A DNA stretch of 58,988 bases, the filler included, from Dirinaria sp. TL-2023a (Eukaryota): assembly GCA_051941275.1 (NCBI GenBank). It is 5 parts of 5 records of this genome, joined end to end, with 100 filler letters (N's around TTAATTAATTAA, not from the genome) between each part and the next. Parts side by side here need not be neighbours in the genome. Positions count along the whole stretch, not along the records: positions 1 to 11,746 come from JAVEBF010000821.1; 4 more parts are not named here. The stretch is one strand, 5' to 3'. The notes beneath the pieces are model-generated. The model had not been told where the DNA came from. It made no database searches and worked only from the letters and a program-made list of their open reading frames with translations. Positions 1-58,988 of the stretch are shown piece by piece. A program made the translations under genes and the position numbers. Position 1 is the first letter of the stretch, and the number at the start of each line of letters is the position of its first letter.

Positions 1-1025
1 ATCTCATACGGCATACCCCTGAACCAACCCTCCCCCAGCCCGCGAGCAATGAACCGAAACATGGCGTGCGCAAACTCCTGGTTCCCGACTTTCGTGCCGG
101 GGACTTTCTTCTGCCAGGAATCGAGGGCGTCGGTGCCTTTATGCGCGCCGCCGACGAACGTGGTGGACTTGGTGATGGAGGGTGGGATCTCGGCGTAGTC
201 TTTGAAGGGTTGGATGAGGGTGATTTGGCCCGTCGAGTGGTCGAGGACGGAGGGGGAGCAGATGTTCTGGTAGCTGTTGTGCTCGCTGATGCAGTCGAAG
301 GCGTACTCGATTTTACCTTTGCTCTGGGCTGCCTCTTGCAGGTTCGAGACGAGTTTTTCGTTGCCGACGCGGTAGTCGAGCGCTATGTCCCCCTTGGAGG
401 CGTCGAGGTAGGATTCCACGTGTGGAATGCCTTTGCCAGCTACGGCGATGATAGGGTGGATGTTGGAAAGCGAGGCCAATTGGATGGCATAGGTACCGAC
501 TGCAGAGGCACCGCCGTAGATTATGAGGGGTATAGGCGTGCTTGTTGGGTGCCAGGGGAGGGGGAGGTTCAGCTTTTGGTAGAGGCCGAAAGCGGCGGTC
601 ATGGCAGCTAGAGGTAGGGTGGCGCCCTCTGTTCATTACGGTCGGCATTAGCACGGTGGATCTCATGTGAGCAGGCGTGATTTCTTTTGCCCACCTTCGA
701 AAGAGGTCTGTTTGGGAAGATGGAAGGTAGTGTGCGCCTCCGCGACAGCATACTCCGCAAAGCTACCATGCGGAGCCATCATTTGGTGGAAAGCCGCAAC
801 GCGGTCTCCAGGCTTGAACTCCACGACATTGGAGCCGACCGTATGGACAACGCCAGCGATGTCGTCGCCAGTATTAAGCTCATCGCCTGCTTCGGCACGT
901 TTCCAATCTTTGGGATTGGAGCCGGAAAGGACAACTTTGATCGCCACTTGACTCTCGCCTGGGACTGGAATGGGTGAATCAATTATAGAGACTTTGGGCC
1001 CTTTGGAAACGATCGCTTCTTTCAT
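1..1025 (-). CDS. Zinc-independent MDR-family oxidoreductase (enoyl-reductase/quinone oxidoreductase-like), 3' end runs off the window
   Basis: Exon 1 (1025-695) MKEAIVSKGPKV..SGSNPKDWK..GDDIAGVV..VGSNVVEFKPGDRVAAFH..GSFAEYA. Intron 694-629 (GTGGGC..GCTAAT..CAG). Exon 2 reads EGATLPLAAMTAA..LIIYGGASAVGTYAIQLA (NADPH-binding motif) and stays open to base 1. Confidence 0.9.
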
Positions 1026-1747
1026 TTTGATGGACGGAAATCGAGGAATGGGCGGATTTTTGGTGGAGAGCTATTACTGAGGTAAGAGATTCTTTATACC
1101 ACCAATGATTGTATTGAGACACTATTAGGAGCGAGTAGTGAGAATGCAAATTGCAAAAATAACGAGGGGAAAGGCGCCTTTAGATTTCGTGATTCCGTGA
1201 TTTCAAAGCTGTAGGATCTCCATGTGGGGTTGCTGCAGATGCCGTGTACCTTAACGCATGGCATGCCGGCAACCATACCGGGCTAAGTAAAGCGTACATT
1301 GACTTGGAGATCGCTAGCAGGATCGCCGTCGCCATTATTGTAGCCCCTAGACAAGCGTAAGGATGTTAGAACATCGGAGGACTTCGGTTCAGACGAATCA
1401 ACATAGAACGTAATGGTTCGACTTGACGCACCTCGATTCAGCTTCCAATACCTCCATGCAAAGCTATGCGAAATGAGCCATGCTTTCGATCCGATATGCG
1501 ACTTTTACAAGATGTTTCTCGATGGGAACTTCCAGTCGTCACACACAAGCAGACTTCTTCTACCGCCAGGGGTCGCTTTTGTGCTCAAGCCCACGATCTG
1601 TATCTGCTACAATGGGGATTTTCTTTTATTGACGGCAAGCCATAGCTGTAAACAATCAAATTTTGAAGGAGCTTTTTGCGAAGTGATGATGTGAACATTA
1701 TCCGTATACTGGGACACCAGTTCTGTGATATAAGGCATACAGTACGG

Positions 1748-2709
1748 TCATTTCTGCCGTATTTGCTTTGGCTTGCGCTTTTTAAACACTATGCCGGCTG
1801 AAGGTTCTTCAGTATTTCTCGAGGGTTCTTCATGAGCCGGATGAACAGCCAACGGAGAGTCGGAAGCTTCGCTCTTGACGTGAGGCATCGCGGGCAACAA
1901 TCCATGGTCGGCGCTTGCAACAGGATTCGCATGGTCTGCAGAAGCATCAGCTAACTTTGTAATTGGCGATGGTTGTGATTCTGCCGTATTTGGACTCGTC
2001 TTGCTGCCGGCGAGTAGTGCATCCAGATCCACGTCTTCATGCGTCCCCGGATATGTCCGGGTAGTCGAGCCCCATCCCTTCTTGGCCACTCGCTCACCGG
2101 CCTCTTCTTCCTCCTCTTGACCCTCGTGTTTACGTTTTCGTACGCCAATATTGACTGTTGCGGGCCCGATGTCTGCTGGCGAAGGTTTGACGTCTTTCCC
2201 ATCTTCCTCTTTCTTGACGTCCTCATGCACTAAACCCTCCGACACGGTCTGCCAATCTCCAGCCATGGCCATCTCGCGCCGGAAGTCTTCCGGAACAGCT
2301 ACACCCATGGCAGCCAGTTGCGCGAGCTGCTGCTTTCTTTCCGCCTGCGTGGCTTGCCTTGCTCCATTTGGGATCGACGGTATAGCAGTCTTTCGCTGCC
2401 ATGGCGGTCTGTTACTGTCCGATGCTGATGGGCTTCCAGACACAACACCGTTCAGCCTATCGACTTCGTCTTTTGCTCGCTGCTTGTCTCTTTCTTCCCG
2501 CTCGTTGCCCCTATGTAAGTCTCGTATGAAGCGCCTGATGTTGCCTTGATGCTTGGGGGTTGCCTCGTGATTGGTTCGTTCAGGTTTGGTGTCACGGACG
2601 AAGGTTTTGCAGTGCTTGCACCAGTATTTTGGCTATAAAAATCAGTCATCAATGGTGAACTGCAGGTGAGCTGTATGAAACGTACAGTAGACTTCCAATA
2701 CTCAGACAT
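1748..2709 (-). CDS. U1/matrin-type C2H2 zinc-finger protein (WBP4/FBP21-like spliceosomal factor)
   Basis: Exon 1 2709-2686 (MSEYWKST), intron 2685-2633 (GTACGT..TAG), exon 2 PKYWCKHCKTFVRD..NHEATPKHQGNIRRFIRDLHR, continuing into ORF 1748-2443 and ending IVFKKRKPKQIRQK. Confidence 0.85.
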
Positions 2710-2841
2710 GGTTAGCAAATTCAGGGATTGAGATGATAAAGTTGGAGTTATGCAGGTACTTGATTGTCGGGTTCTTAGGTAGGACATCAAGGGACGGAAG
2801 GGTGCTTACTGCTTAGGAATGTCCTGATTGATACTCGTTCT

Positions 2842-2885
2842 TTTCTTTCAGGTTTCTTTCAGGTTTCTTTCAATTTTCTTTCAAT
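2842..2885 (+). repeat. 11-bp tandem repeat, 4 copies (TTTCTTTCAGG x2, TTTCTTTCAAT x2) in the divergent promoter
   Basis: Read directly from the sequence. Confidence 0.8.
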
Positions 2886-3162
2886 ACCTGATGTCATGGT
2901 CAGGGTTAGGGTTGCAAGGCCAGGGAAGGTGCAAGCGCCAAGCGCGCATTTAATAGAAGGCCTCGAAGGCGTCACAAGGCGATTCTTCGGTTCCAGCCGC
3001 AGATCCAGATCTCAACTTTCTTTTCAACCAAATTTCAACTTCTAAACAATCCAATCTGAATCCTCGTCCGAGAAAGTCTTGCCCATTGGTGAGCTTTCCT
3101 AACTACAGCTGAACCCAATGTAAAGCAATCCTGTATCTTCGACTGTCGACTTTGCAACGAGT

Positions 3163-4497
3163 ATGGAAATCTCCGCTGTACGCGGAGCGTCAGCTTCACT
3201 GCGACATTCGTACTGCTCAACGCCCGCACGATTTGCCTCGAGAGCCTCTCAAGCGCCTAAAACCATTCCTTTCATAAACAGATCATTACTGAGAAGTCTC
3301 GGGACAAATTCGTATCTTGCCGCTCCTCCAGGATCGCTGCTCAGCAGCGGTTCCGGTTCCAATGCCGGCTCCTCTCCAGCCTCTTACTTCCCTCGTCCCT
3401 CTCTGCCCGCAAATACCATCATTCGCTTCGTGCCTCAGCAGACGGCATGGATAGTCGAACGGATGGGGAAGTTCAACCGCATATTGGAACCCGGTCTAGC
3501 CATTCTCGTACCATTTCTCGATCGGATAGCATATGTTAAGAGCCTGAAAGAGGCGGCCATGGAAATTCCGTCGCAAAGTGCCATTACGGCCGATAACGTC
3601 ACTTTGGAGCTTGACGGGGTTCTTTACACAAGGGTTATAGATGCGTACCGAGCGAGGTAGGCCTTTTTTCTTACCCAAGACACAAAAGCTCAGCTGATAA
3701 TTTGAGGTAGCTACGGGGTCGAAGACGCCGAGTACGCCATCTCCCAACTCGCTCAAACAACGATGCGTTCAGAAATCGGTCGACTCACACTCGATCACGT
3801 CCTACGGGAGCGAGCAGCTCTGAATACGAACATCACCGAAGCAATCAATGAAGCAGCCCGCGATTGGGGCGTCGTGTGCCTAAGGTACGAGATTCGGGAT
3901 ATCCACGCTCCGGAAGGCGTCGTGGCCGCTATGCACCGACAGGTGACGGCAGAGCGGAGCAAGAGAGCCGAGATCTTAGATAGCGAAGGGCAGCGGCAAA
4001 GCGCCATCAACATCGCCGAAGGCCGGAAACAAAGTGTCATCCTTGCCTCAGAGGCATTGAAATCAGAACAAGTAAACATCGCGAGCGGCGAAGCAGAAGC
4101 GATCCTGGTGCGAGCCAAGGCCACGGCGAAGGGCATCGACGCCGTCGCACAGAGCATCAGAGACGGCAAAGAAAGCGCCCACGGCGCCGTCAGCCTGAAC
4201 GTCGCCGAGAAATACGTCGAAGCATTTGGAAGACTCGCTAAGGAGGGCACCGCAGTCGTGGTCCCCGGCAACGTGGGGGACATGGGCGGCATGATAGCCA
4301 GTGCAATGGCCGTGTACGGGAAAGTAAGCGAAGGCCAAAAGAAGGGCGCTGCCGGCTTCCAGGAACGCGATGATACGAAAGTTCTCGAGACCGGGGGAGA
4401 CCAGGCGGCCGCGGAAGCGGATGCGTCGGTGGGAAAGACGGATGAAGTGGCGAAGAGCGTCTTGCAAGGGTTTGAGGAGACGAGGAAGAAGAGGTAG
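3163..4497 (+). CDS. Stomatin-like SPFH/Band-7 protein (SLP-2 type, probably mitochondrial)
   Basis: IRFVPQQTAWIVERMGKFNRILEPGLAILVPFLDRIAYV..SAITADNVTLELDGVLY; intron 3657-3710; SYGVEDAEYAISQLAQTTMRSEIG..WGVVCLRYEIRDI..AERSKRAEILDSEG. Arg/Ser-rich N-terminus resembles a presequence. Confidence 0.93.
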
Positions 4498-6268
4498 TTC
4501 TGGCTCGCTGGCTGGCTGCAAAATCCCGCGGACTGTAGGAATTATATTATTCAGTTGTATTCCACTCATCGATATTTTTAGGCATGGTTTGGAGGTTGGG
4601 GGGGGGCGAGGATTTGTAGATTCAGGACATCACTACTTCACTTCAAAAAGCTGTATGGTTTTAAAGCTACGATGATTCCCAGATACTCGATATTTTTCTT
4701 CTTTTTTTTTCTTTATGTACATGTAAGATTTCCCATATTTGACGTGTGTGTGCGAAATCTTGACAGCGTAAGATGGGATAAAAAACCTGCCCTCCCTCTC
4801 TGGGTCGCTCACACCCTTTTATTCCGATTTGGTTTCAGTTCTATGATATACACATGTCCACGTTCTCAGATGAAGAAATTAAAAACATCGCCGACAAAGT
4901 CAAATAATAATACGCTGGGGAAAATGAGATTATGTTTTGTTTGGTTTGCATTTCTCGTCCTCTCATTTCAAGTCTCTTTCAGGAGAGGTGGTTGCACGGA
5001 TAGATATTTATATATTGAGATAGATTTGTGGGTTTTCAAATAGGACGATTTTTCTGAGGTGATGGTTATTCGTGTGCGCTGGCTCTTCAGTCAGAACTGT
5101 TTTCCACAGCGCTCATGGTGCTGGCACGGAGGCTATTCATATCATCCTTCCAAACGCAGTTTGCGATTCCAGCTCGTCAATCATCGATCCCCATAGCGAC
5201 ATCAGAGACCCTAGCTTACATCCGCTTTGAAACAGCGCTTGATGGTTGATGCAGTAAGATACATGTAGGTAGCAAGATTCGTGCTTAGAAGCGATGAGAG
5301 AGAGAGGGATTGGAATACCTTTTTACAGTGGCTATTACTAACTATCATTAAACATAAGGACGCAAACGTCCACACGGCATGGGGCTTCGCTAATTAAATC
5401 TCTTGTGGTAGAATGAGTTAGTTGATTCGATGTCGAACAATGGATCGTCTTTTAATTCAGTGATTTTGAAAACTTATTGAATATCGTGTACGTTGTCGAG
5501 TAGTAGTCTTGAACAATGTTGTTGAAGATACCTGGAACTCCTTATCTTATGATAAGTATTCAACAGCTGTGTTTCACGCTTTGCTGTCCCTCTTTTTCTG
5601 TGCGATCGTTGAATGTATTGGCTAATGCTACCTACAACAATTTTGTCACGAGGATGCGATATAGTACGTCTTTTTCGTGCAGGACTTCGGCTCGTACACA
5701 AGATCAGACCTATATTTTTACTTGGTGTTCAGTACAATTTTGGGCTGAGAAATTGAAGTACTTTTGATGAGAGTTCAAGATGTTTTCAATCTAGCCGATT
5801 CCCTACATTTTGAGGTCCTATTCCAATTTAAGCATTGGGCACTTTTTAGTATGTCAATTGTTTGTCGAGTATGCAATCTTGACGAAATGAGTTTCATAGG
5901 TTCAACTGACGACATCGAAATCGCCAAAACGAATAAGGGTATTAACGCCCTAACGCGGGAACGGCAAGCTTGCTGTCTGGGACAAAAAGTCTGAGAAAGC
6001 TTCATCGATAGAGCTAGGATTGACGATTGCTGATGACCAGCGAGCGATATCACCAGTAAGGTCGGGCTGGAGCGGTATTTACCATGGCAGGGCTAAGACC
6101 AGGTCCGAAATCTTCAGGGTGATCATCTAGTAGCCAACAATTACTTTTCATTGTGGCTGATCCGATCGTGAAGGTGCTTGGCCAATGGAACAAAATCACA
6201 TCAGCATGAGTTCGCACGTCTGATCATACTAATCTGAATGAATGTGCGATTAGACTTACAGTTGTACC

Positions 6269-7317
6269 CTAAGCTAAGAACGTCTTGAGCATTTCCGGGT
6301 CGTTGATGTTTCCATTGAATTGGCGACTGAAGCCTCGCGCCGTAACATCTTTGTATCGATGTTTGGATGATAGTCCCGATCGTTCCCGACCCGACGCGTC
6401 TCCGTTCATCTGCCATGCAGTGCATTCAGAAGAATTCTTCTCGTAGGAATGATGGTAATTCCACGGCGTGGGTTTGTCGTTAGTGTCATCTTCATATTCT
6501 CTGGCTTCGTTCGGCGTCTTGTCCTTTCCATATGTTATTGACACTTACAGCGCGGCAGATTAGCTCTATTATATCAGTAAATTGGTGCTCGAGGTTACCC
6601 TTTTGCGGATTTGAGGTCACCTCGTCCTTGACACTTAGACCCTTGACTTGATCCCTGAGCATTGATTCTGTCTCAGATCTCTGTTTGGGCTTTTCATTGG
6701 AACTTGTCTGAAATCGTTTACTTGCCTGTGATAAGCAGGTTAACCAGTGACACTAAAATTTACGAAGATAGGGCGCCTCAACGCTAGACTTACAGAGCTC
6801 TCAATATCCACCACCTGTAACTTCTGGGAGTCCTGCCTCTCAGGCATCTTGGCCACATGTCCGGTCACAAGCTTGCCGACACCACCTTGGATATCACCCA
6901 GGAGATCCATGTGTACCAAGGATATGCATAAAAGAAGACTGCTTTTCTCCTTCTCAAGCTGGTCAAGCTTTGCAAGAATCTCGTTTTCTTTGCTAGACCT
7001 CAAGGCTTTTCAACGATTCCGTATAGATCCACCAGTCTAGTCAAATGTGACCTAATTGATATTGCTGACAAGCTCTTGGCCAGTTCAAGTGTGCTCCTAA
7101 CCTGCGTCTTGAGATTGGTTGTCTGAAGCGAGTAATGTTGTTCAATGAGCCGTGCGGTGTCTGCGAGGTGTACCACGTGCTCTACACGCCGTTGGATCCT
7201 TCGGGGCGCGGCTCGAAAGCGTCGACAGATCTCGGAGATAGATTCTGAGATTTTGAGGCTATACAAGATTAACTGCGAGGCGCTTGCCAAAAGCCCCACA
7301 ACTTCGATTCCAGATAT
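6269..7317 (-). pseudogene. Disrupted HeLo-like/SesA-type effector gene with C-terminal two-repeat HET-s-related amyloid motif
   Basis: Begins (ATA)SGIEVVGLLASASQLILYSLKI, with ATA in place of ATG at 7315-7317. Frameshift near 7055-7062; stops at 7052-7054, 7037-7039 and 7010-7012. Then KENEILAKLDQLEKEKSSLLLCIS. Introns 6793-6726 (GTAAGT..CAG) and 6598-6544 (GTAACC..GCTAAT..AAG) keep frame into a last exon containing HSYEKNSSECTAWQMNGD and HRYKDVTARGFSRQFNGN. Confidence 0.75.
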
Positions 7318-8030
7318 GATGTTTAGACTTTGGGTTCAGCCGCGCAATGAAGAGTGATCGATATTTGGCGTTTTCAACCCTCGTCTTTGCATGATCGACT
7401 TGGGCCAATGGCTCCAGCAACCTGCAGGCAGGGTTCCCTGCATGATCTCGGCCAATCTTAATGCTCATGCATTGTAAAACATGTTGACACTGATTGCTTC
7501 CGTTGGTAATTCCTCTAGAAGAGCTTTCGGACAATATAAACGATCATATACAGCAATAATCACCCGCCAACTGTGGGGTTCCACTTTTGGCGCAGTTTTC
7601 GCTGTTCGACAAGAATCAACTATACGAGCATATTGAATATCAGGTACAGAACTTGAAATCTTCTTATAAGGATACAGAGTGGTAGCATATCCTTTATGGC
7701 TTCTGCCATTACATTGATTGCCGTGTGACAAGGCTACTGCAAGCGCAGAGGTTTGCGTTTGAAAAGCACCGAAACCCTACTGCCATACCTGACTTGAGAT
7801 CTAGAAGAACCCAGCAAGCCATGGTTTCCATGCATCCTTGTTGGTAAAAATTGAATCGATAAATCCTGACCGTTACTTAGTCCCAAAGAATGTAGCACTG
7901 TGGACTTTATGGAAGGGCGTACATTCTGGGTATGGAGGTTGACTCGATAATTGTGCTCTCTTGTCCTAGCTATATCGGAGTCGAACTTTGATCGGTGGCG
8001 GGAACAGCGCTCCGGATTTTTTCGAGCACT

Positions 8031-9722
8031 TCATGATTCCCTGCGCCAAATTTCTTTTGTAAAGGTTTCTGCTGCTGGGAATGTGTTTTCAATCACCCAG
8101 TAAAGCCGGTCGACATGACCATTTAGTGCCAGGCCAAATTGAAAAAGGTAAAAATTAAGAGGATAGTTCACCATCATTCTTGCACGTCTCGCAGCTTCGT
8201 CATGCGTCATCAGCCAGATGAATGTGTCATAGTGGTAATGGCGTAGTGGATGGGACTGAGATTTTCTTCCCTGAAATGCTAGATGCAGACCATCTGCCTG
8301 CTGTGTGACCTCTACAAAGAAAGTTTTAATTGGATTAAAATAACGGCCAACGTATTGTCCAAGGTCCAAACTAGGTCTTGTATTCTCCACTCTTTCGGAA
8401 CTCAGTTTGGAGGCCATCGATGGCACCAGAGCAAGCATCCTCTTGGCACTGCCTTGCGCCAGCTGGATGAAATCGTTCCGTTGTGGGACGTCGAAGACAG
8501 TCTCCACAAGTAGTTGCGAAATCCAGTCCGGGCAGTCGTTCAGCGCAACCGCACTCTGCAGAACGACGATCGCCGTCATTCTTTCCGGAAAAGTATAGAC
8601 GTTGGTCGTGGATCCTGGCATAAGGCCCTCGTGATAAAGACGGAGGCGTGATGTGCCACCAACCCCCACAGTCGGCAGATCCATCTGTAGCCTACCATTG
8701 ATTCCGAGCTTTCCAAGCACGCCAGGCAGCTGGCAGCGTACCCAGCCAAGGCCATAGGCGTGCTCTCTAAGCGTGCTCCCTTCCATGGAGTTGTGAGCTT
8801 TGATCAATGTGGGACACTGTTTGAATGGAGAACCATCAGTACATGTTGACTGTAGCTGAATTTGCGTGTTACATGTCTCCATGAAGACTTGATAGAGATG
8901 AAGAAGATCGTTGACGGTGCTTTTGACGCCGGCAGCTCCCTCGAGCGCTGTCTCCGACTTGACTTTTGGCGGCGGAACAGGATAGAGCTCCCTGTCCTCC
9001 AGCACACAATAGCTTACGCCAAAATTGTCGTCATTTGAGACATCATCCGTTGTGGTTCGCTCTAGATGTAATGGATCGAATATCTTAGTCCTCAGATAGC
9101 AGCCAAACTCCATACCCGAAAGCTTTTCCACCACGAGGCCAGCTACACCATACCCAAAGTTGCTGTATATGAAAGAAGCTCGAAAAAACCCTTCTTGGTT
9201 TGCATAGTTGAATGTCTCAATTTCTTGACCCCTTCGGAGAAGAACTTCGTTATAGTCCTGGAAAAAGAATGTATCAGGAGAGATCACTCCAGAGCGATGG
9301 GATAATAGGTCCACTATAGTCATCTTTCTCCCAATTTCGCCGTGACCCTTCCCAAAGTCTGGGAGAATCGTATGCACTGGTGTGTCCCAACGCAAGAGGC
9401 CATCTTCAACTAGAACACCTACCGCGGCAGCAGTCAAAGCCTTAGTCATGGAGTTGATGCTGTACAAGGTATCGGAACCTGGGGGTGTCTTGGCAGCAAT
9501 ATCGCGGTAACCATAGTTGACTTTGTGGATAACCTCGCCATGATGAAGCACCCCTATTGATAAGCCTGGGCTGCAAGATATTTCACAGATCTGATTGATT
9601 ATAGGTTCGAGACCTCCAAGCCTTTCGGAGACCTTGCGCAAAACTTGTGTCGACTGCCTGTAAGATGTCAGAGGGTATTTTGGCAAGCTGTGGCCATTGC
9701 GTTCGAAATAATGAACATACAT
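8031..9722 (-). CDS. Beta-lactamase/AmpC-family serine hydrolase with C-terminal DUF3471-like domain
   Basis: SxxK (NSMTK), LLSHRSG, YxN (YSNFGY), YGLGW and HEG motifs; C-terminal YVGRYFN..LRHYHYDTF. First ATG at 9722; probable 63-nt intron 9720-9658. Confidence 0.9.
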   Translation of the reverse strand: MYVHYFERNGHSLPKYPLTSYRQSTQVLRKVSERLGGLEPIINQICEISCSPGLSIGVLHHGEVIHKVNYGYRDIAAKTPPGSDTLYSINSMTKALTAAAVGVLVEDGLLRWDTPVHTILPDFGKGHGEIGRKMTIVDLLSHRSGVISPDTFFFQDYNEVLLRRGQEIETFNYANQEGFFRASFIYSNFGYGVAGLVVEKLSGMEFGCYLRTKIFDPLHLERTTTDDVSNDDNFGVSYCVLEDRELYPVPPPKVKSETALEGAAGVKSTVNDLLHLYQVFMETCNTQIQLQSTCTDGSPFKQCPTLIKAHNSMEGSTLREHAYGLGWVRCQLPGVLGKLGINGRLQMDLPTVGVGGTSRLRLYHEGLMPGSTTNVYTFPERMTAIVVLQSAVALNDCPDWISQLLVETVFDVPQRNDFIQLAQGSAKRMLALVPSMASKLSSERVENTRPSLDLGQYVGRYFNPIKTFFVEVTQQADGLHLAFQGRKSQSHPLRHYHYDTFIWLMTHDEAARRARMMVNYPLNFYLFQFGLALNGHVDRLYWVIENTFPAAETFTKEIWRRES

Positions 9723-11436
9723 GAAGCTTTGTCTGATGCTACCCACGATGCTAGATGGTATTTGGTTTTCAGAAAGCAAGGATATGGAGTAGATGTATGA
9801 TGCAAGATTGTATTGACTTAGAGACCATCGAGTAAAGAGTCACGAACCTTTGTAAATGATCTGTGTTTGCCCGCTAGCATGCGGCTATACAGCATCCTTA
9901 CTCGTATTCACCCCTTTTCTTGTTTCACCTACTTTCTTATCAGGGTCAGGATTACAGAAAATATCCTCGGCTATTGCTGCTCCTAACATTGGGGACCTTT
10001 GAAACGCTTCACCAAACTGAACTGGATTCACCAGGTTCCATTTTGAAAGGCAGATTGACTTCTCTCATCCTCAAGCAATACACTTAGAAACCTCAACGGC
10101 GTGTACGGTAATCAAGGTCACGGAAAGTCATTGTGGACAGCGGACCAGATTAGTATGTGGAGCCTTGGACTTAACAGTTGCGTTCAGAGTAAAGTAAAAA
10201 CCGATGGACGGTGCATCGAGCACATAGGACGCTAGGATACCTTACTCCTTGTGAGAAGAGGTACCCGATATGCCTCGATGGGCTGGACGTGCCCAATGAG
10301 CTTCCTGACGTGGCGGTATTAAGTACTTAGGTTCTTTGGCGAATACTTGCTAATCAACCTGACCCAACATGCACGAACTGGCCGCCTTCATTCATTTGCA
10401 GGTAACCTAGCCATGCAATCACACCCATGGATGGTGTGGAGGTAAATGTTGGTAATCTTTTCTTCCATGTTACGGTGTTTCAAATATTTCCAATAGAATA
10501 CGCTATTCTGGGTGGGCTTGACCATGAAGTCGGTGTTGGAAAGTACCTAAGCAGTGGGAGGCTGCAAAGTAGCATGAATTTTAGCATAAAAGGGGGAAAA
10601 ACTACTCAGGTTTTTAAAATACATGTGAAACTAGCGGCTTGACTAGTCGGGCCGAACCCCGACTAAGCCCTGGTACCGATGATTTCAACCATTTGCCGAA
10701 ATAGTCCCATCGTGAACAACGTGAAAATAATCATCTCGAGAAGACCCACAAACGATCTACAGCCGTACAGCGAGAACCACAGGCTGCTAAAGCTCTCGAG
10801 CACAGCTCGCGAGTCAAAAAGGCCTTCCATAACGAGGGAAAAAATCTTGGAAGCCCAAAGTTACACTTCGATGAAGCTCTAAAGGGTGCTACAATGCTTG
10901 AAAGTCAGCCGTATCAAAGTCGGCAATATTTCCCTCGCGCTGGACGCCAGATGTCGAGGGTTCAAACCACTGACTCAGTCCGGTAAAGCAAATGCTATGA
11001 GCAAGAATGCGAACGAGATTATAGAACTCATCTCCGGATTCTCTAGACTCAACACATCAGCTGGGAGCATTGATACGCACTACGGCGTTTCGCTGATGAG
11101 AGTAATTTGCATTCAAGCATCGCAAGCTACACGAGCGCACAGATCAAAACCGCTGAGCCATACTGGATTATGGAAATATAATATTGCTCGCACGCTCTTC
11201 TAGCCGTAGATAGAGCTCAGACTCTTCTCAAGCAATCGCCTTCCCTTCCTATCCAAGGTATACTCAGGAGGTAGCCAACCCTTGCCCCCACCCTAGGACA
11301 CGCAGCAAGCAAGCAAGCAACCCATCTCAAAAAAAAGAAAAAAAGCCCCCTCAAAACCAAAACCTCGCAAACTCAACATCCCACCTTGTCTTCCTCAACC
11401 CTTGCCCCCCCTTTTCTCCTTCCATTCCATTTCCTA

Positions 11437-11746
11437 TCACCGAGTCACCTTCCTAACCCCTGTCGTCCCCGTCCTCCTAGGCGCCGTACACGCGGAAGAA
11501 CGGTACTCGCTCGTCATGCGTTCCAACCTCCTCCTCGACTCTTCCATTCCCTGTTCATGTCTCTCTGCCTCCTCATCATGCTCATCCCGCTGGCGGGATT
11601 CACTGCTCGATTCACGTTGGTCTGAAAAACGGGTTTGTGTTTGGGAGGAGGAGTTGGAGGAGGACACGTGATCGCGGAGACAAGTAGGGCAGTAGCGGGT
11701 TGAGAAGGAGAAGGGGGGGTCGGTGAAGGTGTATGTTGGGAGCGGG
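11437..11746 (-). CDS. Possible 3' end of an unidentified gene cut by the contig end
   Basis: Frame is open from the spacer: PLPTYTFTDPPFSFSTRYCPTCLRDHVSSSN..EESRRRLERM..*; GC-rich, coding-like. No family recognised. Confidence 0.35.
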
Positions 11747-11846
11747 NNNNNNNNNNNNNNNNNNNNNNNNNNNNNNNNNNNNNNNNNNNNTTAATTAATT
11801 AANNNNNNNNNNNNNNNNNNNNNNNNNNNNNNNNNNNNNNNNNNNN
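11747..11846. other. Artificial contig spacer N44-TTAATTAATTAA-N44
   Basis: 12-mer giving stops in all six frames, flanked by Ns. Confidence 0.98.
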
Positions 11847-13436
11847 CCTTCCCCTCCTTCCTCGCCTTCGTCTCCCTCGCTTCAATCCCCCTTTCCGCAG
11901 CCAGCCGCAACCCCTCACTCCACACGAGGCCGCAATGCATCTCGTACAACCGGAGCAAAGTCTCCACACACAGACTCACTTTCGCGTTATCGGCCACGGC
12001 GAGCGTGTTGGCGGGGAAGGGGAGGTAATACCTTTCGAGCATTTTCTGCTCGAGGTTGTCGTCGGGCGGGACGGGCGCCGCGGACGCGATCAGCGAGCGC
12101 AGCATGTACTGCGTCAGCGTCGAGGAGGCAGCCGCTGTCATGCTGCCGCTGAGGGCGAGGGGCGAGAGGAAGGTGAAGAAGGTGGGCAGCGGGAGCGGCC
12201 GGATCAGGGAGTGGAAATGCTCGTAGAGCGAGCGTAGTGGGAGGAAGGCCGTGGGGAGCACGGCGGAGAGGGTGGCGAGCAGGGAGAGCAGCCGCAGGCG
12301 CAGCGTGATGGCTTGCAGGCCGCCGAGTAGAGCGGCGCCGTTCGGGATGCCGTCTGATGCCGGGGGAGACATGAGGTGGGGAGAAGACGCTGCTCCTTCA
12401 GGCGATTCTTCCTCCTCTTCTTCGAGGTCCGAAGACGAGGACGCCATGTAATCCCCGTAGTTGTCCGCTTCGATATCCATTTTGCTTTCCGTGCGCTTGG
12501 CGTCCGAAGAATCCCTTTTCCGCTCCTTCGTCTCGTTCCTCCATATCTCTGGGAACTCGGTCATGCTCCGGGTCGTTGCGTCGGCGAAGATGGCGCGCAG
12601 GACCTTGCGCTCGTGGCCCGTGGTCAGTGTGTCGGCGGACAGGTAGTGCACGATCATGCTTTGCCGAAGCGGGGTTAGATCTTCTTTGTTGCCGCTTTGC
12701 TCGACTGCGATCCACCGCGCCTCCCAATCCCGCTCGAGTACCTGGATCATGAATTCAAGCCAGGGGCTCCACCATCTCCAGCGATGCGGGTAGCGGACGC
12801 TGCAGTTGAATGCCCAGCCTACCACCTGCCACAGGTCCTCCGCTTGCCACCAGAGCGAACCTGTAGTCGCCAGCTCGCTGTTGATGTCCGGGTCATCTTT
12901 GAGCGGGTCGTTCTCGTCGGTGGTTCTTCGTCGACTTGCCCCGCTGCGACGGCTAGAAGTACCGATACCAGAGAGCGTGAAAGCGTCTTTGAATTTTGCG
13001 TTGATGGGACCGGTGAGCTTGAGGACAAGACGAAGGTAGCGGAGGGCGAGGTTTGAGGCTTGCAGGCGGTCGAGTGACTTCGCTCGCGAAGTCAATGTTG
13101 GGTGGACCGCGAGAGTCGCTGCGAAGGCAAGATGTTGGGGCGGAGGGAGCAGCGCCGGCGTGAGAGAACCGGCGCCAGACGAAACAAGGGATATGAGGAG
13201 ATTGAGCGCTTGTGTGTCTATGCAGTGTCGGTCAGTATATCATGGTATTTTGCTGGTCTCGTACGTAGGCCTTCTTCGAAATAGATGCAGCAATGTTCGC
13301 GGAGCGCGAAGGGTAATTGTTTGACGGCGCGGTAACAGGGTGGTGAAATGCCCTCCTCGGTGGGGCTTGGTGGAGACGAACTTATTTCTTTCGATGGAGA
13401 CGATTGTGCTGATTGAAATGATAATGGCGAGCTCAT
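11847..13436 (-). CDS. Uncharacterised fungal protein, 3' truncated at the contig end
   Basis: Exon 1 13436-13265 (MSSPLS..QLPFALREHCCIYFEEGL), intron 13264-13218 (GTACGA..CTGAC..TAG), exon 2 in frame with ORF 11791-13095 (HLAFAATLAVHP..DLWQVVGWAFNCS..RWRWWSPWLEFM..YYLPFPANT..NAKVSLCVETLLRL). Confidence 0.85.
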
Positions 13437-14673
13437 GCTGGCAACACCATGGAAATTTCTCGATTCCAACCCACACCGAAGTTGCTACGTGGAACATGCA
13501 AGAAGAACGCGTGCTGCTGCTGAGTCACGTGAATTCTCAGACTAGCATGTATATTAGCCAAGCTAACCACTTGCAGAGTTTCCTGATCTTTCGTCGGACA
13601 CCTGTGACGGACATTTCCTTAATAGGAATGACCAATGGAAAACGGCAGCTGCTCATATTACTTACCGATCAGTGATTCATGTACTAGACCTCGCTCTGGC
13701 TATTTTCCAGGCTCCTGAATCTACAAGCATCCTGTAGGGCCCAATCTCTCATTCCACCCACCCGTTGAAGCCAGCGGCCACAATATTTGACCTATCCTCC
13801 GCTCATCCTCAACTCCTGGTCTCGTCGTCCTGGTTCAGATTTTTCGTCTGATCATAGAGCGTTGTGGTGTTGGCTACAAGAACGAAACTGGATGAAAGTT
13901 CATAGTGCACTGTTGAAGCTACTCAGATGAGACCGGTGAGCGAGCTAGTTAGGTGGTGGGAATAAATGGGAAGGAAGAAAGCCGGCTAAAAGGATTCTCT
14001 CGGAGATCACAAGCATGTATCATTGAAACTTCGTACTCGAATCTTTTGTTAGCAACAAAAAAAAGGTACTAAAGCCAAGTCACTGTTATGTAGCCCGCTT
14101 AGGGGCCTATTGCTGATGATATGGAAGATGTATTGCTTTCCTACATTTGCCTGTACATACATGCTTTGAGGCCATGCTCGCGCCATGCAGGGGGGTATTT
14201 GTGTGGATACCATAGATCCAGATACGATCTTGCTCTGAAAACATTAACTGCTCAGGTCTCGTTGCCGCTGGATAACATCAGCGAGTCTGATGTTCGCAAG
14301 CCATTCTTCTGCGCGCTGTAAGTCGCAGTCTGAAAATGCTCTGCGACAAAAATATTCCTTTTGAAAAGTGTTGTGAAGTGGAGCCGGGAAAACCGTGGTG
14401 GACCTCGAAGCGTGAGTGCTGTACTGCTCTATGAAGTGGTTCATACTGGGTAAAATGATGCTGCCCAAATTGGACCTTGGCCGATGCCCTTTCAGAGTCT
14501 GATTACGCAAGTTTGAGCTCATCAAAATCGGAGCGCGGCTCGGAAAGCTCGAGCAAAAGCAGACTCGGTTGAGCAAAAGCTTGTTATTCTCGGATTCTGT
14601 GACTCGTGGATGTTGGTTTGACACAGACAATCCCTCGGCATCGAAGCTACAACTCTTGAGCATCAAACCAAGA

Positions 14674-17463
14674 TCAGGAGTTATTAGGCGACCTTGATAG
14701 CTTCGTGGAGCCATCGCTTCCTCGACGACTCTTGGGAAGTTCGTCCTCTCCAAACTCGTCTGCACTGGTGTCGGCAGTTTCAGCCGCTTCTGCATCTCTT
14801 TCGACAGTGTTGATGGCTGTGAAACCATTGCTCGAGTGCCTTGAGTCACTAGTCGATTGCGCACCCGAGCTATGATCTTCCGCAGCCATAGTGGACTGAT
14901 CAACGTCTTCATCTTCGCTCTCAGCAACGAAAAGAGCGCTCTTAGGCTCAGGCGCTCTATATGCATTGGCTGGTTGATTCTCTTTTTTGATCTTTCGCCT
15001 CTTCTTCATTTTCTCGAGCTTCTCCTGATATTTCCGCTTTTTATTCTCTGCCTTTTCCTCCTTTGTCTTTGGACGAGGGGCGTGGCCATAGCCATGCAGG
15101 CCAGGATCCCATTTCTCGTCCAAGTTCTGGTCCTCATACATCTGCATGGTCAATAGTGCGTTGACCATGTCTTGATAATCGTCCTGATTCGCTCTAGGGC
15201 ATCTCTCCTTCATCATTTGCCAAGCGGCCTTCTTATCTGGCGCCGACCACCTCGCGCGAAATTCTTCATTGCCCAATGACTGCCATGGTACGTTATCCTC
15301 GTCTAACGCTGTGCAGGTGGACAGTGCGAGCAAAAGCTCATGTTTGTCACCTGACCTCATCAACTCAGCTCTTCTCATAGCCTTCACGGCTCTCCACGGA
15401 TTTTTGGTTGGCTTCCTCACAACTTCTTTTATCTTGCGACCTTTTCGTGCGGCTCTAAGCTCTGTCATGAAGCGGCGCTTGTCCTCTTTTTTGAGGTGAC
15501 TCCATTTGAAGCTGCACTGTAACCTGGATCTTGTACCATGCATGCGATCACTGACGGATTGCCAATTGATAAGTTTAGAATCGTCTTCGTGCTGGTCAAA
15601 GTTTGGAGGCACGTCAGGTAGATCTCTGCCTTCATATGATGCTTCCCAGGCCCTTATTCTTTCTTGCTGCATACATTGTATACAGTCGACCACGGCTCTG
15701 ACCAGATTCCTGACCTCAGCGTCCGTCCAATGCTCTTTGTGGCGGTGCTCTGCGTTGACGAGGTAGTTGCGATATCTATCTCTGACGTCTTCGGGAAAAC
15801 GGTTCATGATTTGACCAACTACGACCCAGGACTTGCCCTTTTCCTCCACAGCTTGCTTCAAAAGTTCATCGTCTTCGGGTGTCCATGTGCCGCGGACTTC
15901 GAAGTTATGGAACCGGCGTCGACAAAAGCGTTGTATAGAGGTCTTTTTGCGGTGAGGAAGGATTTCGTACATGCCTTGCCACATGTCCGGGGCTTTGGGC
16001 TTGTCGCGCTGGCGTGCTTGTACCAGCTCATTGAAGTGCCAAAGCGATACTGCGTAGTCCTCGCAGTAATCCTCTCTATAATCTTCCAATTTTGCAATCT
16101 CGGCACCAGTGAAGGGGCCCCCTTGTCGAGCTTCATCTTCTGAGATGGGGCTGGAGGGCTGTGATTTCCGACCAGTCTTAGAAGCTTTGGGTTTGCTTGC
16201 TCCTGTTTTCCGAGTGAGCGAAGTGGATCCGTTCGGACCTTCCTCAGTAGGGTGCTCCGCTTCTCTGTGAGGGCCAATGGACGAATGCGAATTTTGAGCC
16301 TCTTGTGAAGATTGCCTTTGCATATCTTCATAACCTGGAAGCACTTGATCTTGCTGCTCGTCATTTGGCGTGCCAGAGCTGCCAAACGGCGGGCTGTGGC
16401 TGACGAGAGGGTCCGTAATTTCCGAGCGCTTATGCTTTTGCTTCGAGCCTGATGATTTTTGTTGCAGCTTACCCTTACTAGCTTTCGTTGGACTTGAATG
16501 ATAAGCATGGAAGTGTGCCGCCTCTTGGGTTTCTTCCATTATTTTCGGGTCGACGGGCAGAGCTTGCTCTGGAATATCATCAAAGAGGTTAGCAGGGCCT
16601 ATATCATTGGCCACGCAAAAATCATCGAATGCTTTGAAGTCAATGTCAAATGAATGCTGACCTGTGTCATTCAGCGGCTCTTGACCCTCTTCAGCATGGA
16701 GGTCCGAAGAGGGTAAAGAGCGCTTTCTGTGCTTCTTCTTGCGTTTCTCACGACCTTCGCTATTATTATTGTCGTATAAAGGCGGCGAGATCAACTGGCT
16801 GTCCGCTGTGGACATTGTATGGCCGCCTTGATCTGCGTCAGGTTGCTTGTCCGAGATGTGGAATGGGTAGGAGCGCATGTCCTCCGCTTCGTAGTCTTGG
16901 AGAAGCGAGGTCACATCCCCGTCGTCGCTGTTTATGTCATCAAGATTGAGCGACGACTGAGGCACATCTGGGCGCTCTTCGAAGAGTTCGTCAATTTCGT
17001 CCATTCCTTGTTGAGACACAGAAGCTACTGGGGATTCTTTTCGCTGTCGAGGTAGGACGAGATCCGTCCGCTTTTGAATACCACCAACTTCCCGCTTCTC
17101 CTTATGGCGCTTCTTTTTACGTTCCTCACTTCGCTTGTGCTTCTTGGAGACGGGCTGGAGGTCCGACAGTTCAGGAGCTTGGCTGTGGTGGCTTTCGTGC
17201 ATCAATTGAGATGACGCAGCTGTGCCATCTTCAACACCGTCGACGGATGGCAGCCTGACAGTGTTGACCGCGCCTTCCCGCATTTGCATTAACGCGCGCG
17301 CACTTTCCTCCTCATCATGATCCCCTCCAGCGCGATGTTCACTTCCCCGCGGTTTTTTATGCTTGCGCCTTCGAGATTTGTTCTCTACTTGTCTAGTGCC
17401 TTGATCTGTAACCGTTTGTGGCACACTCGAGGGCTCAATCTGAGACGATGTTTGGCCCATCAT
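14674..17463 (-). CDS. Myb/SANT-repeat DNA-binding protein (Reb1/Nsi1/Eta2-like)
   Basis: 929-aa ORF with GPFTGAEI..RRRFHNFEVRGTWTPEDDELLKQAVEEKGKSWVVVG..NRFPEDVRDRYRNY..HWTDAEV..INWQSVSDRMHGTRSRLQCSFKW; basic NLS-like clusters; long disordered N-terminus. Confidence 0.85.
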   Translation of the reverse strand: MMGQTSSQIEPSSVPQTVTDQGTRQVENKSRRRKHKKPRGSEHRAGGDHDEEESARALMQMREGAVNTVRLPSVDGVEDGTAASSQLMHESHHSQAPELSDLQPVSKKHKRSEERKKKRHKEKREVGGIQKRTDLVLPRQRKESPVASVSQQGMDEIDELFEERPDVPQSSLNLDDINSDDGDVTSLLQDYEAEDMRSYPFHISDKQPDADQGGHTMSTADSQLISPPLYDNNNSEGREKRKKKHRKRSLPSSDLHAEEGQEPLNDTGQHSFDIDFKAFDDFCVANDIGPANLFDDIPEQALPVDPKIMEETQEAAHFHAYHSSPTKASKGKLQQKSSGSKQKHKRSEITDPLVSHSPPFGSSGTPNDEQQDQVLPGYEDMQRQSSQEAQNSHSSIGPHREAEHPTEEGPNGSTSLTRKTGASKPKASKTGRKSQPSSPISEDEARQGGPFTGAEIAKLEDYREDYCEDYAVSLWHFNELVQARQRDKPKAPDMWQGMYEILPHRKKTSIQRFCRRRFHNFEVRGTWTPEDDELLKQAVEEKGKSWVVVGQIMNRFPEDVRDRYRNYLVNAEHRHKEHWTDAEVRNLVRAVVDCIQCMQQERIRAWEASYEGRDLPDVPPNFDQHEDDSKLINWQSVSDRMHGTRSRLQCSFKWSHLKKEDKRRFMTELRAARKGRKIKEVVRKPTKNPWRAVKAMRRAELMRSGDKHELLLALSTCTALDEDNVPWQSLGNEEFRARWSAPDKKAAWQMMKERCPRANQDDYQDMVNALLTMQMYEDQNLDEKWDPGLHGYGHAPRPKTKEEKAENKKRKYQEKLEKMKKRRKIKKENQPANAYRAPEPKSALFVAESEDEDVDQSTMAAEDHSSGAQSTSDSRHSSNGFTAINTVERDAEAAETADTSADEFGEDELPKSRRGSDGSTKLSRSPNNS

Positions 17464-17765
17464 ATTCCGGGTTGCTGACAGGTAAGCCAGCGCCCCAACG
17501 CAAGAGTGGCGTTGACCCTTCCAAGATACCAGAGAGTTTTGAAGAGTGAATGTAAAGAGTTGAGCCGGGTAATCGGAGTGAAGAGCGACAAAATTTTGGA
17601 CTCGCTTAGCAAGGCGCTAGTACAGAAGGAACTTTAGTGTAATTGCTGAGAGGTGGAACGATGGGAAGTCCCTCGACTACACCACGGTCAATTAAGCCAA
17701 TAGACAGAGCAGCAGCGACTGGAGAACACAAATTAGGAGGCAGAAGATGACGCAAGGTCTATGCT

Positions 17766-19362
17766 CTATTTTTGAGTCCTGGGTTCTAACAGTAGTCGAC
17801 CAGAAGGACAGGCCCCATTGCCAAATCCCTTCTCCTTATCAAAAACTATGTTGCCCCTGAGCCACGTTTGTCTGACCGACCCCTTCAAAATCTTACCCTG
17901 GTAGGGCGAGCATTTGTTTCTGAACAGCATACTGTCCGGCGCGACCTCGAAGGTTGCTCCATCGTCAAAAACAGCCACGTCGCCATCGAACCCAACGCGG
18001 AGGTCCCCTTTCTGACGTTCTAGGCCTACCTGCTTCGCCGTGTTCATACAACACCATCGAACGACGTCCTCAATTGAGATGCCACGCCTCTGGCCTTCAG
18101 TCCACAGAATACTTAAGCCTAGCCCGACCGAGCTAACCCCTCCCCATGCCGCAAAGAAGTTGCCATTGTCTTCAGCTTTTCTGGCACCGCCATTGGCAAT
18201 GCTATGCGGAAGCAGTTTCAGACTAGGTGTGCACGGCGAGTGGTCGGAGACCACCGTGCCAATGACGCTTTCATTGTCTCTTAGAAGCTCGTTCCAAAGG
18301 CTGTCCTGGTTTGATTTGGTCCGGATAGGAGGGCAACATTTGTGTCGTGTATCGCCATCCTTAATGGCTTCGGCAGCTAATGATAGATAATGGAAACATG
18401 TTTCTGCTGTGATGTTGACTCCATCGGCACGTGCCTCTCTCAAGAGTGGTATAGCTTCAATCGCTGACAAGTGGACGATGTGCAGTGGCAGATCTGGGGC
18501 TAACGCCGAAAGCGACAAGATCTGAGATATCGCGTAAGTTTCAAATGAGGCTGGACGCGATGCGAGGAAAGTCCTGTACTCGTTCAACGGTCCTATCGGA
18601 GCTAGTGGAGGCAATGACCACTGGACGTCATCACCAACAGAGTCTGCAATTGGTGGGATCATTTCGGCATGAAACATAAGCACGGTAGGCTCATCGGCCA
18701 GTTCAGCCATTGCTTTTGCTATATCAGTCGAGGATACTGCAGGGAATTCTGCAACCTATCGCATACGGTTAGTGCAGTTCCTAAGCAGCACATGGGTTTC
18801 ATACTCCGCTGTCAATCAAGAACCCCTTGAAACCCCTGACGCCCTCGCGAACGAGTGGTTTCAATTCCTTGGCATTGCCGGGGATGATACCGCCATAGAA
18901 GCCTACGTCGACCCAGCACTGTCCCTCAGCAGCTCTTACTTTCTCTTTCAGCCCCTGAACGGTCGTGGTAGGCGGGATTGCGTTCAACGGCATATCAATT
19001 ACAGTAGTGACCCCGCCGAAGGCTGCAGCCTGCGTACCCGTCCAGAAGCCCTCCCATTCTGTCCTGCCCGGCTCATTCAGATGTACGTGCGTATCGACAA
19101 GGCCCGGCAAAAGAATGAGCGGAGAATGATCGACATAGGGGGTCTGGGGAGGAAAGTATGACGCGGGTAGCACTGAGTGGAATATCGAAGTGATCTTGCC
19201 CGTGTGCTGCGATATGACAATTGTTGCAGCAGTTAATCTGCTGCCTACAACGGCTCGAGACGAGGCTAGGACGGTAATCTGAGGATGATTTGTCGGCGGC
19301 TCAAACTCCGGGGGGGTAGTTGCTGGGGTCGGATACGAATTGATAGCATCATGGGTAGACAT
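17766..19362 (-). CDS. DAL1: Allantoinase
   Basis: PGLVDTHVHLNEPGRTEWEGF..GTQAAAFGGVTTVIDMPLNAIPPTTT..GVRGFKGFLIDSG; intron 18804-18756; MFHAEM, LHIVHLSA, AETCFHYL, KCCPPIR, VVSDHSPC, AWGG. Confidence 0.95.
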
Positions 19363-19479
19363 CGTGGTTAGTACGTCCGATCCAACAGGGTAGCCACGGT
19401 GCTTAGTTTGCGTTCATTGGCAGAGATTGGTAGGAGACTATAATCTGGCACAGTATCTCCAGTAGCTAAGTAAGGAACG

Positions 19480-20139
19480 CGATAAAGAGCTTGGAGATTA
19501 AGATAGGGAAAGTACGGTGGGAAGGAAAGACAAGAGTAGCCGCTTGTCTGGCAAGGGTATCTTAAGGTAAGACAAAGGAGTTTAAAGACAGATAGCCTCT
19601 GTCGGGTGCATCGACACTCTTATCTCTTCCGCAGTCATTCTACCACTCCCTCTTCCGGGTACTGCTCCTGTGCTCCATATGCCCCGTATCAGTAAGCCTC
19701 CGATCTGACCCGTGGAGTGTCGATGAGTGGGCGCTGCCTCCCCAGGCTTTAACCAGAAAGAGCGCGGTGCCATTAGAGAACTCATCCACCGATCCATTGC
19801 CGGTAGAATCTTTTACTCGATAGCTACTTCGGAGACCTTATCGACGACTAAGACGGCGCAGAAGTTAGCACGGACATGAGGTGCTGCAACGTTTAGGTCG
19901 TGTGAGAAGTACCTACATTAGATTAGCTAGTTATTGGACTCCTATCGGTTTTTCACGATCCAGAGAGACGCGGTTCTGCTTACCCTACGCAGCCCTAGTC
20001 CGGAAAGAGTTAGCGGCAACTGATAACAACGGAGCCTTATCCGCTGGCCATCACATGCTTTTCATTGGCTTCCTCCGGTGGACTGCGAAATGAATGATTT
20101 TGACCCTCTAACTTGGGAAACGTTCCAGCCTGGAGATAA
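19480..20139. promoter_or_regulatory. Cluster of HGATAR sites upstream of allantoinase (putative AreA/NIT2 nitrogen regulation)
   Basis: Nine HGATAR matches counted at about 19480, 19501, 19590, 19620, 19818, 19838, 19942, 20021 and 20134. Confidence 0.65.
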
Positions 20140-20699
20140 TATGAAAGAAACGCTGGAAATGCTCACGTTGAATGAATTGGTGGACTCGTGGAAAATGCAG
20201 GTACAATTCTTATATCCGTACTGACCTGGCAAGGTCACCGACTGTGCCTTTCATTCGGCCGAATTTGGAAGTTCGAGGTCGCCGGACACGGAAGCTTAAA
20301 ATATCTCATCGAGTAATCGTTACTCGATACAAACATCACCGCCACGGAATCAAGTGACCTCACCACAATCCCCACGGATGGTTCAACCACATACGTAGAC
20401 CATGGCTAGTCTGCTTATTGATCCCTTCAAAGAGAACGTTAGCTTCGAGCGATACCTCTGTGACCGGGGAAACCCACGTTGATCTGTCCGAGGAATCGCT
20501 GCCTTGAAGCCCACTGCCTTGTGATCGAGTAATGGCCTGGTTGAAGTGGTCCGCTCCAGTTGGATTAACCAGCATCGAAGGTACACATTTAGCGCATTGG
20601 GATGTGCTCATGCATCGAAGCCCTTCAGTATGGCTGAATTAACTTGTCTCTTTAAGATGCTCCGTTGACACCTTCGATGGAGTCGCACAGGTTCTTTTT

Positions 20700-21547
20700 T
20701 CAACCTGCCCTGATTGACCTTTTGCGGACATTCTCCTCTGACGCAGACCTTCGCGCGGTTGAAAGGGGTTCTATTGGGCTGCATTTCTCATGCTCGCCGC
20801 CAATGACCCAGGTCTTTGTTATCTCCTTGGTCTCAGCCCGTTTTTGCTCCCTCTTCCGAGCCTCCTTGACTCTCCGCAGGTATCCGGTATAAACAACAAC
20901 TTCTGCGACACCAATCATTCCACTACCACCCATGCTCAAACCAAGTCGTGCCGGTGTGTTCCAATGTCTTGCAGCAAGCCAGATTGCCACACTGCAGGCC
21001 ACGATTGATACTATGATATTGATGATTAGAGCCATTTGCCGGTTGATGTCTGCGTACGTCATCTCGTCGTGTTCACCAATGTCAGCTTGCGAAAAGGGGA
21101 ACAGCTGGGCACCACGAGATCCGGGGAAACGCTGCTCGAAAGTCTCCATGGCTGGAGGTGGATGGATCATGCGCTCGTATGCACGAGCTTCCTCTTCGCG
21201 ACGAAGACGTGCCATCAAGGTTTTGTACTCTGAGGTCTGCAAGCATTAGCCCTTGTAGTATACGTGTCCAGTGATAAGCATACTGGCTCCGCTCTTGGTG
21301 CTGGAGTCTGGATATATATTTTCGAGCCTCTTAGTAGATGTTCTAGATGCGACGAATAGGAAGGGAGATTGTGGTCTTGGTTTCTCAAGGACTTCGAGAC
21401 CGCAATAAGCTGCGTATGTGAGACTGGATTTCCCACAGCAGGGTCGGCCAGCGATGGTTCTGCGACATCGTTAGGTAGGATCACCTTAAGCTCATCACAA
21501 GCTTGTATAGCTGTAACAATATCCGGTGTCATGGTAAGTAGAACCAT
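20700..21547 (-). CDS. VMA12: ER V-ATPase assembly factor (Vma12/Vph2/TMEM199 family)
   Basis: MVLLTMT..LEHLLRGSKIYI..P; intron 21283-21237; TSEYKTLMARLRREEEARAYERM..INRQMALIINIIVSIVAC; two transmembrane helices; AEVVVYTGYL. Confidence 0.88.
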
Positions 21548-21848
21548 CCTGCCATGGTACCACCTGCACAGTGTGCAAGTTCAGGAATTTATAACTGGAA
21601 CAAGTTCTTTGCACGCAATTTGATCGAGCCTCGACGTGACAGATCAGCCAATCCTTGCACTCGTACCCCTGCCGCAGATCTTTCGTGCTCAAGATCTTCA
21701 AGATCTTCAAAAAATTTTATCAGATTGATCGGGTCACGGAGGTCCATTTAAATGTCTAACTTAGCCAGAGACGCCATGTCATAACCTCCCGTTGCGAATC
21801 GCCGCAATGGAGCTTAAATGCTAAAGAATCGCCGCCGCCACCTCAGTC

Positions 21849-23292
21849 ATGAAACCTCCCAGGTCGGCCACTGGAGCGGTGTCATGCAATTCTGCTGTCT
21901 CTCGCAAGAGATGTCCTGAATGCTTTCGGCCAATTTCTAGATCCCTTCCACGCCTTATATCTTCCACAAAGCTTTACCATCCTCCTAGACGGCGTACGCA
22001 ATCTACATGGGCCCAAGCTGTGTCAGCTGCGCACGATCTTTTCAACAATGGACAACAGACGGACAGTAGGCTTGCAGGAGTGTCTGTGGACCCCTTGCGG
22101 ATTGTTGGAAAAGAGATGAGATTTCTTACGAAGAACATACAGCAGCTACTTGGGTCGGGCCACCCAGTTCTCGATACGGTAGCGAGGTACTACACCAATT
22201 CAGAGGGAAAACACATTCGACCCCTCCTGGTCTTACTCATGTCCCGCGCCATATCTTTGACACCGAAAAGCTCGAGGCATCGTGGCACGCCTACTGCGCC
22301 ACTCATCGATAATCCCATTGCTCCACCCACGGTACTCTCGGACACCAATCCTTCCTCTCCGATCAGCAACCCACTCTCGGCGTCCATGGATGCGCCAGGA
22401 AATTCAGACATCACCCCTTCGCAAAGACGGCTGGCTGAAATCACTGAGCTCATACATACCGCCTCTCTACTTCATGACGATGTTATAGACAGTTCAATAT
22501 CGCGGCGTTCTTCACCTTCGGCAAATGTATCATTCGGCAATAAAATGGCAGTGTTGGCGGGCGACTTCCTGCTCGGAAGGGCGTCGGTGGCACTGGCACG
22601 TTTACGCGACGCAGAAGTGATTGAGCTCTTAGCGACCGTGATAGCGAATCTAGTGGAAGGCGAATTCATGCAGTTGAAAAACACGGCTCAGGACGAGGCA
22701 AGACCCATTTGGACCGAAAACACCATCGCCTACTACTTGCAGAAAACATACCTCAAATCAGCCAGTCTGATCAGCAAATCCTGTCGAGCGGCGGCGCTGC
22801 TCGGCCAGTGCACACCGGAAGTGGTGGACGCGGCTTATACATATGGACGGAACCTCGGCCTGGCTTTTCAGCTGGTGGACGACATGCTGGACTACACCAC
22901 GAGCGGGGAAGAGCTGGGAAAACCGGCCGGCGCGGATCTGGAACTGGGCCTTGCCACGGCGCCCTTGCTGTTCGCTTGGAGGGAGCATGCGGAGCTCGGT
23001 GTGCTCGTTGGCCGGAAATTCGCGGCCGACGGCGATGTCCAGATGGTATGTCCCTGAGTCCCACAAAAAAAACAAACGTGTGTTTTTTTTTTTTTTTCGA
23101 TCGTCCAGCTTACCAAGAATTTTTCAAAAGGCCCGCGACATCGTAGCCCACAGCGACGGCCTCGAGCAAACCCGGGCTTTGGCGCAGGAGTACGCCGACA
23201 AAGCAGCCCAAGCGATCGACGGCTTTCCAGACTCGGAAGCGAAACAAGGGCTGCTGGAGATGTGTAGCAAGGCCACCAAGCGAAGGAAATAA
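21849..23292 (+). CDS. COQ1: Mitochondrial polyprenyl (hexaprenyl) diphosphate synthase
   Basis: GKHIRP, ELIHTASLLHDDVID (first Asp-rich motif), GNKMAVLAGDFLLGRAS, LGLAFQLVDDMLD (second Asp-rich motif), GKPAGADL; intron 23046-23130; ends ATKRRK. Confidence 0.95.
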
Positions 23293-23582
23293 CCGCCCCC
23301 TTTTCTTTTTTAGGAACCTCCCTCCCTTCCACTGTACATATCCTGCGAAATCCTTCTCCCTTTCAATCCTAGAGCTAGAATGGGGGCTGGATACGAAGCA
23401 TCGCATGTCATCCACTCAACATAGAAAACCCCTCCTATAAAAAGTTAGACAAAAATAGAAAAAAGTTCGGCGCCATGCAAATGGTGCTCTGCTCTGCTCA
23501 GCAGCACAAACAAAAAACAAACACAAATACACGCCTCCTCCCTAAATCTATCAATACATACAGTATAAGGTATCTACTCCAC

Positions 23583-23682
23583 NNNNNNNNNNNNNNNNNN
23601 NNNNNNNNNNNNNNNNNNNNNNNNNNTTAATTAATTAANNNNNNNNNNNNNNNNNNNNNNNNNNNNNNNNNNNNNNNNNNNN
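23583..23682. other. Artificial contig spacer
   Basis: N44-TTAATTAATTAA-N44. Confidence 0.98.
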
Positions 23683-24475
23683 AGACAGCCCTTTTTCCTA
23701 CCCAACCACGGATCTCGTCTTTTTTTCTCGTTTGACCTCGAGATTCCATATCTTTGTTTTTCCGTATGCGTTTCATACCACACCTTTGAACAATATCTAC
23801 AATACTATTTCATCGCTTTTGAAAGCGGGTTTTTGCGCTTTCCAATGAATCTCCCACTGATCTAATTTCTAGATTATGCCCTTCATGAACAGCATTGAAG
23901 GCACTTTTGCGTAATTCCCTGTATCATCTTAGATCATCAATCGCCTAGCAACCACACTTTTATTTTTTTATTTTTCTTTTTTTTTTTTTTTTTTTAAACT
24001 TCCTTCAACAACCGCCTCAAAATCATCGTACCTTAAACAAAATCCCCAGCCCAGCCTAGCTTCAAACCCTAATCTGATCGTACAACCGCGAAAACAGATG
24101 AGGACGTAAGAAACAAAATCTGGTATTCTGGTATCTTCAGCGTCCGTTGAGTTTCATGAAGCATGCATCCTCCGTTGAACTCTGGGGTAGTAGATATGAA
24201 AGAGTGTTGACGCATTGCTTCTTCTTGAGCTGTTCTGCTCAATGCAGAAAAGTTTGCCCGTAGGGACTTGTATGAATTTGGTCATCACAGTAATCCTGCG
24301 CGTAACCCGGTTATCTAATCGTCTGAAGCCCGTTCAAAAGGGGGGGGGATTCTATTCTGTTCCGTTCTATGATTAATGGATAAGTGTCAGTACCGAAATC
24401 CGTCGCTATTGAAAAAAAAAAGTTTGATTATAGTTTTCGCTATTCTCTAATCATTTGGGCAATTTAGGTCCGCAT

Positions 24476-26473
24476 TCACTCCGCTCTGCGCCCCTCTCTC
24501 GCATGTTGGTACAGCAGGAAGCGATGCAGCCACAGGATATTGATGCAATTGACCACCAGGATCGGGACCAGATTGTACCACGGCAGACCCTGCACGACCC
24601 TGCGAACCGCGACGACGATGAACGCGCTCGTGTGCGCCCCCGTCCACGCCCACGCGAAAACGCGCATGTTCCTGTACCGACGGTTCTTCCGTGCACTACC
24701 ACCCCCGCCGACGGCCTCTGCTCCTCCTACTCCTCCTCCTCCGCTAGGCTTCCAGCTCACGTGATTGCCCGCGATCATATCCCAGAGCGCCTGCACGGAC
24801 GCGAACTGGAGCACGCGGTCGGTGTACTGCACGGAGAAGGTGTACCGGCCGTGAGACCAGATTTTCCTCGCCAGGAAGCCGACGACGATGATGGGGAAGC
24901 CGTAGAAGAGGTTGTAGTACTCGAAAAGATGCGGGCGGAGGAGCAGGACCAGCGGGGCGAGGGGCGGGAACACGAATGGTTCGATGGCGCTCATGATGTA
25001 GTAAGAGGCCCCGCAGAGATAGCACAGCTTGACCATGGCTCCCGTGTCGCCTGTCCAGAAATCGCGCCTGCAGACCAGCGACACGGAGCCGTGGCACCAG
25101 CGCATCTGCTGGCTGAAGAAAGCGCCGGGAGTATCGGGACATACGCCGCAAGCCAACGGCAAAGGAAGGTATTTAACGCTCCACCCGTGGGTGACGGCGT
25201 AGAATGAGGTGTAGATATCTTCCGAGCAGTCTACGGCAACCATACCGCCGATAGGCTCGAATGCAGAGCGGCGAAAGATTGCGTTGCTGCCCACACAGAT
25301 AGCGGCCCCCCATCGGTCGCGGCAAGGCTGCATGAGACGATAGGTGTACTGCTGAAAAGCACCGGCGCCTTGCTCTATCCAAGTTTGCGTGCTCTGAGAA
25401 CGGAAGAATTGCGGTGTTTGCAGGATGGCGCGTTTCTCATCCGCCAGCAGATACGGCATCGTTTCAGCGAAGAAGTCGGGTCGAGGACAGAAGTCGGCGT
25501 CGAAGACAGCGAAGAAGTCCCCCGAGCTCTGGGAAAACGCGTAGCGGAGGTTGCCGGACTTTTTGAGATTCGGTCGATTGGGACGGCAAATGTAATTGAA
25601 GTTGAAGTGCTTGGCCAGGGATTTGACTGCTTCGTCGCCGCCATCGTCAAGGACGAAGACGGATATTTTCCCCTTTGGATACTCAAGGGCAGAGATGTAC
25701 CTCCAGGTATTTTCCATGAGCTCCAAGGGCTCCTTGCAGATTGGAAGGTATATGTCAAGGCTTGGTACCTGCTCACCGTCTAAAGGATGGGCAGTCAGAG
25801 TCTTTTTGTGGTGGCTGAGGTCGAGTTCTTTGCCCATGATGGTGATGAAGACGACAGTGAGAAGGAAGAGCTCAATCACTGTTACAATTATCGCAAACCA
25901 GCAGTAGATTGCAGAGCCTGTGGCAAACCTCCAGGAACCGTACGCCAATACTAGCATCCCGAAAACTTCACAGACCAACAGAAAGAGCCGGTTCATCTGC
26001 ACGAAGCTCAATTTCTCCTTGTCTGTTGGGGGTGTCGGAAGCACAAGATCGGGTGGACTTCGAGGGCAATAATTCTTGCGGTATTGCTCGACGAATCTTG
26101 CCCAGCGTCCAGTGCATTTGGTTCGTGGCTTCTCTGCCTGTGCTTCGTCGGCATCGATTTCCTTTATTGTAGTCCAAAAGCTCGTCTTCCCAGGTGTCTT
26201 ATGAATTTTGGGTTGCTTTTCCGAAAATATAATTGGATGTAGAGGTGATTGAACCTCAACATCTTGTGTATTTGGATGTCTTTCCGCCCACAAGTCACGA
26301 CTAGGTAGTACCTTGGTTAATGTTTCAAAGTTCTGTCTTGAATCAGTAGGATGGTGGAAGACTTCAGCTCGAGGAAGGCGAGCAATTCGCGCGATAGGGG
26401 GCTTGCTAAGATAGACATTCTCGATAGTCAAGGGGGCCTCGGATGAGCTAAGATGACCTTCTTTCCGTGCCAT
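24476..26473 (-). CDS. Cellulose-synthase-like processive GT2 glycosyltransferase (BcsA/CesA-like)
   Basis: Single 665-aa ORF: two N-terminal TMs, LDIYLPICKEP, VLDDG, KSGNL, FDADF, QTPQ, VGSNAIFRR, SED, QQMRW (D,D,D,QxxRW signature), several C-terminal TMs. Confidence 0.9.
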   Translation of the reverse strand: MARKEGHLSSSEAPLTIENVYLSKPPIARIARLPRAEVFHHPTDSRQNFETLTKVLPSRDLWAERHPNTQDVEVQSPLHPIIFSEKQPKIHKTPGKTSFWTTIKEIDADEAQAEKPRTKCTGRWARFVEQYRKNYCPRSPPDLVLPTPPTDKEKLSFVQMNRLFLLVCEVFGMLVLAYGSWRFATGSAIYCWFAIIVTVIELFLLTVVFITIMGKELDLSHHKKTLTAHPLDGEQVPSLDIYLPICKEPLELMENTWRYISALEYPKGKISVFVLDDGGDEAVKSLAKHFNFNYICRPNRPNLKKSGNLRYAFSQSSGDFFAVFDADFCPRPDFFAETMPYLLADEKRAILQTPQFFRSQSTQTWIEQGAGAFQQYTYRLMQPCRDRWGAAICVGSNAIFRRSAFEPIGGMVAVDCSEDIYTSFYAVTHGWSVKYLPLPLACGVCPDTPGAFFSQQMRWCHGSVSLVCRRDFWTGDTGAMVKLCYLCGASYYIMSAIEPFVFPPLAPLVLLLRPHLFEYYNLFYGFPIIVVGFLARKIWSHGRYTFSVQYTDRVLQFASVQALWDMIAGNHVSWKPSGGGGVGGAEAVGGGGSARKNRRYRNMRVFAWAWTGAHTSAFIVVAVRRVVQGLPWYNLVPILVVNCINILWLHRFLLYQHAREGRRAE

Positions 26474-28625
26474 TCAACGAAAAATCTTAGCGTTGTGATG
26501 TGCGATAAGTGACATGGGCAAACGAAATGCGAATAACAAAGGTAAGATAAGCATTTCAACGAAAGGAGAGGCATTTTAAGATTTTTTCATCTCTTTATTA
26601 TTATCAAATCAAGTGAAACAGGGGCAAAACACCATCAATCTGAAGAAGCGGATCTTCTCCAGGAGCTTGCTACAAATTGAATCAGCAGTTAGCTGAGGAA
26701 TTGAGAAAGTATATCATGTTGATGGAAGGCCAAGACCCAGCTAATCAGACCCAGAGCTACTCAGAATTCCTTATTGATCCTGCGGTATCCGTGCTCGGTC
26801 GAAATACCGTAGGCCGAGTTTTAAATTCTGATACTGTGTGATTGGCTGCGGTCAGCTTGTCTTTCCTTATGCACACCTTCCGATGACTTTGTTGGTCGAC
26901 ATAGAGATTGGATTCGGGGTCGACCATGCGCGATTGCGGTGACGAAGAATATAGTGGCCTTACAATCAGTGCATGTATGATCCTGTATTGGTGCACCAGA
27001 ATGTCAACTCCTGCCATGAGTACGATGAATTAAACGACTGCATGAGAACTTTGCGGTGTCACTCTTGGTGTTCGTTCGTCGGCAAAAATGACTCAATTCG
27101 AGCCACAGCACACCCGAATATCGAATATCTCGGCCTTTCGTATGAGCGAGTTGGCGTGGCAGGCAGTAATCTGGAATCTCGGAGACTTGAGGGCATGCGT
27201 GTAGGCGTCATGCATGCACTGTCGATCAAATGTCCGTCATGCATCGATGAGTGGTAACGAGATCAGCTCGGTACTAGCATGTGCCGTTTAGAGCAGTTTA
27301 AGCTTTAAGTGCTTACACACAGTTACATGCATTTCACTGCCCCTAGCTCCAGCTACTCCCCTTCCGTTTTCGGCTGATATCTGGAGTGGGTGGGTGGGTG
27401 AAGAAAAGCCTTCGAAAATGCGATATGGGGGCAATTGAATCATTCCCTAAGAGGGATCCATATGACATGCCTGACTGCCAACGGAATTGCCTTTGAGATC
27501 AATATAGAGCAGCTAAGCTTCGTCTTGATCTGGGGAATCCCACACCGTTGCCGTCGAAGCATTGATATTGCCACTGGAGCGCATCTTAGGTAGCATAGCT
27601 GATATGCATGTAGTGCCATGAACCTGCATGAATGCGACGTGAGAGGAAGCCGAGGTCGACGTGACGCCTCTGGTCAAGTGCACCTCAATCAGCATCAGCG
27701 GTCAATTCCAACCTTTTTTTTTTTGTTTCTGGAAGTAATGCCACTTCACCCCACTCTCCCCCCGCACTGGTCATATCAGTGATTAGGAGGGCATATGAAA
27801 GGGTTTCTTGTTGGAGGTACATGATATGTGGACGATCATCATCATACGGATGGGGCAATGGAAATCTTTGATAGAGGAAAATAAGTAGTAATCTTACTTA
27901 TTGCAATGTACTCCGTAATGCGAGGTGGATAGGTAAGGTAGAGCTGGTCAAAGCCCTAGAAAAACCCCAGACCCCTAATTTTCAACTACCTTACGTCCTC
28001 GGTCATTCGGTCATGCTTTCCAAACCATACGTTACCTACCTTACCTACCTTAGGTATATTGAATACTTCTGTCAGATTTGTGAGGTAAATTGGGACTTTT
28101 ATATGTGCATTTGGAGCTCAATTGCCTGAAAACTAAAGGAAGAACTTTTTTGGGCAGTAAATACCCGGGGTCTGCTGACGAAGCTACAGTCTAACCACAT
28201 TTGCCAAACCATCCTTGGCATTTTGTTAGTAGTGGTGAGTTTTCTCAGTCTTACAACTTCCATTCTTACCCGGATGACGCGGTTTTGATTTGTGGAAGAG
28301 GGGAATTCAAAGTATTCGCATAATTAATGATAGCTGAATCTCAACACGAAATACTGGGATTTTCAAGGATACCTTTTTCGATCCTCTGAAGAGTGCGCTA
28401 TGCCGGTGCCCGGAGTTTTTTGTCCCGAATACGAAAATGGATGAAACAAGAGAACCCCATATGTGAAAGAGCGCAAATGACGATTAACGAGCAGAAGAGA
28501 CGAAGAAGAAGAAATAAGCTAGTTTGCTTACAAAAGGCTACGAGCTAGGTACATATGATAGGTGAGCTAACGACGCTACTAAGGTTACTGGAAAAATTTC
28601 TCTCTCTTACAGAGGAACAGCCCCT

Positions 28626-30095
28626 TTATGAAACCTTCACAACCTCCACAAACCCCATTCCACTCCCCTCGGGCGTTCTGAGAGACTTAACCTCCAACTC
28701 AGGCGATGCTCTCGCGAATAAAGCCTTCCAGTCCTCCTCAGTCCTCTCCTTCGCATTCATCATCGCCATCATCCATAGATCAATGCCAATCTTTAATCGA
28801 TCCTGCGTCAAGCTCTTTACGTCGCTCCATCGATCAATGATGGAGTCAATCGCTAGGATTCGACTACCTTTTTTCATAGCCGGGATCAACTGCTGGATCA
28901 TTTGGATGCAGTATGCGTCCGGCCAGTCGTGGAGTACCTGGCGGAAGATATAGACATCTGCGTGCTGCACCGGCTGCGGCGTGAAGATATCATGCTCTTG
29001 AAAGGAGACTCGAGAGGTGAGGGACTTTGGGAGTGAAGCCTCAAATCCAGGCCGGAGAGTGGGGAAATCTTGCACGATGCAGGTGATATTGGGGTTTTGC
29101 GACGCGATTTCGATGGATAAATGACCTACAGATCCGCCGAGCTAGGACACATGGTCAGCAACGTCTTCCGGTAGGGCAAGTCTAGATGATGAGCTTCCGT
29201 AGAGGGAATATATCGTAGATGAGGTTGAACCCTTACATCTACGACGGTCGCATTTCCTAAGCTAGCCCAATCGAATCCGCGCTGCACGTGTTCGACACGG
29301 TAAGGACCAGTTCCCTTAATTGCTTCCATGGCTTGGCCCATCCTCCTCATTCGAAAGCCCTTGTTTTCACCCTCTCCGTCCTCCAGCGCGAACCGAAAGA
29401 CGCAATCTTTATCATCATCAGGATTCAACCCCATGGCTATCCCATACCCACTCCTTGCTGGCTCTTCACTGGCCCCCCATTTGTCCAGTGCATCGACGAT
29501 CTTCGAGAGAGCTGGACAGGACTCCCCAGAATAAAACTCCATGAGAGGCTTGATTGCGGGAATTCTGACCGGCGCGGCCGAGCTAGCGGTATGAGCCACG
29601 AATCCTGGGCGAGGCTCGGTGAAGATGTGGTTTGTCATTGCTTGTCGAATAAATCGACGAACGCGATCTTCGGGCAGGTTCACTTTGGCCGCAATGTCTG
29701 CATAAGAAGCCTCCCCATCCAGCGGCACCGCAGAAAAAAAATTGAAATGCCCAAGAACCGAGAGCGCGGCTTGATCTCCCGAGAGCTTTTGCCGCCTGTC
29801 TTAGCTTTCTTTCGTACAGAACGGCTAAACTTCAAGAAAGGCATGGCATACGAACCGTCACCTGCTGGAACTTCATCCATTGCTCTGGCCCTGTGGCCAG
29901 ATGTTCAATAGATCTAGCTGCATCTATCAAGGCATTCCGAGCCTCCTGCAAGTCCCGAAATTCCGGGCTATCAGGTAGCTTCGCGGGACTATCAGCGGCG
30001 AAGCTCGGTAAAGGTAGGTTTCGCGTCGTCAGTGTGTCTTCGATTAACTTTGTTTGGGTCAAAATCTGTGCTGCTAAGTCGCTTAGTAACCCCAT
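28626..30095 (-). CDS. SAM-dependent O-methyltransferase (Methyltransf_2, OmtA-like secondary-metabolism type)
   Basis: Exons 30095-29856, 29785-29237, 29141-28626; VPLDGEASYADIA..FTEPRPGFVAHT, FDWASLGNATVVD|LGGSVGH, HDIFTPQPV..ADVYIFRQVLHDWPD, NAKERTEEDW. Confidence 0.92.
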
Positions 30096-33000
30096 CTTCG
30101 ATCGTTGGCTAATGTGGAGTGTCAGATAGACAAGTCGTCGCCCGGAACCCTGGCTGCAGCTAGCGGAGACAAGCCTGATCTCTTGGATGTGGGAATGAAT
30201 CTTTTTTATTGCCTTCTGTGCTTAGAAATTAGAATTGCGGTCAAAATCCCAAGTCTATGTAAGCAATATGTAGGGAAAATAGGTATTAGAAATGTCCGGG
30301 ATGAGACGGTTCAGGACTGCGTGATCCTTGGACTAACATGGAGCTAGGCAAGCCTGAGAGTACGCCATCCGAACAGTCTCCCTACTTACAGCGATTTCAG
30401 GTGACTTGGTATGCAGGATCTTTCGACATTCTACAACGCATCTGTAAGTGACGTCTTGAAGTGTTTCCTTGACGAGATGTCTTGGCATCAACCCAAGCCT
30501 CTTTGGTTGTCAGTAGTGCAATTGGCACTTCTCTTCTGTTATATTCGAGAAACCCTGTGCTGATCAAAGAAAATTCTCAACGACTTGCACACGCGAAGAA
30601 TCTAGCTTTCATCCGATATCGGAATGGCCCACTGCGAATCAGGGGTGACCGAGATGCAGAACGCATAGCTCGACTACCGTTCGTTCACAAGTAATTACTG
30701 TGTCATCAGACTCATTCTGATCTGCATTGGCGAATGACAGCTGCGCCTTCTTCGACTGCAGCAGTAGTCATCAGATGAGAGGTCACTTTTCATGCACGCT
30801 GACGAGTGAAGGTCCATCACGATTACTACGCGTGGTTCCAAAAGGCAACGAGTCAGAGATCTGCACGGATTCTCTCTTTTGCATGAGGTAAATGGAGGAT
30901 TGCCCTCTGACATAGTCCGGATGGTTTTTAAGGCCCCCCGTCCTGTCTGAAACCGTTGCGTGCTTATCTCCTAGCAGGTTGTAGGGCTCACGTCAGATCG
31001 TCTCACCGCCCTCAAGATACGCTGTAGAAATCTCTTTAACGACTATTCGTGTTCATGACCGGAAAGTTCTCTAATGACGTGTTGCGCTAAATCATGGATA
31101 ATGTGAAGCATCGCAGGCCTATGCGGCTTCACAAGTCAGCAGCTGGCTCTGAAATGGCTCGGACAGAGTTTGAAGCCGGTTTCTCCAATATGCATGCGCT
31201 GAATTTGAGGCGGATGCTCAGCAGAGATTACCAGTATTGACGATCTCTTACTATCTATTTCAAATCTTAAAAAAGCCTAGTAAAGCATACTATATAGCTG
31301 TATGTTCCTCCTCCCATATTTAATTTCTTGCTTCCGACCACCGTGCTTTGCATAAGCATCTCCTGTTCGGTTTTAATTAACTGACGGACCATTATGGCAT
31401 CTAAATGTGCGCTTCCTTATTCTCGTGGTATTAACTTCGGCTTCTCGGCCAGCGCATGAGCCTCGGAGTTGCAACTGCAACTAATCCAAACCCTTCCGCT
31501 ACGCGTTGGCGGTGGCTGACGGTACGGGCAACACTAGCCTCTCGACCAAGAGACGCAATCGACGTCTTGAAAGTACTATCAGGTCAGACAGCACTTAGCA
31601 TGAATTCTAATTTCTATCATGTTCACTATGTCTCCAACTAAATCGGTGGGTCGGCGGTCAAAGCACTTTGCGCTTCGGAGATTCGACATCCTCTGTATCA
31701 CCACGGCTATAAGTTGCACGAAATACAGCTCTGTTCCTTTTGCTCTTTCATTTTAATCCTCTCGGCAAAGCCGAAGAGTACCTTCGTGTTATTCTTTTCT
31801 ACGCATCATTGATCTAGGTAATTAGGCCCTTAGAGGTAGCTCTCCAGCCCCAGTCAAGGAAAATGAGAAAAACTTGTGATATTTGCATTCAAGCTGTCAC
31901 CGCATGAAACTTATCCCATGCATGTAAATTGTCTAGTCAGGTGGATCATTACGACCATCCATATGCTCCCGAGAACCCGCTTATATTGCAAGCAGAAGAT
32001 AAGAAAATATCATATAACACATTCTAAGGCGAAGCAAAGAGCGATATTAGACAGAGAAATTGAGATAATAGATCCAAAGATATGTACACATCTATACGAC
32101 ATTGTTTTGGCAAAATACCTTAAGTCGACCTTGGATTGACTCGCGTCGTCTCTTGAGTCGATCACCTCTTTGATCACTATTCTAGAAGACACATCTTTCG
32201 ATCATATCGCAGATTTCAGCTGCTCGTCACCAACTTAAACATCTTAATGAGTGATGATATCGAATTCAATCATTTCAAGATCAAAGATTCAAAGAAATCT
32301 GAATTATATGCCAGAATATAGACGAGCAGATTTAAACACCTCTACTGGATTTGTCCTCGTCTCCTCAATCTCTTCGCAAAATTAAATTTAAATCAACAAT
32401 ATTATCCTAGCCGTCACATTGTGGTAAAAACTCATTTGCACGATTCTTAAAATGCTTTGAGTAGCATGATCCGTCACTTGCTGGATTACAGAGCAACAGC
32501 TTTGCTCCTTACAAGTAGACCTAAACGTACGAAAGTCGAACTTTACCATAATCGATCGCAAGACAGCGATGTAATGGGACGCGAATCCTAGGCTACAGTA
32601 TGGCAAACGTGTCCACTGGCTTTTGCGCGGACGAGTTATATCTTTATAGCTCGCGAATACAATTGGATCAACGCACGTTGAAGACTGAAATTTACTTCAA
32701 CATGAAAAAATAGAATACAATCAGAGACTCAGCGTCTTATCTCAAGACCAGGACGTAACGAGATACGAATCCTAGCGATTACCGTACGGTGATGGTCCTG
32801 TTTTGGCACATCAGCGGAAAGCCGTGGAGATGAGAAGGCTAAAAGCGAAACTCTGGATGGCTCGCTAGAATACGATCAGTGAGCAGGCACAGAGGGATCT
32901 CATCTGATATGGCAGTCACAAATCAAAGCCATGAGTATAAGGATCATGTTCACCAGAATAGGAGATGGGCTCTACAGTATCAGAGCGCGGATTAAGGTCA

Positions 33001-34695
33001 CGTGGATAATCCGGGCGAATGAACTCTTTCTAGCACGGGAAGAAGATTGGATCAGCCCAGGTCGGGCGCATTGAAACGGACAAATGGCATTTCAAGAACG
33101 GCCGTACCGCAGGAACTCACGGTCGGTCGTTGACTGGATACAATCCAACGAGAACGCAGAGAGTGGAACCGGAAAATTCTCTCGAATTACCACGAAAACT
33201 CACTAATCACACAAATCAGTCGATCAAGAATGGGTTCGAATCAGTGAGAGGGCTGTTCTTCAAGATCGGAGGATGTCTCACCAGCATATGCTCGAGTGAG
33301 CAGCTAAAGCACAGAGTTCCGCTCTCTTTTAGTGAAAACAATTGGCTGATCTTGATGCGTAGACCCTCTGGAAGTCGTGACATAGAATTATTCGTCTCGT
33401 TCGTGTCCTATCAATACGAAGTGCTAATATTCGTTTGCAGAATTTGAAACAAGAACTTAAGCTGACTTCGTGAAATGGAATATGGGCGTTTGGGTGCTAT
33501 TGAGAGCTAATTAGCTTGCTTTGCGCTTTGCGCTTTTTATGAAGTCTTTAAAGAAAGCTATTCAATCACAAAAGGATCATGAACTCAAATCTCCGTCTGA
33601 AAAAACTAACTTCTGGTCTCAAGACATGCCGGACAATAAAGCTCGAAAGACGAATGGTACTCAGAACTTCGTCGATCATATGAATGACATGTCAAATGGG
33701 AGTGGTGTTTTACTTCATACTTGCTGTCCTGGAACGGCTCACAGACATCATGAACGCTTTGAGAGCGTTTCTTGACGATGGCAATGATCTTGTTTCACGG
33801 TGTTAACAAAAGCATCGCTGTCGCAGTGGCACCTAAGAAGCTTCATATGGTTCAAGACGCACACTTTTCAAAACGCTGCTGGGTGGTGTTAGATCTGAGG
33901 AGACCCTTGATGGTGAAGCTCTAAAAGAATAAGCAGCTTCCGAAATGCAATGAAGCTGATCAAAATTAACAAAGCTGGAAATCAGTTCTTCGTCTCGCTC
34001 TCATCGTAATACACAGAGATATTCCGCCGCCGCCGGGCACAAATCCAGGCGTGGTTGTATAGCAACAAATCCGTTGCTGAATTTTTCGACGCCCGAATCA
34101 ACAAGCAGCTGTCCATCTAGAACTTACAGCTATGATGCATGCCAGGACTGCTCCGATGAACAACAACAGACGGTCGTAGTATCTCGTCAGCAAGGCGCAT
34201 CTAGAAAAACCCCTGGACTCGGATAATGTGGGACTCAGTCGACTAGATATCGGCATTCATAAGGGATTAGAGGTAGGAGTATAATGTTGTTCAGCGCTGA
34301 CAGCAAAACGCTAACGGAGTTCTTATATCTCAGCATCGTGTTTGAGGTGTTAGTGATGAGGTCAAGCTCCGTCTGTGGTCCGATTCCGGAATGGGGTTCG
34401 TTGTCTAATTTTCTGGAGTTGCTGCGAATTCGTTGCGAGACAGTGCTGAATAGGGGGGAAAGTGTTGTGTTGGGACTAGCATCGATTGGTGTGCTTGATC
34501 TTTCGCGAATGCGACAAAGGCTAAGAGCTTGAGAGTGGACTGGTATATTCGATAGTACAGATTTTCTTAATTTTTTTTACTTTTGGCTTAATACTGAGCT
34601 GTTCTAACAGGACATATGTAGTTTGTAGAGGCTCTATCACAAAGTAGGCTCGGCTTACTAGGCGAAATATTTCCTGCCGCTCGCCTGTCAACCAA

Positions 34696-35174
34696 TTAGC
34701 GTTTTCAGTATCGTTGTCGCGGCTTGGCATTGGAAAAACACAAAAAAACACAGACTTTTTTGTATGAAGAATCGTCAAACATCTTTCCTGTTCACAACGT
34801 CATCGAATGAACACAGAATCAATCCGTAACATTGTTTCTGAAGTCATAACTAGTCTGTATATTGAATTTCATGAAGTTCAGATCTTATCGTTGTCGCTAT
34901 GATTTCGAAGAAGCAGAAGAGCATCCGTCTCGATCACACCTCATAAATAGTCAATAAGAACAGCGAGCGAGATCTGTGAACATCATGAAACTCAGTATTC
35001 AGACTAATTATGACTTGAGAAACAATGCTACGGAGCGAATTTGTGTTCATTCAACAGCGTTGTGGACAGGAAAGAGGTTTTGAGGATTCTCCATACAAAT
35101 TCTTATGGGAAAGTGTGTGTGTTTTTTTGTGTTTTTCCAATGCCAAGCCGCGACAACGATACTGAAAACGCTAA
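34696..35174. repeat. 479-bp fold-back (long inverted repeat) element, MITE-like or hairpin-RNA locus
   Basis: 34696-34752 is the exact 57-bp reverse complement of 35118-35174. Pairing continues imperfectly about 150 bp further inward (about 34759-34900 vs 34950-35099) around a short loop. No ORF. Confidence 0.9.
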
Positions 35175-35402
35175 AATCAGAATCATCATAAGCTCCTCGT
35201 TTCCACCTGCCTTAAGTGATGTCCGGCCATTTTCCCATCTCTTTCCTCTCACAAACGATCCTATATATTCTACAATTCGCAACAACTCGACTCAGAATGT
35301 ATTCCTCCTCACGTAGAATCATATTTCCTGCCCTTGAAGAGACCTTTACTACTATCTGACTCTTGGTCGTGAATTGGCTGCTTTGAGTCAAACTTGTACC
35401 TT

Positions 35403-35502
35403 NNNNNNNNNNNNNNNNNNNNNNNNNNNNNNNNNNNNNNNNNNNNTTAATTAATTAANNNNNNNNNNNNNNNNNNNNNNNNNNNNNNNNNNNNNNNNNN
35501 NN
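35403..35502. other. Artificial contig spacer
   Basis: N44-TTAATTAATTAA-N44. Confidence 0.98.
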
Positions 35503-36052
35503 GAGTTGGATTCCCCAGTCCGAGAAGGAATGGAGAGAAGGGAAGGACAGTAGGTGCCTTATATCTTGCAGTTTACTTTTACTATTACTCTTAGTAGCAG
35601 CAGTAGTAATGCGCCCCCACCAAACAAAAAGAAAAAAAAATCAACGCATGAATAAAGCCGTCCTTCTCCTCTGCTTCTCTCACTCTCCTGCATCTAACGC
35701 GTTCTTCTAGTTGAGATTAAATACCTACCTACCCACCTTCATATCCTTGGAAAGAAGCAGAAAAGAAAATTTCGTCAATTCATTTATTCCGTCATATGTT
35801 TGAAAATAGAAAAGCTACTTTGTGTTTTGGTCTTAAGATTTCTTGTCTGTCGCCTTAGATCAATGAATTTTAACCCTTCCCCCCCAGAATCTCCAAAAAT
35901 GTTTCTCTTTCTTCTGCAATTTCGCTTCTTCTTGGTTATTTCGCGGCTTCATCATATCGAGGTCTTCGGCCGCCCTAGATAGTCCCATGATGATTATGCG
36001 GGCTGGGTAAACGTCACGGGGTGGAAAATCTTTGAAACTGGAGGCTGAATCA

Positions 36053-37344
36053 TCAGAAAAGCTTTCCGGCAGCCATCTTCAGGTGCAAGAGCAGCGATGC
36101 CCAAAATCCCATGTACCCGGACGTGTCGGAATACACGAGTGCCGTCAACGAGAGCGAGATGCCCCCTGCGCCGACCAGAAGGAGCAGAGGGGTTGCACAC
36201 GCGTAAACGGACAAAAGCCTCCTATACGGTGCCCTGGCAAAGCCACGCCATGCTGCGAGATAGGTGGGGAGAATGGGCTTTGGTGGCGTCTGGGTTTCTA
36301 TCCGCATCGCTCGCTGCTGTGTTTCACGCCATCCGGATGCGTGCACACGTCGCAGGACGATCGTAGCTGGCAGGGTCAGAGGCACCCAGATGGACACGTA
36401 AAGCGCCAAGACCATTGCGAGTTTGGTGTTGACAGTACCCAAGTCTGGTACGGAACGCTTGAAATGGAGGTTGTCACCACTAGCATAATGGGTGAGTGAC
36501 AAATGGCGACTGAGCTCCAACGCGCATGCTTTGGTTAGTTCAACTGAGCTGGCCCAGACCAGAGTGATGGGGGCAAGCCATGAGTACAACGCTGCCGTCG
36601 CCCTTAGCAGAAGCACTGCAATGGCAGTTTTACTCATTCGCTCCCCAGGCGGGCTATCTTCCCTTGGATCCTTCGATGGCTTCTTCTCCGTGGCTGTAGC
36701 TACGGTCTTCTTTTGAGAAAATGCTGTATATGACGATGCTAGGGTCGCGGCGAATTGGACTGGACACAGAAGCAGCGCAATACCAATGGAGAGAAGGTGG
36801 CGTCCCAAGTCGCTCACAGGCAAATAAGCGGCGACGAGCGAAACAAGGCCGTCTTGGGCCCAACTGAACAAGAAGAAAAAGTACATTGGAAGCCAATGCC
36901 AATTCTCAAAGATGCTATTCACTTGAGGCGGCGCATTGAATTCGTCCGGGCCCTTTTCTTCGTTCTCCTTGCCGTCAGGGTTTTCATTCCTATGCCGCGT
37001 CTCTGTTGCGTCGTCCGGCCCGAAAACCATGATTCTCGTAGGCACTACATTTATGAAGTGTTCCCAGACCTTGCGCAATTCAGCAGCGACAGACACATGG
37101 GGGACAGGGGCGCCTTGCATACAACTACGAAGCCCAGCATACCGACTGATATAGTCGCGGCAGTAAACCCACGTAGCAGCATGAGCTTCCAGGGCAGTAT
37201 GGCTTTCTCCGAGGCTCCCTCGAGACCGTCATTTTCGATCGTCGATCGCTCTGCTGGAAATTGTTCGCCCAGAATTTGTAGTAGTCCGCGCAGAAAGATC
37301 CATAGGAAGTCCCGAGCCAGGCTGCTAAAGTCCTTGATCTCCAT
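36053..37344 (-). CDS. Uncharacterised multi-pass membrane protein
   Basis: Exon 1 37344-37123 (MEIKDF..GMLGFVV), intron 37122-37070 (GTATGC..CTGAA..AAG), exon 2 in frame with ORF 36053-37120. Several hydrophobic helices; PATIVLRRVHAS..AAWRGF resembles a widespread fungal membrane-protein family of unknown function. Confidence 0.7.
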
Positions 37345-37543
37345 AACTCAGATGCCAAGCTCGACTGGAAATATTTCGAGGGATGTGATAAGGGAGAGAT
37401 CGATCAAGGGCAGGGAAAGAGGGTGAGAAAGTGAGAATATGTAGATGAGCGCACAATCTGCTCTCAAGTAGCCGAAGCACTGTAGATCAGGTCAGGCAAG
37501 TAGTTGTACGAAAGCAGCGGTCACCCTGCAACGCCCCGTGCAT

Positions 37544-37567
37544 GCACTATGCACTATGCACTATGCA
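37544..37567 (+). repeat. 7-bp tandem repeat (GCACTAT) x3.4
   Basis: GCACTATGCACTATGCACTATGCA read directly. Confidence 0.8.
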
Positions 37568-38653
37568 GCTTGTGATTGCTGCGCCTCCCCTTATCCTCCA
37601 CTATCAAGCCTGGATCAATAAGCCTGGCAATGCACAGCAATGGAAGGCTACGAAGGTACACTGGAAAGGCTGGCTGAACGGGCAAGGCTGCTGATGAGGC
37701 TGGTAAGGCTACAACTTCCATCAATTGCTATTGCTGCCTTCACATGACGATGATACGCTGTTTCAGTCTCCGGTGACTCTGCTGTCAATCCGTGGCAATC
37801 GTCCACAGGTACGAGTACTTGGAATATTAGGGTTGATTAAGATGAGTTTCGGCTTCGGTCGATCTGATTTCGCCTTGTGTGCGCACGTTGAATCCGAAAT
37901 TTACGAAGTACAAACGACTGAAACAAGCGCCAGGGACCTGCCACCTTTTCTCCCTACAGTTTTTCCATCTCTACGGTACATTAACCAGTCTCTATGCACA
38001 CCTGCCACTTGCCAGGGCATTTGCACATTGGAGTGCTTTGAACGCGAAAGGAATTGGTGACTGCTACCGTACCTACGGAGTACCTGATGCAGCTGTGAGA
38101 GCAGGCTGTTTTTACGTCATCCCGCATTCGATTCTTTTACGGTGAAATTACCTTTACTTGACGACGGCATGATGAAAAAGCATGGACGGGCCGGAAGAGG
38201 AATCAAAGTTTCCATACGTACCTTACCTTTTGCGCGTGTTAGTGATCTGCTCGGGACAGAAACTGCTCAAAGACTGACACAAGTGTGTATGCCAATTCGA
38301 AGCAGCGAGGCAACATATGCCCTGGCACGGATCGTCTTCCCCTGGCTAATAACACGGGAAAGAGAGGTGCTGCAGGATGAAGGACGTATTACCTTGTCCA
38401 AGTCAGCAAGAAGAGGATGATTCGCGGCAATCCTGTCTGGATTAATAGCCGTCCAAATTTCTCATGCCGCAAAACGCCGGCTGACTCCGGAATCAGCTAC
38501 TTGCTAATAGGCACCTCTGAGCCCACATTGCATCGTTGGTAAGTCCGTGAGGCGCATCCAGTCCAAGTTGTTTTCTTGTCAGATATTTGAACGAAATCTG
38601 GATCTGCAACACTTAGAGATCCAGGTTTTTTTTTCCCTTCTTTTTTTTTGACG

Positions 38654-39475
38654 ATGGAAGCTCCCAGCGACACGTCCGCCGCCCAATGGGCTTCAACGGC
38701 ATCCTCATACTCCGGTAACGTTGGCCGGACTTCTGCGCTTGCAGCCTCTCGACTCGTTGAGCTAGTGAACATGAAATGTGAGATCGGTAGTGGCTCGAGA
38801 GTGCTTGATAACGGCGCGGGCGCAGGCGCTGTCACATTCACAGTTGCTTCGAGCTTCCCAGAAACCCATGTTCTCGCCACTGATGTCTCATCATCTATGC
38901 TTGCTACTATCACGGCATGTGGACTGCCCAATGTCACCACCCAAGTGATAGATGCGCGCGATCTGAGCCACCGCCTGGAACGAAAGAGTTATAGCCACGT
39001 TTTCAGTACATTCATGCTGCAAACAGTCCAAAACCCGCTCGCGGCATTGGGTGAGATGTACGAAGTTCTCTCGCCACGAGGAGTAGTAGGCATCGGTATA
39101 TGGGCAAGGCGGAACGGCCCTTTCGAGATCTGGGAGCAGGCTTGCCAAACTATTGATCCGACATACAAATTGCCGAATCCGTTTGATGACCCGAACGCAT
39201 GGCGGACCCAGCAGGCTCTTGAATTTGCGTTGGCAAAGGTCGGGTTCAAAGAAGTTGCAAGTGAGGAAATTTGTATGCCGTTTGAATTCGAGAATGCAGG
39301 GACATTCATAGAGTTTTGGTTCCAGTCCAATAACCCGGCGATCGTGCAAATCATGGAAAGCTGGGAAGGAGACTTAGAAGAAACGAGGAAAGCAGTAGAG
39401 AGAGTTATCAGAGATTTCTACCATGGTGGCCGGGATATTTGTACTTGGGCAGTTTTGGGCATAGGGAGAAAATAG
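38654..39475 (+). CDS. Class I SAM-dependent methyltransferase (Methyltransf_11/25-like)
   Basis: Intronless; RVLDNGAGAGAVT (motif I), VLATDVSSSML, VIDARDL, LSPRGVVGIGIW; first ATG at 38654. Confidence 0.9.
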   Translation: MEAPSDTSAAQWASTASSYSGNVGRTSALAASRLVELVNMKCEIGSGSRVLDNGAGAGAVTFTVASSFPETHVLATDVSSSMLATITACGLPNVTTQVIDARDLSHRLERKSYSHVFSTFMLQTVQNPLAALGEMYEVLSPRGVVGIGIWARRNGPFEIWEQACQTIDPTYKLPNPFDDPNAWRTQQALEFALAKVGFKEVASEEICMPFEFENAGTFIEFWFQSNNPAIVQIMESWEGDLEETRKAVERVIRDFYHGGRDICTWAVLGIGRK

Positions 39476-39819
39476 TAGAACGTAGCTTAGAATTTGGAAT
39501 CCCAGGGAAGTTGAAGACTCGAATGATGATGTAGCTGCAATGAAGAAAACACCGAGGCTATGAAGCGCTGTGTAGGTGGCTGTTCCAAATGCTCAGATTT
39601 CTGACATGTCGAGAGTGTGGATATTGATGCGTGGGGCTGGATTTCCTGGTCGGTTTGCAAATCCCATTTTCTGCCTCTTCCTCCCCCTCCCTTTGAAGAA
39701 GGAAGCGTCAAATCTTACGCTTTTGACGACTTTATATCGAACCATCTAGTGTAGGAAGGCAAAATCAAGCGGCAGACTTTTTCATGGAAGGGAGCAATTC
39801 AATGGTCAACAGAATTATA

Positions 39820-39829
39820 TTACGTGGCA
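39820..39829 (+). promoter_or_regulatory. Possible unfolded-protein-response element (TTACGTGGCA) upstream of PDI
   Basis: Contains TACGTG/ACGTGG, a Hac1/XBP1-type core, about 360 bp before the PDI ATG. A short motif, could be chance. Confidence 0.3.
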
Positions 39830-40187
39830 CGAGCTCTGCTTGTTTATGGCCATTGATTCTTCGGAGATTTTGCAAGATAGCGACGATGGTAAAACCAATG
39901 ACAATGAATTCATTATTGATTGTTGGGGCCAGTCTGGCGCAGCATATGTAGCGGTTTCGCCGCACACCCTGTTCGCTAACTGCACTTGATGGGAAAAGGG
40001 GCGAGGACCCTTGTCTTGGCATTGGCTTTGAGGCGATCTGGCTCTCCAGGAATAACTTCTCGCCTGGAGAGCATTCGTAATCACTGCAGGTCGCAACAAT
40101 ACAACATCAACAGATAAATAGACGGCCTACTCTTCGAGATCAGCAACCGATCTCTTGAGCATTCTTCAGCATTAAGGCCACTCAACC

Positions 40188-41952
40188 ATGAGGCACTTTC
40201 AAAATACTGTGCTCGGGCTTTTTGGAGCTGCTGCACTAGCATCGGCTTCGGACGTACTCGACCTTAAGAAAGATACATTCACCGACTTCATCAAAACCCA
40301 CGATCTTGTCCTGGCAGAATTCTTTGCGCCATGGTGCGGTCACTGCAAAGCACTGGCGCCGGAGTATGAGGAAGCAGCAACAACACTGAAAGAAAAGGAT
40401 ATCCCTTTGGTTAAGGTCGACTGCACGGAAGAGGTTGACCTTTGCAAAGACTATGGTGTCGAGGGCTACCCGACCGTCAAAGTCTTCAGAGGACCAGATA
40501 ATGTTGCCCCTTATTCGGGGCAACGAAAAGCACCTGCGTCAGTATCCCTCTACTTGTACAAATAGCATAATGCTAATGCTTTCCTAGTATCATTTCATAT
40601 ATGACAAAGCAAGCTCTCCCGGCAGTATCGACGCTTACCTCAGACACCCTCGAAGAATTCAAAACTGCCGACAAAGTCGTTTTGGTTGCCTTCTTCGGCG
40701 CCGATGACAAGGCGTCCAATACCACATATAACGAAGTCGCAGAGAGCATGAGGGATGACTATCTCTTTGGAGCTACCAATGATGCGGCTTTAGCAGAGGC
40801 GGAAGGCGTTAAACGACCCGGAATTGTCTTGTATAAGTCGTTTGACGAGGGCAAGAATAGCTTCGAGGAGAAATTTGAAAAGGACGCCATCACGACCTTC
40901 GCTAAGACTGCCGCCACCCCATTGGTCGGTGAGGTTGGCCCAGACACCTACGCTGGCTACATGGCCGTATGCTTTCCCCGTTTTATGAGCGTGACTGCAA
41001 GTCACTAATCTTTTATGCAGGCTGGTCTTCCACTTGCCTACATCTTCGCAGAGACACCTGAAGAGCGTGCCGAGTTAGCAGAGACGCTCAAACCCGTCGC
41101 ACAAAAGCATAAAGGCAAGGTCAACCTTGCTGTTATTGACGCGAAAGCCTTCGGCGCCCACGCAGGAAACCTTAACCTCGAAGTCGACAAGTGGCCAGCC
41201 TTTGCCATCCAAGAGACTGTCAAAAATCAAAAGTTTCCCCTTGATCAGACGAAGAAACTCACTGAGAAAGAGGTTGGTGCTTTCGTTCAGGACTTTGTTG
41301 ATGGGAAGGTCGAGCCCAGCATCAAGAGCGAGCCTATCCCAGAGAAAGACGAAGGCCCTGTCAAAGTCGTGGTGGCGCACAACTACAAGGACGTTGTTCT
41401 GCAGGAGGATAAAGACGTATTATTAGAGTTTTACGCTCCTTGGTGCGGTCATTGCAAAGCGTACGTACTTTCTATCTCAAGTCCCTGCAACAATGTAGCT
41501 GATGCCTGCCTCCTAGACTCGCCCCCAAATACGAGGAACTCGCTTCAATGTATACCAGCAACCCATCCCTCAGCTCGCAAGTCGTGATCGCAAAGGTCGA
41601 TGCGACAGCAAATGATGTTCCGGATGAAATTCAAGGTTTTCCCACGATCAAGCTTTTCCCCGCTGGTTCCAAGGACTCGCCCGTTCTCTACTCTGGCTCT
41701 CGAACCATTGAAGATCTGGCGGCTTTTATCAAGGAGAACGGCAAATATAAGGCGGATGCTTATGAAGGTAAGAATGATACCGACGAGGTAATGTCAGACG
41801 CAGAGGGCATGGGTCAAGCTGCTCCAGCAGCCACTGAGAAGGCCACCGAGGGTGCAGACAAGGTCAAGAGCCAGGTTAGTGAAGCGACCGAGGCAGTCAA
41901 GACGGCGATCAAGGACAGTGATCAAGATAATGCCGAACATGACGAACTGTAG
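40188..41952 (+). CDS. PDI1: Protein disulfide-isomerase
   Basis: Signal peptide, two APWCGHCK thioredoxin sites, C-terminal HDEL; introns 40538-40587, 40967-41020, 41461-41516 all keep frame. Confidence 0.97.
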
Positions 41953-42943
41953 TATTCAACGACGAGATTGGAGGAAAGGACACATTAAACCATGAGAGAA
42001 GAGGTAAGGATGAGAATTGCAAAAGCTATTTTCGCTGTTTTGGTTATGGACTTGATCTCGGCCATATGTGTATTATTTCTGTACTGCTTTGGAGGCGTTT
42101 CTCGAAAAATTGAAACACTTGTTATTCCGGGGTTTGATTCTCAGCTACGCCGAGAGTCGCCTCGAATAGGCCATTTCCACGTATACGAAGTCTCCTTGCC
42201 AGTCTCTGTCCATACTAGGACTCCTGTTGTCAATATCGAGACAGTACTGCACCCATTGTAACGCGTACAGCCTTCAGACTCCTACTTTCCAGATCTTAGT
42301 ATTGATCCCATCCGAATCTAAGTCTCTAATGACACATTGTGTCAGATCTATCTTCCTTGGCATATTCGTTGGCCCAAAAATTTCCTGCTCAGATGTAAAA
42401 TACGATGCCAGACACTTGCTCTGCCCGCCTCCTGCGAATGCCTCTGCTACGCCTGTGGGGGCAGGCGTTTCACAATTTTGTCGGCTCTGCTCACCCCAAT
42501 TTTCTTTATGCTGAGCAGTTTAACATTGCACAAAGTCTGGCTCAGCCAGCCTGTTCGCCTCATAAAATTCCGCAAGTCTCTACAGCTTTTATACTATCTA
42601 TCCAGGAGCTCGTTGATAGTGTCACCGCAGTGCTGAGCCCTTTGTACTCTGGTGTTTGCGACAGGCCGGGTTTCAATGGCTACCTCTAGTACCGAACACC
42701 ATGCAATCCCGGTCCTTTCCTCGTTCGGTGTCACGTCTAGATTTTCAGCCTTGGACATTCCTTTGGTCTACCGTGAATTACATGGCGCATTAATCTGCTT
42801 CCATTGCTTCCTCGCTTTCCTGTCAGGCCGCCGAGATGAGAAGAAAGTGACTCTAATGAGCACGATATTACCCATGTTTTCTATACAAGACGCGTCATCC
42901 CCACTATGCAGCTGTTCAACTGTCTTCATAGCTCATTAGAATC

Positions 42944-44253
42944 ATGGCGATCCTTCCTAATGTTTTCCTTATGGTGACGTTGATACTCACCTCCTGCACC
43001 TCGGCCATAAAGGTGCAAGCAGCCGGCTCTGTCTCATCCCTAGCCGCCACAAGGGATTGTGGCCAGAATGCTGAAAATCTCACTGCTTGCTCCAACGTCC
43101 TGGGCGATATCCCTCCCTGTGCGGTATGCTCCTAAACAAACATAGATACAGATCTATGTTACAGAAAAATTGAAAAGCTAATTAATTCTGCAAAGCGTAA
43201 TTGCATAATTAATTCCACGCTCGGTGCGCCTTGCCGTAGTGACGATGTGACCTGCCTCTGTGTTCGCAGCAAAGAGAATCAACAGGCCACCTGGCCGTGC
43301 CTGCAGAAGGGCTGCTCATTGTCAGACATCCAGGGTATGCGTTCGTCCCTCTTCTTCTCCTTGCCCCAATCACTTCGTTATTTGATTGCAACTCTCGCTC
43401 TGCGCTTGCACTCAGTGACAAGAGATGCTGTCTATCAGCTCTACCATTCTTGGTCATAGTATGACTAAGAACGGCTACGCTGAAGAAAGATGATACAGGC
43501 ACAAAGAATCTTTTTCTCCATCTTTGCACCTCTGTTGGCGTGCCCTTGTCGGCTTCTACCTCAAATTCTACTCCTTTATCCGAGCTCAAGGACCAAGGAT
43601 CCGATGAACACCATCACAGAGGCGAAAGGCATAGGCATCACCACGGCCGATCCGTCTCCGCAGCAGCGAATTTTGGCATTGCGATCAGCTCCGGAGTAAT
43701 TGTAGTGCTCATAGTCGTCTTGCTGATGCTCTTTCTTCAGACAAGGAGAGACCGTCAAAGGAAAGCACTCGACGTCACATCTGGCCCACGTGAACGAAGG
43801 TTACGGAGACGGTGCTGTTGCTTCCGGTCTCGCAAAACGCACCAACCGCCGCTAGCTACAGCAGTGACCGTCACCACTTCCGTAACCCAGCTCCAACACC
43901 CGTCTGACGGAAATCAACCACCTGATGCAAGTCGTCGCACGCATCCCTGCATCCAATGCTCCGAGAAGAAAGGCTCCTGCTCACCCTGCCTCAGATCCAA
44001 ACGCCTACCTCTTTCTCTTCGAACGTGCATTGAAGCAGGAGCAGAAGTAGAAATTTCCACTCACCCGCGTTCGAGCGCTAATTTCGCGACGTTCCCTTGG
44101 ATCCTATTTCTCCAACGAACGGAGAAGGGTTGCAGGAACTGCCTCCCTAACGGCCTCGGTGCGGTAGAGCTACAAGCGGAGAATACTTGCGGCTGTGGGG
44201 TGCCCGGAGTGGTGGTGCAAGAACTTGGAGATGGGTCCGAAAAGCGGAGCTGA
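42944..44253 (+). CDS. CFEM-domain single-pass membrane protein with His-rich linker and Cys-rich cytoplasmic tail
   Basis: Exons 42944-43123, 43196-43334, 43499-44253 splice in frame: signal peptide; IPPCA|RNCI..PCRSDDVTCLC..WPCLQKGCSLSDIQ|GTKNLFLHLC (8-Cys CFEM pattern); EHHHRGERHRHHH; TM GIAISSGVIVVLIVVLLMLFL. Confidence 0.8.
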
Positions 44254-44490
44254 GGGATAGAGATACCTGTATGGACTGTAGAGGAAACGTTGCTGTAGGA
44301 GAGACGGCAAAGGAGCAGAGGGTGGAAAGAGGGGAGAGGAGATAATGCTATGCTTTGAATGCTTTCGACAGTGCGCTGCGTATGACCAGCAGCCATGTCT
44401 TCATAACGATTAATGATAGCCATTCGGAACTTTCCAACGAACTCTATTATTCGGCCAGCGTCTAGTTGCTCAGACAGATGCCACAGGCGA

Positions 44491-45166
44491 TCAAAGTTTC
44501 GCTTCTCCCTTGATGACCTCCCTCAACAACTGCAAGCCTTCTGTCGCAAACGCGACCATATTCGCTTCCCTGTCGCCCCCCCTTGCAGTCTCCACCTCCC
44601 TCGTAAACGTCCCCTGCTCCGCCGCGACCGCAAGCGCAACATACCCTCTGAGACCTCGTCAGTACCTTATCCATCCTCCAGTTTACCACCTCTTCCTGCA
44701 ATTGAGAAACACGGAGCAGAACTCACGGCGTCCTATTCCTTGTACTCCCTCCCGTCGGCCCCGCCGTCCCACTCTCACACACCGTATACGTGCTCCCCAA
44801 TTTACTCCTCACATTCTCGGCGAGCCCGGCCACGACTCCTGGCGTGGGACCTTTATACTTTTCGATATCTTCCTGCGTCCATCCGGCAAACGCGACGCGC
44901 GACTCGAGCGTGTAGAGCGTCAAGCCGCCTTTGTAGAAAGCGCTGGCGCCGGGGGTGGAGAGCAGCGAGGCAGATATCAGACCACCGGATGCCTAGGGCT
45001 GGGGCGGGACAGAGTGAGTAGGGGGATTCTTTCGAGGGATGGAGGGAATGGAACAGATCGAGCGTACGGTTTCGGCTATGGAGACGGTCTCTTTGCGTTG
45101 TTTGAGCAGGGAGGATATTTCCGAGAGGAGAGGCTTGAGCGGGGAGGGTGGGAATGCGGAGGACAT
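44491..45166 (-). CDS. CinA C-terminal domain protein (PncC/NMN-deamidase-like)
   Basis: Exons 45166-45068, 44992-44727, 44647-44491: ETVSIAET|ASGGLISASLLSTPGASAFYKGGLTLYTLESR..ESGTAGPTGG..P|GYVALAV..DREANMVAFA..KGEAKL*. Confidence 0.85.
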
Positions 45167-45667
45167 GCTGTGAGATTTTGAGAGGGAAGGTGGTTTCTCA
45201 GATAGGGTGAGATTCTGTTGGAGTTATGAGGCTCAATCGGCAATAATGCAACGGCCTTATTGAGTTATGAACGAAGTAGATGAGCTCGGAGGCATTATTA
45301 AATGCACAGCAAGCATTATTATTGAATCTCGAAGTCGCTTCGCCTCTACTTTCCCTCCTTCCTCCCGCAATCGCCTCCAACGACCTTCCTTTTTCGGCCA
45401 AGCCTCATCGCCATTTCTCCATCTGAGGGGAAAAGCCCAAGCAGATCATAGTAATCGCTTCATCTTGATTGATCAATTCTCTGCCGTGCCGGCCCACGCC
45501 GGTGGGTTTGTCTTGCGGTCCAGCATCCAATTCCGCCTGAGCTAAACAGCTCACTATCTCCAAGAGCACGTCATAGCAGCTTCACCAGAAGTTATCATGC
45601 TCCTGACCTGTACAACAAGGCGGCCGTCGGCAGAGTCTCTACATGCAAGCCTCAATAGACCAAAATT

Positions 45668-47201
45668 ATGTCGATTGACGAAAAGATACCGAGGCCAACG
45701 GATCTCGAAAAAGAACCTATTCACGTTGAAGATGGCCACGTACCGCCAGAGAGAGTGCTCAAGCATTCGCAAGATGCGGATGAAGCGATGAAAGCATTCG
45801 AGGACGGACAAATCGAAGTAATTGACGAAGCTACGAACAGGAGATTGCTGCGGACAATTGATCTCCACCTTATGCCAGTACGTTGCAACGGCGTCAATAG
45901 CTCCGTCGATTGAAAGCTGACCACCCTGCCACAGCTCCTCTGCGTCATCTATGGCCTCAATTACCTCGACAGTATGCACAGCATTATTTACATAATCATG
46001 GCATCGCTGACCTTAGAATCGCTTAGAGACAACCCTCTCCTATGCCAGCATCATGGGTATCAAAAAGGACATCCACCTGACCGGCGATGACTATAACTGG
46101 GTCTCGAGCATGTTCTACTTTGGTTCGTCGTCTTCAAAGATCGACCGATGATGCAGCTGATGCTAAGTCAGGCTACTTGGCCTGGGAATATCCTACCAAC
46201 CGACTTCTCCAACGCCTACCACTTGCCAAGTATTCCTCCTTCTGCATAATCATGTGGGGTCTTGTTCTGTGCTGCATGGCGGCGCTGAAGAACTATTCAG
46301 GAGCGATTGCCGTCCGCTTCTTCCTGGGTCTCTTCGAAGCTGCAGTCACTCCGGGATTCGCATACTTCACCTCGCAGTGGTACACTAAGAGAGAGCAAGG
46401 CACCCGCACGGGGATGTGGTTCAGCTTCAACGGCTGGGGACAGATCTTCGGTGGCCTCGTCGCTTACGGCATCGCTCGTGGGGTCGATATCCACGGTTCG
46501 TCCATTGCGGCGTGGAAGATCATCTTCCTCGTCAACGGTCTCTTGACTGCGGCGATCGGGGTTATTTTCCTTCTCGTGATGCCGGACAACCAACTCAACG
46601 CGCGCTGGCTGAGCAAAGACGATCGTCGACGGGCCATCGAACGGGTACGGATCAATCAGCAGGGCATTGGCAATAAACATTTCAAAGCATACCAATTGAA
46701 GGAGGCACTCACTGATCCTTTGACCTGGGCATTTGGATTCTACGCCCTGACAGCGGATATCCCGAACGGAGGTATCAGCAACTTCTTCAGCCAGCTGATC
46801 GTCTCCTTCGGGTACACCCCCGAGCAAAGTCTGCTGTACGGGACACCGGGGGGAGCCGTCGAGGTGATCACCTTGGTAGCCTGTGGATACCTGGGCGACC
46901 GCTACGGCAACCGGATCCTGCTGGGCTCCGGCGGCCTGATCCTCGCTATCATAGGCATTGTCCTGATCGTCGCCTTACCCCTATCCAACAGCCGCGGTCG
47001 TCTGGCCGGTTACTACCTGACGCAAGCGGCGCCTACGGCATTCGTGGCGCTGCTCTCCCTCATCTCCTCCAACGTCTCGGGATATACAAAGAAAACGACC
47101 GTCGCAGCCATTTATCTGATCTGCTACTGTGTCGGGAACATCATCGGTCGGTCCCTTTTCCCCTTCCCTCCCTCTTTTTTTTCCCCGATTCCGCCTTCTC
47201 C
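45668..47201 (+). CDS. MFS allantoate/dipeptide permease (Dal5 family), 3' truncated at the contig end
   Basis: LLRTIDLHLMP|LLCVIYGLNYLD|KTTLSYASIMG..SMFYF|GYLAWEYPTNRLLQRLP..RFFLGLFEAAVTPGF..WYTKREQGTR..SNVSGYTKKTT..GNIIG; introns at about 45878-45933, 45972-46026, 46123-46171. Confidence 0.92.
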
Positions 47202-47301
47202 NNNNNNNNNNNNNNNNNNNNNNNNNNNNNNNNNNNNNNNNNNNNTTAATTAATTAANNNNNNNNNNNNNNNNNNNNNNNNNNNNNNNNNNNNNNNNNNN
47301 N
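47202..47301. other. Artificial contig spacer
   Basis: N44-TTAATTAATTAA-N44. Confidence 0.98.
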
Positions 47302-48057
47302 TCCCTCTCTATAGATGATAAAGAGAATGAGAAAGAGAAAGAGAGAGAGAGAGAGGGAAAGAGGAGGAGAAAAAAAAAAAAAAAAAAAGAACGCAGATTT
47401 GCTCTTTTTCTTATTCTGGTTTGTTGTCTGTTGTGGACATTAAGTAAAAGAGGAAGGAATTTCATTTTCATTCCCTTCCCACACTCATCATTCAAGCAAA
47501 AAGCAAAAAAAAGAAGAAAAAAAAAACAAAAAACTGGAGCGGACGGTGCTATATAGCGGGTTTCGACTTGTTGGCATTTTTACAGTAGATATTCACATTT
47601 CAGGTTCTCGGGGCCGTCGTAGAAGGTAGGAGGTATATATGTAGATACAAACAACCACAAAAACTACCTACATACATACACAGTTGTGGAGTTTATATAA
47701 AATTTTGAAAGGGAAGAAAAAGTTCTCATGAACCCCGCCCCGTCCATCCATCCCCTTTTCGTCGTCATCGTTTTCACACAGGAATCCAAGAACTACGCTT
47801 AACGCAGGAAAAAATAGGATGAAGAATTGGGTTCCCCCCCTTCTCCGCCGCCAAACGACGATGACATATAGTCCGTCCCCCCATTTCCCTCCCATAAAGT
47901 CCCATACAGATATACCCATTCCCCATATTGACTGTTTTTCATTGCCCCACCACCCAACAAATACATGATCGCAGGGAAAAGGATAAAAAACATCTTTTTG
48001 ATATCCGCCAAGTTCCTTTCGTACACTTTCCAAGGATGCAGCTCTGAGGGTACTTCC

Positions 48058-51000
48058 CTACTCCTTAATGCCTTCATTGACCAGCATCTCCACGACGAGC
48101 TGCCGGCCTTCATGCTCCGGGTGCTGCATCGCGATCTTCACGGTTCCCTGCTGCGCGCCAGCGGTACCGGCAACGCCATCGTCCAAAAGCCTGACGTCGC
48201 GACCGCTGACGACCTGCTTCAGGCGGCCGTTGACGGCGTTGCGCACCTCGACGAAGCCGCCGCCCTGATCGACGAGCACAAGGTACATGCCGCCCCACAG
48301 GGTGGCCTGACGGGCTTTGCCGACGAATTCCATCACCACGGCACGGCTGACGTCGCCGAGCTTGTTGACGTAGATGCCGACTTCGTCGAAGCAGAGCAGG
48401 AACTCGCTGTCCGAGAGGCGGAACATGCCGAGGGGTCTCTGGTCGCGCAGGCGCACCGCGATGGAAGCGCAGTCGGGCGCTTTCAGGTCCGGGATCGAGA
48501 TTGGGACCTTCTTGTCCAGCGTCATGACTTCGACCCCGCGCGCCGTGGATATGGCGATGCTGGTGTGGAAAAGGTTGATGGCGTACGTCTCGCTCGGGAT
48601 GTAGAAGTCGTCGAAGTCGCGGAAGAAATCCGTCGTTCCTTTCCTCAAGCCCAACAACCTGCCCGACCGCGAATTGGAATTGGTTTGGTTGCTCTTATGA
48701 TAAACTGGCTCCAAGACTTTGAACGTGGAGGAGATGCCTTCCCGCTTCTTGTAGAAGACTAGGGTCCGGTCCTTCATGCGTCCGGTGGCGAAGAAGCCAA
48801 CGTCACGGTTGCCCGAGAGCTTCTGTGGAGCATGGCGTGGGGAAGAGCTCGATTGAGCGGGCATAGAGGGGAACGATGGAGGGCAGATGCTGTCGAGGTG
48901 GTACGCTATGAGGGATTTATCGGAGATGAGGAGGAAAAGCGAGAATTCCTCTAGAACGGCAATCTGGGTCACGCGGGTTGGTGCAGCATTTGCCTATGGT
49001 GAAGTAAGTCATTAAGCAAAGTGTATGAGGCTGTGGGGGAACAAAGAGGCAAGGAAGGCGGCTTACGCGAGTCCAACCTCGAGCGTCGTTGTACTGAGTG
49101 ATATAAACCCCGTTGTCCGTTCCAATCGCAAGCATCGGATTACCCATAGGTTGATTAAAAGCCGTTGCGCAGTTTACAGAAGCTCTGCATTTCGGTGGGG
49201 GGCGCGATGGTGAGCCAGCGAACGTGTTTTCAACTTCGCGTATTGCGCGGTCGAGTGGAGTCCCCTTGATGACGATCGGTGTCGGACTCCCAGACATGGA
49301 GTCGTTAGCGAAAGCAGTATCTGCGATGACTCTCAATCGAAAAGGTTCGGCGTTTTGGCGGAAGAGCGAAGCCGCATGTCTCGTCTTCGCCTCGATGATC
49401 TTCTCACACCAGTCTTGCCGATTTTGCGCCGTTGGAGCGTACAGGGTGTAGACATCACTTTTCCCAAGGTGTTTGACACGAAAAGGAAACATGACTTTCT
49501 CGCTGTCATTCGGACTTTCAAGTGTTGTCGCAGGAACGAACCCTTTTCCGGATGCCGTAGTACCCACCGAAGCCACCGATGAGGCCGTATTGGTGTGAGT
49601 AAGGGTTCCTGGACCGGTCGAGCCAGGCTGGCCAGCCACCGCCGGACGCCCGGTCGGTACCTTGGTAGTAACTGCTCCAACTGCGCCGATTCCTTTGAGT
49701 GAAGACTTCTGGACAGGGTCGTCGTCGGTGCTTTCAAGCACAAGGAGGTCCATCGGTATTGGTAGCTTGGAGACGTCATATCTCTCATATTTCAAGCCTC
49801 CAGCAGCGTCTCGTTGGCTGATGGTTTTCGCCAAAACCAGATAATGGTCGAACAATATGGCGTGGGTTTCGAGCCAAGAAAATTTGTTGGAGCCCGTCCT
49901 CTGCAGATCTCCCTGGAAGATCACCTCTCGTCCGAGATGCTTCAGATTCAGATGCACCTTCTCCATACCCGGACGCAGTTGCAGCTTCGACGCAAGCTCG
50001 GACAGGCTAACTCTCTTGGCCATATCCGCTACTTTGCCATCGCATTCCAGTGTCACGGCTCTGATCTCTTCAATAGCAGCAGCTAGGTTGGCCTTTTCTT
50101 CTGATTCTTGGATCATGTGCTTGTGGACAGTCGCCAGCAAGAGACCATATCTTTGAAGTCTCGTGATAGGCGCTTTAAGATATGTATCCCATCCTAGCCT
50201 CTTTGAACGCTCGTTGTCCCTAACCTGGTCGAGGAACTGACGAAAGAGCATATTGCGCTCAGCTTCCTGCCGAATCAGAAAACTAGCGTTGGGGAAGCTA
50301 CCTGCATAATCCACGTATGCATTCTTGGCCTTCCTGATCCATTCTCGGAAGATATCGCTAAAGCCCACAATCATGGGTCCCTGCTCATGCTGACGATATT
50401 TGAGCTGCGCCAGAAGATGATCCTCATTGACCTGCTTAATCGCATCGACTTTGCCGAAAACATCTTGGAGAAAGCTTTCTCTTCGCTTTGGCGCGATGAT
50501 CGGGGGTTGCCACTTGGCCAGCTCGTCCCGGTACAGCGTCCTAAGTACGTTCAGCTGATCCATGAACAAATCTTCCGTGGTAACGATTTCATGGAGGTTG
50601 TTCTGCCGCTCAATCTCCTTCTTGTTTAATTTATCTAAATCCTCCTTCTTGAGTTTGTAGAAAGTGGCCCAGTCCTCAACTTTACGTTGAGGCTCAAGTA
50701 CCTGCGTTTGCAGATTGATCTTTTTCAAAGTGCGCATACAATGGTGTGCATAGCATCTACCGGGAAGTGCCTGCGTATGTACCCGAGGTGAGTAGCAACC
50801 CGTCCCTGTTAATTGAAAAAGGACTCCCGTCATCGACTCAGCACCGAATTTGACCCACTCTTCTTCTTTCACAAGCGCACCTCCATCGAACATTGCTCTG
50901 ACGACTTTGGCGCCTAGCGCTTCGCCATCCGCGACGTTCATGGTTGGGACTTTATGTGTGAATAACGCTACGATGCCGTCGACAATTGCGTGCTCTTTAA

Positions 51001-53545
51001 GGTCGGTCTCCCCTTCACTCATTTCTCTGATCCACGCTATGATAGAGCTTAGCGCCCACGGTTCCGAACATTTCTTGAAATCGTTCGTGGAGAGCTTAGC
51101 AGGATTAAACTTCTTCCGCTTTCCAGCTGGAATCTCCGGTAAGCCAAGAAGCTCTGCACTCTGAGGTATTGACGAATCAGGGCCACCGAACTCTGAGCCG
51201 TAGGCAGATGCTGTTCGTACACTCGACAGCTGTTGCTGCTGTTTAAGAAGTCGTGCTCGATCTGCATCGGTCTTGGAGCGTATAGGCGGTATTGTTTGCG
51301 GAGTACTGCTGTGGCTTACAAGAGAAGATGATCTGGGTACAGGGGTTCCTGACGGGCTCAGCAGCTGGCTGTAGGCATCTGGAGCAGTTGGATAAAATGG
51401 ACGGCCATATTGATCATAACCTGTCTGAGCCGCAGGGTTTGGATAAGAGCCAGCGGGCATCAGTTGAGGAAGCCGATTCTTAGCTGCGATGCCTCCAGGT
51501 GCTACTGGTAGAGGCCGGCCAGAACCTGAACCCGGATGGAAATACATGTCCGGCATTCCTTCCGCTGCTGGACTTTGGGTAGCTGATGTCTGAGCTCCTT
51601 CGGATTCGGCTAGGGTCGCCTCGTCTCCATCCTCAAAACTGAGTCGTCTTGGGTGAGCACCAGGTTCAGAAAGCCCTCCAGTGCCACCAGTATCGACACG
51701 AGCACCAAGCGTGGGAGGAAACGGATAAAGCTCCTGATCTTCAGGTATTGGATAATCGTACATGCCTCGGTAAGCAGGAAGGTCGTCATTCGATGTCTCG
51801 CGTCCGGTCATCGCAGGCCGGCGCCCGTACTCTTGCTCAGCATAGTTTCCTTGACTGCTTGGATGGGAGAAAGGCTGATCGCCGTAGTGTACGTGCCCGG
51901 GGAAGCCACCGCCGTAAGAATTGATGTCTACCGGGACGTCACTATCGCTACTCAACTCTCCTCCTGAAACGGCACCGTGCCGTGAACTTTCTCTCATGTA
52001 ATGGGAACCAGCGAATCCGGAGTCAGCACCACTCTGCCGCCGAGCTTCATCAAGCGCGTCTTGTTCATCAGCCATCTGTAGTGCTGCTAGACCAGCCTCA
52101 GCTTCAGCATCACTGCCCTCACTATGAACCCCGACATCAGTCTGCTGAGGTGCGTTGAGATGACCGTTAGTGTACCCGTAACTATTATGCGAAGTCAAAT
52201 CTGGGCCCGATCCTGCGGAGAATAATGGATGAGGTGAGTCGCTTTCGTCTTGATGGACCTGCATGGTCGGACTTCTTCTTGACGTCGAAGTCACATTCGT
52301 ACCCATGACTGCAGCCTCCACTTCACGCATCAAATCGTCATAGCCAGGATCTTCATCTGGTCTCGCGATTGCATCACGATGTTCATTGCGGCCTCCAAAG
52401 TAATCCAGCTCGGCATCGATATCCGCAGGTGGCCCAGGGAGTGGTCTTGCGTGCGGATGGCGACCGGTAGTGTTCATGCGCAGCGGCGAATGCTGGGGCG
52501 GAGTCGGACCAGGTGTGCCTGGTGTGGGCGGTAGAGAATTGTCAAGATTCATGGGTGGTGAAATCGCATTCGGCCTGAACGAATTTGGCGATGATAGGCT
52601 AGAATCGCCATTAGAGGAGGGTTGAGATGGTATTGCATTTAGTGAAGACTGCGTGGGAAAAAATCGGTCTGCGGTCTGCTGATAGCGTGTTTGTGATGGT
52701 GAACCTCTATGAGATTGACGATATGAGGCTGTTGACGGCTCAGTAGTTGTGAAGGTATCGCGTACTGGTGAGAATGGCGGAGGTGGTGGAGCAGGAGGAG
52801 TATAGCCCGACGATCGCGACGGCAAAGGTGGCGGAACGGGCTGCTGCTGCGAATATGGTTGATGTATGGCTGATTGTTGCATAGGAGGAGTGCCCCTTTG
52901 GAAACCTACCCGGTTCCCATACGGCTGCTCTACTACACGCTGCGACGGGGGCGGAGGAGGCTGATTGGAGAAGTATGGTTGAGTGGGAGAAGCAAAGCTT
53001 GGTGCGATTGACTGGTGCGATTGACCTGCTTGATTCGAGGATGTATAAGGGACACCGGTGGGTTGGTACGCTGCTGGATTGTACGGCTGATGTGCTGGCG
53101 AAGTATGAAAGCTCGACGCGTTGTTCGAAGCCTGCGGCGGGGTATAGTGTGAAGGCACAGCGCCATACTGCTGTGGGTTGTAGGCCTGTGCACTGCTGGT
53201 TGGCGCTGGAGGTGTTCCTTGATGTTGGTACCCGCCAGAGGAATACGTTGTAGATCGATTTGGCAATACTGAATGTGAAGTGCCCATGAACAGCTCCTCC
53301 TGCTGCATGTTCGCATTACTCCCCGCTCGATAAGCCCTCGTACCGTATGCGCCCTCTTGTCCAGGCCCACCACCTCGATACTGTGCGTCATCGCCTTGGT
53401 CGAAGCTTGGGCTCCGATGAACGTGTTGATAAGTCGACATTTGACCACTTTGTGAGGATGCTTGTGGGGGCCGAGATGTTTGTGGACTCTGGGGTTGATT
53501 GTAGGGGTTTTGCTGATGATGGCTGCTGTTCTGGTAGTAAGACAT
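48058..53545 (-). CDS. Rho1 guanine nucleotide exchange factor, DH-PH-CNH architecture (Rgf3/Tus1/Rom-like)
   Basis: ATG at 53545; Pro/Gln-rich N-terminus; DH domain (EIERQNNLHEIVTTEDLF..YLKAPITRLQRYGLLL), PH (LFDHYLVLAK..RQDWCEKI), intron 49066-48994, CNH (LISDKSLIAY..PLGMFRLSDSEFLLCF). Confidence 0.93.
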
Positions 53546-54846
53546 GTCGCGCAAGCTACCCTTCACTTCAGTGCACAATCTTCCGAAGGACCAGGAATTG
53601 AGGAGGTTGTGGACCAAAATCGTATTCGCGCTGGGAGCTGCGCTGTGCGTGTTGCATCACTTCGCAGCGCCTCTGCCAACAGACTCGCCAAGCTCTTGCG
53701 CATGTGATGTCGAAGCTCAATCTGGATCATTCAAGCCCGCCGAAACGGGTGGCATGAAGCAATTCAAGTATTTGAACGTGCCGGTTGCTGACGGAGATAT
53801 AGGATCGGTATTGGTGCCAGTCTTGGCCATTGATAGGGTTACCTTACAGTGGGAAAGAGACGTGTTCGGGCTTAGGCCCAGCTTGGATATGGGCGTTGAC
53901 GTAAGACACGAGCCGTTGGAAGGTAGTTAATATGGAACAATGGACAGTCACATAGGGTACTGTAGAGATACCTCGGACGCTCACCCGGAACGTTTAGCGA
54001 GAAGAGTCATAAGGTATTATGGCGACGGTGACACTGGACAGCGGGCAGGCCGGCGCAGTAAGTTGGTACATTATTATTAAGTACTTACGTACTTCTATGC
54101 AGTGTAGGTAGTGCTGAAAGAACGGGTGGGACGGACTCGGTCCAAGTCTACCTTACTGAGCAAAGTCCGGGTACTCGTACCCTAATTGTACCCTCAAGGA
54201 CTGGGAGCTTCGGCAAATCCTTCAACACTGTATGTACAGTATGTGTAGAGGTAAGAGTACTTTACCTACCAGTATGCTGCATATGCCAATAAAGCTACTC
54301 ACACAGCATCTGCGTTTCAGATCGTTGCAACAGTTCTATTGCTTATACCAGGCATATCAGGTTCGGGCTTTCTTTCATGGTTGCGCACGATGCCATCATT
54401 GCTGACCCAAGGCTACACTAAGGTACTCGTACCTTACCTACTTATAGTTTGCCGGCTTCCAATTGGAACCGTAACCAAAACCTGGTATGCTCGCTTTTTG
54501 CTCTTCTTGGATTGTCCTAGCTACTGACTTCCAGAAGTCACCGGACGAGCTCACCGAGAGGTGAATCCCTCATCCACTCCAGGAGAACAAACGCCCTGCC
54601 CTGCTCCATCCTAGTTCGCCCGTGACATTCCGAGCTTGCGACCTTGCACACGCTGTGAAGACACACCGAACAAGCTGCCATGACCCGTGAGCACCGGTTC
54701 GGGAGAAACGGCAACGGGGAGGAAGCCTATCCAATAAGTGAGAGCTCCGGGGGATACGTCGTGACACAAGTCAAGGTAGAGCCGCACACAAAAAGCCAGC
54801 GCTGAGGCTCCTAGTATGTAGAGCCTGAAGGAGGATTGTGTCATGC

Positions 54847-57800
54847 TCAGCCGCCTTTGCGATCCGCCTCGTTGACTGGCATCGGTTCACCAGGAGCTAC
54901 GCCTGTCAATTGAGATCCGCTGTTCTTGGACTTGTGCTTCTTATTCTTCTTTGACGACGTCTGCTGCCACCCGTTACCCGACGACTGCCCTGTCTGTGCA
55001 TTGACAGCTGAAACGGCAGGTATACCGTTAGGTTTGGGCGAGAGAGGCCCCGCGATGTTGTCTTTTTGCCCTGCACTAGCTTTACCTGAGAATGGAGGTA
55101 TTGCTTGAAGCTGATATTTGCGAGCTAAACGATTACCAGGTCGCAGCTCTGCGCCGTTATCATCCTTACGCATGGCCGTAGGGGATGGGGTTCGAACTTC
55201 GCGTACAGGTGACAGTAGTGGTACAGGCTTTAGGGGCTTATCATATGAAGCGTTGGAAGGCTCTGGCTTTGAGGCATCTCTAGAGGCGGACGGCGACTCG
55301 GCTTCATTCTGCAGAGGCTTATCTCGATACGAACTGGGGAATGGACCATTACCCGTGTTTCTGTCATTTTCAGCAATCATTTTGTACCCGTTACTTATGG
55401 GGGAGTCGAGCTGTGCGGTTACAGGTGCTGGTGCAGTGCCGTTGACCTGTGGATAAACACGTCGGGGCTTTAGGTTGGCGTTTGGACTCGAAGCATGGTC
55501 AAGCGAGCCATGCACGCCGTTAATTGTTGAGAAAGGGTCGTGCTGGCGAGAGGGCATGGACGACACCGTTTCGGAGCGTCCAGACCGTTGTTGTGGTTCT
55601 TCATCAATCGTTGAGTGATGGCTATGTGATTGCATTCTAAGGCCAAAGTACGCATCGTTCGTTGTCGTCCTTTCCAAAGGCGTATCATTACGCGCAGGGT
55701 GCTCATACGGGTTCCAGCCATCAGACCCATCAACTATGATAGGCCCGGAAGTTCGTAGATTCGACGGTGGAGCGGAGGCTCGTTCGATCTGAATTGGGCC
55801 GGGGGGAGCCGAAGCCGCAGACCGGATACTGGTAGATCTATCTCTGTGAGGAACTGAAGGTGACGGTGAGGGAGACCTCGAAGGGTCGCCAAGTCTGTTA
55901 GGCGCATGCGGTATTCCTCTAGCCCTGTATGGTGCCTCGCCATATACGGGAACACGGTTGGCGCCGAACTCGTTTTGGTATGCACGACCGGTGGGAGAAT
56001 CATGAACGTAATATCCAATATACTCTTTCGGCAAGTTCTCGTCCAGTCTTGTATCCAGCTGGAGGAGACCCTGGCCTGAGAAATCAGGGTGTCTCAGCCG
56101 CTTCTGGGCTTCAAGTATGTTATGGAGCTGCTGTTGCCGTAGCTGTTGGTACTGTTGCAGGGAGTATCCGCCCAATAACAGAGCATGGGGATTAGGGACC
56201 GGCAAAGCCATAGGAAGCGGTCTAGCTGGCTGCGAGTGAGATCTTAAGCCTGCAGTAGAGGCATTGTCTGCATTGACCGACCGGTTCAAGCTGCGCCTTA
56301 GCTCCGGCTGAGTTGACTTCATCGAGGGAGATGGAGGGTTAGTGCGGACGGTCTGCTGCGTTGTTCTGGGCGCGGGGGAATAAGGCAGAGGATAACTTGT
56401 ATGTGTAGGACGTAAAGGGGCGGTAAGGGGCGGGACCGACGCTGTAGCAGACACGGCCAGATGATCTCTTGCTGCTTGCTGAGCGGAGGAAGTCACCTGG
56501 CTCAGACCTTGAGCCTGCAAATGGGCCTGCATTTGGGCCTGCGCTTGTACGCGCCGTAACTCGTGCTCCTGAGCCTGCAGGATCTGGTAGTCGTTGATCA
56601 ATTTCTCATGAAGCTGGAACTGGTCAATAGCCCCTGACAGCGGCTGCTCCCAAAGCCCAACCGCGCCAGGGACCATTTGAGGGTTGACGAATTTAGTTGA
56701 GGCCGCAGCACTTGAAGCACGTCGGCCTTGCTGGTTACTGCCGCGATGCTGGTTCTGTACATGCCGCCCTCCTCGATTGCTAAAGCCCCCTCTACCGCCA
56801 CGTCCGGACTGTGACTGGCTCCTTGTCAGCACTGGAGGAGGCTTTGGCGGCGGCTTCTCCCATATCTTCTCCTCCACGGCGGGGAACACATATTGCTCCA
56901 TGCACTCGTCAAGTTTGGCATCAGCAACAAGATCAAAGGCCCGTCTGAGCTCCAAATGTACACCTCGAAAAGATATATCATCGGCCGTGTTACCCAGATT
57001 CCTGTCAGTATTGAAAGGCTCTTCAACACACAGCCTATTGTTCTGCATCAGATGCCACTTCTTGTCTTCTTTTGATATCAGGGTGCCTTCTCGGATCGAG
57101 ATAACGTTCCTTTCATAGTCTAGTTCATGAGCATAGCGACGGAAGAAATGGAATAGCAGTTCCCCGAGAGATTCTTTGTTCTTGTTGCCGAAGCCTCGCA
57201 GTGAGAAAATATCATCTGCAAAGGCCGAAGGCTTGCCATCAGCACCTATTAAGCGCTGGTGAGGTCTTTTATGCAGACATGGCAGTACCGGAGGGTTTCT
57301 TGTCTGAAGGAAGCTGAGAATCATACAGATCCATGTATACGAGCTGAGTGTGCCTCCCAGCGCTATGACATAGGATCAGAAGGGTCCGATAGTATTTGAG
57401 CAGATACACATACCAGCATCATTGAGAATCCGACGTCTAGTCCAGTGCTTGATGATCATAGCAAGCGGGCGTACACGTGGATCGATCTCCACATACGTTT
57501 TTATCATCCGTGTATTTTCCAGAGCTAGCGTATTGTTCACATTCATATCGCATGCCAGTTGCAGCTCAGGGTCCCAAAACTTGACAATAGGGACTTTGGC
57601 GTGAGGAACACACACAACGCGCTCCATGCCATCTGTTTCTAGATCAGCCAATGTTGGACGATACTTTAGAGGAGCCATACGCTCAGCAAGTGCTTTCGCT
57701 AACAGGCAAACTCGCTCAAGAGCTTTCATCGGCGTGGTGATACATATGTCCACTGCTGACTGTCAACCTATTAATCTCTCAATCCACTTGGTCCACCAAC

Positions 57801-58365
57801 CGTCCGATTCATCTGTATACAGCAGATTCCCAGACGACCCGAAAACATGGACCTTTATGTCATTCCCAGGCCACTGCTTATTTAAGATATCTTCCAATTT
57901 ACTTATAAATTTTGACCTTCGCTCATTACTGTCTGGAGATGGGTCAAGCCGATCATAGAGCTCCCTCATATCACCACTCAACTTTCCTTCCTCGGCCGGA
58001 TTGAGGTATTTTTTTGGCATGGTTTTGGCTCTTGGTAATTGATCACCGCCAATCGAGTATGGTATTCTTCTTCGCGAAAATGCCATTCCAGTCTCATATT
58101 TGCATCCCATCAGCGAAGGTTCTTTCGCTCGAAAGCGCGGCCCACTGTCCGACTCTGATTGTGCAGTAGGAGATCGGCTGCCCAGCGACTTCTCGGGCGA
58201 AGGTGATCGCGCATGGAAAGACAGCTTCCGAGCACGCTGATACGGCGTTGACGGGAGAGAGCTTGTCTGATGGGTGATGGCGGAAGGGTTATGCGGAGGC
58301 GACATCTGCATCGCGAGAGCGCCGCCATTGTCCTTGCGCGGCACGCTTGAATCCATTGTTGTCAT
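54847..58365 (-). CDS. Non-canonical poly(A)/terminal nucleotidyltransferase, Cid1/Cid13/CutA family (start codon uncertain)
   Basis: HVFGSSGNLLYTDESD|VDICI, KVPIVKFWDP..CDMNVNN, GGTLSSYTWICMI, PAP-associated LCVEEPFNTDRNLG; introns 57800-57753, 57680-57633, 57413-57363; long disordered C-terminus. An additional 5' exon is possible. Confidence 0.9.
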
Positions 58366-58988
58366 CGGCGATTTTCTGAGTGCCTGGTCCCTTTCGGAGA
58401 CTTTCCCATCTACTATTCTCTCCACGAGCGGCGGCTGTCAAGCACGCCGCATGGACCGTAGAGACGAGTTTCTTCCAGGAGCGCAACCACGCCCAAAAAA
58501 TCGGTACACGACTATCCTCAACAATGATATTGGACGTTAGTCGGTCTCAGAATTGTCCTCGGATTCCTCTTAACCCTTCCTTGTAAGCTCTGAGGTGGCG
58601 CTTGCTAGGACTCTCAACCTTCGAAGATGGGAGGGTATGGGTGATTCAAGAGCTTCAGTACACTCTGGAAAGTGACAGCAGCTGATCGGAATACCGGACG
58701 TGGAAGGGAGGTGATGAAATTGGTTGGTGTTCGGTTACTTGAATCCGGTCTGTTGGTAAGCAAGAGCTACATGTTCTGGGCTGGAGTGCTGTTGACCCGT
58801 ATGTGATCTGATTGCAAGGATTCGAAGCAATGGGAGCTTTTGGTAAGAAGGACAAGGTTGCAAGGGGAGAGCAGCGACGCTATATGAGTGAGGGTACAAA
58901 TGGATGCGATGCACGACAGCGAGGCAATCAAAACGGTTCAGGGACAAATCGATAGAGCGCCAAGGTCAGACAAGGATGCTTCCACTCC

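What the first reader, a model, noticed from the sequence alone, without database searches (positions are those of the whole stretch)
6269..6451. Hidden two-repeat HET-s-like amyloid (HRAM) motif at the C-terminus of a HeLo-like/SesA-type protein
Seen: the last exon has two pseudo-repeats 30 aa apart, R1 HSYEKNSSECTAWQMNGDA and R2 HRYKDVTARGFSRQFNGNI (shared H-x-Y-x10-Q-x-NG[DN]). They are joined by a G/S-rich loop and followed by a short aromatic tail (NDPEMLKTFLA*). Two canonical introns place this exon in frame with an N-terminal domain starting with the hydrophobic helix SGIEVVGLLASASQL. Established: Podospora HET-S/HET-s has a HeLo domain plus a two-repeat beta-solenoid prion domain (NSAKDIRTEERARVQLGN / NSVETVVGKGESRVLIGN, aromatic tail) triggered by an NLR carrying one repeat. 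Inference: this is a cell-death effector of an amyloid signalling system, possibly with a new motif variant and an unusually long charged linker. No single ORF in the track reveals it.
Basis: partly seen in the sequence, partly recalled or inferred. Interest (0 to 1): 0.85.

Follow-up and report, generated by a model that had tools for sequence, protein, structure and literature searches.

The report
Broken HET-s-like amyloid effector gene
A lichen fungus carries a decayed copy of a cell-death effector gene whose tail is predicted to fold into the same two-layer amyloid as the Podospora HET-s prion; intact relatives show the family is real but of a known kind.

Summary
Alone they are not beyond chance (661 of 1000 shuffles). 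They do match a repeat profile built from 22 other proteins (E 7.7e-11). They are conserved as 2 or 3 copies ending Q-h-N-G-[DN] in a family of about 300 fungal proteins.

AlphaFold2 folds the window's last 62 residues as a two-rung beta-solenoid (pLDDT 87). Of 48,161 solved chains, only the HELLF and HET-s prion fibrils resemble it (Z 6.2 and 6.0). The N-terminal domain of the family is a four-helix bundle that matches Pfam SesA in 41 of 150 members. RNA contigs from a close relative show the last exon spliced to the upstream exons.

So the HRAM/SesA effector reading holds for the family. This copy, however, is broken. It has ATA in place of the start codon, a 1-nt deletion and two in-frame stops in the N-domain. 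No NLR partner lies on its 11.7-kb contig; the window is five unlinked contigs joined by spacers. It is a new variant of a known kind, of moderate interest.

The parts
7315..7317 (-). Position of the initiator codon: ATA here, Met in relatives
   Evidence: M1 is nearly invariant (90% or more) in alignment A1. There is no in-frame Met between the upstream stop (7336-7338) and the end of this frame.
7060..7314 (-). Exon 1, first part: N-domain helices 1-3 (SGIEVVGLLASASQL...LSAI)
   Evidence: tblastn gives 66-67% identity to P0002 and P0003 residues 1-86. It corresponds to helices 3-31, 38-60 and 67-95 of the P0029 model.
7052..7059 (-). Frameshift: 8 nt where relatives have 9 (codons L-D-Q)
   Evidence: The frame changes between 7060 and 7051. 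The relative's RNA contig has one extra letter behind 7059. A loose end there translates to LDQVTS, as in the homologs.
7037..7039 (-). In-frame stop TAG where relatives have H or Y
7010..7012 (-). In-frame stop TGA at the conserved Trp of the family's R-Y-W-K segment
   Evidence: A1 consensus RYWK.
6794..7051 (-). Exon 1, second part (other frame): end of helix 3, helix 4 (KENEILAKLDQLEKEKSSLLLCISLVH...) and start of the linker
   Evidence: tblastn gives 62% identity to P0002 residues 90-178. The relative's RNA contig covers 6968-7179 without a joint.
6726..6793 (-). Intron 1, 68 nt, GTAAGT..CAG
   Evidence: Joint 6724|6793 in RNA contigs of runs X1 and X2; splice-site letters.
6599..6725 (-). 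Exon 2: charged, disordered linker (ASKRFQTSSNEKPKQRSETESMLRDQVKGLSVKDEVTSNPQK)
6544..6598 (-). Intron 2, 55 nt, GTAACC..AAG, with a split codon G|TG
   Evidence: Joint 6544|6601 with one letter between, in both RNA runs. This is my reading of that joint; it keeps the frame.
6272..6543 (-). Last coding exon (open, 91 codons counting the split codon), which holds the prion-forming region
   Evidence: P0029 residues 264-328 match it with tblastn E 1.6e-9.
6395..6457 (-). Repeat R1 (21 aa, YHHSYEKNSSECTAWQMNGDA): H3, Y5, Q16, N18, G19, D20
   Evidence: Repeat HMM 12.7 bits. Strands 4-6, 9-10, 15-18 and 21 in the model.
6368..6394 (-). Loop between the repeats (SGRERSGLS, 9 aa)
   Evidence: It lies within the 6-18 aa range given for HRAM loops in PMC4518210 section 4.
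6305..6367 (-). Repeat R2 (21 aa, SKHRYKDVTARGFSRQFNGNI): H3, Y5, V8, A10, R15, Q16, N18, G19, N20
   Evidence: Repeat HMM 25.3 bits. Strands 34-36, 39-40, 45-48 and 51 in the model.
6269..6304 (-). C-terminal tail NDPEMLKTFLA plus stop; predicted short helix
   Evidence: Helix 54-61 in the model. The family tail resembles ..EAI[KR]AFF.
6174..6259 (-). Intron in the 3' untranslated region (86 nt, GTAAGT donor)
   Evidence: Joint 6173|6260 in both RNA runs; letters. The acceptor in the window reads AC, so its exact end is uncertain.

Best explanation
The locus (minus strand, about 7317 to 6269) is a decayed copy of a fungal amyloid-signalling cell-death effector.

Intact members of the family have three parts. 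The first is an N-terminal four-helix SesA-type domain of about 150 residues with a hydrophobic first helix; it belongs to the HeLo/HeLo-like/SesA group of membrane-targeting death domains. The second is a disordered charged linker of about 100-190 residues. The third is two (in some members three) 21-residue HRAM-type repeats followed by a short aromatic tail.

Inferred mechanism, by analogy with NWD2/HET-S and FNT1/HELLF. An activated NLR that carries one copy of the motif templates the two repeats into a two-rung beta-solenoid. That refolding releases the N-domain to attack membranes and kill the cell.

In this Dirinaria genome the N-domain reading frame is destroyed: ATG has become ATA, there is a 1-nt deletion, and there are TAG and TGA stops. 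The part from helix 4 through the amyloid exon is still open. The copy is most likely a young pseudogene that can no longer kill.

Shown here: the sequence features, the family conservation, splicing in a relative, the lesions, and the predicted folds. Inferred: amyloid formation, NLR templating, membrane attack and loss of function.
For: Lesions. Four homologs align to the window in two frames, with I for M1 and two stops at conserved positions (letters). A relative's RNA contig has the missing letter at 7059 and runs unspliced across 6968-7179.

Family. phmmer with P0008 found 304 proteins at E<=1e-3 and 115 at E<=1e-10. SesA PF17107 matches 41 of 150 members at E<=0.01, best 2.6e-7. PigL_N (PF17111) matches 4, RPW8 2 and MLKL_N 2. 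One member joins the domain to NPHP3_N and ankyrin repeats. The AlphaFold2 model of P0029 has four helices over residues 3-150, with pLDDT mostly 80-97.

Motif. 12 of the 46 stored proteins of 240 aa or more, counting the window's own model, carry 2 or more Q-x-N-G-[DNHSE] in their last 110 residues, and 5 carry three. Q16, N18 and G19 are invariant in both repeats across 8 aligned tails. The profile of these tails finds 22 proteins, all of effector size except the window's own 728-aa model, in at least 3 classes of Ascomycota. The register fits the HRAM definition in PMC4518210: G19, aromatic residue at 5, loop of 9, H at 3 as in HRAM3, Q at 16 as in HRAM5. E6/K6 and E11/R11 are oppositely charged between the repeats, at positions where HET-s has salt bridges.

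Fold. AlphaFold2 on the window's 62 residues gives pLDDT 87.3 and pTM 0.67, with the same strand pattern in both repeats. The top 4 Foldseek hits of 350,542 chains are HET-s and HELLF fibrils (TM 0.52-0.63). VIA-align finds only 2 of 48,161 chains at Z>=2: 6eka (Z 6.2, rmsd 2.0 over 53) and 2kj3 (Z 6.0, rmsd 2.5 over 61). The tail profile has no sequence match in the PDB at E<=10.

Expression. RNA contigs 90-95% identical to the window are spliced at both coding introns.
Against: No NLR and no third copy of the motif lie on the 11.7-kb contig or on the four other contigs in the window. The profile search found no NLR-sized protein at E<=10.

Pfam HET-s_218-289 does not match the exon at E<=1. 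By PMC4518210, only 38 of 155 HRAM proteins match it.

R1 is polar at the core positions 8, 10, 16 and 18 (N, S, Q, N) and scores only 12.7 bits.

In the full-length P0029 model the tail is disordered (pLDDT 40-58). AlphaFold2 was trained on the HET-s fibril, and no shuffled control could be run.

The N-domain fold matches are within the noise for helical bundles (best Z 11.8). The window's own N-terminal fragments and 4 close homologs stay under the SesA cut-off.

The four lesions rest on one metagenome assembly. No DNA run was found to verify them.

The letters of the relative at the two stop codons were not shown, because table 3 was cut. The start region 7296-7511 has no RNA cover.
Confidence: 0.7

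Rival explanations
1. The gene is intact in the organism. Either the four lesions are errors or strain mixtures of the metagenome assembly, or the cell bypasses them as in the NCBI model P0001. That model uses a 59-nt intron at 7051-6993 and an upstream start shared with the beta-lactamase-like gene.
For: The source is a metagenome-assembled genome (name given by the source). A GT..AG segment exists that removes both stops and restores the frame, and NCBI's pipeline predicted it (P0001). No DNA reads could be laid.
Against: Four independent lesions lie within 308 nt, while the neighbouring ORFs are open (602-aa beta-lactamase-like, band-7). The 59-nt skip would delete about 20 conserved residues, including the R-Y-W-K segment at the helix 3/4 junction. 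Its donor reads GTCACA. The relative's transcript runs unspliced through it. The P0001 model drops the conserved first helix and fuses two unrelated genes.
Confidence: 0.12
2. The copy is broken as a killer but is kept as a tail-only product. Translation from the first Met after the last stop (in VH-M-DLLGD, near 6910) would give a protein with the linker and the amyloid region and no death domain. Such a protein could act as a harmless prion or as a decoy that soaks up NLR templating, as the inactive het-s allele does next to HET-S.
For: All four lesions fall in the first 103 of about 308 codons. The remaining 205 codons, both coding introns' splice sites and the six motif-defining residues stay intact. 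The chance of that clustering is about 0.012, or 0.037 after a first hit (post hoc). H3, Y5, Q16, N18 and G19 are unchanged against the relative.
Against: There is no RNA or protein evidence from this strain. Among the differences from the relative listed in exons 2-3, 15 codons are non-synonymous and 7 synonymous, which shows no clear purifying selection. R1 has lost the typical V8 and R15 that the relative and P0168 keep. A young pseudogene explains the same facts.
Confidence: 0.08
3. The conserved Q-h-N-G-[DN] repeats are not an amyloid switch. They would be a short linear motif in a disordered tail, for example a binding or modification site, and the beta-solenoid model would be an AlphaFold2 artefact.
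For: The tail is disordered in the full-length model. Several core positions are polar. There is no Pfam or PDB sequence match. No partner NLR was found.
Against: The period is 21 residues, loops are 3-11 residues, G19 is invariant, residue 5 is aromatic and hydrophobic residues sit at 17 and 21. The domain architecture and tail are the same as in described HRAM proteins. The structural match to the HET-s and HELLF fibrils is exclusive.
Confidence: 0.08

Closest known systems
HET-S/HET-s prion-forming domain with the NLR NWD2 (Podospora anserina; PDB 2rnm, 2kj3)
   Same: Two imperfect 21-residue repeats sit at the C-terminus of a death-domain protein, with G at position 19, a flexible loop between the repeats and an aromatic tail. 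The predicted two-rung beta-solenoid superposes on 2kj3 (Z 6.0, rmsd 2.5 over 61 residues). Opposite charges sit at positions 6 and 11 of the two repeats.
   Different: The N-domain matches SesA, not HeLo. A linker of about 100 residues separates domain and repeats. The loop is 9 residues, against 15. Position 16 is Q and position 18 is N where HET-s has hydrophobic residues, and the ending is N-G-[DN] rather than G-N. Pfam PF11558 does not match. No adjacent NLR was found. This copy is broken.
HELLF/FNT1 (Podospora anserina; HELLF prion fibril, PDB 6eka)
   Same: It is the best structural match of the tail model (Z 6.2, rmsd 2.0 over 53 of 53 residues; Foldseek TM 0.57/0.63). It is an HRAM-type effector distinct from HET-s. 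The pairing with FNT1 is taken from the abstract of 10.1101/2020.07.22.215483, seen in the listing.
   Different: The N-domain family differs (HeLo-like, by the literature). There is no sequence similarity at profile level. The partner NLR is known there and unknown here.
HRAM3 and HRAM5 subfamilies (Daskalov et al. 2015, PMC4518210)
   Same: H at position 3 and an aromatic residue at 5, as in HRAM3. Q at position 16, as stated for HRAM5. N18-G19-[DN]20 endings occur in some listed sequences, and one NLR r0 motif ends S-R-Q-H-N-G-N (supplementary table). A tail of the ..AFF type also occurs in listed sequences.
   Different: None of the 155 listed proteins holds any of the six pentamers Q[IVL]NGN, Q[IML]NGD that were searched. 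The combination H3 + Q16 + N18 is not one of the five described groups. Many members here are longer than that study's 310-aa cut-off. Some members have three repeats.
SesA/SesB/het-eN sigma-motif system (Nectria haematococca), Pfam PF17107
   Same: The N-terminal domain family is the same by Pfam (41 of 150 members). That domain also occurs at NLR N-termini.
   Different: The C-terminal motif here is HRAM-like, not sigma. The sigma association of SesA is recalled from the literature and was not tested here.

Membership tests
HRAM (HET-s-related amyloid motifs) | Two imperfect repeats of about 21 residues within the last 80 residues | tested here: met
   R1 and R2 are 30 residues apart in the last 62 residues. 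Relatives are spaced 28-32 (two repeats) or 24-26 (three repeats).
HRAM (HET-s-related amyloid motifs) | Conserved Gly at position 19 (beta-arch) | tested here: met
   G19 is invariant in both repeats of 8 aligned tails and in 40 of 40 distinct units, which were selected with a Q.NG pattern.
HRAM (HET-s-related amyloid motifs) | Hydrophobic residues at core positions 5, 8, 10, 16, 18 | tested here: inconclusive
   Position 5 is Y in both repeats. Position 8 is N/V, position 10 is S/A, and positions 16 (Q) and 18 (N) are polar in both. Q16 is described for HRAM5, and N18 occurs in listed HRAM sequences. In this family the hydrophobic residues sit at 17 and 21 instead.
HRAM (HET-s-related amyloid motifs) | Loop of 6-18 residues and a short aromatic C-terminal segment | tested here: met
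   The loop has 9 residues. The tail is NDPEMLKTFLA, with F.
HRAM (HET-s-related amyloid motifs) | Beta-solenoid fold, one rung per repeat | tested here: met
   This is a prediction only. AlphaFold2 gives pLDDT 87.3. The only PDB neighbours are HELLF and HET-s fibrils. There is no experimental test and no shuffled control.
HRAM (HET-s-related amyloid motifs) | A cognate NLR with a single N-terminal copy (r0), usually encoded next door | tested here: not met
   No NACHT or NB-ARC domain and no third motif copy lie on the 11,746-bp contig or the four other contigs. No NLR-sized hit appeared at E<=10. The rest of the genome is not held, so a distant partner is untested.
HRAM (HET-s-related amyloid motifs) | Match to Pfam HET-s_218-289 (PF11558) | tested here: not met
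   No match at E<=1 for the last exon. The family is not among the 25 listed for A1. It is not a strict criterion: 38 of 155 HRAM proteins match it, per PMC4518210.
SesA (PF17107), within the HeLo/HeLo-like/SesA death-domain group | N-terminal domain matches the SesA profile | tested here: inconclusive
   For the family, 41 of 150 members match at E<=0.01, best 2.6e-7. The closest homologs score 16.7-25.1 bits, under the 26.3 cut-off. The window's own fragments give no hit at E<=1. Homology of the window to the family is clear (E 3e-30 to 1.5e-11).
SesA (PF17107), within the HeLo/HeLo-like/SesA death-domain group | The same domain is also used as an N-terminal effector domain of NLRs | tested here: met
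   One of 150 members carries NPHP3_N, a winged helix and ankyrin repeats behind it. A 1024-aa protein, P0091, is in the list.
HeLo (PF14479) / HeLo-like (PF17111) | Profile match of the N-domain | tested here: not met
   HeLo gave no hit in the window fragments or in 8 homologs at E<=1. PF17111, now named PigL_N, matches only 4 of 150 members at E<=0.01.
HeLo/MLKL/RPW8-like four-helix death fold | Structural similarity of the N-domain | tested here: inconclusive
   The model is a four-helix bundle. Plant NLR coiled-coil domains are among the hits: Rx-CC Z 11.4, NRG1.1 CC-R Z 9.1, MLA13 Z 8.6. All are under the noise level of about 13 that the tool states for helical bundles.
Functional protein-coding gene | Start codon and uninterrupted reading frame | tested here: not met
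   ATA at 7317-7315, a frame change at 7059-7052, TAG at 7039-7037 and TGA at 7012-7010.

The most novel reading that the evidence does not exclude
Two linked readings remain open. First, the Q16-h-N18-G19-[DN] repeats may define a sixth HRAM subfamily that has gone undescribed, carried by SesA-type effectors with long linkers in lichen-forming and other Pezizomycotina, with two-rung and three-rung forms and its own still unseen NLR partners. Second, and boldest, this Dirinaria copy has lost its killing domain but keeps the amyloid exon open. It may survive as a tail-only prion or decoy, comparable to het-s beside HET-S, that tunes NLR-triggered cell death in a symbiotic fungus. The probability given is for this second reading. 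I put the first at about 0.45.
Probability: 0.08. Interest if true: 0.75.

Novelty: new variant of a known kind. Interest (0 to 1): 0.4.

Why it matters
Amyloid templating between NLRs and death effectors is a central model of fungal immunity-like cell death, and HET-s is the best understood functional prion.

This family adds a coherent, widely spread HRAM variant on a SesA-type domain, with Q and N at two core positions, a long linker and two or three rungs. A 2022 survey lists HRAM with HeLo and HeLo-like effectors only (PMC9815663 section 24). The family occurs in lichen-forming fungi, and a close relative expresses and splices the gene in a lichen metatranscriptome. Regulated cell death has hardly been studied in that symbiosis.

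The polar core would test how much sequence the HET-s fold tolerates and where cross-seeding barriers lie.

The locus itself is a broken copy. Its main practical lesson is that the public gene model for it is a chimera with the neighbouring beta-lactamase-like gene.

Tried and rejected
1. Pfam on the four separate exon translations gave only chance-level hits.

2. No whole genome is held for the window, so no genome-wide NLR or r0 search was possible.

3. A word-based search with the last exon alone found only the window's own model.

4. N-domain fold searches gave generic helical bundles by Foldseek (no hit at E<=1e-3). VIA-align Z values were under the noise level for bundles. The A1 profile against PDB sequences gave only 4 chance hits at E 0.34-2.5.

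5. Complex prediction with four copies of the 62-residue tail returned no verdict. The score was 0.01, the alignment was not used and the controls were not run. It counts neither for nor against self-assembly.

I did not pursue it with single proteins, because the known JGI members sit on contigs of 1.1-1.5 kb.

7. The ESM Atlas search with the tail gave a best score of 0.81, below the level that counts as a lead.

8. Earlier scan notes held no look-alike of the tail and no lichen HRAM note.

9. RIP as the cause of decay: the substitution directions against the relative are balanced (G>A 12, C>T 8 against A>G 5, T>C 12 in X1), so there is no RIP signature.

10. I first placed the frameshift in the A-run near 7005 and suspected a second frameshift or a 25-31-nt intron at the exon 2/3 border. 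tblastn and the RNA joints corrected both.

11. A loose motif hit at 14300-14356 lies on another contig and scores at chance with the HMM.

12. Literature searches. 'HRAM' with 'Lecanoromycetes' gave 1 unrelated paper. 'sesA' + 'HET-s' + 'amyloid' + 'lichen' gave 0. The motif pentamers are absent from supplementary file 2 of PMC4518210 and from 11 of 13 supplementary files of PMC9815663 (two files were not searched).
Full report
**What is there.** The finding lies on the minus strand. The open frame 6544-6272 ends in YHHSYEKNSSECTAWQMNGDA - SGRERSGLS - SKHRYKDVTARGFSRQFNGNI - NDPEMLKTFLA, followed by the stop TAG at 6271-6269. The two units are 30 residues apart and share H3, Y5, Q16, N18 and G19 when numbered as 21-residue units. 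Five identities in 21 are not beyond chance: 661 of 1000 shuffles of the exon give a self-pair at least as good. The observation therefore stands or falls with relatives.

**The window is not contiguous.** Four spacers of N44-TTAATTAATTAA-N44 join five pieces of 11,746, 11,736, 11,720, 11,699 and 11,687 bp. The public protein made from this locus (P0001) is recorded on a contig of 11,746. Only 1-11746 is physically linked to the finding. On it lie:
- an ADH_N fragment,
- a U1 zinc-finger gene,
- a band-7/SPFH gene (+ strand, ending at 4497),
- the gene in question,
- a beta-lactamase-like gene (9839-8034, minus strand).

**Gene model.** Two RNA-seq runs of one lichen-metagenome sample hold contigs 90-95% identical to the window, that is, a close relative's ortholog. 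One 831-nt contig covers 6000-6173, 6260-6544, 6601-6724 and 6793-6890.
- The joint 6724|6793 is a canonical 68-nt intron on the minus strand (GTAAGT..CAG).
- The joint 6544|6601, with one letter between, fits a 55-nt intron at 6598-6544 (GTAACC..AAG). It keeps the frame through a split codon and gives ..SNPQK-V-SITYGKDK...
- A third joint is an intron in the 3' untranslated region (6259-6174).

So the last exon really is spliced to the upstream exons. Spliced joints also show that these contigs come from RNA.

**The copy is broken.** tblastn of six family members against the window aligns residues 1-86 to 7317-7060 in one frame and residues from about 90 onward to 7051 downward in another. 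There are four lesions:
1. The codon aligned with the nearly invariant Met1 is ATA, and there is no other in-frame Met.
2. Eight letters at 7059-7052 stand where relatives have nine. The relative's RNA contig has one extra letter behind 7059, and a loose end there translates to L-D-Q-V-T-S, as in the homologs.
3. TAG at 7039-7037 replaces H or Y.
4. TGA at 7012-7010 replaces the Trp of the conserved R-Y-W-K segment.

The NCBI model P0001 (728 aa, named by its source as from a Dirinaria sp. metagenome-assembled genome) hides these lesions in two ways. It skips 59 nt (7051-6993, donor GTCACA), and it borrows the start of the upstream beta-lactamase-like gene, dropping the first helix. The relative's transcript runs unspliced across 6968-7179, so that intron is not supported.

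Some caveats apply. No DNA run could be found to verify the assembly. The relative's letters at the two stops were not shown, because the table was cut. The start region has no RNA cover. Substitution directions show no RIP bias.

**The family and its N-domain.** The first exon finds 8 proteins (E 3e-30 to 1.5e-11). A full phmmer search with the 315-aa Lecanora helva member P0008 finds 304 proteins at E<=1e-3. Many are short, unspliced ORF calls that stop in intron 1.

Pfam SesA (PF17107) matches 41 of 150 members at E<=0.01 (best 2.6e-7). PF17111 matches 4, RPW8 2 and MLKL_N 2. One member joins the domain to an NPHP3_N NTPase and ankyrin repeats, which is an NLR architecture. The closest homologs stay just under the SesA cut-off (at most 25.1 against 26.3 bits), and the window's own fragments match nothing.

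AlphaFold2 on P0029 with the 150-sequence alignment gives four long helices over residues 3-150 at high confidence and a disordered remainder. Fold searches return generic bundles. These include plant NLR coiled-coil domains, but all are under the noise level for helical proteins. I take the domain as SesA-type on the Pfam evidence. Its relation to HeLo rests on the literature (PMC4518210, section 4).

**The tail is conserved and HRAM-like.** Among the 46 stored proteins of 240 aa or more, 12 (counting the window's own model) have two or more Q-x-N-G-[DNHSE] in their last 110 residues, and 5 have three. By eye, others end in related Q-x-h-G-[DN] or other HRAM-like pairs. In an alignment of 8 tails, Q16, N18 and G19 are invariant in both repeats.

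Its profile finds 22 proteins at E<=10. All are of effector size except the window's own 728-aa model. Sources name them as from Piccolia, Lecanora, Diplodia, Lasiodiplodia, Glonium, Acephala and Coleophoma. A close ortholog's exon (P0168) reads YHHSYDNVSSVSFARQVNGDT ... PRHRYKDVTAKDSSREINGNV.

I read parts of Daskalov et al. 2015 (PMC4518210): section 4, passages of section 5, and supplementary file 2 (part 1 plus searches). They define HRAMs by the following:
- a 21-residue unit;
- Gly at position 19;
- hydrophobic residues at 5, 8, 10, 16 and 18;
- R/K at position 15;
- position 3 as N (HRAM1), Q (HRAM2) or H (HRAM3);
- Q at 18 (HRAM4) or at 16 (HRAM5);
- loops of 6-18 residues;
- an aromatic tail.

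The window's repeats fit the register. They have H3, Y5, R15 in R2, Q16, G19 and a loop of 9, and E6/K6 and E11/R11 are opposite charges at salt-bridge positions. They are polar at 16 and 18, and R1 is also polar at 8 and 10.

N18-G19-[DN] endings and one NLR r0 motif ending S-R-Q-H-N-G-N occur in that paper's table. None of its 155 proteins holds the six searched pentamers. Many members of the present family exceed its 310-aa cut-off.

Wojciechowski et al. 2022 (PMC9815663; I read the outline and sections 19 and 24) list HRAM with HeLo and HeLo-like effectors.

**Predicted fold.** AlphaFold2 on the window's 62 residues with the 8-row alignment gives pLDDT 87.3 and pTM 0.67. Strands lie at 4-6, 9-10, 15-18 and 21, and again at 34-36, 39-40, 45-48 and 51, followed by a short helix.
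- Foldseek's four best of 350,542 chains are HET-s fibril entries and the HELLF fibril (TM 0.52-0.63, E 0.23-1.2).
- VIA-align finds exactly two of 48,161 chains with Z>=2: HELLF 6eka (Z 6.2, rmsd 2.0, 53 residues) and HET-s 2kj3 (Z 6.0, rmsd 2.5, 61 residues).
- The tail profile has no sequence match in the PDB.

This is strong computational support. AlphaFold2 has seen these fibrils in training, though, and I could not run a shuffled control.

**Partner.** No NACHT, NB-ARC or NPHP3_N domain and no third copy of the motif lie anywhere in the window. No NLR-sized protein reached E<=10 in the profile search, but a single 21-residue match could hardly reach that level in a database of 5.8 billion. 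Earlier notes of this scan say that the same genome holds several NLR genes elsewhere (not tested by me). The partner remains the main gap.

**Verdict.** Most likely (0.7) this is a young pseudogene of a SesA-type, HRAM-bearing amyloid-signalling effector.

The rivals are:
- an assembly error or a bypass by splicing (0.12);
- a retained tail-only product (0.08). All four lesions fall in the first third of the gene, with post hoc p of about 0.01-0.04, but the listed differences from the relative are 15 non-synonymous to 7 synonymous;
- a motif that is not an amyloid switch (0.08).

The system is of a known kind. The motif signature, the SesA pairing, the long linker and the three-repeat forms make it a new variant. 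Interest is moderate.

Noticed in passing
window 11747-11846, 23583-23682, 35403-35502, 47202-47301: Artificial spacers (44 N, TTAATTAATTAA, 44 N) join five separate contigs of 11,746 to 11,687 bp in descending size. Gene neighbourhood arguments are valid only within each piece.
   Followed up: yes
window 6269-9839, minus strand (public model P0001): The public 728-aa protein model fuses the beta-lactamase-like gene (PF00144 plus DUF3471, 9839-8034) to the broken effector gene. It drops the effector's first helix and skips 59 nt that hold the lesions. It is a chimeric prediction.
   Followed up: yes
window 6174-6259, minus strand: The relative's transcripts remove an 86-nt intron just downstream of the stop codon, in the 3' untranslated region. 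The donor GTAAGT is present in the window, but the acceptor reads AC here.
   Followed up: partly
proteins P0047, P0061, P0066, P0077, P0079: Five family members carry three consecutive repeats spaced 24-26 residues, that is, a possible three-rung solenoid with very short loops. One is named by its source as from Coleophoma crateriformis.
   Followed up: partly
protein P0169 (381 aa, JGI metagenome): Two copies of the same motif sit at the N-terminus (residues about 5-55) of a protein with a long low-complexity remainder and no Pfam domain. It is either a different architecture or a mis-called ORF.
   Followed up: no
window 4590-4740: The intergenic stretch downstream of the band-7 gene holds a G9 run and T-rich runs. 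GC content is low (0.41-0.44) from about 4500 to 6500.
   Followed up: no
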